Shown: positions 1 to 64,000, numbered from the stretch's first letter. The stretch: DNA of 64,000 nt from Candidatus Helarchaeota archaeon (GCA_019058315.1 JAHPZH010000001.1:213566-277565); one strand, 5' to 3'. Numbers and translations are program-made. Notes: generated by a model not told the origin, from the letters alone.

Positions 1-9131: not shown

Positions 9132-9779
9132 TTATTTGCCAGATAGTTTTTCAGTCTTATTTTTTTCCTTAACAGCTTCAGTCTTTTCTTTATCTTCTTC
9201 TTCCTCAATATAAATATCTTCAAATTCACATTTTATTAATGGAGCCCCTATAAAATTATGTATATTTTCTGCTAAATTATTTAATTCATCCATACCCTCA
9301 GAATCATAATGTGAATCTATTGTAATTTTTTTATTTTTATGTAAAATTGAGAGCGTAATATAATCACTGTCTGGTTCTTGCTCCACTTTTATTTCTGAAA
9401 TTTCAGAAAATGGAATTTTTTTTAAAAATTCTTTTCTCAGAAATTTAGTATTTCTTATAAAATTGACTTCTTTTTTGAATTTATCAAAAACTATTTTATT
9501 CGTCTCTATTAAATTCTTAAAAGCACCGTAAATACTAAATAAAATGAAATCAACAAAGAAAATAGTTCCTAAAAATAAAAAAGTAGAATTTGCTAAGATT
9601 TCAGTAAAAGTACTGCCTAGATATATCGTTTCTCTATTAATTAAATTTAAAATGCTTAAAGAAAATAAAACTAATAATATTATACTTGTCAATAGAAGTA
9701 GTATATATTTAATATGAGATTTTTTAGATTTGAATAGTTCTAACTGACTTTTATTATCTTTTATAATCATTCTCAACAA
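9132..9779 (-). CDS. Membrane protein, 2 TM helices plus soluble PH-like domain
   Basis: Two hydrophobic helices followed by KIVFDK...IPFSEISEIKV, a beta-rich segment resembling bacterial PH domains; charged tail. Confidence 0.55.
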   Translation of the reverse strand: MLRMIIKDNKSQLELFKSKKSHIKYILLLLTSIILLVLFSLSILNLINRETIYLGSTFTEILANSTFLFLGTIFFVDFILFSIYGAFKNLIETNKIVFDKFKKEVNFIRNTKFLRKEFLKKIPFSEISEIKVEQEPDSDYITLSILHKNKKITIDSHYDSEGMDELNNLAENIHNFIGAPLIKCEFEDIYIEEEEDKEKTEAVKEKNKTEKLSGK

Positions 9780-9827
9780 TCTAATTTTAATTTGTAATAA
9801 TTTATTCCTAAATGATAATTAAAAAAT

Positions 9828-10439
9828 TTAGCTATAATATGGTTTGATAGTTTGAATTAATAAGTATCCAAATAAAATAAAGAAAACAGCTATCCCAACT
9901 AAATCATAATAGCTTAAAAACTCAACGCCAATTGGGATTCCCCAACCATTATTCATGAATATTGACCATAAATCATGGTCTCCATAAAGAAGCGGTCCCC
10001 ATGGAGGTAGCCAGAACTCACTTGCCCAACTCCCACCTGGAATGGGTCTCCATCCTGCAAGTAAACCCCATTCAGTGATTGTATCGAAAGGTCCTAGAGG
10101 AGAAATTGAATTATCTAAAAAATCAACAAACACTCCCATTGAATATCCAGCAAAAAAAGGTAAAGATAATGGGTTTTCTCGAAAAATAATAAATGCGAAT
10201 AGAGCTACAACAGCTATAGCAAAAAATGTATGTGTTACTATATGATGAAAAGTATATGGATGAAGCCCTAAAATTATGCCTGGAATGACATCTAAATCTG
10301 GAAGCAAGCCAGCAAAAAGCCCTACCCACCAATATTTCAATCGGTTTTCAGCTCTTTCACCAACATCGTTTAATCTATATCTTAATATTGCCTCAGCAAA
10401 TAAGATCCCAACTGCCATGTGGGTAAAAAATGATGTCAT
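9828..10439 (-). CDS. Membrane-bound metal-dependent hydrolase (YdjM-like)
   Basis: FTHMAVG, LLPDLD, HHIVTHT motifs among TM helices. Confidence 0.8.
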   Translation of the reverse strand: MTSFFTHMAVGILFAEAILRYRLNDVGERAENRLKYWWVGLFAGLLPDLDVIPGIILGLHPYTFHHIVTHTFFAIAVVALFAFIIFRENPLSLPFFAGYSMGVFVDFLDNSISPLGPFDTITEWGLLAGWRPIPGGSWASEFWLPPWGPLLYGDHDLWSIFMNNGWGIPIGVEFLSYYDLVGIAVFFILFGYLLIQTIKPYYS

Positions 10440-10532
10440 GATTTTTCACCTATTCTACAAAAATGAATTGTATTTTTTAAGGTATCCACATAATTTCTAA
10501 ATAGTCAAATAATTAAAATTGAGATTTTATCG

Positions 10533-11318
10533 ATGAAAAACATTCAAGATAAAAGATTATTAGGAAAAGTAGCACTGATAACAGGAGCTGGTAGCGGAAT
10601 AGGAAGGGCAACAGCAATTCGTTTTGCAAAGGAAGGAGCAAAAGTAATTGTTAATGATATCGATGAGGAAGGTGCAAATGAAACTGTAAAAATGATTAAA
10701 GACATAGGTGGGGAAGCATTTCCAGCGATTGCGGATGTTTCTAATGAAGAAGCAGTAAAAAATATGGTTGACTTTGCATATGAAAAGGGCGAAATTGATA
10801 TTTTATTTGCAAATGCAGGAATTGGTGATTATAATCCTTTTTTAAGAACAAAATTTAAATTCTGGGACCGGATGTTTAAGATTAATTTTTTTGGAGTAGT
10901 CTTTGTAGCACGAGAGGTAATAAAACGTATGCAAAAACGAGAAGTCCCTAATGATCAATTAAGAGGTAAAATAATTATTACTGCTTCTGGTGCAGCTAAG
11001 GAGCCACAAGCCAAGATGAGTGCATATAGTGCATCAAAGGCTGCTTTAGTTGCATTAACTATTTCACTTGCAAAAGAATTTGGCAAGAAAAGAATTACTG
11101 TGAATTGTATATGTCCTGGAACGATTTTAACTCCTATGTATGGAGAACAAACAACTAAAGAACAACTCAAAGATCTAGATGGACATGTACATTTAGAGCA
11201 TAAACCAGTTGGTGACCCAGAAGATGTTGCAAACTTAGTTTTTTTTCTCGCTTCTAGCGATTCTGATTATATTTCGGGACAAGCAATCAATGTAACGGGT
11301 GGTATGATCTTCCATTAA
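10533..11318 (+). CDS. SDR-family oxidoreductase (FabG-like)
   Basis: TGAGSGIG, ANAG, YSASK catalytic motif, VNCICPG. Confidence 0.92.
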   Translation: MKNIQDKRLLGKVALITGAGSGIGRATAIRFAKEGAKVIVNDIDEEGANETVKMIKDIGGEAFPAIADVSNEEAVKNMVDFAYEKGEIDILFANAGIGDYNPFLRTKFKFWDRMFKINFFGVVFVAREVIKRMQKREVPNDQLRGKIIITASGAAKEPQAKMSAYSASKAALVALTISLAKEFGKKRITVNCICPGTILTPMYGEQTTKEQLKDLDGHVHLEHKPVGDPEDVANLVFFLASSDSDYISGQAINVTGGMIFH

Positions 11319-11367
11319 TTCACTTTTTTCTATATTATTTTAATAAAGAAAAAAATTAAAAAATTTA

Positions 11368-11844
11368 TTAAAAGAAATATTTTCGAAGTCTAGTATATAA
11401 TTTTTGAAATCCAAGTTTTTCAGAAATTTCTAAAGCTTTTGGAGTATCATCACGTATATTAGTATCGATATAAATAACTTTATTCGTCTTGAAAAAATCA
11501 TGTGCTTTCAAAGCTAATTGGTAACCTATTTTTTTTCCCCGATATTTAGGTTTTACATGCCAAAGTGAAGTTCTTCCATATTTCCTTCGAAGATTATCTG
11601 TTTCTATCTCTGCTACAATCATCCCAGCAATTTCCTTATTCTCTGTATCTTCCGCACAGAAGATGTTTAAATTTCTATATTCTAGATCTTTAATTTCTAA
11701 GCCAAGAAAATAACTTTCTAACAAAGAAAACCACAGAGGTTCATAGAAAGGCTCTTTTAGACTTTCGACCATCTGTTTCGCAAGTTTTGTGACTTGCTCC
11801 TTATCTTCCATTCTTACTTCTCTAATTATGATTGTCAATTTCAA
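11368..11844 (-). CDS. GNAT-family N-acetyltransferase
   Basis: VKPKYRGKKIGYQL acetyl-CoA motif A; EKLGF. Confidence 0.85.
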   Translation of the reverse strand: MKLTIIIREVRMEDKEQVTKLAKQMVESLKEPFYEPLWFSLLESYFLGLEIKDLEYRNLNIFCAEDTENKEIAGMIVAEIETDNLRRKYGRTSLWHVKPKYRGKKIGYQLALKAHDFFKTNKVIYIDTNIRDDTPKALEISEKLGFQKLYTRLRKYFF

Positions 11845-11986
11845 TCCTCTTTTTTTATATCCTAATTAAAATTATTTAAAGCATATAAAAATTTTAATTA
11901 ATATGTAATTAAAGATTAAAAATTAGTATTCTTTTTTTATAAAATGAGCTTCTGGGTAAATAAAAAAAAAGAAATTAATAAATAAA

Positions 11987-13180
11987 TTATTTTGCTTCTT
12001 CGTTTTCGATTATTACGGCTGTACCTTGTCCGCCACCCACACACATGTTTGCGCAACCATATCTTGCTTTTTCCAATTTCAATATTCTGGCTAAAGTACC
12101 AACCAATCTAACACCACTCATTCCGAGAGGGTGTCCAATTGCGCATCCTCCACCTTTAACGTTTACTTTATCAGGATCGATGCCAAGTTCATCTATAGCG
12201 TATAATGCAACAACAGCAAAAGCTTCATTAATTTCCCAAAAATCTATATCTTTTGCTTCTAGTCCTGCATTTTTTAAAGCCATTTTAGACGCTGGGACAG
12301 GTCCCTTTCCCATTACGCTTGGATCAACACCAGCCCAACCAATGGATAAGATAGTCGCGAGAGGTTTTAAATTACATTCTTTTGCTTTTTCACGGGACAT
12401 AAGCAGAACTGCACCTGCACCAGCATTTAAAGGAGAAGAATTTCCTGCGGTGATAATTCCTTTTCGTTTAAAAGCAGGTTTTAAGGTTGCAGTTTTTTCA
12501 TAAGTAGAACCTCTGCGAATGGCTTGATCATACTCCACCACTTTTTTAGTTCCATCTGGTAATTCAACTTCTATTGGTAAAATTTCATCTTTAAAATATC
12601 CTTCATCTAATGCCTTCTCAGCCAGGTTATGTGCCCTCGTACCCCATTTGTCCATTCTTTCTCGACTCATACCTACTTCAGCCGCTAATTTTTCAGCAGT
12701 TAATCCCATATTCATTCCAGTTGCCCAATCTACATCTTTTCGTCTAACAAATGCATTCTGGTTTGGATTAATCCATTTATTTCCTACACCCATAGGGACT
12801 CTTGTCATGTGTTCGAATCCCGCAGCTATTCCAGCATCTATGTAACCTGATTTAATTCTTAAAAAGACATCATGAATTGCAGTCATTCCAGAACCACATT
12901 GACGGTCTATGAACATAGCCGGAACAGAAACTGGGAGCATACCAGCTAAAGAAACCGCTCTACCACCATATGTCCAATTCTCCCATACTCCAAAGGCTGC
13001 ACCCATCGCACATTCTCCAATAATTGATGGATCTATTTTCGTTCTTTTCAATATCTCTTCTATGCATAAAAACGCTAATTCATCGCCCCTGATTTTATAG
13101 AACCAATCTCTTTCAGGTGCATTTGGTCTAGATCTCGATTGAGCCGTCCTAATATAATCTACAAGTACAACATCTGTCAT
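11987..13180 (-). CDS. Acetyl-CoA C-acyltransferase (thiolase)
   Basis: RQCGSG, EINEAF, GHPLG, CVGGGQG thiolase signatures. Confidence 0.95.
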   Translation of the reverse strand: MTDVVLVDYIRTAQSRSRPNAPERDWFYKIRGDELAFLCIEEILKRTKIDPSIIGECAMGAAFGVWENWTYGGRAVSLAGMLPVSVPAMFIDRQCGSGMTAIHDVFLRIKSGYIDAGIAAGFEHMTRVPMGVGNKWINPNQNAFVRRKDVDWATGMNMGLTAEKLAAEVGMSRERMDKWGTRAHNLAEKALDEGYFKDEILPIEVELPDGTKKVVEYDQAIRRGSTYEKTATLKPAFKRKGIITAGNSSPLNAGAGAVLLMSREKAKECNLKPLATILSIGWAGVDPSVMGKGPVPASKMALKNAGLEAKDIDFWEINEAFAVVALYAIDELGIDPDKVNVKGGGCAIGHPLGMSGVRLVGTLARILKLEKARYGCANMCVGGGQGTAVIIENEEAK

Positions 13181-13335
13181 TTTATTAACACCTTATTTAA
13201 TAATGTAGAATTGATATTTTTTTTAATTTTATCGTAAGGAATGCAAGGAGGATATATTAGTGTCTTTTATCAAATTTTTTTCTTTTAGAATCATGGATTT
13301 AGATACAATCTAGCTAAATCTTTTTAATTTAAATT

Positions 13336-16300
13336 TCAGGATTGGTATAATTTCAATATATTATTACAAATAGGACATTGATAGCTTCCCTTAATTGGAA
13401 CTTTGAAATATCGATTGCAATGTTCACAATAATAAATAACCTCTGTGCTGGGAGTTGTTTTTTTAAGATCTTCTGTAACTACTCTCTTATGAAGTTTTAA
13501 TGGTATTTGACATTTTTGACAGCTGTAATCCGCTATTTCAGATGCAGAAAAGATCTGTTTACAATTAGGACAATGATAATATAAAATTTCTTTTCTTTCA
13601 CCAACTTTTTGAACTTTTTCTTCATATTTTGGAACTTTTGGAGGTGGAATTTCCAGTTTAAACTCAGCTTTTTTTGTCTCAGCAGTTGGTTTCTGTTGTT
13701 TTGGAGTGATTTTAGGGAAAAATACTTCTTCTTCTTTTCTTTTCTTCGCAATAATTACTGCAGCTATTACTCCCGCCACAATTCCAATTATTAAGAGTAA
13801 AATCCAAGTTGAATCTTCTTGAGGAGGTAAAAATACTAAAGGTACCTCGGCTTTAGTTTTTGTTTTTATAGTTACGAAAATACTATTTGTAAAGTTTCCA
13901 TAATTTCCAGCTTCATCTATTGGTCGAATTCTGTATTCATATACTTCATCCGCTAATCCCGTGTCATTATATTGGTAAATGTTAAAATTTGTTATGTTAA
14001 TTATCTGCCATCCACTTGAACTTGTTCTTCTCCAGATTTCATATTGAACAGGACTATTATCTGTAGAAAAAGTCCAGTTCAAATTTACTACATTATCAGT
14101 TAAAGAAATATTCAAATCGCATAAATTTGTTACATTAGATGGTCTAATAGTATCGACTCTAAAATAAAATGTGAGATTGAAGTAATTTCCAGCTATATCA
14201 GAAATATTTAACTTGATTTCATAAACTTGACCTAATATATTGTCTATTATAGGAGTTGTATTGTAAAAAGCCCAACTCTCATTCGTATTTTGGTTCGTTG
14301 ACCATGAAGCACTGCTATTTCCTTCGTTTGGATAAATGTATACGTTAAAAAGCCCACTTCCCAAATCCAAAGCGGTCCCATTTAACCAAATATATAGGTT
14401 GAGTCCAATTAACGTCCCATTTTGTGGATTTGATAAATAAGCCCCAGGTGCACCTATTGGAGGTCCAATTTCAACTGAAATTAAACATCGGGTTATGTTA
14501 AAATTACCTACAATGTCAGTAGCATTAATCCAGATCTCATAAATTCCATCAGAACTGATTGGAGTGGAATTTCTAAAAGCCCAACTTTGATTTGTATTTA
14601 GATTAACAGTCCATGAACAAGAAGCGTTATTGTTTATAATTTCAATAGATTTAAGACCTGAGCCCAAATCAATTGCTGAACCATTAACCCAGATATTGGG
14701 TCCAGTTTGATAAATAGTATAATTAGTTGCTGAATCTTGTTCCAATAACTCAGGCGCGGTGTTATCTATGTTAAACCAAACAAAATCTGCTGTTGTTAGT
14801 CCTGCACTGTCAGTTACATTTACACGGATTGTGATATTTCCATCTGGAAGATAGGAATTATTATAAAATGAGTAATTACCTGACTGAGATCCTGTAGGAT
14901 TTAGGTTTATAACAAATCTTGAATCATTGATCATTACAGAGGCAATATTAGTACCTGTACCATTAGCCGTTCCGTTTATCCAGAAAATATTGCTAGCGAT
15001 ATCTTGACCATTAGTAGGATAAATAATAGTTATATTTGGATTTGAATTATCAATATTAAACCAAACAATGTCTAATGAAGTGAAACCTACAGTATCAGTA
15101 ATATTTACCTCGATAGCGATTATACCGTCTGGAATATAAGAATTATTGTAAAACGAAAAGTTACCAGATAAGGAACCTGTAGGATTTTGGTCAATGACAA
15201 ATCTTGAATCATTGATTATGACCGAGACGATGTTAGAGCCTGTACCATTTGCAGTTCCGTTCACCCAGAAAGTATTGCTGGCAATAACTTGTCCATTAGT
15301 AGGATAGGTGATAGAGATAGTTGGATTGCTATTATCAATATTGAACCAAATACTGTCTGATGTAGTAAGACCCGCAGAATCTGTCATATTTACTCGGATT
15401 ACGATTATTCCATCTGGAAGATAAGAATTATTATAAAACGAATAATTACCTGAGGCGAATCCTGTAGGATTTTGGTATATAACAAACCTTGAATCGTTGA
15501 TCATTACAGAGGCGATATTGGAACCCGTTCCATTTGCGGACCCATTAATCCAAATAATAGATCCAGTAATTACATCCCCATCACTAATAGGATAAGAAAT
15601 AGAAATTATTGGATAAGAATTATCAATAATGAACCATCGAACTAAGCTATATGAAATACCTCCTGTGTTATTAATTGATACATTAATAGCTATACGGCCG
15701 TCCGGTATAAAACTAACATTTTCAAATCCAAAAGCTCCAAATGGAGTTCCTGAAGGATCAATAGTTAAAGAAAATCGGCTATCATTAATCCAGACTGTAT
15801 CAATATTTGCCCCGCCCCCATTTGCAGTTCCATTAATAGTAATATTAACTCCTGTATCTATCTCACCATTTATTCCAGGATGATCAATATTAATACTTGG
15901 TCCAATAATATATGTAAACCAACGAATAGTAGAACTAGTTAAATTCGCCCAATCAGTTACATTTACCTCAACAGCAATATATCCTAGACTTATAAAACTA
16001 TTATTTGAGAAAAAGTAAGGTCCTGATGGGTTACCAGATGGGTTTAACGATATTGTGAATCTAGAATCATTAATCATTACTGATTGAATATTAGATCCCG
16101 TTCCATCTACCCATCCCTCAACTGTAACAATAGAACCAAAATCTGTTGTTCCATCAGGAAAAGGATGTGTTATGGTTATAGTTGGGTTTGTGTTATCTAT
16201 ATTAAACCAAACCGTATCCAGTGTGGTCATACCCGCAGTATCAGTGACATTTACTGTTATAGGTATTATACCATCAGGAAGATATGAGTTGTTATAAAAT

Positions 16301-19300
16301 GAAAAGATTCCAGATAAAGAACCTACAGGATTCTGATCTATGATAAATCTTGAATCGTTGATCATTAAAGTTGTTATATTTGATCCTGTTCCATTTGCAG
16401 TCCCATTAACCCAGAAATTGCTTCCTGTAGTTAATTGTCCATTAGAGGGATATGTTATGCTAATCATAGGATTAGTATTATCTATGTTGAACCAAATAGT
16501 GTCTAAGGAAGTAAGACCTACTGTATCTGTAATGTTTACTCGGATAGCGATTATACCATCTGGAAGGTATGAATTATTATAAAATGAAAAGCTTCCAAAT
16601 ATAGAGCCTACGGGATTCTGATCTATGCTGAATCTTGAATCGTTAATTATTACAGAGGCTATATTTGATCCTGTTCCATTTGCAGTCCCGTTAACCCAGA
16701 AATTGCTTCCTGTAACTACCTGTCCATTAGTAGGATAGGTGATAGAAATGGTTGGATTGGTATTATCAATATTGAACCAAATAGTGTCTAATGAAGTAAG
16801 ACCTACTGTATCTGTAATGTTTACTCGGATAGCGATTATACCATCTGGAAGGTATGAATTATTATAAAATGAAAAGCTTCCAAATATAGAGCCTACGGGA
16901 TTCTGATCTATGCTGAATCTTGAATCGTTAATTATTACAGAGGCTATATTTGATCCTGTTCCATTTGCAGTCCCGTTAACCCAGAAATTGCTTCCTGTAA
17001 CTACCTGTCCATTAGTAGGATAGGTGATAGAAATGGTTGGATTGGTATTATCAATATTGAACCAAATAGTGTCTAATGAAGTAAGACCTACTGTATCTGT
17101 AATGTTTACTCGGATAGCGATTATACCATCTGGAAGGTATGAATTATTATAAAATGAAAAGCTTCCAGATAAAGAACCTACAGGATTCTGATCTATACTA
17201 AATCTTGAATCGTTGATCATTACAGAGGCTATATTTGATCCTGTCCCATTTCCAGTCCCATTAACCCAGAAAATACTACCAACAATATCTTGACCATTAG
17301 CAGGATAGGTGATAGAAATGGTTGGGTTGGTATTATCAATATTGAACCAAACAGTATCTAATAGAGAAAGTCCTGAAGTATCGGTAATGTTAATACGTAT
17401 AGAGACTACACCATCTGGAAGGTATGAATTATTATAAAATGAAAAGTTGCCTGATAGAGAACCCATAGGATTTTGGTCTATGAGGAATCTTGAGTCATTG
17501 ATCATTACAGAGGCTATATTTGATCCTGTTCCATTTGCAGTTCCATTAACCCAAAAAATGCTTCCTGTAACCACCTGTCCATTAGTAGGATAAGTGATAG
17601 AAATGGTTGGATTGGTATTATCAATATTGAACCAAACAGTGTCTAATGAAGTAAGACCTACTGTATCTGTAATGTTTACTCGGATAGCGATTATACCATC
17701 TGGAAGGTATGAATTATTATAAAATGAAAAGGTTCCAGATAAAGAACCTGCAGGATTTTGATCAATAACAAACCTTGAATCATTGATCATTACCGAGACA
17801 ATATTAGAACCTGTACCACTTGCGGTTCCGTTAACCCAAAAAGTATTATTAGCTACATCTTGTCCATTAGTAGGATAAGTGATTGAGATAGTCGGGTTGG
17901 TATTATCTATGTTGAACCAAACGATGTCTATAGCAGTAAGACCTGCAGAATCCGATATATTAACTCTAATAGAAATGATTCCATCAAGAAGATAAGAATT
18001 ATTATAGAATGAAAAGTTTCCAGATAAAGAACCTGCAGGATTTTGATTTATAACAAACCTCGAATCATTAATCATAACAGAAACAATATTTGATCCTGTA
18101 CCATTTGCAGTACCATTCACCCAGAAATTGCTACCCGTGATTAGTTGTCCGTTAACTGGATAAGTGATCGAAATGGTAGGGTTAGAATTATCGATATTGA
18201 ACCATACTATGTCAAAAGCAGTGAGTCCTATTGTATCTGTGATGTTCACTCGGATAGCCATTATACCTTCTGGGATGTATGAATTATTATAGAACGAAAA
18301 GTCTCCAGATAAAGAACCTGCAGGATTTTGATCAATTACAAACCTTGAATCATTGATCATTAGGGAAACTATATTGGAACCTGTACCATTTGCAGTTCCA
18401 TTCACCCAGAAATTATTTCCCGTAACCACTTGTCCGTTGGTGGGAGAAATTATGTTAATTGTAGGATTATCATTATCAATATTGAACCAAACGACATCTG
18501 ATATAGTAAGACCTGCAGAATCGGTGACATTTACTCGAATTGCGATTATACCATCTGGTATGTATGAATTATTATAAAATGAAAAGTTACCAGATAAAGA
18601 ACCTGTTGGGTTTTGGTCTATAAGGAATCTTGAATCATTGATCATTACAGAAGCAATATTTGATCCTGTTCCATTTACTGTTCCATTAATCCAGAAATTG
18701 CTTCCTGTAGTTAACTGTCCGTTAGTGGGATAAGTGATAGATATAGTTGGGTAAGTATTATCGATATTAAACCAAATAGTGTCTAGTGCATTAAATCCTA
18801 CTATATCTGTAATATTTACTTGGATAGCGATTATACCATCTGGTATGTATGAATTATTATAAAATGAAAAGATTCCAAATAATGAACCAGAAGGATTTTG
18901 ATCTATAACAAACCTTGAATCATTGATCATTACCGAGACAATATTAGAACCTGTCCCATTTGCAGTCCCATTCACCCAGAGGGTGTTACCCGCTATATCT
19001 TGTCCATTTATAGGATAAGTAATAAAGATAGTTGGGTTGGTATTATCAATATTAAACCAAACGGTGTCTAATATGGTAAGTCCTACTGTATCTGTAATGT
19101 TAACTCGGATAGCGATTATACCATCTGGAAGATAAGAATTATTATAAAATGAAAAGTTTCCTGATAAAGAACCAACTGGATTTTGATCTATGATGAATCT
19201 TGAATCATTGATCATAACAGATGCAATATTTGAGCCTGTCCCATTTGCAGTCCCATTAATCCAGATATTGTTTCCAGTAACCACTTGTCCGTTAGTGGGA

Positions 19301-22300
19301 TATGTGATAGATATGGATGGATTCGTATTATCAATATTGAACCAAACTGTGTCTAATGTATTAAGTCCTGCATTGTCAGTAACATTCACTAGAATAGTGA
19401 TAATTCCATCTGGAATGTAAGAATTATTATAGAATGAAAAGTTGCCAGATAAAGAACCCGTAGGATTTTGATTTAAAGCAAACCTTGAGTCGTTAATCAT
19501 TACAGAAGCTATATTTGAACCTGTACCGTTTGCAGTTCCATTCACCCAGAAAATGTTAGCTGAAACATCTTGTCCATTAGTGGGATAAGTGATAGAGATA
19601 GTTGGGTCCATTGTATCTACTTGAAAATAGATCTCTTTCATAAAAATAGTATTAGCAGAATCATTTCCAAATATCTGCAAATGATAATTTTCATCATCCC
19701 AAATAAGTAAAGAATTGTTTGAAAAAAGAGTTCCATTCCATGTTAATGTATAATTTGCTGACCAACCACTGCCTGTATTATTTCTACACCAAACTTTATC
19801 GATAAATGATTTATTTTGAACTATAATTGGAAGTTCTTGATAATCATAAGTTATATTGGCTGGAAATAATAAAGTTAAAGGATTATAATAGTAAGAATCA
19901 TAATATATATCCCAATCACTTCCACTTCCCTGCCATACAAAATGAGTTTCCTCCTCATCAGAATCAATAGCTATATCTGGACCATAATCTGCTGTATAAC
20001 TTCTGGAAATATCTTGGGGTGTGCTAAAACTCCCAAAATAATTATTACTTTCATATATTTCTGAAACATCCTTGCTCCAAGTAATAAAAACTGAATTAGG
20101 ATCTGATAGAGTATCTAGAGCAATTGCAGAATAATGATCATTAGATGTAGGATCTTTAGATACATTTAATGGTTCTGAAGTGAAATCATTCATTGTATTA
20201 TTAATATAATAGATTTCATTATCTTGTGTGATATTACTGGACCAAGTGATATGAACTTTACCTGTAGAATCTAATGCAAGATCTGGGTTTTCATTCAAAG
20301 CGTTATATTGAGAAATATTTACTCCATTTGTTGAAAAATCACCAATTGAATTATTTTCATAAGTTAATTGAGTATGAGAAGAATTACCATACCCATATAC
20401 AACATGAATAGTATTTGTATCATCAATTGCCATAGCAGGTTGGATGACATTAGATACTGCTAAATTTGGTGAAATAGCTTCGGGTGAGCCAAAAGAACCT
20501 GCACTGTTATTATCACATCCAAGACCCCAGATAAAACCATCAGTTGCCCACCAAGCTACATATGCAGCACCGGATGAATCAACAGCAATTGTTGGAAAAA
20601 GATTATAGGGTCCTCCAGGGATTAAAACGGGTGTATTAAATTGGCCTCCTGTATTATTTGTGTAATATATATCAAAAGATCCAAAATCCATCCAGACTAA
20701 ATGAACTATGTTGAAGGCATCAATGGCAATATCTACCCACATTTGATCTGTTGTACTAGTAGTAACTTGTTGTTTATTTCCCAAATATCCATTTTTATTA
20801 TTATCATAGTAGATTTCATAGACACCAGTTTCATTACCATACCAAACGATGTGTACATTACCTTCTGAATCTAAAGCAATTCGTGGACGTTGATCATCTG
20901 CAAGATTATGAGAAATATTTAATGGAGGGGTAGCACCAATCACAAACCATTCCTCCCTTAATGCAACTTCCGTTGTAGACTCATTTGCAAAAACCTGTAA
21001 GTGATAAATCCCATCAGTCCATGAAATAGAATTATTTACGAAATGAGTTCCATTATACATCAAAGAAAAATTAGCGGACCAACCTCCCCCTGAATTATAC
21101 CTTAGCCAAGCTTGATCAACTTTACTATAATTACTTAAAACGATGTCTAGCTCTCTATGGAGATATGTATTATTTGTTGGACTTTCTAATACAACATAAG
21201 GTCCGTAAGTATCTACTGTAAAATTTTCAGATTTCTGTGTTAAATCAAATGAATTATTTCCAAAAACTTGAATTATATAACTTCCATCGGTCCAATCTAA
21301 ATTTGAACTATTTGTAAAAAAAGTTCCATTATAAGTTAAAGTATAATTATTAGACCAAATAATTCCATCCGTACTATTACGGAACCACATATTCGAGATC
21401 TCTGTTGTATTATCCACAATAACTGGAACAGTGCTTTGATAATAGCTCTGATTCTCGGGTGAAATGATATTAAAATTTGGTGCATTAATCGCATTTGTTT
21501 CAGTTACTTGTATAAAATAGGTAAAAGGGGCCAGATAAATAAAAGTCCCTTCTATTAGCAATCCCGTAATTTTATCATAGTAAGCGATATCTCCATCGGG
21601 ATGGTCTAATATCCAAACATCTAATATTAAACCAAGCGCATTTTTGGTGGTTTCTCCACTTACATTAAATTCTCTATTGCCTGAAGTATGCCCTGATATA
21701 TTAACCTTTTCTCCTAGACTAACATTATTATAAATCCAAAGCCAATCATCAGAATTTACCTGCCATGGACTGCCTCCTGTTGTTGAAGTTATTGTTCGAG
21801 ATCTATTATCAACTGTCCTAGTGTAATTATTCGTTCCCCCAAAATCGGTAATTGATTCATTGCATCTAAAAGAATTTCCTCCTAAATATTCATAGTATTC
21901 AGTTCCAGACCATGGAGTTCCTATAAAATCTCCAGACCAATTATAAGATAATCCATTAAACAAGACAGAAGGTGCAGGGACATATGCATTTACTTGGGGG
22001 CCACTATAATTTCCTATATTTGGCAATCCTACTTCATTGACTCCATCAGATGCATTAAAATAAAAATAATGATTACCAATCGTGAGAGTAGTGAAATATT
22101 CATAGATTACACCATCAATATAATTCAAATCTATTGGATTTTCTTTTGACATATTAAAAGTCTGTGAATCAATAGTGACGTTGACATAAATGGGTGGGTT
22201 GTTATCTTGGTCAGAATAATTAACAAAAAATCTAAAATTTGTAAATTCCGTGCCAATAGCAGGATCTACATTTCCATTAGTTAAATTTGGAGGATTTAAA

Positions 22301-23382
22301 TTAACTGAAGTAACATTAGGGCCAGTATAAGTTGAACTATTAACTTTAAAATACCAATCTGATGAATTAAATGTATAATTATACATACCTGCACTCAAAT
22401 ATGTAGAAAAATTATAAATTACACCATCTGTGTAATCGTAATCGATTGGATTTTCTTTCTGCATTTCATAAGAAAAAGTGTTATTAAGGGTAACATTTAC
22501 ATATAACGGTGAATTATTATCGAAATCTGTATAATTTACTCGAAAAGTAAATAATTGCGTCGTATTACCTATAGTTGGTGTAACTTGGCCATTAGTTAAT
22601 GTTGGAGGACCGAGATTCGACATAAACCACTGCAACGATCGGTTTAATATAGTAGTTCTGATGGTTAAGGATCCACAATGCTCTAGAGGCATACAAAAAA
22701 AGACTGTTTTATAACCATTAGCTATATTATTATTGCTAATTGCTGTAGCATTAATTAAATCACTAGAATTATCAGAATCATAAAACACCATTGATGCAAA
22801 TGAGGTTGGTTGTATCCATTGAGAAAGACCACAAAATGAAGTGTGATCAAAAGAAAGCCCTTGTCCAATAGGATCTGAATTGTTTCCAACTATATTATTA
22901 TAAGTATAAAGGGCCGGTGTAGGAAGATTATAATTATTTACTCCGAGATATTGATTAATAAACGTGGTATTACCCATCAAATCTGCATAATATGTCCAAG
23001 TATTTGATGTCAATAATAAATTTCCTCCATTATTCAAAAATTGTTCTAATCTCACTTCATATGATGCAGTATTGGCATCAAGGTAACCTGTAGACCAAAT
23101 AACTACCTTATAATCTTTTAAAGTATTATAATCTGGTGCTGATGTAAGTGAATCATATTCAACTCCTAAATTATCTAAAGCATTTGTTATTGAAGAACTC
23201 CAATCTAAAAGTGTGTCTGTATAAACAAAGAGAATATCAGGTTGTAATGAATTTTTTAAATGATCTTGAGATTTATATAAATAATTATTATTATCTAATG
23301 GATAAAATTCCGTAAAGTTGACCATGATGCTCAATTGAAGTAATATTATTAATATTAATGATGGTATAACTTTCCTCTTCAT
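13336..23382 (-). CDS. 3348-aa single-pass surface glycoprotein: signal peptide, GATase-like/DUF4350-like domain, Ig-like domains, beta-propeller, 17 Ig-like repeats, FN3-like domain, TM helix, two cytoplasmic Zn ribbons
   Basis: Signal MKRKVIPSLILIILLQ; KVVIWSTG...FLNNGGNLLLTS; PxIAxDxxGxVHIVW blades; 17 copies of INDSRF; YEYRIRPIDEAGN (FN3-like); TM WILLLIIGIVAGVIAAVII then KKRK; CPNC..CQKC and CEHC..CPIC. Confidence 0.85.
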   Translation of the reverse strand: MKRKVIPSLILIILLQLSIMVNFTEFYPLDNNNYLYKSQDHLKNSLQPDILFVYTDTLLDWSSSITNALDNLGVEYDSLTSAPDYNTLKDYKVVIWSTGYLDANTASYEVRLEQFLNNGGNLLLTSNTWTYYADLMGNTTFINQYLGVNNYNLPTPALYTYNNIVGNNSDPIGQGLSFDHTSFCGLSQWIQPTSFASMVFYDSDNSSDLINATAISNNNIANGYKTVFFCMPLEHCGSLTIRTTILNRSLQWFMSNLGPPTLTNGQVTPTIGNTTQLFTFRVNYTDFDNNSPLYVNVTLNNTFSYEMQKENPIDYDYTDGVIYNFSTYLSAGMYNYTFNSSDWYFKVNSSTYTGPNVTSVNLNPPNLTNGNVDPAIGTEFTNFRFFVNYSDQDNNPPIYVNVTIDSQTFNMSKENPIDLNYIDGVIYEYFTTLTIGNHYFYFNASDGVNEVGLPNIGNYSGPQVNAYVPAPSVLFNGLSYNWSGDFIGTPWSGTEYYEYLGGNSFRCNESITDFGGTNNYTRTVDNRSRTITSTTGGSPWQVNSDDWLWIYNNVSLGEKVNISGHTSGNREFNVSGETTKNALGLILDVWILDHPDGDIAYYDKITGLLIEGTFIYLAPFTYFIQVTETNAINAPNFNIISPENQSYYQSTVPVIVDNTTEISNMWFRNSTDGIIWSNNYTLTYNGTFFTNSSNLDWTDGSYIIQVFGNNSFDLTQKSENFTVDTYGPYVVLESPTNNTYLHRELDIVLSNYSKVDQAWLRYNSGGGWSANFSLMYNGTHFVNNSISWTDGIYHLQVFANESTTEVALREEWFVIGATPPLNISHNLADDQRPRIALDSEGNVHIVWYGNETGVYEIYYDNNKNGYLGNKQQVTTSTTDQMWVDIAIDAFNIVHLVWMDFGSFDIYYTNNTGGQFNTPVLIPGGPYNLFPTIAVDSSGAAYVAWWATDGFIWGLGCDNNSAGSFGSPEAISPNLAVSNVIQPAMAIDDTNTIHVVYGYGNSSHTQLTYENNSIGDFSTNGVNISQYNALNENPDLALDSTGKVHITWSSNITQDNEIYYINNTMNDFTSEPLNVSKDPTSNDHYSAIALDTLSDPNSVFITWSKDVSEIYESNNYFGSFSTPQDISRSYTADYGPDIAIDSDEEETHFVWQGSGSDWDIYYDSYYYNPLTLLFPANITYDYQELPIIVQNKSFIDKVWCRNNTGSGWSANYTLTWNGTLFSNNSLLIWDDENYHLQIFGNDSANTIFMKEIYFQVDTMDPTISITYPTNGQDVSANIFWVNGTANGTGSNIASVMINDSRFALNQNPTGSLSGNFSFYNNSYIPDGIITILVNVTDNAGLNTLDTVWFNIDNTNPSISITYPTNGQVVTGNNIWINGTANGTGSNIASVMINDSRFIIDQNPVGSLSGNFSFYNNSYLPDGIIAIRVNITDTVGLTILDTVWFNIDNTNPTIFITYPINGQDIAGNTLWVNGTANGTGSNIVSVMINDSRFVIDQNPSGSLFGIFSFYNNSYIPDGIIAIQVNITDIVGFNALDTIWFNIDNTYPTISITYPTNGQLTTGSNFWINGTVNGTGSNIASVMINDSRFLIDQNPTGSLSGNFSFYNNSYIPDGIIAIRVNVTDSAGLTISDVVWFNIDNDNPTINIISPTNGQVVTGNNFWVNGTANGTGSNIVSLMINDSRFVIDQNPAGSLSGDFSFYNNSYIPEGIMAIRVNITDTIGLTAFDIVWFNIDNSNPTISITYPVNGQLITGSNFWVNGTANGTGSNIVSVMINDSRFVINQNPAGSLSGNFSFYNNSYLLDGIISIRVNISDSAGLTAIDIVWFNIDNTNPTISITYPTNGQDVANNTFWVNGTASGTGSNIVSVMINDSRFVIDQNPAGSLSGTFSFYNNSYLPDGIIAIRVNITDTVGLTSLDTVWFNIDNTNPTISITYPTNGQVVTGSIFWVNGTANGTGSNIASVMINDSRFLIDQNPMGSLSGNFSFYNNSYLPDGVVSIRINITDTSGLSLLDTVWFNIDNTNPTISITYPANGQDIVGSIFWVNGTGNGTGSNIASVMINDSRFSIDQNPVGSLSGSFSFYNNSYLPDGIIAIRVNITDTVGLTSLDTIWFNIDNTNPTISITYPTNGQVVTGSNFWVNGTANGTGSNIASVIINDSRFSIDQNPVGSIFGSFSFYNNSYLPDGIIAIRVNITDTVGLTSLDTIWFNIDNTNPTISITYPTNGQVVTGSNFWVNGTANGTGSNIASVIINDSRFSIDQNPVGSIFGSFSFYNNSYLPDGIIAIRVNITDTVGLTSLDTIWFNIDNTNPMISITYPSNGQLTTGSNFWVNGTANGTGSNITTLMINDSRFIIDQNPVGSLSGIFSFYNNSYLPDGIIPITVNVTDTAGMTTLDTVWFNIDNTNPTITITHPFPDGTTDFGSIVTVEGWVDGTGSNIQSVMINDSRFTISLNPSGNPSGPYFFSNNSFISLGYIAVEVNVTDWANLTSSTIRWFTYIIGPSINIDHPGINGEIDTGVNITINGTANGGGANIDTVWINDSRFSLTIDPSGTPFGAFGFENVSFIPDGRIAINVSINNTGGISYSLVRWFIIDNSYPIISISYPISDGDVITGSIIWINGSANGTGSNIASVMINDSRFVIYQNPTGFASGNYSFYNNSYLPDGIIVIRVNMTDSAGLTTSDSIWFNIDNSNPTISITYPTNGQVIASNTFWVNGTANGTGSNIVSVIINDSRFVIDQNPTGSLSGNFSFYNNSYIPDGIIAIEVNITDTVGFTSLDIVWFNIDNSNPNITIIYPTNGQDIASNIFWINGTANGTGTNIASVMINDSRFVINLNPTGSQSGNYSFYNNSYLPDGNITIRVNVTDSAGLTTADFVWFNIDNTAPELLEQDSATNYTIYQTGPNIWVNGSAIDLGSGLKSIEIINNNASCSWTVNLNTNQSWAFRNSTPISSDGIYEIWINATDIVGNFNITRCLISVEIGPPIGAPGAYLSNPQNGTLIGLNLYIWLNGTALDLGSGLFNVYIYPNEGNSSASWSTNQNTNESWAFYNTTPIIDNILGQVYEIKLNISDIAGNYFNLTFYFRVDTIRPSNVTNLCDLNISLTDNVVNLNWTFSTDNSPVQYEIWRRTSSSGWQIINITNFNIYQYNDTGLADEVYEYRIRPIDEAGNYGNFTNSIFVTIKTKTKAEVPLVFLPPQEDSTWILLLIIGIVAGVIAAVIIAKKRKEEEVFFPKITPKQQKPTAETKKAEFKLEIPPPKVPKYEEKVQKVGERKEILYYHCPNCKQIFSASEIADYSCQKCQIPLKLHKRVVTEDLKKTTPSTEVIYYCEHCNRYFKVPIKGSYQCPICNNILKLYQS
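14765..19620 (-). repeat. Intragenic tandem array of 17 x ~285-bp (95-aa) Ig-like repeats
   Basis: DNTNPTISITYPTNGQ...WVNGTANGTGSNI.SVMINDSRF...FSFYNNSY.PDG...WFNI recurs with 285-bp period (e.g. 16561, 16846, 17131). Confidence 0.95.
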
Positions 23383-23552
23383 GTTATAACCCTCAAAATT
23401 TGGCAGAATTTATTTAATTAATTCCCCAAATCTAATTAATAAAAATTAAGATAATAAGGATATAAATATTTAATCCAAATATTTATTGGAATCTCATTTA
23501 GAATATAGTTTAAAAATCTTTATGATCAAATCAACGAAATTATACTTATTTA

Positions 23553-24722
23553 CTAATATATTTTAGCGTCTTTTCCGTATCCCGTAGAAATTAAGTGCGA
23601 TTTGGTAATCCTTTCATTCTTCGGGGTATTATTTGTGACATTTAAATAAACTCCAGAGAATAATTCATCTTCTGAAATCTGTAAATTTTCTAACTTGACT
23701 CTCTCCCCAACGGGATAATCATATTCAAACCTTTCTTCTCTAACTACTCGTGGATCTCCGATATCTGGTGGATAAGAGTCTAAAGATAATTGTGGTGTTG
23801 GAATTCCTTCTTTTAATTGCATATTTATCCCGATTTCCCATAACTCTGGAAGCTCTTGTTTTATAAAATCTTGCCATTTATTCTCTATGGTATTTATGGC
23901 GAGCTTTGAATCTAATGTAAGCTTACTCATCTGTGATGTATATGCTCGTCGACCTTGATAGATTAATGATTTTAGAAAAGGTGGAGCGGGAATAAACAGC
24001 CCCCAATTATCTCTCAAACTAGAATATTTTGATTTTAATTGAAATGAATCCCATAAATTATTATTAACCTCATATGAACTAAGTTCAGTAATAAGATTTG
24101 CAACATTAGATGCGTAAGTTATAATTATATAATGAGTAGATTGTGAATACTCAGGATTTCTTTTATTTCGTATATCTTTTATGATATCCAATAAACGAAC
24201 TCCCACTCTTTGTATACCTTTTAAATTTTTTGGTAATACTTTTACTTTATACCCTGTTTTTTCATCTTTTAACCCTAAAATTTCTTCATCTCGCTGAGAA
24301 ATCCACCAATCTGTGGGAATTCCTTCTTCAATATGTGTATTGATTAAAAAAAATACTTCTTGAAAAGTATCATCAATCATTACAAAGGTGCAATCCGCAG
24401 ATTCGCTGAATAACTGCTTCATAGCACCCGATTGAAGATCACATCTTATCATGCTTATTGAAGGGAAAAAATTAAAAGATAAGGTCTTATTTGCATGTTT
24501 AAGTCTGTCCGATATTACAGCTTTACCTGTTAAAACTGCCGAATTTAATCGTCCTTCCATTAATTCCCTAATCTTGTGTGCATATTTCATATGCCACTTC
24601 ATTAAGAAACGGGGACCCAATTCGGTATATACACGCCAAATGTGTCTACCTAATGGAAACCATTCTTTTGTTATCATTTCATCTGGTATGTCAGAATATC
24701 GATATTTTACCATCAAATTCAA
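23553..24722 (-). CDS. Hypothetical protein
   Basis: 389-aa ORF with normal globular composition; no motif recognised. Confidence 0.7.
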   Translation of the reverse strand: MNLMVKYRYSDIPDEMITKEWFPLGRHIWRVYTELGPRFLMKWHMKYAHKIRELMEGRLNSAVLTGKAVISDRLKHANKTLSFNFFPSISMIRCDLQSGAMKQLFSESADCTFVMIDDTFQEVFFLINTHIEEGIPTDWWISQRDEEILGLKDEKTGYKVKVLPKNLKGIQRVGVRLLDIIKDIRNKRNPEYSQSTHYIIITYASNVANLITELSSYEVNNNLWDSFQLKSKYSSLRDNWGLFIPAPPFLKSLIYQGRRAYTSQMSKLTLDSKLAINTIENKWQDFIKQELPELWEIGINMQLKEGIPTPQLSLDSYPPDIGDPRVVREERFEYDYPVGERVKLENLQISEDELFSGVYLNVTNNTPKNERITKSHLISTGYGKDAKIY

Positions 24723-24964
24723 CTATGAATATTGTAATATTATATTAAACCCAATTTCTATTATATTTCCAATTCTATTATATTTTAAAAAATTTAATTC
24801 CCCCAGTTACTTAAAATTAATTATGGGTTTGTTATTAATAATAGAATACCATTTTAAAAAAATTTTACGTTTTTCTCAATTTAAGATATAAATATTAAAT
24901 ACGTTTCTAAATAAATAATTATGATTTTTTACTTTTAAAATAAAAATTTGGTGAAATATGATAA

Positions 24965-26107
24965 ATGAATGGTTTTGAAATAGCCAAATTACGACCACCT
25001 ACAGAGAATTTCTCTTTAGCAATTCTAACTCACTTTAATTGTCCTTGGTCTAAATGTGCCTTCTGCCCCAGTAACTTGTTTTATAAATTAAGGCGGTTTA
25101 AGCGACGAACTTTGGAAGAAATCAAAAAAGATATTGATAATACTGCCATAATAAACGAATATATATGGGAAAAAGGCATCATAAGTCAAGAAACATTATT
25201 AAAATCGGTTTCTGAATATCCTATGTTAAGAGAATGTTTTATTCACATGGCTTGTTGGCATTTATATTCGAATGCTACTACTGCTTTTTTAGGGGGAACA
25301 AATCCTCTTCTTTATCATAGTGATTTTTTAGAGGAAATTTTGATTTATTTAAGAGATAAATTTCCTACTATTACACGAATTACGAGTTATGGCAGAACAA
25401 TAACAGCCTCAAAGAAGAATTCTCGTTATTTTAAACAATTATATGAATCTGGTCTGGATCGTATTCATGTAGGAATGGAATCTGGTTCAGATAATGTACT
25501 AAAGTTCGTGAATAAAGGAGTAACGAGTGAAAAACATATATTAGGAGGTCAAAAAATTAAAGATGGAGAGATTTCCTTATGCACATACATCATGCCAGGA
25601 TTAGGGGGAAGAGCTTGGACCTTAGAACATGCAATGGAAACTGCTAGAGTTATTAATGAAATCGAACCAGATTTCGTTAGGTTGCGAACATTAGAGATTT
25701 TTCCTCATACTCCCCTCTATAAGAAGTGGAAAGCTGGAGAATTCACTGAATTAACGGAACAAGAGGTTATAGAGGAGGAAAAAATTTTAGTAGAAAATAT
25801 AGAGTGTAAAACTACTATAACTAGCGATTCTGCAGCTAATTTATTAACTGAAATTTGGGGGATGCTCCCAAAGGATAAAAAGAAAATTCTACGAGCTATT
25901 GATAATTATTTAAGTCTTAATTACGAAGAAAAATTAAAATTTAGTTTGGATAGAAGATTAGAAGCATATAATAACCAATATGGAGGGCTATCTCCACCTA
26001 TTGAAAAAAAATTAAAGAGACTATCGAAGATTTCTGAAGATAGCAAAAATTATTATGAAGAAATGAAAAAATTAATAAAATATATTCGGAGTCGACTTAT
26101 CCCATAA
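24965..26107 (+). CDS. Radical SAM protein (CX4CX2C variant)
   Basis: IAKLRPP, CPWSKCAFC, GLDRIHVGMESGSDNVL, YIMPGLGG. Confidence 0.9.
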   Translation: MNGFEIAKLRPPTENFSLAILTHFNCPWSKCAFCPSNLFYKLRRFKRRTLEEIKKDIDNTAIINEYIWEKGIISQETLLKSVSEYPMLRECFIHMACWHLYSNATTAFLGGTNPLLYHSDFLEEILIYLRDKFPTITRITSYGRTITASKKNSRYFKQLYESGLDRIHVGMESGSDNVLKFVNKGVTSEKHILGGQKIKDGEISLCTYIMPGLGGRAWTLEHAMETARVINEIEPDFVRLRTLEIFPHTPLYKKWKAGEFTELTEQEVIEEEKILVENIECKTTITSDSAANLLTEIWGMLPKDKKKILRAIDNYLSLNYEEKLKFSLDRRLEAYNNQYGGLSPPIEKKLKRLSKISEDSKNYYEEMKKLIKYIRSRLIP

Positions 26108-26160
26108 ATGAAAATTTAAAAAATTTTTGCCAAGCTATTATTATTCAATCTTTTTTATTA

Positions 26161-26361
26161 TTATAATCTTTTAAAATGTTTACACATCGAACAACAAGGT
26201 TTAAATTGTTCAAATTTCGATTTACTCATTATATTACATTTTCCAATCTCATTAAACACAATCTTTTTAATCTCGCCCCGTTCCTCACAATAAGGGATCT
26301 CTTTCTCTCCTAGCATTTCTATAGTATAAAATTCGCAGTTAAAACAGCACAAAGTCGTCAT
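26161..26361 (-). CDS. Small Cys-rich protein (~66 aa)
   Basis: ATG at 26361 preceded by AAAGGA; CCFNC near the N-terminus and CCSMC near the C-terminus. The ORF track starts it at TTG 26421. Confidence 0.6.
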   Translation of the reverse strand: MTTLCCFNCEFYTIEMLGEKEIPYCEERGEIKKIVFNEIGKCNIMSKSKFEQFKPCCSMCKHFKRL

Positions 26362-26610
26362 TTCCTTTTGGGACAATTCAGATACAAATAATATTGCCTT
26401 AAATTTGGAATTAAAGTTCAATTCTAAATATTATAATATTAAATCATTTTTTCTATATCCTAATTAATCTTTTTCATTAAATTAATAAGAATCTCACATA
26501 TTCTAATTGAATTCTGATAAAAGAATAACAAAAATATTTAAATTACAATTTATTATATTTCTTTTTACATTTTATGATTAAAACTAGTTTATAAATCGGA
26601 GATTAACAAA

Positions 26611-28275
26611 GTGGGAAAAAAAAGAGGAAAAAAAATTGTATTAACTGCCAGTGAGTCAGAAATGTGTGATTGGGGTGATAATCCCTTTTATGCATTTTAT
26701 GGAGCATTCCCAGATCAATTAACTCCTAGGTTTATCTCGAAATGGTTGGTCAATTATAATCACGAAAGCTTATATAATGAAGATGGGACCGCAAAAATTG
26801 CTCCATATGGATTACGGAAGGTAGAAACTGCATTATTAAATCATGGTTTTAAGGAAGAAGATATTGTAGTAGTGTTCCCTGACAAATTGGACGATTTTAT
26901 AGGAAGTGACACAAAACTTGTCGCAATAAGCACTATGGATCCACTGGGAATGGCTTATGTGTCAATGACATATTCCACTTTTCTCGGATTTGGCTCAGTA
27001 CCTGTGAATCGAGCAGCCTTTCGTCGACTTCTTAATCAAAAATCCATAAAAAAATATAAGCCTAAAGTTTTAGTCGGAGGTTCTGGAGCATGGCAATTAA
27101 GCAAAAAAGCAAGGAAAATGCTCGGAATAGATACAATTGTTATGGGGGAAGCAGATAAGGAAATTTATAGCATTGTAGATAAAGTTATCAATAAAAATGA
27201 GCCAATTCCTGAAGTAATTAAATGTAAGCCAAATTTAGAAATAGAAGACATTTCATTGATAAAAAATGCTTCAATCCATGGTATTGTTGAGATATCTCGT
27301 GGATGTGGGAGAAATTGCCAATTTTGTGCTCCTACTATGAGAAGACGAAAAGATATTCCTTATGATAATATAATTAATGAAGTAAAGGTAAATGTAAGAG
27401 GAGGGCGAGAGTTAATCACTTTAGCAACAGAAGATTGCCTTATTTATGGAGCAAACACTCATGATGGTAAATTTCATCCAAATGTTCATGCAGTATGTGA
27501 ATTGTTTAGAAAAATAACTGCAGTTGAGGGTGTTAAATATGTACAACCAGCGCATTTATCCCTTGCGCCAGTAGTAGTGGAACCTGAAATGATTACTGAA
27601 CTTGATCATATACTACATGGATATGGAAAATTTGTTATGAGAAGAGGAAATAGATATTTCCGAACTCTCGGAGAATCTGGAATTGAAACTGGTAGTTCTA
27701 GATTAATAGCTAAATATATGCGTGGGAAACCTTTACCATTCACTCCAGAACAATTTCCTGAAATGGTTATAGAAGCTTGGGGAATTTTAAATGATAATAA
27801 CTTTATGACCCTCTCAACATTTATGATTGGTTTACCAGACGAAACTGACGAAGATGTGCTTAAAAGTATTGAACTAGTTGATGAGATGATTTATGGAAAT
27901 TATATGAGTTTCTTAGTTCCAAATGTCTTTATCAATCTACATGATTGCATTCTACGTAATAAAAGAAAAGCCGATTTCAACCATTTGACGGAACTTCAAA
28001 TGGAAATGTTTATTAATTGCTGGAAATTTAATTTGAAAAATTTTAGAAATAGATGGATGAAAGGAGAAACTGGACGAAAAGGAAGAGAAATTTTTAATCG
28101 AAGTCTTACTAAAGCTCTATTTCCTTCTTTATATTTGCTCTATTATCGTAAACACCATGATAAATTCGCAAAATATCTAAAAGACTTTTTCCTTTCAGCA
28201 AGCGGTTTCAATCCAATTAATGTTTCAAAGCAGTTTAATGTAAATCAATTGAAAGTTCCTGATAGATACATTTGA
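26611..28275 (+). CDS. B12-binding radical SAM protein, resembling archaeal tetraether-lipid-modifying Grs/Gms family
   Basis: KIVLTA, APYGLRKVETAL, STMDPLGM, VGGSGAWQ, EISRGCGRNCQFC, GIETGS; GGAG RBS. Confidence 0.8.
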   Translation: MGKKRGKKIVLTASESEMCDWGDNPFYAFYGAFPDQLTPRFISKWLVNYNHESLYNEDGTAKIAPYGLRKVETALLNHGFKEEDIVVVFPDKLDDFIGSDTKLVAISTMDPLGMAYVSMTYSTFLGFGSVPVNRAAFRRLLNQKSIKKYKPKVLVGGSGAWQLSKKARKMLGIDTIVMGEADKEIYSIVDKVINKNEPIPEVIKCKPNLEIEDISLIKNASIHGIVEISRGCGRNCQFCAPTMRRRKDIPYDNIINEVKVNVRGGRELITLATEDCLIYGANTHDGKFHPNVHAVCELFRKITAVEGVKYVQPAHLSLAPVVVEPEMITELDHILHGYGKFVMRRGNRYFRTLGESGIETGSSRLIAKYMRGKPLPFTPEQFPEMVIEAWGILNDNNFMTLSTFMIGLPDETDEDVLKSIELVDEMIYGNYMSFLVPNVFINLHDCILRNKRKADFNHLTELQMEMFINCWKFNLKNFRNRWMKGETGRKGREIFNRSLTKALFPSLYLLYYRKHHDKFAKYLKDFFLSASGFNPINVSKQFNVNQLKVPDRYI

Positions 28276-28449
28276 TAATCCTTTTAAGAAATAATTTCTT
28301 TTCATTTATGAAGAAAATTTTAAATGTTCAATTATTTAATTAAATAAAATTATAAAATGTTATAGATTTTAAAATTAGAGTTTAAAAAAAACCAAAATTA
28401 ACAACAAATTTCATTAAAGATTGGATTATATAAACTTAGGGTTGAGAAA

Positions 28450-29982
28450 ATGAAAATACCAGAAGGGATGAAAGAAATTTTTAAGATGTTTCCAGTCTTA
28501 AAAAACACAACTTATGTCACTCCATTCTTTGTTTCTGAAGAAGATGCAGGAACAGAAAAATCTAAAGAAAGAATAAGAAAATTCCAAGCAGATATGACCA
28601 AACGAGTGATTCAAAATACTAAAAAAAGTATTGAAGGTACAGGTAAAAAAATTCGCCACTTAAGACCTGCTACCGAAGAAGAAATAACCCATTATGAAAG
28701 TATGCATAATAACTTTCTAAATCAACTTAGATTACGTATAAGACTTAGATTATTACAATGGGGTACCCCTAAATTTAAAAGAAACTTCTTAAGAGATTTG
28801 GGTGCAACTGTAGGAGAAGGTGCTATGATTACATTTGGAAATTTAATGGAAGTAATTTTCCCGCAATTTCTTAGTATTGGAAGTGAAACAGTTTTTGGTA
28901 TGGGTTCTGTTGTTACTTGTTCTCAATTTTTCGAGGATGAACTTTATATTGGACCTGTTAAAATTGGAAAAAATGTTTTAATTGGAGCAGGAGCTGTAAT
29001 TATGCCCGGAGTTACCATAGGTGATAATTCAATTGTAACTCCTGGAGTTGTTCACTATGATGTTCCTCCACAAACTTTATGTGTTGGTTTACCTGAGGAT
29101 GTAAGAGCTCCTTTGGAAGGGAAAATAAACCTTGCAGCAGCAGATGCTAAACGTAAAGTTGTAAAAACTGGCTGGGACCTCCATGATTGGCGACAATTTA
29201 TGCCTGCATCAATAATATTAGCAAAGAATTTTCTATTGGAATTACAGAAATTACCAATGGCTCAAAGTGTAAGACAATATCTACTTCGATTAGCCGGAAT
29301 CAAAATAGGAAGAAATGTTAATATTGAAGATAATGTTGTTTTTGATGCGTGGTTTCCCGAAAATATAACAATTGAAGATGGAGCTACATTAAAGCGACAT
29401 TCTGTCGTTGCTTGCCACGAGGGAATTCCACCAGCTAAAGAGGGAGAGAAAGGGCAGTTTAGAGTCGGCGAAGTAATAATTGGGAAAAATGCGCTTGTTG
29501 AATCAGGTACGGGTATTCTTCCAGGCGTCAAAGTTGGTGATAATGCAGAAGTATTGCCTTACACTTTTATTGCGACTGATGTTAAAGAAGGTATTCAGGT
29601 TGTTGGAATTCCAAGTCGGAAAGTCGGTGAAACATTTGATATTCAGAATTTTATGATGCAACAATTTGGTTATAGTGCAACGATTTGGGATGAAATCCGA
29701 GAAGACCATAGAAGAGAAGAAATGTTAGAAGAAGAATTAAAAAAAGCAGAAGAAATGGCAAGTCAAGTTGAAAAAATTGATGAAGAAATATCAAAACCTG
29801 TGGAGATCAGCGAAGTTATAGAGACAGAAACAGTTGAAATCAAAGAATTGGCAGAACCAGAACCTTCTGCAATGAAAGAAATGAAAAGTACGGAAATAAG
29901 AAAAATAGAATTTGAAGTTGCAGTATTTAATAAGGATGACAAGGAGTTAAAAACAAAAAAAATTGAATTTGATATCGATTAA
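28450..29982 (+). CDS. Acyltransferase with two tandem left-handed beta-helix (hexapeptide) domains and acidic tail
   Basis: VKIGKNVLIGAGAVIMPGVTIGDNS and VIIGKNALVESGTGILPGVKVGDNA. Confidence 0.8.
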   Translation: MKIPEGMKEIFKMFPVLKNTTYVTPFFVSEEDAGTEKSKERIRKFQADMTKRVIQNTKKSIEGTGKKIRHLRPATEEEITHYESMHNNFLNQLRLRIRLRLLQWGTPKFKRNFLRDLGATVGEGAMITFGNLMEVIFPQFLSIGSETVFGMGSVVTCSQFFEDELYIGPVKIGKNVLIGAGAVIMPGVTIGDNSIVTPGVVHYDVPPQTLCVGLPEDVRAPLEGKINLAAADAKRKVVKTGWDLHDWRQFMPASIILAKNFLLELQKLPMAQSVRQYLLRLAGIKIGRNVNIEDNVVFDAWFPENITIEDGATLKRHSVVACHEGIPPAKEGEKGQFRVGEVIIGKNALVESGTGILPGVKVGDNAEVLPYTFIATDVKEGIQVVGIPSRKVGETFDIQNFMMQQFGYSATIWDEIREDHRREEMLEEELKKAEEMASQVEKIDEEISKPVEISEVIETETVEIKELAEPEPSAMKEMKSTEIRKIEFEVAVFNKDDKELKTKKIEFDID

Positions 29983-29988
29983 TAACAA

Positions 29989-30999
29989 TTATTTTGTTGC
30001 TTTAAAGATCCCAAATAACTCTTGATATTCTAAACTCATGTCGTTATTTTTAAACCAAGACTGAAGATTATTAAGGGTAGGGAATCCCTGCGATCCTAAT
30101 AAGCGTATAAATAAATCAATTTTATATATTCTTTTTGATATATTACTTTGCACTCCAAAAATTATCCCCCCTGGTTTCAACCAAGATTTCATATCTGCTA
30201 TTAATTTAGTCGGATCTTGAATCCAATGAATAACTTGTGAAGCGAAAATGGCATCATAATGGTTTTCGGGTGGATTTTTTTCCTTAAGGCTAAAATAATA
30301 AATTGGAAGTTCCAGAGTCTCATCCTCCTCCGCAATTTCCATCAAACCTTCAGAAACATCACAAGCTTCTATATTAAATTCGATTCCAATTTTATTTAAG
30401 TACTCGTAAAGTTGCCTTGTTCCATCTCCTGAACCACAGCCATAATCTAAAAATGTCAATGGTGGTTTCCGTTTCGTAACCCAAGTTTTTAAATTTGTTA
30501 GTTCAAATGCTTTTCGTCTTTGTAACCGATAAAATTCACCACGAAGTGCAATGTTCCATTGAATTCTTAATTCTCCTGCATCGAAATCGTCGATAGGTTT
30601 ATTTATCAAGCGATCTGAAATAGCTTTTTTAGTTGAATCTAAAAAAGTCGCAAAGGCATCTACAATTTCTGGAGATAGCTTCTTTTCTGTTTGTTCTATT
30701 ATATCTTTAGAAATCGGTTTAGATAACCATATTTTTTCCCCTAAATTTGTAATAAATTTATTATCTATTAGAATTGCAATTAATTCTTCAAAAAGTGGTT
30801 CATTAGAATACCCTTGTTCCTCTATTATTTGCTTAAAAGTTTTAGATTTCTCAGGAGAATCTAATGGCGATAATATTTTCCTAAAATGATCTGCCACTAA
30901 GGCATCCATATACATTCCTGCACTCTTGCTTAGCTTGACTAATTTTAAAAGTAATAAAGGATGTCTAAATAAAGTTGCAATTAACGACAATTTGCCCAA
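29989..30999 (-). CDS. Class I SAM-dependent methyltransferase with N-terminal helical/wHTH region
   Basis: FLDYGCGSG, ACDVS, YDAIFASQVIHW, LKPGG. Confidence 0.85.
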   Translation of the reverse strand: MGKLSLIATLFRHPLLLLKLVKLSKSAGMYMDALVADHFRKILSPLDSPEKSKTFKQIIEEQGYSNEPLFEELIAILIDNKFITNLGEKIWLSKPISKDIIEQTEKKLSPEIVDAFATFLDSTKKAISDRLINKPIDDFDAGELRIQWNIALRGEFYRLQRRKAFELTNLKTWVTKRKPPLTFLDYGCGSGDGTRQLYEYLNKIGIEFNIEACDVSEGLMEIAEEDETLELPIYYFSLKEKNPPENHYDAIFASQVIHWIQDPTKLIADMKSWLKPGGIIFGVQSNISKRIYKIDLFIRLLGSQGFPTLNNLQSWFKNNDMSLEYQELFGIFKATK

Positions 31000-31010
31000 A
31001 ATAATACACC

Positions 31011-31916
31011 TTATTCTTTAAAATTTATAAGAACACGAACTTTAAATTTTCTTATATTTTCAATCAAATTTAAGGGATCTTCTGAAGTATTAAAAATATC
31101 TAATAATGGTTTATCAACATTTTGCATAATTAAGTCAATAATTTCTGGAGAAAACAACTTTTGTGCTGATTTTAATAATTTGGTTTCAAATAAATAAGAA
31201 TTATTTAAATTTTGGATTAAAAATGAAAAAGTTTTTGAATATCGATTGACTTTCTCTGTAGGAGCTCGGGATTCAAAAATAACTATACCCCCTTCTGATT
31301 CATTTTTAATGAAAAAATAAATCTCATTCTTTTTATCAATTCGAATTTTTCTTTCATTTCGTGTCTCTGCTTCTTTAATCAATTTTAGTGCATCGAATTT
31401 ATTGGATGTAAAATCATAAAAAGTCTTATTAGTATTCTCATAAAGCACAAATCCTAATATAAATTGGGATTTGAGTGATTTTACTGGTCCAAAACGTTTC
31501 CATTCGAATTCTTTCAATAGTAAATCTAAATTTTCATGGAACGGATCAAATAGATCTACGTCTCCATTCCAATTTTCTATATCGTATCTTTCTTCGAAAA
31601 TTTCTCCAATTTTTATAGATAATTTTTCAAATTTCTTTTCAATATCATCAGGATCAATAATTAGAGCAACTATTATTCTTTTAGTTACTGAAGTTAAAAC
31701 TTTTTTATTATGAGTGTTAAATGTGGAGAGCTCACCAATTTTCAATTCTGCAGAGAGTTGTCTCAGGGCTATAAGCATCCCACTTAATAATACTGATTTG
31801 ATATCTGTTAAATCTTCTGATAGTTTCTTTTCAAACATCATAATGCCTGATTCTCGATTTACCAGTATAATGTAATGAATCATTTTTTCATCCAATTTTT
31901 CAATATTTTTATTCAT
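31011..31916 (-). CDS. Longin/roadblock-like domain protein with a second degenerate domain
   Basis: ILVNRESGIMMF...LLSGMLIALRQLSAEL...FEERYDIENWNGDVDLFDPF. Confidence 0.7.
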   Translation of the reverse strand: MNKNIEKLDEKMIHYIILVNRESGIMMFEKKLSEDLTDIKSVLLSGMLIALRQLSAELKIGELSTFNTHNKKVLTSVTKRIIVALIIDPDDIEKKFEKLSIKIGEIFEERYDIENWNGDVDLFDPFHENLDLLLKEFEWKRFGPVKSLKSQFILGFVLYENTNKTFYDFTSNKFDALKLIKEAETRNERKIRIDKKNEIYFFIKNESEGGIVIFESRAPTEKVNRYSKTFSFLIQNLNNSYLFETKLLKSAQKLFSPEIIDLIMQNVDKPLLDIFNTSEDPLNLIENIRKFKVRVLINFKE

Positions 31917-32091
31917 TTTAATTTTTTGTTTATAAACATATTACTAATGAAATTAAATATTTTAATTTTAAGGCAATTCAAAAAAATCTAATTCATAATT
32001 TTAGATTTAGAGAATCTATAAGGATTTATGTTGAAGCTTATATAACCTAATTGTAAGTTTAATAAACAAAAGAAAAAAATAAACAAGCGAT

Positions 32092-32529
32092 TTATCGAAT
32101 TTCCATTACATTGTAAGCATTCTTAAATCCGAATTTTTCGTAATAAGGTATTTGTTTTTGAGTTGCGTTGATTCTAATAATTTCAGCACCCATTGACTTG
32201 AGATATTCGATACTTTTTTCTACTAATTTAGATCCTATTCCTTGACCACGATAATCTGTATCCGCTATAACTTGGCGAATATAACCCTCTGCTTTCCCAA
32301 ATGGATCAATAATCAATTCTGCATAAATCATACCAGCAATTTTGTCCGTCACACTATCTTCAGCTATCAGTAGACCATGTTTTTGAAGTCTATCAAATAA
32401 ACGCCTTTTAATACCCCAATCAAATCGCTTCTCTTGGAATTCAACACCTTGAACTTCGCATAATTGGACCATTAATCTTCTCATTTCATCAATATCGGTT
32501 TTTTCTGCAGTTCTTACTTCAATAACCAT
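32092..32529 (-). CDS. GNAT-family N-acetyltransferase
   Basis: YRGQGIGSKLV, YYEKFGF. Confidence 0.9.
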   Translation of the reverse strand: MVIEVRTAEKTDIDEMRRLMVQLCEVQGVEFQEKRFDWGIKRRLFDRLQKHGLLIAEDSVTDKIAGMIYAELIIDPFGKAEGYIRQVIADTDYRGQGIGSKLVEKSIEYLKSMGAEIIRINATQKQIPYYEKFGFKNAYNVMEIR

Positions 32530-32624
32530 GAAATTTACGCTCCATAAAATTTCTGTTATTTTTTTTATATTATTCTAATATTTTATAAGATTTTTGTCAT
32601 CATATTTCACAATTAAAAAAATTT

Positions 32625-33542
32625 TTGAATGAAGATTCTTTGAATTATTTAAGAACTTTGGTGAAAGCCATGTATTTTAAATCAGAAGATGGTGCAAATC
32701 TTTTCTATGAAATTCAAGGGAAAAAAAACGGTAGACCACTAATCTTTTTGCATGGCTGGGGGGTAGGATCAGTATTTTTTAGTGAACAAATCCCTCCGCT
32801 CGTTAAAGAAGGATATAAAGTTATAACTATGGATGCCAGATCACATGGAAAGAGTGATAGAGATACAAAATACATGGAATTATATAAGGATCGCATGTTA
32901 GATCTTATGTATAAAGATTTTAAGAACTTTTTATACCACTTAGACTTAAAGGAAGAGTTTACTCTTATTGGTCATTCTGCTGGAGGGGGGATAAGCATCG
33001 CTTTTAGTAGTCTAACTGAATTAAAAGAAAAAATTGCATCTATAGTAATTATCAATTCTGGTTATACGATTTCGGAACATCCATCTGTTTTACTTTTATG
33101 GGAATTAGTTCCTCTCTTCGTTAATGTATTGTATAATCCATTATTACGAACAGGATATAAATTAGTCTTACGAAATGATGCAACTATTACTGCCTTGGCA
33201 TTAGCCCTTCAACAACCTCGTGAAAAGGTTAAAAGTTGGATAAACGATCTAATAAATATCCCAAAAGAGCAAATAATATTGGAATATCAAAATTTTAAAC
33301 GTTATAATCTGAAAGAACATTTGAAAGATATTAAGTGCCCCTCTTTAATTATTGGCGGTCAACTGGATATGGTAACTCCTGTTTATATGTCAAGACAGAT
33401 GGCAAAAGATATACCAAAATCAGAGTTATTTATTTTAAGAAACGCAGGACATTTTGCTATGCTTGAACAAGCTAAGCAAGTTAACAAAAAAATTCTTGAA
33501 TTCTTACGAGTACATTATCCTGCAAATGGTATATCTATTTAG
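32625..33542 (+). CDS. Alpha/beta hydrolase
   Basis: FLHGWG, DARSHGKS, GHSAGG nucleophile elbow, DMVTP, AGHF. True start may be ATG at 32670. Confidence 0.9.
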   Translation: MNEDSLNYLRTLVKAMYFKSEDGANLFYEIQGKKNGRPLIFLHGWGVGSVFFSEQIPPLVKEGYKVITMDARSHGKSDRDTKYMELYKDRMLDLMYKDFKNFLYHLDLKEEFTLIGHSAGGGISIAFSSLTELKEKIASIVIINSGYTISEHPSVLLLWELVPLFVNVLYNPLLRTGYKLVLRNDATITALALALQQPREKVKSWINDLINIPKEQIILEYQNFKRYNLKEHLKDIKCPSLIIGGQLDMVTPVYMSRQMAKDIPKSELFILRNAGHFAMLEQAKQVNKKILEFLRVHYPANGISI

Positions 33543-34161
33543 TTTTCTTTATTTTTCCCAGAGCTTCTTTAGCCGCATTTTTAACTCCATCATCTTGATC
33601 ATTAGTTGCGGTTTCTAGAACTTCGATATATTTTTCTATTTCCTGAGGAACTTGAGACCCAATCTCTCCCAAAGCATATGCTGAATAATATCTAACTATC
33701 CAAGACTCATCTGATTTTAATCTTTGTGCTAAGTAATCTAATGTTGATCCAGATAAAATAAGGTCTGGAGCCTTATGACCAATATCTCCCAAAGATTTAG
33801 CTGCAGATCCTCTTGCCCCTTCATGTTCATCTTTTATTAAGACTGAAACTATATTTGGGATAATGTCTTTTATTATGTGGGGGTTACTTGCACCAATTTT
33901 ACCAAATGCTTTTGTAATGGACTCTCGAACCCAACCATCTTTTTCATTAATTAAATGCATAGACATGGATTGAATAGTAGTAGAAAAAAGCTCCTCCGGG
34001 AGGGATATTTTACCTAATTCTCCTAAAATTTGAGCGGAATACGATCTGATACTCCAATCTGGATTAGATAAAGAAGCAAGTAATACTTCAATCGCTTTTT
34101 TAGTTTCACCTTCTGCTACTAATTCGATTGCCTTTCTGACTAGATTTTCTTCAGTAGGCAT
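33535..34161 (-). CDS. HEAT-repeat protein
   Basis: Repeated WxVR..AA.ALG.IG units. Confidence 0.88.
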   Translation of the reverse strand: MPTEENLVRKAIELVAEGETKKAIEVLLASLSNPDWSIRSYSAQILGELGKISLPEELFSTTIQSMSMHLINEKDGWVRESITKAFGKIGASNPHIIKDIIPNIVSVLIKDEHEGARGSAAKSLGDIGHKAPDLILSGSTLDYLAQRLKSDESWIVRYYSAYALGEIGSQVPQEIEKYIEVLETATNDQDDGVKNAAKEALGKIKKTK

Positions 34162-34337
34162 TTACCCAATCCCGTCACGATTTGTCCAATAAAATATTTT
34201 CTTTATTTACATTTCTTCATTATAATTAATTACAATTAAACTAATTATCATTCTTTATTAAATTTTATTTTTATATCTTATTTTATAAAAATCAAATGGA
34301 TATCATCTAAATAAAGATTTGTAATTTTAATAACTTA

Positions 34338-34499
34338 TTATACAATTTTAATTCGTTCTTTTTGACATTTAGAACATATCCAAGTTGTATCCTCCCCCTT
34401 TGGAAGTCTTTTTACCATTTTAACCCTTCCTACTTGCTTTTTTGGAAATTCTTGTTGACAAATTTTACAAATAAACGTAGCTTTGTGTTTTTTTGGCAT
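34338..34499 (-). CDS. 53-aa zinc-finger microprotein (CxxC...CxxC), absent from the ORF track
   Basis: Manual translation: MPKKHKATFICKICQQEFPKKQVGRVKMVKRLPKGEDTTWICSKCQKERIKIV*. ATG at 34499, TAA at 34338; GC content higher than the flanking intergenic DNA. Confidence 0.75.
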   Translation of the reverse strand: MPKKHKATFICKICQQEFPKKQVGRVKMVKRLPKGEDTTWICSKCQKERIKIV

Positions 34500-34705
34500 A
34501 TTAAGTCACTATTATTTTATTTATTCAGTATTATTTTAAAAATTCTTGTTTATAATAATTTAAATTAATTGGATTTTTTGTAATAATTCGTAATTAGTTT
34601 GTTAATTTTATAATACGAAAGATATTTATGTTGACTATTTTCTTTTTAAAATTAATGTTTTTAAATAATTATATTAATTTTTTTGGAAGATTGGACGAAT
34701 AAATT

Positions 34706-35440
34706 ATGAAAAGAAAATCAAAGAAAGCTATAAAAAGGATAATGCTTTGTTTAAGCGTATTTATGTTAACGGGATTATTTTTTAATATTGTTTTTAATAA
34801 TAATTTATCCTTTGGCTGTCATGATTTAAGTTTTCAAGGTATAGGGGGAACTTCTCTAGTTATTTTTGGAATAGGAATGAATAGTTTTTCAGATTTTTTT
34901 ACACCGACTGATCAGAGGTCTGAATTAGAACAAAATACGCGATTACGTATTTATAATTTAATCCTTGAGGATGAAGGTATTCATTTACGAGAGGTCTGTA
35001 GAAAATTAAATAAGAAAATGGGGGTAATTCAATATCATATTAATGTATTAGAAAAAGCAGGGTTAATTAATTCGTTAAAAGATGGAAGGTATAGACGCTT
35101 TTTCGTGAATAATAACCATAGTTCAGATTCCAAAAGAAATCTAATAATTTCTGTTATAAAAAGAGAGCCATCTTTCAAAATATTACAAACTCTTATTGAA
35201 AATAAAAAAGTATACCACAATGATTTGGCAACACTTTTAAAAATTAGTAGTCAAGCAATAACTTGGCACATTAAAAGACTACGAGGATATGAACTTATTG
35301 ATTATGAAAAAGAAGGAAAGCAAAAAGTCTATTATATTCGTCAAGATGTATTACCGCTTCTAAAATCGATTTTAGAGAATGCAAAGTCAGGAATTAGTGG
35401 GGGTTCCGCACCACTTACAGAAACGCCAACTGGGATCTAA
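34706..35440 (+). CDS. Tandem winged-HTH (ArsR-like) transcriptional regulator with N-terminal hydrophobic segment
   Basis: RLRIYNLI..EGIHLREVCRKL..KMGVIQYHINVLE and a second HTH LATLLKISSQAITWHIKRL; N-terminal TM/signal segment. Confidence 0.85.
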   Translation: MKRKSKKAIKRIMLCLSVFMLTGLFFNIVFNNNLSFGCHDLSFQGIGGTSLVIFGIGMNSFSDFFTPTDQRSELEQNTRLRIYNLILEDEGIHLREVCRKLNKKMGVIQYHINVLEKAGLINSLKDGRYRRFFVNNNHSSDSKRNLIISVIKREPSFKILQTLIENKKVYHNDLATLLKISSQAITWHIKRLRGYELIDYEKEGKQKVYYIRQDVLPLLKSILENAKSGISGGSAPLTETPTGI

Positions 35441-36082
35441 TAAAGTTCCACAATTTTTACATGTATTTTTCTCTTTAAACATATCTTCTTTTAATAAAAA
35501 GCCACACTTCTTACAAAAACGCCATTCTTTATTTATAACTTGTTGACAATTTGGACATCTGTTATAATCTTTTCCCTTTTTAATTATTTCATTTTCTTTT
35601 TGACTTGGAACACTATATTTTAACTTAATCATTTTACCCTCAATTTTAACATCTATTTCCGAAATTTTAGAGTACAATTGTTTGAAAGCATGTTGAATTT
35701 TTTTGAGTTCAACTGATTTAAAACCATCAAATTCGCGAGTTCGAAGAATTGAACCACAATTAGTACAAATATTCTCATTAAGTATTGACGAATCATTTAA
35801 ATGTTTTTGATGAAAAGGGAAACCACATTTTATGCATGATAAAGTCGGCTCATCATCTTCTAAACTTCGTTCGCATTTTGAACAAAGTAAATTTTTACTG
35901 GATTTTGACATTTGAATATCAAGCGACTTTAATTTGGCAAGATATTTTGCTTTAATAATTTTAAATAGATTAGGATCAATTTCTTTCATCTCCAGTTCCC
36001 TAGAAAGTATTTGTAATATATCTAAAATGATGTTACGTTCAACCATAATGTTAGAAAGAACTTCGAATTTTACATTATCCAT
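35387..36082 (-). CDS. RING-like zinc finger + double zinc ribbon protein
   Basis: CSKC..CIKCGFPFHQKHL..CTNC; C-terminal CPNC..WRFCKKCG..CKNCG..WRFCKWCG. ATG at 36082 (ORF track uses TTG 36124). Confidence 0.8.
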   Translation of the reverse strand: MDNVKFEVLSNIMVERNIILDILQILSRELEMKEIDPNLFKIIKAKYLAKLKSLDIQMSKSSKNLLCSKCERSLEDDEPTLSCIKCGFPFHQKHLNDSSILNENICTNCGSILRTREFDGFKSVELKKIQHAFKQLYSKISEIDVKIEGKMIKLKYSVPSQKENEIIKKGKDYNRCPNCQQVINKEWRFCKKCGFLLKEDMFKEKNTCKNCGTLLDPSWRFCKWCGTPTNS

Positions 36083-36178
36083 AAATATAACTGTCCAAAT
36101 TAGTATTAAATTGCATACTATCAATAAAAGTGAAAAATTAATAAAAAATTAAAAAATAAAATTAATCTTAGAGATAAT

Positions 36179-36709
36179 TTATTCTTCTTCTACAGCAATC
36201 CCTGGAAAATACCATCTTTTGCCGGTAACACGATCTTTATGTGCCACAGCGATATTTTTTTCTTCGAGTTTTTTTATTTCTTGCTCTGCTATTTCTGAGT
36301 TTAGATTACATGCCTTCATTATTTCCTCTAGATTAGTCCAGCCTTTTTCTGCAGCTAATTCGATGATAGAATTTTCAATTCCTGTTAATTCTAGAGGTGT
36401 AAATTCAATTAGTACTATTTTTTTCTTTGTTTTCTTTATTGAAATCAATTTTTGATCTTTTAACTTATCAATTGCTTCATTCATTTCTTCAATAGATACT
36501 TGATCGCTTTGCATCCTCTTTTTATTTACTTCTAAAAATAATTGAGCAAGATCCATAATCCCATGACTTATATCAGGGTTCTTTCCAATTTCTAAGATTT
36601 CGTTAGTTAAACGCTCAATATTTGCTTTTTCAATTTCTTTCTTGGATAATTTTTCCCCTACTTTGATTTTTTTACCGCCAATTTTAACGGTAATTTTTCT
36701 TTGTGACAA
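36179..36709 (-). CDS. ESCRT-II Vps22/Vps36-like (EAP30) tandem winged-helix protein
   Basis: LTNEILEI...GIMDLAQLF..V.KKR....VSIEEMNEAIDKLK...PLEL....IIELA..KGW...EEI......AEQEIKKL...IA.....WYFPGI is collinear with the SNF8/Vps22 pattern (aligned from memory). Confidence 0.8.
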   Translation of the reverse strand: MSQRKITVKIGGKKIKVGEKLSKKEIEKANIERLTNEILEIGKNPDISHGIMDLAQLFLEVNKKRMQSDQVSIEEMNEAIDKLKDQKLISIKKTKKKIVLIEFTPLELTGIENSIIELAAEKGWTNLEEIMKACNLNSEIAEQEIKKLEEKNIAVAHKDRVTGKRWYFPGIAVEEE

Positions 36710-36720
36710 ATTTGTTCTCC

Positions 36721-37749
36721 CTAATCTTCTCCTAATTCTTTTAATCTGTTTTTATATCTTGTCATCATTTTATCGTATCGTTCTTCAGAGATGGTTCCAT
36801 CTATGAGCTTTTCATCTAATTTTAACATTAATTCACGGATTTTTACAACTTCACTTGATTCAGTAGGTCTAGTTCTTGCTGTATCACTTTTGATAGGTCC
36901 CATTATATTAGCTAATACTTGTGAATCGTAAACAGTACCTATTCCGCCTCCTTTACGTCTTGCCAATTCCTGCATAGCTTTGATTTTTTCCATATCTAGC
37001 GCACTAATTCCTGCATCTTGGAGCATTTTATATCTCGTTATTTCCGCTTCTGCATCTGTTACAGAAACAACTTTTTGAGTATAGGCTTTTTCTATCTCAT
37101 CAGGAAGTTTAACACTTATTAAATTCAAATCAATAAATTTAATTCCAAATTCGTTAAACATCTCTCTGGATTTAACTCGTGCTATAGATTCAACAGTTTC
37201 TTTCTGGGTATACACTTCCATTGATCCCATTTTTGACAATGCAGAACCTAAAATTTCCATTATTTCATCTCTAACCCAATTTCGAATGTCACCTTCATAA
37301 TATTTAGGTTGACCTGCTACAAGATTGGTGAGAAATATTTTCGGATCTTCGATTTGAATCGTCACATTTCCATAAGAGCTCATAGGAATCCTATCACGGG
37401 ACATTATTTGCCCTTCAGGGATTCCAAATTTAATTTTTAAAAGGCCTAAATCGACAAAAGTATAATCTGAAACTATAAAGAATTTATCATCAACTTTATG
37501 TCTACCAGGCCCTAAGACATCATAAATTTTGCCGTCTCTATAATAAACACAAGCTTCTCCTTCTCGCACTAGGACATTTTTATCTCCTTTTGGGACCTCT
37601 TTTCCTTTTCGTCCACAGTAGAAACGTTTAATAATCTCCTTTCCTCTTCCTTTATCTTTTGATGGAGAAGTAACGTACATATCATCAAGTTCCGCTGGAG
37701 TATAGTCCTTTTCCCATCCTAATTTCCATTCTTTTCCCATTTTAATCAC
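36721..37749 (-). CDS. SPFH/Band-7 domain protein (YdjI-like) with C-terminal SHOCT-like helical hairpin
   Basis: LVREGEACVYYRDGKIYDVLGPGRH, KFG, YG..TIQIEDPKIFL.NLV, FGIKF..L...SVKLPDE; C-terminus LDEKLIDGTISEERYDKM. Confidence 0.85.
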   Translation of the reverse strand: MIKMGKEWKLGWEKDYTPAELDDMYVTSPSKDKGRGKEIIKRFYCGRKGKEVPKGDKNVLVREGEACVYYRDGKIYDVLGPGRHKVDDKFFIVSDYTFVDLGLLKIKFGIPEGQIMSRDRIPMSSYGNVTIQIEDPKIFLTNLVAGQPKYYEGDIRNWVRDEIMEILGSALSKMGSMEVYTQKETVESIARVKSREMFNEFGIKFIDLNLISVKLPDEIEKAYTQKVVSVTDAEAEITRYKMLQDAGISALDMEKIKAMQELARRKGGGIGTVYDSQVLANIMGPIKSDTARTRPTESSEVVKIRELMLKLDEKLIDGTISEERYDKMMTRYKNRLKELGED

Positions 37750-38246
37750 TCCATTTCTATTATTTGTTTAGTCCCGGAAACAATATCAATACGTTCCTGG
37801 TATTTTTCTCTAAAATCTCTCATTTTTTTTATGACTTCACGTACCTGTTCAGTTACATCTTCTTTGCTGAACGCCCTACTATTAATATCTGAAGTATAAT
37901 CTTTAAGATCTTGAGCCATAAGTATAATTTCAGAGTCACAAGCTATCATTGCCTCTAATAATTTCTCTTGGATTGATACTACGTTCCAACCGGGTGCGTA
38001 TCCATATTCTGCTGTTTTAATTTTTGTGATGTAATTGTGAATATCGCCCCTAGCTTTTTCAATAATTTTCATAAGATCTTTGTTACCTGCGTTAACTGCA
38101 CTTTCCAGTGTACTGACCATATTTTCTTCACTTTCTTTCAAGAGCCTTATTGCTTTTTCTCTAACGACCCTATCGGTTTCTCGGCGTTCTTCCTTTTTTT
38201 TATAGCCACGATATCCTGGCACTAACTTCATCATCTTTCCTAACAA
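37746..38246 (-). CDS. Conserved alpha-helical hypothetical protein (PGYxGY..ExRRExD family)
   Basis: VPGYRGYKKKEERRETDRVVRE and AEYGYAPGW; GGAG RBS; 4-bp GTGA overlap with the SPFH gene. Confidence 0.75.
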   Translation of the reverse strand: MLGKMMKLVPGYRGYKKKEERRETDRVVREKAIRLLKESEENMVSTLESAVNAGNKDLMKIIEKARGDIHNYITKIKTAEYGYAPGWNVVSIQEKLLEAMIACDSEIILMAQDLKDYTSDINSRAFSKEDVTEQVREVIKKMRDFREKYQERIDIVSGTKQIIEME

Positions 38247-38685
38247 ATTTAATTCTCCTTATTGATTAATTGATATTTTTGTTCTAATTTTCCTCATGTA
38301 AAATTATTTTTAATTTGTACGTAAATTGTTACTTAAAATATATAATTTTATGGAAAATGGTAATGTAAATCGCATTTTTTTTTATGTTTTTTAATTTTTT
38401 TTATGTATAATAAGAATTAATAAAATTGATTAACTTTTTTATATAATCCGAAGTTTAAAGAGATGTTTTTACTAATTCTTATTAATAAAAATAAGAGAAT
38501 GATTAATTAATTTAAATTCAAAAATACAAATCAACCAAATTGCTATTATTTTTATTAAAAATTATGAATTTTAAAATTCTAGATTTTGATTATTAATATT
38601 TAAATTAATATTCACTAAAGGAAAAATATATTATATAGAAAACTAAACAAATTTGTAAATATCATTTTTCACGGGTGACCTAATC

Positions 38686-38886
38686 ATGAGTAAAATAGTA
38701 GAAATTGAGAAAAGTACAACCACAGTTGATAAATTAAAAACTAAAACTTTTATCGTTTTTAAAACAAGAGAACTGGCAAGTTTCATGAAAAAAATTCATG
38801 ATTTAATATCTGCTAATGATACGGCAACTGCTAGCCAAATGATCATCCAATTCCTTCAAGGGTTAGCTCATAAAATAAAAGGTTAA
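38686..38886 (+). CDS. Small hypothetical protein (66 aa)
   Basis: GGTGA RBS before ATG; amphipathic helical C-terminus; lies in an otherwise very AT-rich gap. Confidence 0.65.
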   Translation: MSKIVEIEKSTTTVDKLKTKTFIVFKTRELASFMKKIHDLISANDTATASQMIIQFLQGLAHKIKG

Positions 38887-38901
38887 TTTGATTTCTTTTT
38901 C

Positions 38902-41418
38902 TTACATTCCCGTTTCAATTTCATGGATTAAATTATTTATTTCATCAATCCAATGCCTAGCTATAAGCACTGCTTCTTGTTGATTCCTTCCCTCCGCATA
39001 TATTTCAAAGGAATCATCTATTGCAGAAGGTTTTATTAGAACCCATCCATAATCTTCAAAAAACATTTTAATTCCATCTAGAGTGTTAAAATTAAAATAA
39101 TAAGCTTCTTCAATCAAATTTAACATTACTTTTCCCCGTATAGTAATGGGACATGGAACAATCTCTTTTGCCATGAAAAAGTGTGGAATTTCCTTAGTTA
39201 ATTCGCTTAAAGATTTCTCTTTTTTAACAAGATATTCCGTTAGATAGGCTGCAGCAAGTATCCCATCCCGTACAATATGAAAATCGGGAAAAACAAACCC
39301 ACCTGTTTCTTCTCCGCCAAATATTGCCCTTTCTTTTTGAACCATTTCTAATAAAGGGCGATTTCCAGTTTTAGTCCTAATAACTGAGCCATTATATTCT
39401 TCTACAACCTGTTCAATAATATGTGAGGTGTGAACAGGAACAGCTATTTTGCCTTTTCTCTTTTCTAAAAGCCTGATTTTAGAAAAAAGTGTAACTGCAG
39501 TATCGCCTTCTAGAATTTCACCTTTTTCATCAACAAATAAAACTCTACCTGCATCTTCATTAAGGAAAAATCCTAAATCTGCATTAAGAGCTTTAACTGT
39601 TTTTGATAAATTTGAAAGTGCTTCAGTATGAGGAGAAAAATCTTTTAATGGAATTGTGGTTTCCCACATAGTATTAAGAGAAATTACTTCACAACCCAAT
39701 TTTTGAAAAACTTGTGGTGCAATAAGAGAACCAGCACCATTGCCACAATCTAAAACTATTCTTGGCCTTCTTTTTTCAATGATTTCTCCATTAATAAATG
39801 CCAATATCCTTTCTAAATATTGTTCGTACGCCATTTTAAAAGAGACTATATCTCTAATTTGGTTAGGGTTTACTCTTTTAATATTTTCTTTAAAAAATAT
39901 ATCTTCTATTTGTTTGGATCCTTTTGGTGAGATTTCTATACCATCATTTTCAAATATCTTTACATTAATTGAGTTTATTTCCGCAAAAGGAACTTTTACT
40001 AAGATGCCTGCTCGACCACCATTAATTTTTGTAGCATATTTAAGTAAAGGAAGTGGCAATGCTTCAACATTATAAACTTCGATACCAGTTGACATCAAAC
40101 CTGACATTAATGCTCTTTTCATCATCCTTGATATCAACATAGTATCTCTTCCTACAAAGACTTTTGATCCGGGACCAAGATAAGTACCAATGGCTGAACC
40201 AAGTTTTGTAATTTTCTCTGGTGTAAATTCATAATTCACAAGGCCCGTTATGCCATATGGACCAAATAAACTCTTTTTTACATATGTGCCATGCTTTAAA
40301 TTCATGTTTATAAATGAACCTGGCTCAATTTCCTTGTTAGGCCAGATTTTTATGTTATGCTTTATAATGCTATGTTCACCTATATGACAATCTTCCCCTA
40401 TTACTGAATTAGCCATAATTTTAGCCCCTTCTCCAATTTCTGTTCGTGGGCAAATTATTACATTATTTTCAATAAATGCATTATCTCGTATGGTAGCGTT
40501 ATTTAAAATAATTGATCTTCTAATTTCAGTATTTTTACCGATACGGACATTATTTCCAATTACTGATAGTCGGTCAATTGTACTATTATCACCTATTTTA
40601 CAATTTTTACCGATTATACATGGTCCCCACAAATTTGCACTGGAAGAAATTTCAGTTCCCTCCCCAATCCATACATTTTCTTTTATTTCTTTCCCCAAAT
40701 GGTCTAAATTAATTCTTTTTGCTAAAACATCATGATTTGCTTGAACATATTTAGTATTTTCTCCAATATCTAACCAATAACAGTTCATAGAAAATCCATA
40801 CATCGGAAAATTCTCTTTCAATAATTTTGGAAAAAGTTGTTTACTGAAATCAAATTTTTCGCCCTTCATAATAAATTGAAGAACATGAGGCTCCAAAATA
40901 TAAATTCCAGCATTTATTTTATCAGAAAATATTTGACTCCAACCGGGTTTTTCTAAGAATTTAGTGATTCTATGATTATCATCAGTCACTACGATTCCAT
41001 AAGCAACTGGAATTTCAGCAGTAGTTAGTGCTAATGTAGCTGTAGATTCATTACTTTTATGGAATTCATACATCTGTTTTAGGTTTAGATCTGTGATAAT
41101 ATCACTACTTATTACAAGAAATGTTTCATTAAATTGGTCTTCTAGGAGCTTTAAGGCTCCAGCTGTTCCAAGAGGAAAAGTTTCCTTAAAATATGTTATC
41201 TTAACTCCTAATTCTTTTCCATCCCCTAACAGATCCTCAATTTGGTTTCCCAAATACCCAATTGTAATTATTATTTCATCAAATCCATGCTTTTTCAATA
41301 AATTAATAGTATGAATAATCATTGGAGTATTTACTATCGAAGCTATAGGTTTTGGAATATTACTGGTTAAAGGTCGTAATCGAGTTCCTTTTCCACCAGC
41401 CAAAATAACTGCTTTCAT
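38902..41418 (-). CDS. Sugar-phosphate nucleotidyltransferase (mannose-1-P guanylyltransferase-like) + LbH fused to a phosphohexomutase-like domain with degenerate active site
   Basis: LAGGKGTRLRPLT..PKP, LGTAG, WLDIG, hexapeptide repeats; LFGPYGITG, VLDCGNGAG, GGEETGG. TASHNP and DxDxDR motifs absent. Confidence 0.9.
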   Translation of the reverse strand: MKAVILAGGKGTRLRPLTSNIPKPIASIVNTPMIIHTINLLKKHGFDEIIITIGYLGNQIEDLLGDGKELGVKITYFKETFPLGTAGALKLLEDQFNETFLVISSDIITDLNLKQMYEFHKSNESTATLALTTAEIPVAYGIVVTDDNHRITKFLEKPGWSQIFSDKINAGIYILEPHVLQFIMKGEKFDFSKQLFPKLLKENFPMYGFSMNCYWLDIGENTKYVQANHDVLAKRINLDHLGKEIKENVWIGEGTEISSSANLWGPCIIGKNCKIGDNSTIDRLSVIGNNVRIGKNTEIRRSIILNNATIRDNAFIENNVIICPRTEIGEGAKIMANSVIGEDCHIGEHSIIKHNIKIWPNKEIEPGSFINMNLKHGTYVKKSLFGPYGITGLVNYEFTPEKITKLGSAIGTYLGPGSKVFVGRDTMLISRMMKRALMSGLMSTGIEVYNVEALPLPLLKYATKINGGRAGILVKVPFAEINSINVKIFENDGIEISPKGSKQIEDIFFKENIKRVNPNQIRDIVSFKMAYEQYLERILAFINGEIIEKRRPRIVLDCGNGAGSLIAPQVFQKLGCEVISLNTMWETTIPLKDFSPHTEALSNLSKTVKALNADLGFFLNEDAGRVLFVDEKGEILEGDTAVTLFSKIRLLEKRKGKIAVPVHTSHIIEQVVEEYNGSVIRTKTGNRPLLEMVQKERAIFGGEETGGFVFPDFHIVRDGILAAAYLTEYLVKKEKSLSELTKEIPHFFMAKEIVPCPITIRGKVMLNLIEEAYYFNFNTLDGIKMFFEDYGWVLIKPSAIDDSFEIYAEGRNQQEAVLIARHWIDEINNLIHEIETGM

Positions 41419-41537
41419 ATCTTCGCAACCAAGAAAAGTTAAAAACTAATTATCAAATTGAAGGTTGTTATAAATAGACATATATAATATATTTAATAAT
41501 ATTATAAATTACTTTACTTAATAAGGGTATTTCAATT

Positions 41538-44500
41538 ATGAAAACTCAAAGTGTTCTAAAAAGATTAGTTATAATGTTTTTTTTCATTTTTTCACCATTT
41601 TTATCACTATTTTTACTTAATAATTCATCCTTTTCATTCCCTGATTTGAATAACCTTAAAAATAATTCTTATACAAACCCTCCCCTCTCAAAAACTCCTC
41701 TAAATCTTGGAACTTCAACAAACATTGCTATTAATGACCAAGGAAATGATCTTTCATATCAGGCGGTAGCTAATGTAACAGGAAGCACCTCATTTTTTCT
41801 AACTCCATTTCCCGTAGAAACAAACGTATGGAATATCACCTATACTTCTTTTAATATAACTAATATTAAGGCGGGCACAGTGATCCAGATTCAAGAAAAT
41901 GATAGTAATTCTCAGGAACCAGTAGATACAACAAAGTTATTTGCAAGGCAATTTTCTGTATATAATAGTTGTGTAATTAATAATTTTTCCATTTATAGAA
42001 GTGCCCTTGCTAATGATACTCTTCAACTCACTAACGGAAGCACCGTAAATGTCGATTATGGTCCATTAAATGTTTCCCTGATAATCTGGAATGCAACATT
42101 TTCAGGGCTCTGGTATGAACCTGATGAACCCATTAAAAAAACAACTTTAATAGATAATTATTATGGATGGGCAATGAATGGCTCTCCTCAGCATATTGAA
42201 TACCCAGAAATAGGCTGGGAAACCTTTGATATGAGTAATTTTTACTTAAATGCTGATAATACTCAAAACAATTTATTTTTCATTTCTATCAATACATCAA
42301 GAAGTAATTCAACTTATGATGGAAAACCCATTAGTTCCCATTATAGATGGTATTTACAAAATTCTACATTGTTTAGTCATTATACTGTAAATTCAACAGA
42401 TGGTGGCAATAATTGGGGTGTACCCACTATTCTTCCAACTTATTCTATGACTCTTAGAGTTATGCTCTCTCTCCCAGACACATTCTATCCCTCAAATATT
42501 AGTTTAACAATTGAGGGTATTCCTGTAAATGATACAACTACTACCAATCAAGGTAACTGGAAAAGATTGTATTTTTATCCCTATGATGGTGATAATTACG
42601 AATATTATTCAGCCTCATCAAATTGGCCAATTATTTCTTTTGACGTTTCATTTAATTGTACTATGAATAAAAGTGGATCTATTTCATCTTATTATTTAGC
42701 AAATGGAACAAAAGATTACATAGATTGGAATTCTACGCTAAATTTTGATCTTCCAAATAGTAATTTAAATAATACAATTCAAATAACGTTCCCAGTAAGT
42801 TGGAATATTACTTGGATTACTCCAAGTCAAAATTCAATAAATTTCACTCAAGGATCGAATAAAATTCTCGAAATTTATAATGGTACTGTTGGAAATATAA
42901 TAACATATTACAGGAGCCCTAATTATATAAACAAAATTTCCATTGAACAATATAAGGGTGGTACCGTATATTTGGATAGTGGATTTACTCAATATATTGA
43001 TGAAACGATCAGAATTAATGCCACATTCAGTAAAAATGTTACATCAGAAATTGCAAACCTTTCTATTTTTGATTTCAATAATAAAATAAATTATACCAAA
43101 CAACGAAATCCATTGAATGCTATTGTGTCATTTCCGAATTGGGATATTGAGACTACAACAAAATCTAATGGTTCATATTTGATTCGTATCTTTTGGACAA
43201 ATGGTACAGCTGTGGGAATAAATTCTACTATTCTCCATATTATATACCCAACAAAATCCTCCTTGATATCCCCCTCCACAACACAGATATTCTATAATCA
43301 ACCAATAAATTTAACAATTTATTTTGAAAACGATTTTTCAGATAATATTTATGGAGAAGTTGGAATCCAAAATGCAAATGTAACTGCAATATTTAATGAA
43401 ACATCAAATATTTACAATTTGAACGAAACTCTCGGAGCCGGTTATTATAATACCACAATAGACACCTCTGGTTTCGAAAATGGAACCTATGATCTTAATA
43501 TTACTATCCAAAAATATGGTTATCAAAATAAATCCTATAATTTACAAATTGAAATTCTCTATAATACTTCCTTATTTATAAATACAACCTCTCTAACAAT
43601 ATATTACTCTGAAACCTTTGATGTTGAACTTAACTATAATAGATCCGATCTTTATATCAATAATGGGGTTAATGCTTCTACAATTCAAGTTCTAATTAAC
43701 GGGACCGATGAAACTTCTAATATAACAATTGATAATACAGAAGAAAATGTAGGAAATTATACTTTACATTTCAACACTACTAATTGTAGTAATCTTCTGC
43801 CAAATTTTGCAATAATTATCATTAAAATTTCAAAACAAGGATTTTATGAAAGGCAAGCACAAATAAACATAACGATATTAAAGGCGATAACAACTTTAGA
43901 AAATTATACCATTATGAAAAGACGAGGCGGATTAGAAGTTTTTAATATTACAGTATTTTATAATAACACTATATTAAATAAGGGTATTAGCGGGGCTAAT
44001 TTCTCAATATATAAAGATGGTTTACTTATTGTTGAAGTTTTTTCTCTAACAGAATTGAATAATGATACTTTTTATCTATATGATTTTCAAAACGGAACAT
44101 ACAATATAGGAATGAATATAACGATAGGTAAGAACTATACAATGGAAATACTTATCGTATCAAATAAAATTGGCTATATTAACGGGAGTAAGACAGTATA
44201 CCAAGATATTTGGGTTCGTGCTACAATTGTTCCTATTTTTATTTTCTCCAACACTGTAACTTATGGTCAGAACCAAACAATAACCTTGCAATATAATGAA
44301 ACTGATGGAATTGGTATTTCTTCAGCAAATGTTTTTTCAACATGGGATGAAATTGGGTTCTTTGATGAATTTTTAACTGATTTTACGAATGGTACCTATA
44401 CTCTTACCTTTGATACTAACTTAACAATGGCTGGAAATCATTCAATTATTGTTCATGCCAGGAAAAATGGTTATGAATGGAATTCTACCACAATCACATT

Positions 44501-46385
44501 TCGTATTACTGGGTATCTCACAAATATTACCACCTTAAATTCAAGTATACATTTTATCTTTGTAAATGATTCAATCTTTAATATCCGAATCCGATATTAT
44601 AATATAAGTGATATTTTCAATATAAGCAATGGTAATGTTATATTTCAATTAAGAAATGGTAGTAATTATTTATTTGATTCAGAGGTCACATCAAACTATA
44701 TCTCATATCAAAACGAAACTAATGGAGAGTATAATTTCACAATTCATACCACAAGTCTACATGCAAGTATATACAGTTTAAATATCACAATTGAATTTCA
44801 TAATATTTCTATCGCTTTTGAATATAGTATAATTTCATTTATTATAAACATAACCCGACTACCTTCTAACCTAACATCTATATTACACACTGGAAATTGG
44901 TGGAAGAATCAAAATACTTCTCTGCAATGGTTTGAGTGTGAAAATATTACTATATATATTAATTTTAAAGCAGATTTTTATGATACTGGTGTTCCTATTG
45001 TAGGTAATGTTTCCTGGGGTAATTTATACTATGAAATTACTAAAGTTGGAGAGGTAATACCAGTACTTCAAGGACAATTCCTTAATCTTGGTGGTGGAAT
45101 TTATGAGGCTATTATAAATTTGAGCATGCCAATTCGAAGTAAGACATCAGAAAATTACAATTTAAGTATAACTGGAGTCGCTCTTGACGTTCAAAATGTG
45201 ACCACAGAAATAGATCTGAAAGTTATTGCAAAGAAGGAAATTTTGATACTGTTCCTCCCACTACAAGAAGAAATCGTTGAAAACGATATTATCCTAATAA
45301 GGATTCTTGCTTTGGATACTTTAGGACACCTTGCAAATGGTGAAACTCTAATAATTAATATTCATATTGCAACATCCGCTGGATATTATAATTTTAAAAT
45401 TCCTGTTAAAATAGTAGGTGGAGTTGCGGCTATTAATTTACAGATACCTTATAATGTTATAGGGATTGTAATTGAAGCTAAAACAGAAAGCTCTATGACG
45501 AGTTGGGCTTCTAAATCATACTATCAACCTGTTCCAACTTTGCCCCCTATTTATAATTCAGTAAGATTCTTAAGATTCGCTTGGCCATTTATAACTGCTT
45601 TTACAATAGCTGCTGTAGCACTCTATTACTATAAAAGAAAATATAAACCTAAAAAAATTAAACAGAAAGAAGTTCGGGATACTATTTCATATAGGTTTAA
45701 ATCAGCTGCAAATTTAGTTCATGTTCTAGTTTATGATCAAAAGACTTCCGAATTATTATATGTTTATTCCACTCCCGGTATTAGACTAACATCATATCTG
45801 ATTAATAGTATTTTAGAAAGTATCTCAATGTACGATAATATGACAGTTACACGTGAAGAAATTTATCTCAGAGATGATGCTCGGCTTATTTTACATGATG
45901 GTGAATTTGTTCGTATAGCTATGATAACTAAAGAATTACCTTCTGTTGAAATGCAAAAACAATTAGAGCACTTCTTAAGCGAATTTGAATTAAAATTCGG
46001 GAAAATGATACCTGAATGGAGGCAAGATATTTCTAGACTTGCACGTATGATGGATATGGGTTTTGCCAACGAATTAATTGAGCTGGCGTTTGAGAAATCC
46101 TTAACATTCCCTCATAATATAGCTCTACCCGAAGAAGGAGAAAAATTAACTGATTTAGAATCAGCACTCTATGAACTTGCTAAAAATATCCGTAGTAAAT
46201 CTGGACCATTTCTATTACAACGTCTTATTGCCAGAGGACATACCGAATTATCTCCAAAACCACTACTACAAATAATGGAAGGTGTATATAATTTACGTAA
46301 AAAGAAAGCTCTTATACCAATTAGTCCAAAGGAAGCTCAACGGTTAAAGGATGAAACTTTTAAAAAAGGAATTAATGGGAAATAA
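41538..46385 (+). CDS. 1615-aa single-pass surface glycoprotein with cytoplasmic longin-like domain
   Basis: Signal peptide; Asn/Thr-rich Ig-like repeats (G.Y...I...K.GY); TM FAWPFITAFTIAAVALYYY then KRKYK; cytoplasmic LVHVLVYDQKTSELLY...FELKFGKMIPEWRQD. Confidence 0.8.
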   Translation: MKTQSVLKRLVIMFFFIFSPFLSLFLLNNSSFSFPDLNNLKNNSYTNPPLSKTPLNLGTSTNIAINDQGNDLSYQAVANVTGSTSFFLTPFPVETNVWNITYTSFNITNIKAGTVIQIQENDSNSQEPVDTTKLFARQFSVYNSCVINNFSIYRSALANDTLQLTNGSTVNVDYGPLNVSLIIWNATFSGLWYEPDEPIKKTTLIDNYYGWAMNGSPQHIEYPEIGWETFDMSNFYLNADNTQNNLFFISINTSRSNSTYDGKPISSHYRWYLQNSTLFSHYTVNSTDGGNNWGVPTILPTYSMTLRVMLSLPDTFYPSNISLTIEGIPVNDTTTTNQGNWKRLYFYPYDGDNYEYYSASSNWPIISFDVSFNCTMNKSGSISSYYLANGTKDYIDWNSTLNFDLPNSNLNNTIQITFPVSWNITWITPSQNSINFTQGSNKILEIYNGTVGNIITYYRSPNYINKISIEQYKGGTVYLDSGFTQYIDETIRINATFSKNVTSEIANLSIFDFNNKINYTKQRNPLNAIVSFPNWDIETTTKSNGSYLIRIFWTNGTAVGINSTILHIIYPTKSSLISPSTTQIFYNQPINLTIYFENDFSDNIYGEVGIQNANVTAIFNETSNIYNLNETLGAGYYNTTIDTSGFENGTYDLNITIQKYGYQNKSYNLQIEILYNTSLFINTTSLTIYYSETFDVELNYNRSDLYINNGVNASTIQVLINGTDETSNITIDNTEENVGNYTLHFNTTNCSNLLPNFAIIIIKISKQGFYERQAQINITILKAITTLENYTIMKRRGGLEVFNITVFYNNTILNKGISGANFSIYKDGLLIVEVFSLTELNNDTFYLYDFQNGTYNIGMNITIGKNYTMEILIVSNKIGYINGSKTVYQDIWVRATIVPIFIFSNTVTYGQNQTITLQYNETDGIGISSANVFSTWDEIGFFDEFLTDFTNGTYTLTFDTNLTMAGNHSIIVHARKNGYEWNSTTITFRITGYLTNITTLNSSIHFIFVNDSIFNIRIRYYNISDIFNISNGNVIFQLRNGSNYLFDSEVTSNYISYQNETNGEYNFTIHTTSLHASIYSLNITIEFHNISIAFEYSIISFIINITRLPSNLTSILHTGNWWKNQNTSLQWFECENITIYINFKADFYDTGVPIVGNVSWGNLYYEITKVGEVIPVLQGQFLNLGGGIYEAIINLSMPIRSKTSENYNLSITGVALDVQNVTTEIDLKVIAKKEILILFLPLQEEIVENDIILIRILALDTLGHLANGETLIINIHIATSAGYYNFKIPVKIVGGVAAINLQIPYNVIGIVIEAKTESSMTSWASKSYYQPVPTLPPIYNSVRFLRFAWPFITAFTIAAVALYYYKRKYKPKKIKQKEVRDTISYRFKSAANLVHVLVYDQKTSELLYVYSTPGIRLTSYLINSILESISMYDNMTVTREEIYLRDDARLILHDGEFVRIAMITKELPSVEMQKQLEHFLSEFELKFGKMIPEWRQDISRLARMMDMGFANELIELAFEKSLTFPHNIALPEEGEKLTDLESALYELAKNIRSKSGPFLLQRLIARGHTELSPKPLLQIMEGVYNLRKKKALIPISPKEAQRLKDETFKKGINGK

Positions 46386-46386
46386 T

Positions 46387-47007
46387 CTATAAACTATCCC
46401 TCAACATAGCCCAGAAAGGCACATCTGTTTTAGGAATAATTGTTTCTTCTACAATTTTAAAATTAAAATGTTTGTAAATTGAAACATTTCTTTCCTTATT
46501 TGTATATAAATAAACAGGTAATTTTTCTTGATCAATTCTCCCTAACATGGATCTTAAAAGTAGACTTGCATATCCCTTTCCCTGAAACTCAGGATCTACT
46601 GCAAGAGGTGATAAATACCAATGTGGGAAAGGAGCATATCGTTGTTGCACAGAATACACAAATTGTTCAACGCGTTGTATTTTTCTAGTAACATTCCTCT
46701 CAAATTTGGATATTAATTCAATACCACCGCACTCTAACATTCTTTCAATGGTCATTATAGCACTTTCAGGAGGCCACCAAGCTGCTATTCCTTCTAATTT
46801 ATTAGATATTGAATAAACTTTTCCATAAAAAACACCATAACGAATTAAAAACTCAAAAGCATAACCACTATTAATTAACCTATCAGCATCATCTGGAAAA
46901 TAATACATCGTTAAAGGATCATCAAAGAAAGCTCTAGCACATAAATCTGCGGCCAATTTGATATTATCTTCATTTATAAGAATAAGATCCTTTGATTTGG
47001 AAGACAG
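46387..47007 (-). CDS. GNAT-family N-acetyltransferase
   Basis: ARAFFDDP, HWYLSPLAVDPEFQGKGYASLL, NVSIYKHFNF. Probable CTG start at 47007 (ORF track uses TTG 46956). Confidence 0.88.
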   Translation of the reverse strand: MSSKSKDLILINEDNIKLAADLCARAFFDDPLTMYYFPDDADRLINSGYAFEFLIRYGVFYGKVYSISNKLEGIAAWWPPESAIMTIERMLECGGIELISKFERNVTRKIQRVEQFVYSVQQRYAPFPHWYLSPLAVDPEFQGKGYASLLLRSMLGRIDQEKLPVYLYTNKERNVSIYKHFNFKIVEETIIPKTDVPFWAMLRDSL

Positions 47008-47025
47008 TTTACTTAATCCCTTCTA

Positions 47026-47916
47026 TTATTTTAAAAAAGAAAGACTTTTTTCTAATCTCTTTATTGTTTTTTCACTTAAAGATGGTAAAGGGCTTCGAAC
47101 AACGGTTTCAATATTCCTTCCTAAAATTTTCATTGCCTCTTTTGCCAATGATACACTATTTTGTATTGGGGAAGCATATTGAAGAACATTTACAATTATT
47201 TTGTTGAATTTACCATATAATTCATCAAATACTTTTTGATTCTTGTTTATAAAAGCATTATATAATTGTGAATGAAGTTTTACTGCAAAATTTGAAGACC
47301 CAAGGATTGCTCCTTTTGCTCCTATTTCTAAACTGGGCTTTAATAATGGATCAACACCTACTAAAACAACGAAGTTTGGGTCGTTAACTAGTTCAATAAC
47401 TTCCTTTACATGGTCAATTTTCATTACAGTCTCCTTAACACCAATGATTAACTTATTTTCTGCTAATTTCTGAATTGTACTGGCTTTAATCTCAAATGTG
47501 ATCGAAGGAAAATTGTATAAAAATAAAGGCAAGTTAATTCCATTTGAAAGGGTTTCGAAATAAGAATATACTTCCTTTTTTGTTACAGGAAAATATGCTG
47601 GTAAAATAGCCATAGTAGCATTTGCACCTACATCCTCTGCATATTTTCCCCAATTTATTGCTAATCTCACACTTGGCGAAGAAATCCCCGCAATAACTGG
47701 GACTTTTCCATTAACTTGATCTACTGTAATCTTTAATACTTGCTTTCTTTCTTCATCTGATAAATAGGCAAATTCACCCGTTGAACCCAAAGAAAATATT
47801 CCATGAACTCCATTTTCGATAAGAAAATCAATATGATCCCTTATGGAACTCTCATCTATTGAACCATCTTTCTTGTATAATGTTACTATTGGTGGAATTA
47901 TCCCTTTTATTTTCAT
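47026..47916 (-). CDS. DHDPS/NAL-family class I aldolase
   Basis: GIIPPIVT, GSTGEF, LYNFP, GVKET Schiff-base Lys. Confidence 0.92.
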   Translation of the reverse strand: MKIKGIIPPIVTLYKKDGSIDESSIRDHIDFLIENGVHGIFSLGSTGEFAYLSDEERKQVLKITVDQVNGKVPVIAGISSPSVRLAINWGKYAEDVGANATMAILPAYFPVTKKEVYSYFETLSNGINLPLFLYNFPSITFEIKASTIQKLAENKLIIGVKETVMKIDHVKEVIELVNDPNFVVLVGVDPLLKPSLEIGAKGAILGSSNFAVKLHSQLYNAFINKNQKVFDELYGKFNKIIVNVLQYASPIQNSVSLAKEAMKILGRNIETVVRSPLPSLSEKTIKRLEKSLSFLK

Positions 47917-47967
47917 ATATTCATCCCATATATTCAGGTATTTTTTAACACATTAACAAAAAAATAA

Positions 47968-48609
47968 TTAAGAAGCAATATCTGAAATATCACTTCCCCC
48001 TAATGGAGAAGGAAGAATGACTGTATAAAATAATATGAGAAATATTACTGTGGCAGCTATAGCAATAATCACCGCTGCATAAATATATTTTTCCTTGCTT
48101 GTTATTTGACAAATTATATAAAATATTTCAGAATATTCTTTTATTATTCTTTGTAATTCCAAAATATCTTTAAATAAGGGATTGTATTCAGGAAATGCTA
48201 ATTGTCTTTTGATTGAATTAATTTCTGGATTTTGAGTAACAGATATATTCCAATAATGGTGAAACTTATCCTTCCACTTTTTTAAGAATGGTTGGATATG
48301 CTGATTTATAAGCTCTAAAATTATTGAACTCAAAAAAATTTGAATTTCGCCTTTCTTTTGAATGCTAGGACCAAAATTTCGGGGACCTAAATCCTTTATT
48401 TTTTGTATAGCAAATCTAGAAAAATTATCCCATGAATCTATGACGTCAATTAATAAATCCTCTTCTTCTTTAATTTCATTAACACCTATTAAAGGTAATA
48501 ATTCACAATATAATTCCCATATAATTCTTTGATCTTTTTTGTTGAATTTTATTAAGCATTCTCCAAAGGGTTTTGGTAAAGCTACTATCTCTTTCAATTT
48601 TATTCTCAC
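47968..48609 (-). CDS. Hypothetical protein with C-terminal TM anchor
   Basis: IWELYCEL and IQPFLKKW-type segments; hydrophobic C-terminal helix. Confidence 0.65.
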   Translation of the reverse strand: MRIKLKEIVALPKPFGECLIKFNKKDQRIIWELYCELLPLIGVNEIKEEEDLLIDVIDSWDNFSRFAIQKIKDLGPRNFGPSIQKKGEIQIFLSSIILELINQHIQPFLKKWKDKFHHYWNISVTQNPEINSIKRQLAFPEYNPLFKDILELQRIIKEYSEIFYIICQITSKEKYIYAAVIIAIAATVIFLILFYTVILPSPLGGSDISDIAS

Positions 48610-48818
48610 CTTTTCGTGATAATAACCATATTTTCTTTAAAATCTTATTTATTAAATAAGAAAATATGAAATAATTTGAAACTACTTATCATAAAAAGTT
48701 ATTTATTAGAAAAAAAATGTTTACTTCATCATTTCTGAATCTTAAATATTATTATGTATCATCGCTGCAATTTTATATAAGTAATTATATAAAATAATAA
48801 TATCTTTTCTAATATAAT

Positions 48819-49571
48819 ATGGTTAAAAAGATGGTCAAATTTTTGAATATTAATGAATTAAAAACAATTAGACGAATTGGTTGTTTAGGTGCCGTAATTG
48901 GTGCTATTATTTTTATTATTTTAACTATTCTTGCAATGTTAACTTCCTCTTATTTATTTCTATTGATGTATCGTATCCCATATAACTTTCTTTACGATTA
49001 TTTCAGCGATCTTGGAAGAGCATTAGAATATATTATTATCCCAATTACTCAAATCCCTATAAAAATTGTACCTCTTGCACATGACTCTATTTTATGGGAT
49101 GTTGCGATTATAATTGTAGCAATTTCATTCTTTCCTTTTTGGATAATTATTCAAACGCTTTTTAGAGATAATAAGAAGATGAAAATTATTAGTATAATTG
49201 GCTCAATATTGGGTGTGATCTCTACTTTATTCTTCATTGCTGTAGCAGTTTTCCCAGTAGATATTAAAGGAAAAGAACACCTAATCTCAGGGGATGCTTT
49301 TTTCATACTCGTTTCTGCAGCTATACTCCTTTATTCCCTTGATATATTTCTTCGACCTGAATATTATAATAAATATGCTATTTTAGGTGTAGCAATAGTA
49401 ATTTTCATCGCATTTTTCTATATCGTCAGTATTTTCTTTTCTGCAATGATAATTATTTCTATTACTCGACCAAATCCTTTATTACAAAAACTCTCAGTCT
49501 ATAGCATCATTCTATGGGTTGTAGTTCAGACCTGTAGAGTCTGGAGTGAAGTTGGACCACCAAAAACTTGA
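48819..49571 (+). CDS. Multi-pass membrane protein (DUF998-like)
   Basis: YNFLYDYFSDLG, AVFPVD..KEH, LQK; about 6 TM helices. Confidence 0.75.
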   Translation: MVKKMVKFLNINELKTIRRIGCLGAVIGAIIFIILTILAMLTSSYLFLLMYRIPYNFLYDYFSDLGRALEYIIIPITQIPIKIVPLAHDSILWDVAIIIVAISFFPFWIIIQTLFRDNKKMKIISIIGSILGVISTLFFIAVAVFPVDIKGKEHLISGDAFFILVSAAILLYSLDIFLRPEYYNKYAILGVAIVIFIAFFYIVSIFFSAMIIISITRPNPLLQKLSVYSIILWVVVQTCRVWSEVGPPKT

Positions 49572-49799
49572 TTAAAAAAATTTTTTAATAATGAATTTCT
49601 GTTAATATTAGAAATTTTGACATTGGTTTGGTAATTAAAAATCTTTAACCATTATAACGAGGTTAAAGATATTATTATAAAATTGAGAACTTTTAAGAAT
49701 AATATATCTCTAATTAAAAATGAATTAATATTCTAATTCATACTATTGTTTATTAAGAAATTCATTCCCTTATCTTAACAATTAAAAAATGACGTACTA

Positions 49800-50246
49800 G
49801 TGATACATATGACGATCTTAAAAGATGTATGGGTTCTTACAATAGATGGCATTCCCGTATATCACCAATCATTGGAATCTGATTTAGATGAAAGTTTGTT
49901 TGGTGGTTTCATGTCTGCAATATGTACTTTTATCGAGGAAATGGGGGAAAAGGATCTTAGCCAATTGGAAATGGCAGGTTCGAAAATAAGAATACTTAGA
50001 TCTGAAGATAAACGATGGTTATTTGTTGGGAGATCAGATATAAAAATAAAGGACAAGAAAATTGAAAAATATTTACGGGAAATAAGAGATATATTTTACA
50101 GGGAATATAATTCTATTTTACCTAAATGGAACGGAGATGTTTCCTGTTTCGATGGTATGGATAGTTATATTGACTTAACACAGTCTGAAACCCCAGAAAA
50201 GTTACAACAAGATAAGGAACAAAGAAAAAGGGGAGGATTTCTATAG
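49800..50246 (+). CDS. Longin/roadblock-like protein
   Basis: VWVLTIDGIPVY...DESLFGGFMSAICTF..EM...WNGDVSCF. Confidence 0.8.
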   Translation: MIHMTILKDVWVLTIDGIPVYHQSLESDLDESLFGGFMSAICTFIEEMGEKDLSQLEMAGSKIRILRSEDKRWLFVGRSDIKIKDKKIEKYLREIRDIFYREYNSILPKWNGDVSCFDGMDSYIDLTQSETPEKLQQDKEQRKRGGFL

Positions 50247-50261
50247 TAAAAGGTGTTTTAA

Positions 50262-50948
50262 TTGGATTTAATTGAGCTAAATTTGATTCTATTAGCAGTG
50301 ACGTTAATAACATTGATTATTATTTGTGGCTATCGAGTGATACAAAATCTAAAGACTGAAGGTCGAAATGCGGCGATTTTTTTCTTATTGATATGGTTAA
50401 TTAGCTTTATGGTAACCTTATTAGCCATGGGTGGACAAGCCGCACCTTATGGTTCAAAATCTGCCGAAGTCTTCATTAGAACTGCAGATTCCCTCTCTCC
50501 CGGAATAATGTTGTCAATGGTCTTCTTTTCTGACTCAATTTTATACGGCACGATCTACAAAGAAAGAAAAGCATTACTGCTTTCTCTTTATGTCTTAATA
50601 CAAGGTATAATTATCTCTATATTATATTGGACTTTACCAGTCACATTCTTAGTACCGTCTCTAGGAAATATAATTAATGAAATAACATATTCGCTTCATT
50701 TTCTCATTACAATAGTAGTAATGCCAATGATTATTCCTATATTATACACATTCATTGATATGGAGCGAATAGATCCAGCTAATAAACTGAAATACCGACT
50801 ATATTTTATAGGATTTATATGCATCCTTGTAAATATTGCCTTTGATATGCCAGGAACACTACCAGAGCTGGTATTCGTTTGGAGAAATTTTGCTTTAGCC
50901 TCCGTAGTCCTATCGCTTATCGCCCAATTACTGCCCCGAAAAGACTAG
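50262..50948 (+). CDS. Predicted 7-TM membrane protein
   Basis: Seven hydrophobic segments by inspection; AAGGTG RBS; 15 bp after the longin gene. Confidence 0.65.
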   Translation: MDLIELNLILLAVTLITLIIICGYRVIQNLKTEGRNAAIFFLLIWLISFMVTLLAMGGQAAPYGSKSAEVFIRTADSLSPGIMLSMVFFSDSILYGTIYKERKALLLSLYVLIQGIIISILYWTLPVTFLVPSLGNIINEITYSLHFLITIVVMPMIIPILYTFIDMERIDPANKLKYRLYFIGFICILVNIAFDMPGTLPELVFVWRNFALASVVLSLIAQLLPRKD

Positions 50949-51253
50949 TTATCTTGAAATCTATAAATCTTTTTACTCTCAATTCTTTTTTTTCCATTTT
51001 GGATAATTTTTAAACAAATTTATTATATTATCATGAAATAATTAGAGAGGATTTTCCTAATTTCATTTATTAAATACAAAATATTTTATTAATATAAAAT
51101 GAATTAGAAAAGTTTTTGTAGTAAAACATTATCTTCTTTCTTCAATAAAAAAAAATGTACGACATTTACCTTGAAAAAGTAGAAGTCGGATAATTAGATG
51201 CCTCCTTGGCTTATTAAAAATACTTCTCCTTTATGTAAATAGGAGTTTTTATA

Positions 51254-52045
51254 TTGCCAAATCCAAAAAACAATCATAAAGTTTGGAATTATTTATTAGA
51301 GAGGATAGAGGAAGATGGAACTCTACATTTCACTCTTATAGATCCTGATCTTACATTCCAAACACTTAGATTTATAGGGAAAGTTATAAAATACTGTACA
51401 GAAGCAGGTACAGACGCTATTCTGGTCGGAGGCTCTACAATTGCTGATCAATTAGCTGTTCAAAAAGTTGTAAATAAAATTAAAGAAAATTCAGATCGTC
51501 CTGTAATAATATTTCCTGGAAACATTAATGCTTTTTCCAAAGCTGCAGATGCTATATTTTTTATGTCCTTGTTAAATAGTAGAAATTTATATTGGATTAT
51601 TCAATCTCACATGATTGGAGCCCCACAATTAAAACTTTGGAATATGGAATCAATATCATTAGCATATCTAATTATTGAGCCTGGTGGTACTGCTGGATAT
51701 ATTGGGGATGTAAGATTAATCCCTAGAAATAAACCGAAAATTACCTCAGCATACGCATTAGCTGCCCAATATATTGGTTTTAAAGCTGCATATTTAGAAG
51801 CTGGAAGTGGTGTAGATAAAAGTGTTCCTGTAGAAATGGTAAAAGCAACTAGTAATTTCGTTGATATTCCCTTATTTATTGGTGGTGGTATCAATAATGG
51901 AAAAGTCGCCGCTCAATATGCTTCTGCTGGGGCAGCAGCTGTAGTTCAAGGAACATATATCGAAAAAAAAGTTATTCAAGATAAAGGAGCCGCTTTAAAA
52001 AGAATTGTTAAAGAAATTAAATTAGCAGCCCGTAAAAATCTCTAG
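51254..52045 (+). CDS. Geranylgeranylglyceryl phosphate synthase (GGGPS)
   Basis: HFTLIDPD, TDAILVGGST, IFPG, SLLNSRN.YWI, YLEAGSG, GGGI; AGGAG RBS. Confidence 0.92.
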   Translation: MPNPKNNHKVWNYLLERIEEDGTLHFTLIDPDLTFQTLRFIGKVIKYCTEAGTDAILVGGSTIADQLAVQKVVNKIKENSDRPVIIFPGNINAFSKAADAIFFMSLLNSRNLYWIIQSHMIGAPQLKLWNMESISLAYLIIEPGGTAGYIGDVRLIPRNKPKITSAYALAAQYIGFKAAYLEAGSGVDKSVPVEMVKATSNFVDIPLFIGGGINNGKVAAQYASAGAAAVVQGTYIEKKVIQDKGAALKRIVKEIKLAARKNL

Positions 52046-52055
52046 AGGAATTTTT

Positions 52056-52991
52056 ATGACTTTAAATTTTCTCATAACTAACCCAGCTTTATTTTGGATT
52101 CTTGCAATTATAGGTGGAATTGTTGTAGGCTTATTTGGGCTATTATCAATTAAAGCTGGTATTGTCGACACTTCTGGATTAATCGCCGGATTTATTGTAG
52201 GTTTAGGTGTATGGATTGGGGGTGGTTTTACATGGTTTTTAATAATATTAACATTTCATTTAGTTGCTGGGGGTTTTACAAAGTATAAATATGAAAGAAA
52301 GAGAAAAGCTGGTTTTGCGCAAGAAAAAGGAGGGGCACGTGGTTGGCCAAATGTTTTTGCAAATGGGGGATTTGCCACAATATGTGCTGTTTTTGGTGGT
52401 GTTGCTCTATATTATGCCCAAAGTAGCTCTTTTACGGTTATTCAGAATTTGGATCTGTTAGGAATTGCTTTTTTTGGGTTCCTTGGTGCTGTATCTACAA
52501 TGATTGCTGATACACTAGGAACTGAAATTGGTTTATTAAGTAAATCAAAACCTAGGTTAATTACCCATCTAAATCAAAAAGTAGAGCCAGGCACTTCTGG
52601 TGGTGTGACAATTTTAGGGGAGCTTGGTGGAGTTCTCGGATCCCTTATAGTTTCACTGATTGCTGTGTTTATTTATATAATCCATATTACATTTGGATTT
52701 CCATTTTTTCAGCTTCCATTTTTTGGACTTGAATTAATTATAATCGGTATAGTTTCTGGTTTAGCTGGTGGTGCTGTAGATTCGGTTATTGGTGCAACTG
52801 TACAAGGAATTTTCCAATGCCAGGGTGCATGTAAAAAAATTACTGAAAAAAGTAAGCATTGCGGAGTACCAGCAAAACATCTTCGGGGATGGAGATACTT
52901 AGAAAATAATATGGTAAATTTTCTTGCCAGTCTTTCAGGAGGAATTGTTGCTATTATTTTAGGATATATATTTTTAATATTGAGGATTTAA
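52056..52991 (+). CDS. DUF92/TMEM19 membrane protein (VTE6-like prenyl-phosphate kinase family)
   Basis: TKYKY..K, RGWPNVFANG, ADTLGTEIG, PRLIT, PGTSGGVT, DSVIGATVQ, NNMVN. Confidence 0.9.
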   Translation: MTLNFLITNPALFWILAIIGGIVVGLFGLLSIKAGIVDTSGLIAGFIVGLGVWIGGGFTWFLIILTFHLVAGGFTKYKYERKRKAGFAQEKGGARGWPNVFANGGFATICAVFGGVALYYAQSSSFTVIQNLDLLGIAFFGFLGAVSTMIADTLGTEIGLLSKSKPRLITHLNQKVEPGTSGGVTILGELGGVLGSLIVSLIAVFIYIIHITFGFPFFQLPFFGLELIIIGIVSGLAGGAVDSVIGATVQGIFQCQGACKKITEKSKHCGVPAKHLRGWRYLENNMVNFLASLSGGIVAIILGYIFLILRI

Positions 52992-53008
52992 TATTGAGGT
53001 GAAGTTTA

Positions 53009-53800
53009 ATGGGAGATATATTGTATAATTTTATTGTTTTAATTTGTGCATATCTTTATGTGTTTATAGTTGTTGGAATTGGCATCTTTATTCAAAAGAA
53101 GACTAATAAAAGCTCTGAATTTACAAGAAAAACCATTCATGTTCTTGCGGGATTTGTGGTGTATTCAGTCTTTTTATTTACTCCAGATTTTGCGTGGCTA
53201 GCTTTAATTATCGCTATTACATTTGTTATTTTACTTTGGGCTAGTGGACCCACCGGACCGGAATTCATGAAAGCTATGTTCGACTCTATGGCAAGAACTG
53301 ATGATATAGAAGAAGGTAAAATTTATGGTCCACTTTATTATGCGATTTCAATAACAATATTAACTACTATTTTTACACTTCCATTTTGGAATTTAGTTGA
53401 ACTTTATTGGATTCCAGCCTCTGCTTTGTCAATAATGTATTTAGGTGACGGTATTGCCCCATTTATAGGCAAAAAGTTCGGAAGATATCAATACGGTCCT
53501 AATAAAAGAACAATTACTGGATCAGTTGCAGTTTTTATACTTGGAATAATTGGATGCCTCATAACGATGTTTATTGCTGTTACCTTAACGAACGGTGGTC
53601 TTTCTTCCCAAAAGTTAGAAATTAATATATTTACATTAGTCGTCTCTATAATAACTGCAGGTGTTTTTACAATACTTGAAGCAATTACACCTAAAGGATT
53701 CGATAATATAACGTGCCCTCTTACAAGTACTCTCGTTTTATGGCTAATTTCCTCGTGGGTTATACCAACCGTTCCGAGATTTATTGCTTTATTTCCCTAA
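53009..53800 (+). CDS. Phytol/dolichol kinase-like membrane protein (SEC59/VTE5 family)
   Basis: TRKTIH, GPLYYA, GDGIAPFIGKKFG, KRTITGS, E..TPKGFDNI; GAGGTGA RBS. Confidence 0.88.
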   Translation: MGDILYNFIVLICAYLYVFIVVGIGIFIQKKTNKSSEFTRKTIHVLAGFVVYSVFLFTPDFAWLALIIAITFVILLWASGPTGPEFMKAMFDSMARTDDIEEGKIYGPLYYAISITILTTIFTLPFWNLVELYWIPASALSIMYLGDGIAPFIGKKFGRYQYGPNKRTITGSVAVFILGIIGCLITMFIAVTLTNGGLSSQKLEINIFTLVVSIITAGVFTILEAITPKGFDNITCPLTSTLVLWLISSWVIPTVPRFIALFP

Positions 53801-53857
53801 TTTTTAAAAAAATGAAAAAAATAGAATATTTGGGTTAAAAAAATTATTATTCTGACT

Positions 53858-55945
53858 TTAACGTTCTTGCAATCGACGAATTAATATTAGACCTATAAAT
53901 GAACCAACCGCTACAAGTACCATAACTAATGTGATTAAAGGCAAATTATCCTCTTTAGGAATAAGCAAAAGTAATAATGGTAAAAGACTAGGTTCTGAAG
54001 GTGAGGGACCTCTTGTAATATTTACAAAAACAGTGTCAGTTAAAACTTGACCTGTAGTTGTGTTGAATTCAATTGTATAATTGAATAATCCTATCGTAGA
54101 TCGATTTATTGCTATATTTAATGGTGTTGCATTTGGCCAAGTTGTCCAATTAATCCATACATAATAATTATCATTAGTATCATTTACCCATATTCTGTAA
54201 TATCCCGAACCGAAATCATCAAATAAGGTCCAATTAATGGTTTCTGAACTGGTTGTTGTTGTATTAATATCTGAAGGTTGGTTAGTAGTTGGTAGTGCAT
54301 CCGTTATATTAACTATGACGATATCTGTGTTTAATTGGTTGTAACTGTCATTAAATTGAATTGTGTAATTGTAAATTCCCGGGGCAGTGCGATTAATTGT
54401 TATATTATATTGTGTATTATTTGTCCATGATGCCCAATCTACCCATACATAATAATTATCATTTGTATCATTTGCCAATACTCTATATTGTCCCGTACCA
54501 AAATCATCGGATAGTGTCCAATTGATAGTTTCTGTTCCACTTGCAGAAGTCGTAATATCAGTTGGTTGGGTTGAAGTCGGTTTTTTATCTGAGGTTGTAT
54601 ACATTATTTCGGAATCAGTTCCCCATTCAGCATCAGTACCATCTTCCCAGACTATATGTACTCGTCCATTATTCTCAGCTATTATACTCGGTGAACCACT
54701 AAGACCAGAATTCCAACCGTAAATATCCGAAATCGCTGTAGCATTGGACCATACAGCACTAGTATAGTTTACATACATTATTTCCTGGTCTGTTCCCCAT
54801 TCACCGTCTGTATCATCTGACCAGACCACGTGTATTTTTCCATTCTTATCAACTACGATGCTTGGGGCAAGACTCAGGTCATTATTCCAACCATAAATGT
54901 CTGAAATCACAGTTGCATTTGACCAGCCCGCACTAGTATAGTTTGCATACATAATTTCGATATCTATTCCCCAGGTGCCATTTGTCCCATCTTCCCAGAC
55001 CACATGTAAGTTATTATCATTTGCAACTGCGATGCTTGGAGAACTACTATCATCATCATTCCAGCCATAAATATCCGAAATCACAGTTGCATTTGACCAA
55101 CTTGCACCTGTATAGTTTGCATACATTATTTCCTGGTCTGTTCCCCATTCACCAGCCGTCGAATCTTCCCAGACTACGTGTAAATTTCCATTATTATCAA
55201 TTGCAATGCTCGGAGAACTACTATCATCATTATTCCAACCATAAATATCTGAAATCACAGTTGCATTTGACCAGCCTGCACCAGTATTGTTTGCATACAT
55301 TATTTCCCAGTCTCCTCCCCATTCACCGTCTGTATCATCTGACCAGACCACGTGTATATTACTATTATTATCGACTACGATGCTAGTGAATCTACTATCC
55401 TGATCATTCCATCCATAAATGTCTGAAATTACAGTTGCATTTGACCAGCCCACACTTGTATAATTTGCATACATAATTTCGCTATCAGTTCCCCATTCAC
55501 CATCTGTATCATCTTCCCAGACCACGTGTAAGTTACTATTATTATCAACTGCGATACTCGGGGCAAGACTCGGCTCATTATTCCAACCGTAAATATCTGA
55601 AATCACAGTTGCATTTGACCAGCCAGCACTAGTATAGTTTGCATACATAATTTCGGAATCAGTTCCCCATTCACCATTTGTATAATCTTCCCAAACAACA
55701 TGTATGTTTCCATTATTATCGACTGCAATGCTTGGATCTAAGCTTTCGTCAATATTCCAGTTGTTAATGTCTGAAATTACTGTAGCATTAAACCAACTAG
55801 AAGTATTTAGGGTCGAATGGTTATTTTCGTTAACTGCAGATAAGGGTATAACTACAGAATTAAATTTAGATAAAGAACCAACAAATATTAATGTAAAAAT
55901 TAAGAAAATCTGAGTAATTACTATTATTGCTTTTTTTTTCTTCAT
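53858..55945 (-). CDS. Membrane-anchored surface protein: 7-repeat beta-propeller + two Ig-like domains + C-terminal TM
   Basis: Signal peptide; 7 x 58-aa WSNATVISDIYGWN..S..PSI.VD....HVVW.D repeats; 2 x ETINWTL.DDFG.G.YR; TM followed by RR. Confidence 0.85.
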   Translation of the reverse strand: MKKKKAIIVITQIFLIFTLIFVGSLSKFNSVVIPLSAVNENNHSTLNTSSWFNATVISDINNWNIDESLDPSIAVDNNGNIHVVWEDYTNGEWGTDSEIMYANYTSAGWSNATVISDIYGWNNEPSLAPSIAVDNNSNLHVVWEDDTDGEWGTDSEIMYANYTSVGWSNATVISDIYGWNDQDSRFTSIVVDNNSNIHVVWSDDTDGEWGGDWEIMYANNTGAGWSNATVISDIYGWNNDDSSSPSIAIDNNGNLHVVWEDSTAGEWGTDQEIMYANYTGASWSNATVISDIYGWNDDDSSSPSIAVANDNNLHVVWEDGTNGTWGIDIEIMYANYTSAGWSNATVISDIYGWNNDLSLAPSIVVDKNGKIHVVWSDDTDGEWGTDQEIMYVNYTSAVWSNATAISDIYGWNSGLSGSPSIIAENNGRVHIVWEDGTDAEWGTDSEIMYTTSDKKPTSTQPTDITTSASGTETINWTLSDDFGTGQYRVLANDTNDNYYVWVDWASWTNNTQYNITINRTAPGIYNYTIQFNDSYNQLNTDIVIVNITDALPTTNQPSDINTTTTSSETINWTLFDDFGSGYYRIWVNDTNDNYYVWINWTTWPNATPLNIAINRSTIGLFNYTIEFNTTTGQVLTDTVFVNITRGPSPSEPSLLPLLLLLIPKEDNLPLITLVMVLVAVGSFIGLILIRRLQER
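54590..55800 (-). repeat. Intragenic 174-bp tandem repeat x7
   Basis: gcatttgacc recurs at 55437 and 55611 (174-bp period); high nucleotide similarity across units. Confidence 0.95.
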
Positions 55946-56254
55946 AAAAACCCTTCTTTTAAGGAATTTGTAATAAAAATATATTTTTATTTTAAATTTA
56001 AATTTTTTTTAATATAATAAAGTCTGAATATTAATAAATTTGAGGGATAATAAATGGTTAATACAGTTTTAGTAACGATATATCGTGATAAAATCTTTAT
56101 GGACGGTGATGTGATCATAGATGATTAAGAAATTGAGGAATTATTTCCAGATTTTATATTACATTCCTTCAGACATTTAAAAAAAATAAATTTTGACTAG
56201 GATTAAAAAATTTGAATTTCTAAGTATAGTATCAATTTATTTTAATATTCCAAA

Positions 56255-56752
56255 TTAATTGGTCTTTTCTTTCGTTAAAATACTTTCTATTTTTTTAAGA
56301 GCTTGATTTATTTCAACGTTTTTTTCATCAATTGGTGAATTTTTTTCATGATCATCAATAGCTTTCTTAAATGTTATTAATTTTTTATGAGCTGCATCCA
56401 CATTTTTCCAAAAATTACTCAATTTTGGATTAATATTAAGTGCTTTTTCGTAACAGTCTAATGCTTTTTTAAAATTCCATAAATCCATATATACATTTCC
56501 CAATGCGTTCCAAGCATCAACATTATCAGGATTTAACTCAAGTATTTTCTTATAAGCACTAATTGCTTTATTATAGTCAGCTAATTTAGAAAAAACAGTT
56601 CCCGTATGATATAATGCCTTTTCATGTCTTGGATCGATTTCCACAACTTTCTGGAAATAATCTAGAGCTTTTTCAAATTTATATGCTTTAAAATATCTAA
56701 TTCCCTCTTCATATAAGCCTTGAACCGTTTTTTCATCTAAAGTTTCTGACAT
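56255..56752 (-). CDS. TPR-repeat protein
   Basis: Three TPR units (AL.YF.K..EIDP; AISAYKKILELNP; AWNALGNVY..ALDCYEKAL). Confidence 0.9.
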   Translation of the reverse strand: MSETLDEKTVQGLYEEGIRYFKAYKFEKALDYFQKVVEIDPRHEKALYHTGTVFSKLADYNKAISAYKKILELNPDNVDAWNALGNVYMDLWNFKKALDCYEKALNINPKLSNFWKNVDAAHKKLITFKKAIDDHEKNSPIDEKNVEINQALKKIESILTKEKTN

Positions 56753-56781
56753 TGATATCTATATAATTGAAAAATATCTAA

Positions 56782-57726
56782 TTATTTAAATTTGGTTAAA
56801 TAGGCAATGATATTCTTTTTTTTAGCTTTTTTTGCAACATCTAAAGGTGTATCTCCAATTTTATAGGGTTCAAAGTCTTTTGTTAGTTTTGAATTTACAT
56901 CTCCACCTTTTTTAATGAGAAATTTCAAAACATCTAGATGTCCATTTTCCGTAGCTTCATGTAAAGGTGTAAAACCATAATTTTCTTTAATAGTTACATC
57001 TGCTCCCGCTGCTATTAACATTTTAACAATATTTAAGTGACCTTTACGACTTGCGAAATGTAATGCAGTTAGACCAAAAACATCTTGATGGTTTATATTT
57101 TCGACTCCTTTTTTCAATAACATCTCGACAATTTCATCACAACCTTCATCAGATGCATGAAAAAGAGGTGTTTGATCTTCTTTCTTTGTTTTTTGATTCA
57201 CATTTATCCCATTATCAATCAGATATTTCACAGTGTTTATATAACCGTAATATTCATCATCTGGATGAGATCCCTGAATTTTACGAATCTCATCTGGATC
57301 ACTAATTTCAACTTTTTTTCCATTGCGTTCTATTATAAGTTTGAAATCCATGGGTCTCCCAGGTAATTTTTTGGCGATTTCATGGATTGGATTAAATCCA
57401 CTATCCAATGCTACATCAATTTTCGCACCGTTTTTATGGAGATAGACTACCACATCATAAAAACCCTCAAGTGCCGCCATATATAAAGGAGATTCATTAT
57501 CTATAGTTACCGCATTAACATTCGCACCATTTTCAACAAGTAATTTCGTAATTTCCAAAAATTTTTTATCTTGAAGATGTGGCATCCAAGTCATGGCATT
57601 ATGGAGAGCTGTAAGACCATCTTCATTTGCCGCATTGACATCCACACCATCCGCAATCAATTTTTTAATTTCTTCAATTCTACCTGAATAAGCATAACCT
57701 CTAAGATCTTTCTCTTTTTCACTCAT
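56782..57726 (-). CDS. Ankyrin-repeat protein
   Basis: GLTALHNA, QTPLFHAS, GLTALHFASRKGH, GFTPLHEA, GDTPLDVA. Confidence 0.92.
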   Translation of the reverse strand: MSEKEKDLRGYAYSGRIEEIKKLIADGVDVNAANEDGLTALHNAMTWMPHLQDKKFLEITKLLVENGANVNAVTIDNESPLYMAALEGFYDVVVYLHKNGAKIDVALDSGFNPIHEIAKKLPGRPMDFKLIIERNGKKVEISDPDEIRKIQGSHPDDEYYGYINTVKYLIDNGINVNQKTKKEDQTPLFHASDEGCDEIVEMLLKKGVENINHQDVFGLTALHFASRKGHLNIVKMLIAAGADVTIKENYGFTPLHEATENGHLDVLKFLIKKGGDVNSKLTKDFEPYKIGDTPLDVAKKAKKKNIIAYLTKFK

Positions 57727-57933
57727 TATAACACCTTATTTCCATATCTCAATTTTTAAAATTAAATTGATTGAATATTTAGTTTTATAGCAATAGTTCA
57801 AACCATATTTTTCTATTTATTTATTCATATCAAATTTAAAATCATAGCTAATTATGAAACAAAAATTATTTATTCTAAAAAAAACAAATATCTTTACTTT
57901 TTTTCTTTTTTAATATTTAAAGGGAATGATTTT

Positions 57934-59553
57934 ATGAATAAAAAAGAAATTATTTTTCTTTTAACCTTACAGATATTTACATATCTAGCGATAGTTCCTT
58001 GCTTTATATCAATTTCAAATGATTCATCGTTAAATGAAAACATGATAAATTTGAATTCAGTAAGCTCAATAAGTAAATTACAAGAATCTGCTTGGATAAA
58101 TAATGGTGTTCCAATAGTGAATTTATCAAATGGGCAAACCTTTCCTCAAATTTGTTCTGACGGAGCTGGAGGAGCAATAATTGTTTGGCATGATGAGAGA
58201 GATGCATTTAATAATGATAGAATTTATGTCCAGCGTATTAATTCGAGTGGAGATATATATTGGACTACAAATGGAGTTCTTATTTGTGCTTTAATAAATT
58301 CTGTTTTAGATCAGATAAAAATTATTGCTAATGGAAATGGAGGAGCCATAATAACATGGAGGGATTATAGAGATAGCAATTACGATATTTACGCCCAGAA
58401 GATAAATTCAACCGGGCATACAAAGTGGTTCGGGAATGGATTAGCCATTTGCAATGATACATCAGCCCAAGAGTCTCCAAACCTTTGTAGCGATGGTGCT
58501 GGAGGAGCTATAATCACTTGGCATGATTATAGAAATTTTGGGACTACTGATTATGACATCTATGCTCAACATATTGACACAAATGGTATCACTCAATGGA
58601 TGAACAATGGTACTTTAATATGTAATGCTAGCAATTATCAACGATATCCCCAATTATGTAGTGACGGAAATGGAGGTGCAATTATCACTTGGTATGATGG
58701 AAGAGGTACAAATTATGATATTTATGCACAAAGGATTAATTCTTCTGGAAATCTTTTATGGAATAACAATGGTGAAGTAATTTGCAATGCTACTGGTGAA
58801 CAATCTAATCCTAGAATTTGTAAAGATGGAATAAATGGCTCAATTATCGCTTGGGTAGATGCCAGAGACGTGGATAAAGATATTTACTCCCAAAGAATTA
58901 ATTCAAGTGGAATTGTCCAATGGATTTCAAATGGTATTTCTATATCTAAAGCTAATAATACCCAAGAAAATCAACAAATTTGCTCTAATGGGGTAAATGG
59001 GTCAATAATTGTATGGGAAGATAATAGAACTGGTTCCCGTGATATTTATGCCCAAAAAATTAATTTAACTGGATCTACTATATGGGAAGCTAATGGAAGT
59101 GTCATATGTGACGCCACTAATCATCAAGAGCAACCTCAAATTTGTGCTGACGAATTAGGTGGTGCGTTTTTTACATGGCAAGACCAAAGATCCAGTGCAT
59201 TTGATATATATGCACAATATATTGACAGCGATGGAATTGCACAATGGAGAAAAAATGGGATACCAGTATGTACAGCATCTGATGAGCAACGTTACCCTCA
59301 GCTTTGTGTGGATGGAGCTAATGAATTGATAATTACTTGGCATGATTTGAGAAACGGTACACTAGATTATGATATTTATGCTCAAGGGACATCAGCCATT
59401 AGGAAACAGGAGAAAGCGGGACTCGAACTAGAAGGAATTCTTTTAATTCTTAGTGCATTAAAAACAGAAGATACTTTTATTATACTAATTATAGGTATCG
59501 TTGCCGCTATAGTCGTTGTTGTCTTAATTGTGATAATCAAAAGACAAAAATAA
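57934..59553 (+). CDS. Membrane-anchored surface beta-propeller protein (8 repeats)
   Basis: Signal peptide; 8 x PQICSDG.GGAII.W.D.R...DIYAQ.I...G...W..NG; C-terminal TM followed by KRQK. Confidence 0.85.
   Translation: MNKKEIIFLLTLQIFTYLAIVPCFISISNDSSLNENMINLNSVSSISKLQESAWINNGVPIVNLSNGQTFPQICSDGAGGAIIVWHDERDAFNNDRIYVQRINSSGDIYWTTNGVLICALINSVLDQIKIIANGNGGAIITWRDYRDSNYDIYAQKINSTGHTKWFGNGLAICNDTSAQESPNLCSDGAGGAIITWHDYRNFGTTDYDIYAQHIDTNGITQWMNNGTLICNASNYQRYPQLCSDGNGGAIITWYDGRGTNYDIYAQRINSSGNLLWNNNGEVICNATGEQSNPRICKDGINGSIIAWVDARDVDKDIYSQRINSSGIVQWISNGISISKANNTQENQQICSNGVNGSIIVWEDNRTGSRDIYAQKINLTGSTIWEANGSVICDATNHQEQPQICADELGGAFFTWQDQRSSAFDIYAQYIDSDGIAQWRKNGIPVCTASDEQRYPQLCVDGANELIITWHDLRNGTLDYDIYAQGTSAIRKQEKAGLELEGILLILSALKTEDTFIILIIGIVAAIVVVVLIVIIKRQK
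58093..59390 (+). repeat. Eight ~55-60-aa propeller-blade repeats
   Basis: CSDG/DIYAQ motifs recur 8 times; more diverged at DNA level than the 174-bp array. Confidence 0.85.
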
Positions 59554-59568
59554 CTCATTTCTTTTTTT

Positions 59569-60840
59569 TTATATTATTGGTAATAAATTGATACCTTCTG
59601 GTACAACATAAACAGATTTTTTCGAGCCATCATCTAGTAATTTAACTGCTTCTTCAAAATTTTTGGTATATTGAAGTCCTATTTGCTTTAATTCTTCCTT
59701 ATATTGCTCTTGAGTTATAATTATAATTCTTTTTTGTTTAATTTTTGTAAACAAATAAAGAACACAAGCTTCTCCAGGAAGCTCACCTTTTTTTAATAGT
59801 GCTAATAATTCTGCAACTTTTAGGTTCTTTAAAAGTAATTCTTTAAAAGTTTCTGAAGCTGAAATTCCATTTTCTGCAGTTATAAAACAAATAATAGTCC
59901 CATTTTCTTTTGTTAACAAATCTGCTACAAAAAGAGCTTTTAATCCTTTTCCAATAGTTTTATATCGTGGATAGGAAGTTATTATACAGATATCAGCTTT
60001 ATCTTGAATTTCTATTCCATAATGGTCTTTAAAAGAATCTGCACCTTTTTTATGTGCTTCTTTATAATTTCCTGTAAAAACCTCAAATATGTTTCCATAA
60101 TTATCAAGCATTACATTAACGATAAAATCAAGATTTACAAATTTTGCAGCTTCTTCCATGTCCAGTCTAACTTGATTGCCTTCTAAATTACCAAAATATG
60201 AATTGCTATTAATCTTAAATAATAATGAATGATTCAATCTTATAGTTTTTCTTGATGCTACCCCAGGAACTATAATTGCTGCACCTCCACTGAATCCGGT
60301 TAATTCATGAGGCATTATTGTCCCTAATGAAATAATGAAATCTGCATTTACAACTTTTTTATTTATTTCAACTGGCACTTTTGATGTTGTAGTTCCTAAA
60401 AGTTTAAAATCTTTATCTGGATTATGAATAAAAAAAGGGAATTTATCTGGTAAATCTTTAAATTTTGCCTTGATTTCTCGATCATTAGGGGCTGGATGAA
60501 GTCCCTTTCCTACAATTATTTTAATATTGTGATTAGAAATGCCACAATCATTTAATTTTTTAACTAAGATGGAAATTAAATCGTAAACTGGAGTTGGTCT
60601 TGTCTGATCATCAGAAATAATAACAACATTTTTCTTATTTTTTAATAATTCTTCTAATTTTTTTGTTCCAAAGGGGTTATTTAACGAACTTTTAATCACA
60701 TCTGGAATATATCTTTTAGGTCTGTAATACCTAGGAATTAATTCTTGTAGAACTATCCAATTATCAGGAATTTGGATAGAAATATTATTTTTTTCATTTA
60801 ATTTTATGTCAAAATTCTGCTTCTGATCCATTTCAATCAT
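59569..60840 (-). CDS. larA: Nickel-pincer-dependent lactate racemase (LarA) family protein
   Basis: DQTRPTP, GLH, HNPD, PHELTGFSGG..IVPGVA, NH, KGL. ATG at 60840 overlaps the upstream stop; the ORF-track start at 60915 lies inside the upstream gene. Confidence 0.85.
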   Translation of the reverse strand: MIEMDQKQNFDIKLNEKNNISIQIPDNWIVLQELIPRYYRPKRYIPDVIKSSLNNPFGTKKLEELLKNKKNVVIISDDQTRPTPVYDLISILVKKLNDCGISNHNIKIIVGKGLHPAPNDREIKAKFKDLPDKFPFFIHNPDKDFKLLGTTTSKVPVEINKKVVNADFIISLGTIMPHELTGFSGGAAIIVPGVASRKTIRLNHSLLFKINSNSYFGNLEGNQVRLDMEEAAKFVNLDFIVNVMLDNYGNIFEVFTGNYKEAHKKGADSFKDHYGIEIQDKADICIITSYPRYKTIGKGLKALFVADLLTKENGTIICFITAENGISASETFKELLLKNLKVAELLALLKKGELPGEACVLYLFTKIKQKRIIIITQEQYKEELKQIGLQYTKNFEEAVKLLDDGSKKSVYVVPEGINLLPII

Positions 60841-61159
60841 TTTCTGCATATGCTTTTTGAGTATATTTGCCACATTTTTCGCAAAATACTTCGCAATCCC
60901 AATATCTATCTCCACTCATGGGATGTACACTAAATTGCGCGGCAATTATCTTCACACCCTTATTCCCACAATGAGCACATCCAAACTTACGAATAAAACG
61001 CTTTAACGGATGTTTCTCCCAAGCTATACCGGTTCCTTTATACCAAGTTTTACCTGATTCTCTAATTTCTTCACATGGTTTATTGTATCTTTTTTTATAA
61101 TCCTTCTCTATTAATCGAGGTTCATCATTTACCCATTCATACATAAAAATCAGTCCCAT
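60833..61159 (-). CDS. Zn-ribbon hypothetical protein (paralogue 2)
   Basis: CAHC...CEKC; ends AYAEND; highly similar to 61170..61502. Confidence 0.85.
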   Translation of the reverse strand: MGLIFMYEWVNDEPRLIEKDYKKRYNKPCEEIRESGKTWYKGTGIAWEKHPLKRFIRKFGCAHCGNKGVKIIAAQFSVHPMSGDRYWDCEVFCEKCGKYTQKAYAEND

Positions 61160-61169
61160 TTTTAGTTAT

Positions 61170-61502
61170 TTAATCATTTTCGGCATAAGCACGCTTTGTG
61201 TATTTGCCACAATCCTCACAATATAATTCACAATCCCAATATGAATCCCCACTGTGATATGAAACCGACCACTGTGCTGCGATAATTTTCGTGTTTTTAC
61301 TTTCACAATTCTTACATTCAGTGCCTGCCCACTCAGGGATATATCCCTTTAAAGGATGATCTTTCCATTCAACTCCTGTACCTAAATACCAATCTTGACC
61401 ATATCTATGAATTTCTTTAATAGGTTCTTTATATTTCGTTTTATAATCCTTTTCAATTAACTGTGGCTCGTCATGAACCCATGACCAGGTCATATAAGTC
61501 AC
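61170..61502 (-). CDS. Zn-ribbon hypothetical protein (paralogue 1)
   Basis: CKNC...CEDC; ends AYAEND. Confidence 0.85.
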   Translation of the reverse strand: MTYMTWSWVHDEPQLIEKDYKTKYKEPIKEIHRYGQDWYLGTGVEWKDHPLKGYIPEWAGTECKNCESKNTKIIAAQWSVSYHSGDSYWDCELYCEDCGKYTKRAYAEND

Positions 61503-61571
61503 TTCGTTCCAGTTATCTAATCTTAATATAAAAAATAAAAAAAGGGATAATATTTAATTTATTCTATATTT

Positions 61572-63482
61572 TCACTGAATAAACTTTGCTTCTTTTTCTA
61601 ATCCAAGTTCTTTTAATCTTTCCACTGTAGGATATCCTTTTGCATCCCATTTATTTTCCTTAAAATATTCTTGCAATTGTGTTTCAATATCAGGGACGAC
61701 ATTTGCAGTAGAACCGGTTTTAAGAGGTTCCAGTAATTTCTTAGGTAATACATCGTCTTTTGCGCTTATTCCACATCTAATATTATATAATCTCTTGAGT
61801 GTGTTTATTCTTCCACCGCATTTGTAAATGAGATCTTTAAAGTCATAATCAAATTTGGGTCCTGCTGTGGCTTTTAATAAACGACAAGTATCAGTTGAAC
61901 CATAAACCAGTGCTGCGAATTGACAAACGATTATCGAGTTGAAAATGGCGTGGACTTCTTGTATCTTCTTATCAATGATGCCTTTGCCTTTATTTACAAA
62001 TCTACTGGTTTTATAAGAAATACCTAGAACCGGAAGTATCATTCCTTGCGAAACTGAACTTGGCAAACCATTCACATGACATGCGCCTCGATTTGAAGTT
62101 GCGTATTGTACGCCCATTGAGACAAAAGCTCTAGGATCATGAGCTGGTACTTCCAAACCTTTGACTTGAATTGCGTAATCTGATGAATTCTTGCCTATCT
62201 CTTCCGCTGCTTTGCGAGTTCCCTCAGCTAATACTTTCCCAAAACCCTCTTTTTTAGCGATCAATTCAGTTAATTTGACGATAGCTTCAGCATTTCCCCA
62301 TGTAAGGTCCAAGCCGCCAGTATCCTCCTTTGTAATTATTCCTTTTTCGTATAAGTCCATTGCGAATGATATTGTTCCACCTACTGAAATAGTATCTAGT
62401 CCATATCTATTACAAATATCATTGGCTTTACAAATGGATTCTAAATTATCATTTAAACAATTTGTACCCAACATTGCCAAAGTCTCGTATTCGGGAGCAT
62501 GTCCCTTTATACCTTTGTATGGTCCTTCATCAACCTCTATCTCGCATCCACAAGCTATGCTACAGCCATAACACGCATATAATCGCTTTTTATATTTGTC
62601 TCTAAGTGAACTTCCTGCTAGACGATTTGTTAATATAAAAGGTTCAATACCTTTTTCATCAGCCCAATCGTGAACGGAAGCTCCCCAATTTTTAAAGGGT
62701 ATATCACCAAGAACCCAGAACGCGTCTAGAAACGTCGCAGTGCCATATGATTTAAGTATATTAACCATAGGACTCATATTCATTTTACTATACAGACTTT
62801 TATTTGCTTTTTTAAGTAAATCTTTGTCAGCAATCTCTACTTTATTGGTGCCTCTACATGCGATTGCTTTAAGCTTTTTCGATCCCATTACTGCTCCCAT
62901 TCCAGTTCTTCCAGCAGCTCTTCCCAAGTCATTTATAACTGCTGCCATTTTAACTTGTTTTTCACCAGCAGGTCCTATAGAAGCAGTTCTAATTTTATTA
63001 TCACCCAATTCCTTTTGGATTTTAGCTTCTGTCTCAAAGGTATCTATACCCCAAAGTGAGCTTGCATTTTTTAATTCGACTTCTCCATCGTGAATCCATA
63101 AATATTTCGGGGCCTCAGCTATTCCCTCAATGATGACACCATCAAATCCCGAAAATTTCAACTCAGGTCCCCAAAAACCGCCACTACATGCCTCACCAAA
63201 AATATTTGTCAAAGGAGATTTAGCTGCTACCATATATCTTCCAGTACTTGGAGAGGGAGTTCCTACAAGTGGACCTGTGAAAAAACAAAGTTTATTTTGT
63301 TCTGACAAGGCATCAATTTCGGGTGGTACTTCATCGTATATGTATTTAATCCCAAAACCAGAACCTCCTATATAATCTCTAGCGAAGTCTAGATCTAAAT
63401 CTTCAATTTTAATATCATCAGATGATAAATTTACTCTAATTATTTTGCCGATATAACCCGTTATATTTCCCAACAAGATCAC
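61572..63482 (-). CDS. aor: Tungsten-dependent aldehyde:ferredoxin oxidoreductase family protein
   Basis: KSPLT, IGPAGE, AAGRTGMGAVMGSKKLKA, CYGCSIAC, PEYET, GLDTIS, HDPR, RGACH. Confidence 0.93.
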   Translation of the reverse strand: MILLGNITGYIGKIIRVNLSSDDIKIEDLDLDFARDYIGGSGFGIKYIYDEVPPEIDALSEQNKLCFFTGPLVGTPSPSTGRYMVAAKSPLTNIFGEACSGGFWGPELKFSGFDGVIIEGIAEAPKYLWIHDGEVELKNASSLWGIDTFETEAKIQKELGDNKIRTASIGPAGEKQVKMAAVINDLGRAAGRTGMGAVMGSKKLKAIACRGTNKVEIADKDLLKKANKSLYSKMNMSPMVNILKSYGTATFLDAFWVLGDIPFKNWGASVHDWADEKGIEPFILTNRLAGSSLRDKYKKRLYACYGCSIACGCEIEVDEGPYKGIKGHAPEYETLAMLGTNCLNDNLESICKANDICNRYGLDTISVGGTISFAMDLYEKGIITKEDTGGLDLTWGNAEAIVKLTELIAKKEGFGKVLAEGTRKAAEEIGKNSSDYAIQVKGLEVPAHDPRAFVSMGVQYATSNRGACHVNGLPSSVSQGMILPVLGISYKTSRFVNKGKGIIDKKIQEVHAIFNSIIVCQFAALVYGSTDTCRLLKATAGPKFDYDFKDLIYKCGGRINTLKRLYNIRCGISAKDDVLPKKLLEPLKTGSTANVVPDIETQLQEYFKENKWDAKGYPTVERLKELGLEKEAKFIQ

Positions 63483-64000
63483 CTTTCCACATATTCGGTC
63501 ATATCAATTCTATTAGGATTTCTTTTAAATCCACCATCTTCTGCATTTGGATTGGGAAGTGGATTTTTTAAGGCATATAACCTTCTCAACACACGTCCAG
63601 CAATACCACTATCTGGGAGTAGACCACCTTCCTCCATTTTAGGAACTTCTTGAGGAATAACATTTCGAAGCCTATATTCTTTGATACCTAATCCGTTTTT
63701 TACTGCAGACATGATTTGAATGTTTTCGCTTACTCCTACTAAAGAACCACAAGCTGCCATTTTAGGAATTCCTGCGTTAATGACATCTTTTGACTCAGCT
63801 ACACTATTCGGAGTTCCCTCGGATTCTGTGATTGCATCGAGACAAGCAACATCTATTGCTACAGGATCTCCTACAGATGCGAATATGCCGATATTTGGAA
63901 CTATTGGAACATCGGTCCATGGTATACAATCACACCAAGGACTAACATCGATAGCCATATTGATAAAACCCACGTTCTCTTTACCTACTAAGTTCATAAA
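63479..64000 (-). CDS. DUF362-family Fe-S protein, C-terminal part (truncated by the window)
   Basis: DVSPWCDC...PIVPNIGIFAS..DPVAIDVACLD; 4-bp overlap with aor. Confidence 0.8.
   Translation of the reverse strand, partial: FMNLVGKENVGFINMAIDVSPWCDCIPWTDVPIVPNIGIFASVGDPVAIDVACLDAITESEGTPNSVAESKDVINAGIPKMAACGSLVGVSENIQIMSAVKNGLGIKEYRLRNVIPQEVPKMEEGGLLPDSGIAGRVLRRLYALKNPLPNPNAEDGGFKRNPNRIDMTEYVER

What the first reader, a model, noticed from the sequence alone, without database searches (positions are those of the whole stretch)
35387..38246. Candidate new membrane-remodelling module: helical protein + SPFH + stand-alone ESCRT-II (Vps22/36-like) + RING/DZR operon
Seen: four co-oriented, tightly packed genes (4-bp overlap, 11-bp gap, <100-bp gap) downstream of a ~440-bp AT-rich gap. 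They encode a PGYRGY..ERRETD helical protein, an SPFH/Band-7 protein, a tandem winged-helix protein collinear with Vps22/SNF8, and a RING-like + double-Zn-ribbon protein. Established: Asgard ESCRT-II genes are usually described with Vps25, ESCRT-III and Vps4; YdjI-type SPFH proteins accompany PspA (ESCRT-III superfamily) envelope-stress loci in bacteria. I found no Vps25, ESCRT-III or Vps4 in this window. Inference: an ESCRT-II paralogue linked to an SPFH microdomain scaffold and a ubiquitin-ligase-like finger, possibly bridging Psp-type membrane-stress systems and ubiquitin-ESCRT sorting.
Basis: partly seen in the sequence, partly recalled or inferred. Interest (0 to 1): 0.85.

Follow-up and report, generated by a model that had tools for sequence, protein, structure and literature searches.

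The report
Truncated Vps22 inside an SPFH operon
In a small group of Helarchaeota (Asgard archaea), the genome's only stand-alone copy of the ESCRT-II protein Vps22 has lost its N-terminal docking hairpin and sits inside an operon for a membrane-scaffold (SPFH) system that is widespread in prokaryotes, which suggests, but does not prove, that the scaffold rather than ESCRT-I brings ESCRT-II to the membrane there.

Summary
Four tightly packed minus-strand genes encode:
- A: a four-helix protein of an uncharacterised family.
- B: a soluble YdjI-type SPFH protein.
- C: a 176-aa tandem winged-helix protein. It passes Pfam EAP30 and matches human SNF8/Vps22 at E 1e-13.
- D: a Zn protein with a helical hairpin, a C4H2C2 finger and a double zinc ribbon.

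The interpretation needs three corrections.
1. C is not an extra paralogue. It is the only stand-alone Vps22 found in this 5.8-Mb genome. The canonical ubiquitin-ESCRT cluster on another contig lacks Vps22 and Vps28. C lacks the first ~60-70 aa of canonical Asgard Vps22, where Makarova 2024 places a steadiness box.
2. The core is older and wider. A + SPFH fused to a Zn ribbon recurs in other Asgard families, other archaea and probably bacteria, without EAP30. The Vps22 insertion occurs only in a narrow Helarchaeota clade (six contigs, C 70-78% identical).
3. RING/E3 activity is unsupported, and A is not PspA-like.

A second EAP30-like/SPFH pair in this genome, conserved in a sister genus, supports a real link. 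This scan has also noted Vps22-like/SPFH pairs on other DNA. No protein contacts were shown. The verdict is a new variant of known kinds, of moderate interest.

The parts
37746..38246 (-). Gene A: a 166-aa soluble helical protein with a conserved N-terminal PGYRGYKKKEERRETD head followed by a bundle of four long helices. It belongs to a widespread uncharacterised family that sits directly upstream of YdjI-type SPFH genes.
   Evidence: ORF. No Pfam family; NCBIfam LIMLP_15305 only below cut-off (27.6 against 210 bits; 53 of 60 family members match). 499 cluster representatives at E<=1e-3. AF2 model pLDDT 89, pTM 0.86, helices 18-53, 56-78, 90-126 and 132-157. No significant PDB match. ESM Atlas twins at TM 0.8 in Methanobacteriota, Bathyarchaeota and Chloroflexota. 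Distant members lie next to Band_7_1 genes.
36721..37749 (-). Gene B: a 342-aa SPFH/Band-7 protein of the soluble YdjI (Band_7_1) type (339 aa if it starts at the ATG at 37740). It has no TM segment and ends in a conserved helical hairpin. Unlike most relatives it has no fused Zn ribbon.
   Evidence: Band_7 E 1.7e-18 and Band_7_1 E 7.6e-15. Highest 19-residue hydropathy 1.16. Orthologues 78-89% identical. SPFH-DZR fusions in other Asgard families and in L078. Best match among 400 species genomes only 30% identical.
36179..36709 (-). Gene C: a 176-aa Vps22/SNF8-type ESCRT-II protein. It has a basic N-terminal segment (10 K/R in the first 30 residues) and two winged helices, and ends in GKRWYFPG. 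It lacks the first ~60-70 aa of canonical Asgard Vps22, where Makarova 2024 places a steadiness box.
   Evidence: EAP30 33.3 bits against a cut-off of 26.8, profile positions 90-215 of 219. Profile against PDB: SNF8 3cuq/2zme E 1e-13, Vps36 5e-7. 35-38% identical to the G126 cluster-encoded Vps22, aligning from about its residue 60-115 onward. Only stand-alone EAP30 gene in the genome. One clade at 100/100 on a 1.85 substitutions-per-site stem.
35387..36082 (-). Gene D: 231 aa from Met15 (the ORF extends to 36124). It has an N-terminal helical hairpin (residues 3-61), a conserved C-x2-C-x12-C-x2-C-x4-H-x2-H-x11-C-x2-C finger (about 66-110), a low-confidence linker and a C-terminal double zinc ribbon (176-228).
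   Evidence: DZR E 5.6e-14; C1_1 at 2e-4 and Prok-RING_1 at 0.035, both below cut-off. Ligands invariant in 8 sequences. AF2 model pLDDT 67, 73-90 over residues 1-100. The hairpin superposes on ESCRT-I headpiece hairpins (6vme probability 0.96, rmsd 0.6-0.7 A; VIA Z about 7), but this is within helical noise. The N-terminal part is found only in close Helarchaeota relatives.
36083..36178 (-). C-D spacer: 96 nt, AT-rich with oligo-T runs. It may hold an internal terminator and/or a promoter for D. Spacers of 89-120 nt occur at the same place in relatives.
   Evidence: Sequence read; relatives' coordinates. Function inferred only.
38247..38685 (.). AT-rich intergenic region (14-23% GC) between gene A and a divergently oriented, conserved 66-aa ORF. 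It is the likely promoter region of the operon.
   Evidence: Composition. The same layout appears in relatives. No promoter was mapped.

Best explanation
The locus joins two modules.

Module 1 is an old, widespread pair: an A-family four-helix protein plus a soluble YdjI-type SPFH protein that normally carries a C-terminal double zinc ribbon. By analogy with B. subtilis YdjI, it would build an oligomeric scaffold under the membrane.

Module 2 is the lineage's own Vps22. In one Helarchaeota clade this gene left the ubiquitin-ESCRT cluster, lost its N-terminal region (where Makarova 2024 places a steadiness box) and was inserted behind the SPFH gene. The zinc ribbons now sit on a separate protein, D, which gained a helical hairpin and an extra Zn finger.

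Proposed working (inferred):
- The SPFH scaffold, together with A and D, takes over the upstream recruiting role that ESCRT-I (Vps23/Vps28) normally plays.
- It positions the shortened Vps22 at the membrane. The basic N-terminus of C may help with this.
- Vps22 then engages Vps25, and through it ESCRT-III and Vps4, all encoded on contig C10.
- Membrane scission or repair would therefore be directed to SPFH-marked sites.

Shown: gene identities, operon order and its conservation, absence of another Vps22 and of Vps28, a second EAP30-like/SPFH pairing, and the ancestral architecture. Inferred: all protein contacts and the physiological role.
For: - C is a true Vps22-type protein.
- No other stand-alone Vps22 and no Vps28 was found in a 94%-complete, 12-contig genome. 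The C10 cluster holds E1-Ub, E2, RING, UEV, Vps25, Vps4 and three Snf7 genes, but no EAP30. The same-order relative G126 has Vps23-Vps28-Vps22 next to Vps25-Vps4.
- A-B-C(-D) is conserved with 5-11-nt junctions in six contigs from different samples, with C 70-78% and D about 50% identical.
- The C clade sits on a very long stem (1.85 substitutions per site, 100/100), which fits a change of constraints after relocation.
- Independent second pairing: a 557-aa protein with a C-terminal EAP30 domain lies 4 nt before a 235-aa SPFH-like gene on contig C5, and the pair is conserved at 31% identity in the sister genus G128.
- Ancestral module without EAP30.
- Precedent in papers: YdjI recruits the ESCRT-III-superfamily protein PspA to the membrane (PMC8581546). 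Band-7 plus Zn ribbon occurs in the ydj operon (PMC11237479). SPFH with coiled coil and Zn ribbon occurs in methanogen ESCRT loci (PMC10936438). Asgard Vps22 dimerises, and Y2H supports eukaryote-like ESCRT-II assembly with Vps25 (PMC9192718).
Against: - The A-B-C-D order was found only in a narrow clade whose flanking genes are also syntenic. Its conservation could therefore partly reflect short divergence time.
- None of 30 Vps22 loci and none of 29 SPFH loci from other Asgard species shows the combination.
- Two relatives lack D at the locus, with no remnant in the gap.
- No TM protein is encoded in the operon, so the membrane anchor is unknown.
- The sister genus G128 keeps Vps25 without any detectable EAP30, so Vps25 may not need a Vps22 in this family.
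- The T-rich C-D spacer may separate D transcriptionally.
- No expression data were obtained.
Confidence: 0.5

Rival explanations
1. Neutral relocation. C is simply the organism's housekeeping Vps22. It works with Vps25, ESCRT-III and Vps4 as usual, and its gene landed between the SPFH and Zn-ribbon genes through rearrangement. The neighbourhood would then carry no functional meaning.
For: The arrangement is confined to close relatives that share flanking synteny. Asgard ESCRT-I and ESCRT-II genes are known to be loosely and variably clustered (PMC9192718, PMC10936438). D can be absent from the locus.
Against: The B-C junction stays at 11 nt (26 nt in L076/L077) with GGAG ahead of the TTG start across 70-95% identical copies. 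C lost its N-terminal region and evolved fast. A second EAP30-like/SPFH pair exists in the same genome and is conserved at 31% identity.
Confidence: 0.25
2. C has left the ESCRT pathway altogether. Its tandem winged helix would then act as a DNA-binding regulator, or as a non-ESCRT adaptor of the SPFH system, with no role for Vps25 or ESCRT-III.
For: Winged helices are typical DNA binders, and weak HTH_45 and Sso10a matches overlap wH2. The N-terminus is strongly basic. G128 keeps Vps25 without a Vps22. The stem branch is long. A scan note on another genome read a long Vps22-like protein as an SPFH-linked regulator (unchecked).
Against: The Vps22 signature is retained over both winged helices, including the C-terminal GKRWYFPG shared with canonical copies. 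A dedicated membrane-anchored double-wHTH regulator is already encoded next door.
Confidence: 0.12
3. D is a RING-type E3 ligase, and the operon couples ubiquitylation of cargo at an SPFH microdomain to ESCRT-II sorting, bridging Psp-type stress systems and ubiquitin-ESCRT sorting.
For: The C4H2C2 eight-ligand pattern is conserved with cross-brace-like spacing. Weak RING, U-box and PHD rows appear in Foldseek. The genome encodes ubiquitin, E1, E2 and a RING protein on C10.
Against: No RING Pfam model reaches its cut-off; the best matches are C1_1 at 2e-4 and Prok-RING_1 at 0.035. All RING-like fold rows have E>0.2 and TM<0.4. D's double zinc ribbon resembles (29-40% identity) the ribbons fused to SPFH proteins in loci that lack ESCRT genes nearby. 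There is no PspA, and A is not PspA-like.
Confidence: 0.08

Closest known systems
Canonical Asgard ESCRT-II subunit Vps22 (EAP30, PF04157; asCOG cog.002769; Hatano 2022 PMC9192718, Makarova 2024 PMC10936438) and eukaryotic SNF8/Vps22 (PDB 3cuq, 2zme)
   Same: Tandem winged helix with 35-38% identity to a cluster-encoded Asgard Vps22. The C-terminal GKR(W/Y)YFPG motif is shared. The match to SNF8 (E 1e-13) is better than the match to Vps36.
   Different: It is 176 aa against about 240-250 aa. The first ~60-70 aa, where Makarova 2024 places a steadiness box, are missing. The gene is encoded away from Vps23, Vps28, Vps25, ESCRT-III and Vps4, inside an SPFH operon. The stem branch on the tree is very long.
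B. subtilis pspA-ydjGHI (samGHI) envelope-stress operon (PMC8581546, PMC11237479, PMC13713150)
   Same: A soluble Band_7_1-type SPFH protein encoded with Zn-ribbon protein(s) and a helical protein at the head of the operon. In B. subtilis the SPFH protein recruits an ESCRT-III-superfamily polymer to the membrane.
   Different: There is no PspA, TPM (YdjH) or TM protein here. Gene A is an unrelated four-helix family. The ESCRT link here is through ESCRT-II (Vps22) rather than an ESCRT-III-like protein.
'Meth_adaptin' ESCRT systems of methanogens, which include an SPFH protein with coiled coil and Zn ribbon (Makarova 2024, PMC10936438)
   Same: A published contextual link between SPFH-plus-Zn-ribbon proteins and archaeal ESCRT components, including wH proteins.
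   Different: Those loci contain Vps4, ESCRT-III and adaptin-appendage proteins and occur in Euryarchaeota. This locus has none of these and carries a eukaryote-type Vps22.
Long Vps22-like paralogue + SPFH pairs, and flotillin + OB-EAP30 pairs, noted by this scan in other Asgard genomes (AI notes)
   Same: The same theme: an EAP30-type tandem winged helix encoded directly beside an SPFH scaffold gene. The long type is also present in this genome on contig C5.
   Different: Here the EAP30 protein is short and closest to the canonical Vps22, and it is the only stand-alone copy. The SPFH partner is the YdjI type, with its A-family companion.

Membership tests
EAP30 / Vps22-Vps36 (PF04157), ESCRT-II | Match to the family HMM above the curated cut-off | tested here: met
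   33.3 bits against a gathering score of 26.8, E 5.3e-8. The six-frame genome search gave 31.4 bits.
EAP30 / Vps22-Vps36 (PF04157), ESCRT-II | Two consecutive winged-helix domains collinear with solved Vps22/SNF8 | tested here: met
   The profile of C aligns residues 32-171 to SNF8 74-215 (3cuq_A) at E 1.2e-13. Vps36 scores 5e-7 and yeast Vps22 1e-3. This is by sequence; no structure of C was predicted.
Asgard Vps22 (asCOG cog.002769) | N-terminal steadiness box or helical region fused to the wH pair (Makarova 2024) | tested here: not met
   C starts at about residue 60-70 of the canonical 240-aa protein, so the N-terminal helices are absent.
Asgard ESCRT-II | Gene neighbourhood with Vps25, Vps28, Vps23, ESCRT-III or Vps4 | tested here: not met
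   Those genes lie on contig C10 and C lies on C3.
Asgard ESCRT-II | Binding of Vps25 through the C-terminal winged helix | not tested
SPFH / Band 7 (PF01145), YdjI-type Band_7_1 (PF13421) | HMM matches above cut-off and absence of a TM anchor | tested here: met
   67.7 and 55.5 bits against cut-offs of 23.6 and 24. Highest hydropathy 1.16.
YdjI-type SPFH (band-7 with C-terminal Zn ribbon; PMC11237479) | Zn ribbon fused to the SPFH protein | tested here: not met
   B ends in a helical hairpin and the ribbons are on D. Fused forms occur in L041, L042, L057, L061, L078, L085 and others.
Psp system (PspA/IM30, ESCRT-III superfamily) | A PspA- or ESCRT-III-fold protein in the operon | tested here: not met
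   The profile of A against PDB gives nothing below E 0.007 and no PspA, Vipp1 or Snf7. The best Foldseek match is a four-helix IncA domain at E 0.2. The genome's Snf7 genes lie only on C10.
RING-type E3 ligase | Cross-brace eight-ligand Zn site recognised by RING models, with an E2-binding surface | tested here: inconclusive
   A conserved C4H2C2 pattern is present. No RING model reaches its cut-off (Prok-RING_1 at 0.035) and C1_1 at 2e-4 is the best match. RING, U-box and PHD fold rows all have E>0.2. E2 binding cannot be tested here.
Double zinc ribbon (DZR, PF12773) | HMM match above cut-off | tested here: met
   52.5 bits against 27.3, residues 190-240 of the 245-aa ORF.
ESCRT-I steadiness box (Vps23_core PF09454, VPS28 N-terminus) | Helical hairpin recognisable as a steadiness box by sequence or fold | tested here: inconclusive
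   D residues 1-66 superpose on 6vme chains (probability 0.96, rmsd 0.6-0.7 A, 24-27% identity, but E 0.75) and on 2f6m, 2f66, 2p22 and 2caz (VIA Z 6.6-7.2). The tool's own note says Z below about 13 is common for helical models. There is no Pfam match for the hairpins.
NCBIfam LIMLP_15305 family (NF047596) | Score above the equivalog cut-off | tested here: not met
   27.6 bits against a cut-off of 210. 53 of 60 family members match weakly. This is a distant relation only.

The most novel reading that the evidence does not exclude
In this Helarchaeota lineage an SPFH cage has replaced ESCRT-I as the upstream recruiter of ESCRT-II. The Vps22 that lacks its N-terminal docking region would be docked by the YdjI-type SPFH protein and by the Zn protein D, whose hairpin resembles a steadiness box. 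ESCRT-III scission or repair would then be targeted to SPFH microdomains. That would be a living intermediate between bacterial SPFH-PspA stress systems and eukaryotic flotillin/ESCRT coupling.
Probability: 0.22. Interest if true: 0.8.

Novelty: new variant of a known kind. Interest (0 to 1): 0.55.

Why it matters
How ESCRT-II is brought to membranes in Asgard archaea, and how the eukaryotic order of ESCRT-0/I, then II, then III arose, are open questions.

This locus offers a natural experiment. It comes from a lineage that appears to have lost Vps28 and the N-terminal region of Vps22 (where Makarova 2024 places a steadiness box), yet kept Vps25, ESCRT-III and Vps4. Its only Vps22 gene now sits behind an SPFH scaffold gene.

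If the proteins interact, this would show a second, ESCRT-I-independent route of ESCRT-II recruitment. It would also tie three separate observations into one ancient theme: YdjI-PspA in Bacillus, SPFH genes in methanogen ESCRT loci, and flotillin-ESCRT-0/I contacts in animals.

The work also defines a widespread, unnamed partner family of YdjI-type SPFH proteins (gene A). All four proteins are small and soluble, so the predictions can be tested in vitro.

Tried and rejected
- Complex prediction of B + D with C as partner: ipSAE 0.00, controls not run, no verdict. It counts neither way.
There is therefore no expression or co-transcription evidence.
- A as a PspA/ESCRT-III or SNARE-like protein: no support. 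The IncA match (TM 0.5, E 0.28) is treated as generic four-helix similarity.
- SHOCT, Vps23_core or VPS28 sequence matches for the hairpins of B and D: none. B's tail gives only weak GvpG hits (E 0.003-0.15).
- C + D as a split form of the Asgard wH-wH + SB + three-Zn-ribbon family (cog.002441, Makarova 2024): considered, but I had no member sequence to compare, so it remains an idea only.
- C-like fusions: the 605-aa proteins of G298/G299 are Vps36-like (PH + EAP30) and lie next to Snf7. They are not SPFH or Zn fusions.
- The L078 647-aa protein and the G128 644-aa protein are unrelated to each other.
- The sigma-70 promoter scan does not apply to archaea and was ignored.

Full report
**What is there**

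The four minus-strand ORFs are real.
- A (38246..37746, 166 aa) has no Pfam family.
- B (37749..36721, 342 aa) matches Band_7 (E 1.7e-18) and the YdjI-type Band_7_1 model (E 7.6e-15).
- C (36709..36179, 176 aa) matches EAP30 above Pfam's gathering score (33.3 against 26.8 bits, profile positions 90-215 of 219).
- D (ORF 36124..35387) ends in a double zinc ribbon (DZR, E 5.6e-14).

Orthologues show that D starts at Met15 (36082, 231 aa) and that B probably starts at the ATG at 37740. The junctions are then 5 nt (or a 4-bp overlap) for A/B, 11 nt with GGAG for B/C, and a 96-nt T-rich spacer for C/D. None of the four proteins has a TM segment. Upstream lies a 440-bp stretch of 14-23% GC.

**Organism and ESCRT inventory**

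The window is contig C3 of a 5.8-Mb, 12-contig, 94%-complete genome. Close homologues are labelled Candidatus Helarchaeota.

A ubiquitin-ESCRT cluster lies on contig C10. It holds an E1-ubiquitin fusion, E2, a small RING protein, a UEV protein, Vps25, Vps4, three Snf7 genes and a HerA-like ATPase. It contains no EAP30 gene.

In the whole genome EAP30 matches only gene C and a 557-aa protein on C5. The same-order relative G126 has the canonical layout, Vps23-Vps28-Vps22 (240 aa) next to Vps25-Vps4. I used its Vps22 as query against the window genome:
- Gene C is the best match (35% identity, E 8e-20, query residues 60-238).
- Only weak single-domain matches occur elsewhere, inside long proteins.

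The VPS28 model finds nothing significant. So C is not an additional paralogue. It is the only stand-alone Vps22 this genome appears to have, and it lacks the first ~60-70 residues of the canonical Asgard protein (alignment), where Makarova 2024 places a steadiness box. Its profile hits human SNF8/Vps22 at E 1e-13, Vps36 at 5e-7 and yeast Vps22 at 1e-3.

**Is the gene order conserved?**

Among 400 species genomes of the phylum, 358 have a match to C. These are mostly the canonical proteins of about 240-280 aa. None of the 30 best loci carries A, B or D nearby.

In the large protein collection, however, C has eight close homologues of 171-176 aa at 70-95% identity. Their contigs show two patterns:
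- A-SPFH-EAP30-Zn protein in the same order, with the same flanks: L075, L076, L077, L080.
- A-SPFH-EAP30 without a neighbouring D: L078 and L079. There is no remnant of D in the gap.

The operon is therefore conserved, but only within one Helarchaeota clade that also shares flanking synteny.

On a tree, C and its close homologues form one clade (100/100) on a 1.85 substitutions-per-site stem. Its position among the canonical Vps22 groups is unresolved. That fits accelerated change after relocation and truncation.

**The core is older than the ESCRT link**

A-like genes lie immediately upstream of B-like SPFH genes in several other Asgard families. There the SPFH protein carries the double zinc ribbon at its own C-terminus, at 315-330 aa.

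An exhaustive search finds 499 cluster representatives of A's family. Three distant members that I looked up all sit directly before a Band_7_1 gene. In L085 and L086 that gene is fused to Zn ribbons or DZR, in L082 a weak Zn_Ribbon_1 hit is on record, and in L083/L084 it carries an HTH_17 domain instead.

A folds confidently (pLDDT 89) as a four-helix bundle behind a conserved PGYRGY...ERRETD head.
- It has no significant match in the PDB and is not PspA-, Snf7- or Vipp1-like.
- It has structural twins at TM 0.8 among hypothetical proteins of Methanobacteriota, Bathyarchaeota and Chloroflexota.

One Helarchaeota relative (L078) carries both forms back to back: A' + SPFH-DZR fusion, and A + SPFH + Vps22. 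The simplest history has three steps:
1. The A + SPFH-DZR module was duplicated.
2. The Zn ribbons were separated onto D.
3. The truncated Vps22 gene was inserted between the SPFH and Zn-ribbon genes.

**Protein D**

Eight Zn ligands are invariant in eight sequences, in the pattern C-x2-C-x12-C-x2-C-x4-H-x2-H-x11-C-x2-C. Pfam gives only sub-threshold C1_1, PLATZ and Prok-RING_1 matches.

The AF2 model is moderate (pLDDT 67, and 73-90 for residues 1-100). RING, U-box and PHD rows appear in Foldseek, but all with E>0.2. An E3 role is therefore unproven.

The N-terminal hairpin superposes on ESCRT-I steadiness-box hairpins:
- 6vme at probability 0.96 and rmsd 0.6-0.7 A.
- 2f6m, 2f66, 2p22 and 2caz at VIA Z 6.6-7.2.

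Helical hairpins are common shapes, and no sequence model supports the match. I keep it as a lead. D's N-terminal part occurs only in this clade.

**Independent support for an EAP30-SPFH link**

On contig C5 a 557-aa protein with a C-terminal EAP30 domain is followed after 4 nt by a 235-aa SPFH-like gene, and then by a 786-aa gene. The trio is conserved in the sister genus G128 at only 31% identity, and the third protein there has a bacterial PH domain.

This scan's earlier notes also report Vps22-like/SPFH pairs in at least 17 other genomes. These are AI notes. I verified only the C5 case.

In print, three papers bear on this:
- Makarova et al. 2024 describe SPFH proteins with coiled coil and Zn ribbon in methanogen ESCRT loci, and note the YdjI-PspA parallel (PMC10936438).
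- Scholz et al. 2021 show that YdjI is required to bring PspA to the membrane (PMC8581546).
- Hatano et al. 2022 show that Asgard Vps22 dimerises and that Asgard ESCRT-II proteins assemble in a eukaryote-like way (PMC9192718).

I found no paper describing this operon.

**Lineage context**

- G126 (family f3) has canonical Vps22 and Vps25.
- G128 (same family as the window genome) has Vps25 but no detectable EAP30.
- Three f2 genomes (82-88% complete) show neither.

The upstream half of ESCRT-II is therefore unstable in this order. That makes a re-wired Vps22 plausible. It also means Vps25 may work without one.

**Best reading and its limits**

I read the locus as a YdjI-type SPFH scaffold module that captured the lineage's own Vps22. 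The inferred consequence is that the scaffold, rather than ESCRT-I, positions ESCRT-II for recruitment of Vps25 and ESCRT-III (confidence 0.5).

No contact was shown.

The rivals are:
- Neutral relocation of a housekeeping Vps22 (0.25).
- A non-ESCRT or regulatory role for C (0.12).

**Verdict**

- Observation: confirmed.
- Interpretation: partly supported.
- Novelty: a new variant built from known kinds (EAP30, YdjI-type SPFH, DZR).
- Interest: moderate, 0.55. The general Vps22-like/SPFH theme has been seen repeatedly in this scan, and SPFH-ESCRT context is published for methanogens. What is unusual here is that the genome's sole Vps22, shortened at the N-terminus, has been inserted into a Psp-like SPFH operon, and the idea can be tested directly.

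Noticed in passing
L008:5641-10388 (G000 contig C5), and L092:5056-9802 (G128): A second ESCRT-II-like/SPFH locus. A 557-aa protein (hydrophobic stretch, coiled coil, C-terminal EAP30 wH pair) is followed after 4 nt by a 235-aa SPFH-like gene and then by a 786-aa gene. The trio is conserved in the sister genus at 31% identity, where the third protein has a bPH_3 PH domain. The combination recalls Vps36 (PH + wH-wH) spread over several proteins.
   Followed up: partly
L007 (G000 contig C10:98000-117000): The canonical ubiquitin-ESCRT cluster lacks Vps22 and Vps28. It has a HerA/DUF87-type ATPase (491 aa) between ESCRT-III genes, and an unassigned 134-aa ORF between the RING and UEV genes. The UEV protein gives only a weak Vps23_core signal (E 0.025).
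   Followed up: partly
L075:6400-6560: In one metagenome relative, gene A is interrupted just after the PGY codons by an insert of about 31 nt that brings a stop codon. The caller therefore reports a 134-aa product. This may be an assembly error, a pseudogene or a small insertion.
   Followed up: no
window 38686-38886 (+): A 66-aa ORF with no family lies divergently upstream of the operon. A 66-aa gene at the same position is retained in all relatives checked (L075, L076, L078, L079).
   Followed up: no
window 34706-35440 (+): A 244-aa protein with an N-terminal TM segment and two wHTH domains (HTH_24, MarR-like). It converges on gene D and overlaps its 3' end by 54 nt, and it is syntenic in relatives. 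It could be a membrane-tethered regulator of the neighbourhood.
   Followed up: no
L072:4012-5946 (G128 contig C24); also G000 C5:496524-496694: Proteins of about 640 aa that end in a single winged helix. That helix is 37% identical to the second winged helix of C, including a GIRYYFPGL motif. These may be further carriers of a Vps22-type Vps25-binding domain.
   Followed up: no
L078:314-5441: A paralogous module lies back to back with the operon in one relative: a 174-aa A-like protein, a 476-aa SPFH-DZR fusion, and two proteins of 394 and 647 aa without any Pfam family.
   Followed up: partly
window 36640-36694 and 35630-35680 (minus strand): C's N-terminus (KITVKIGGKKIKVGEK) and a segment of D (IDVKIEGKMIKLKY) share a short motif that looks like a beta-hairpin. 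It is strictly conserved in C and only partly in D (I..I.GK...L). Its meaning is unknown.
   Followed up: partly
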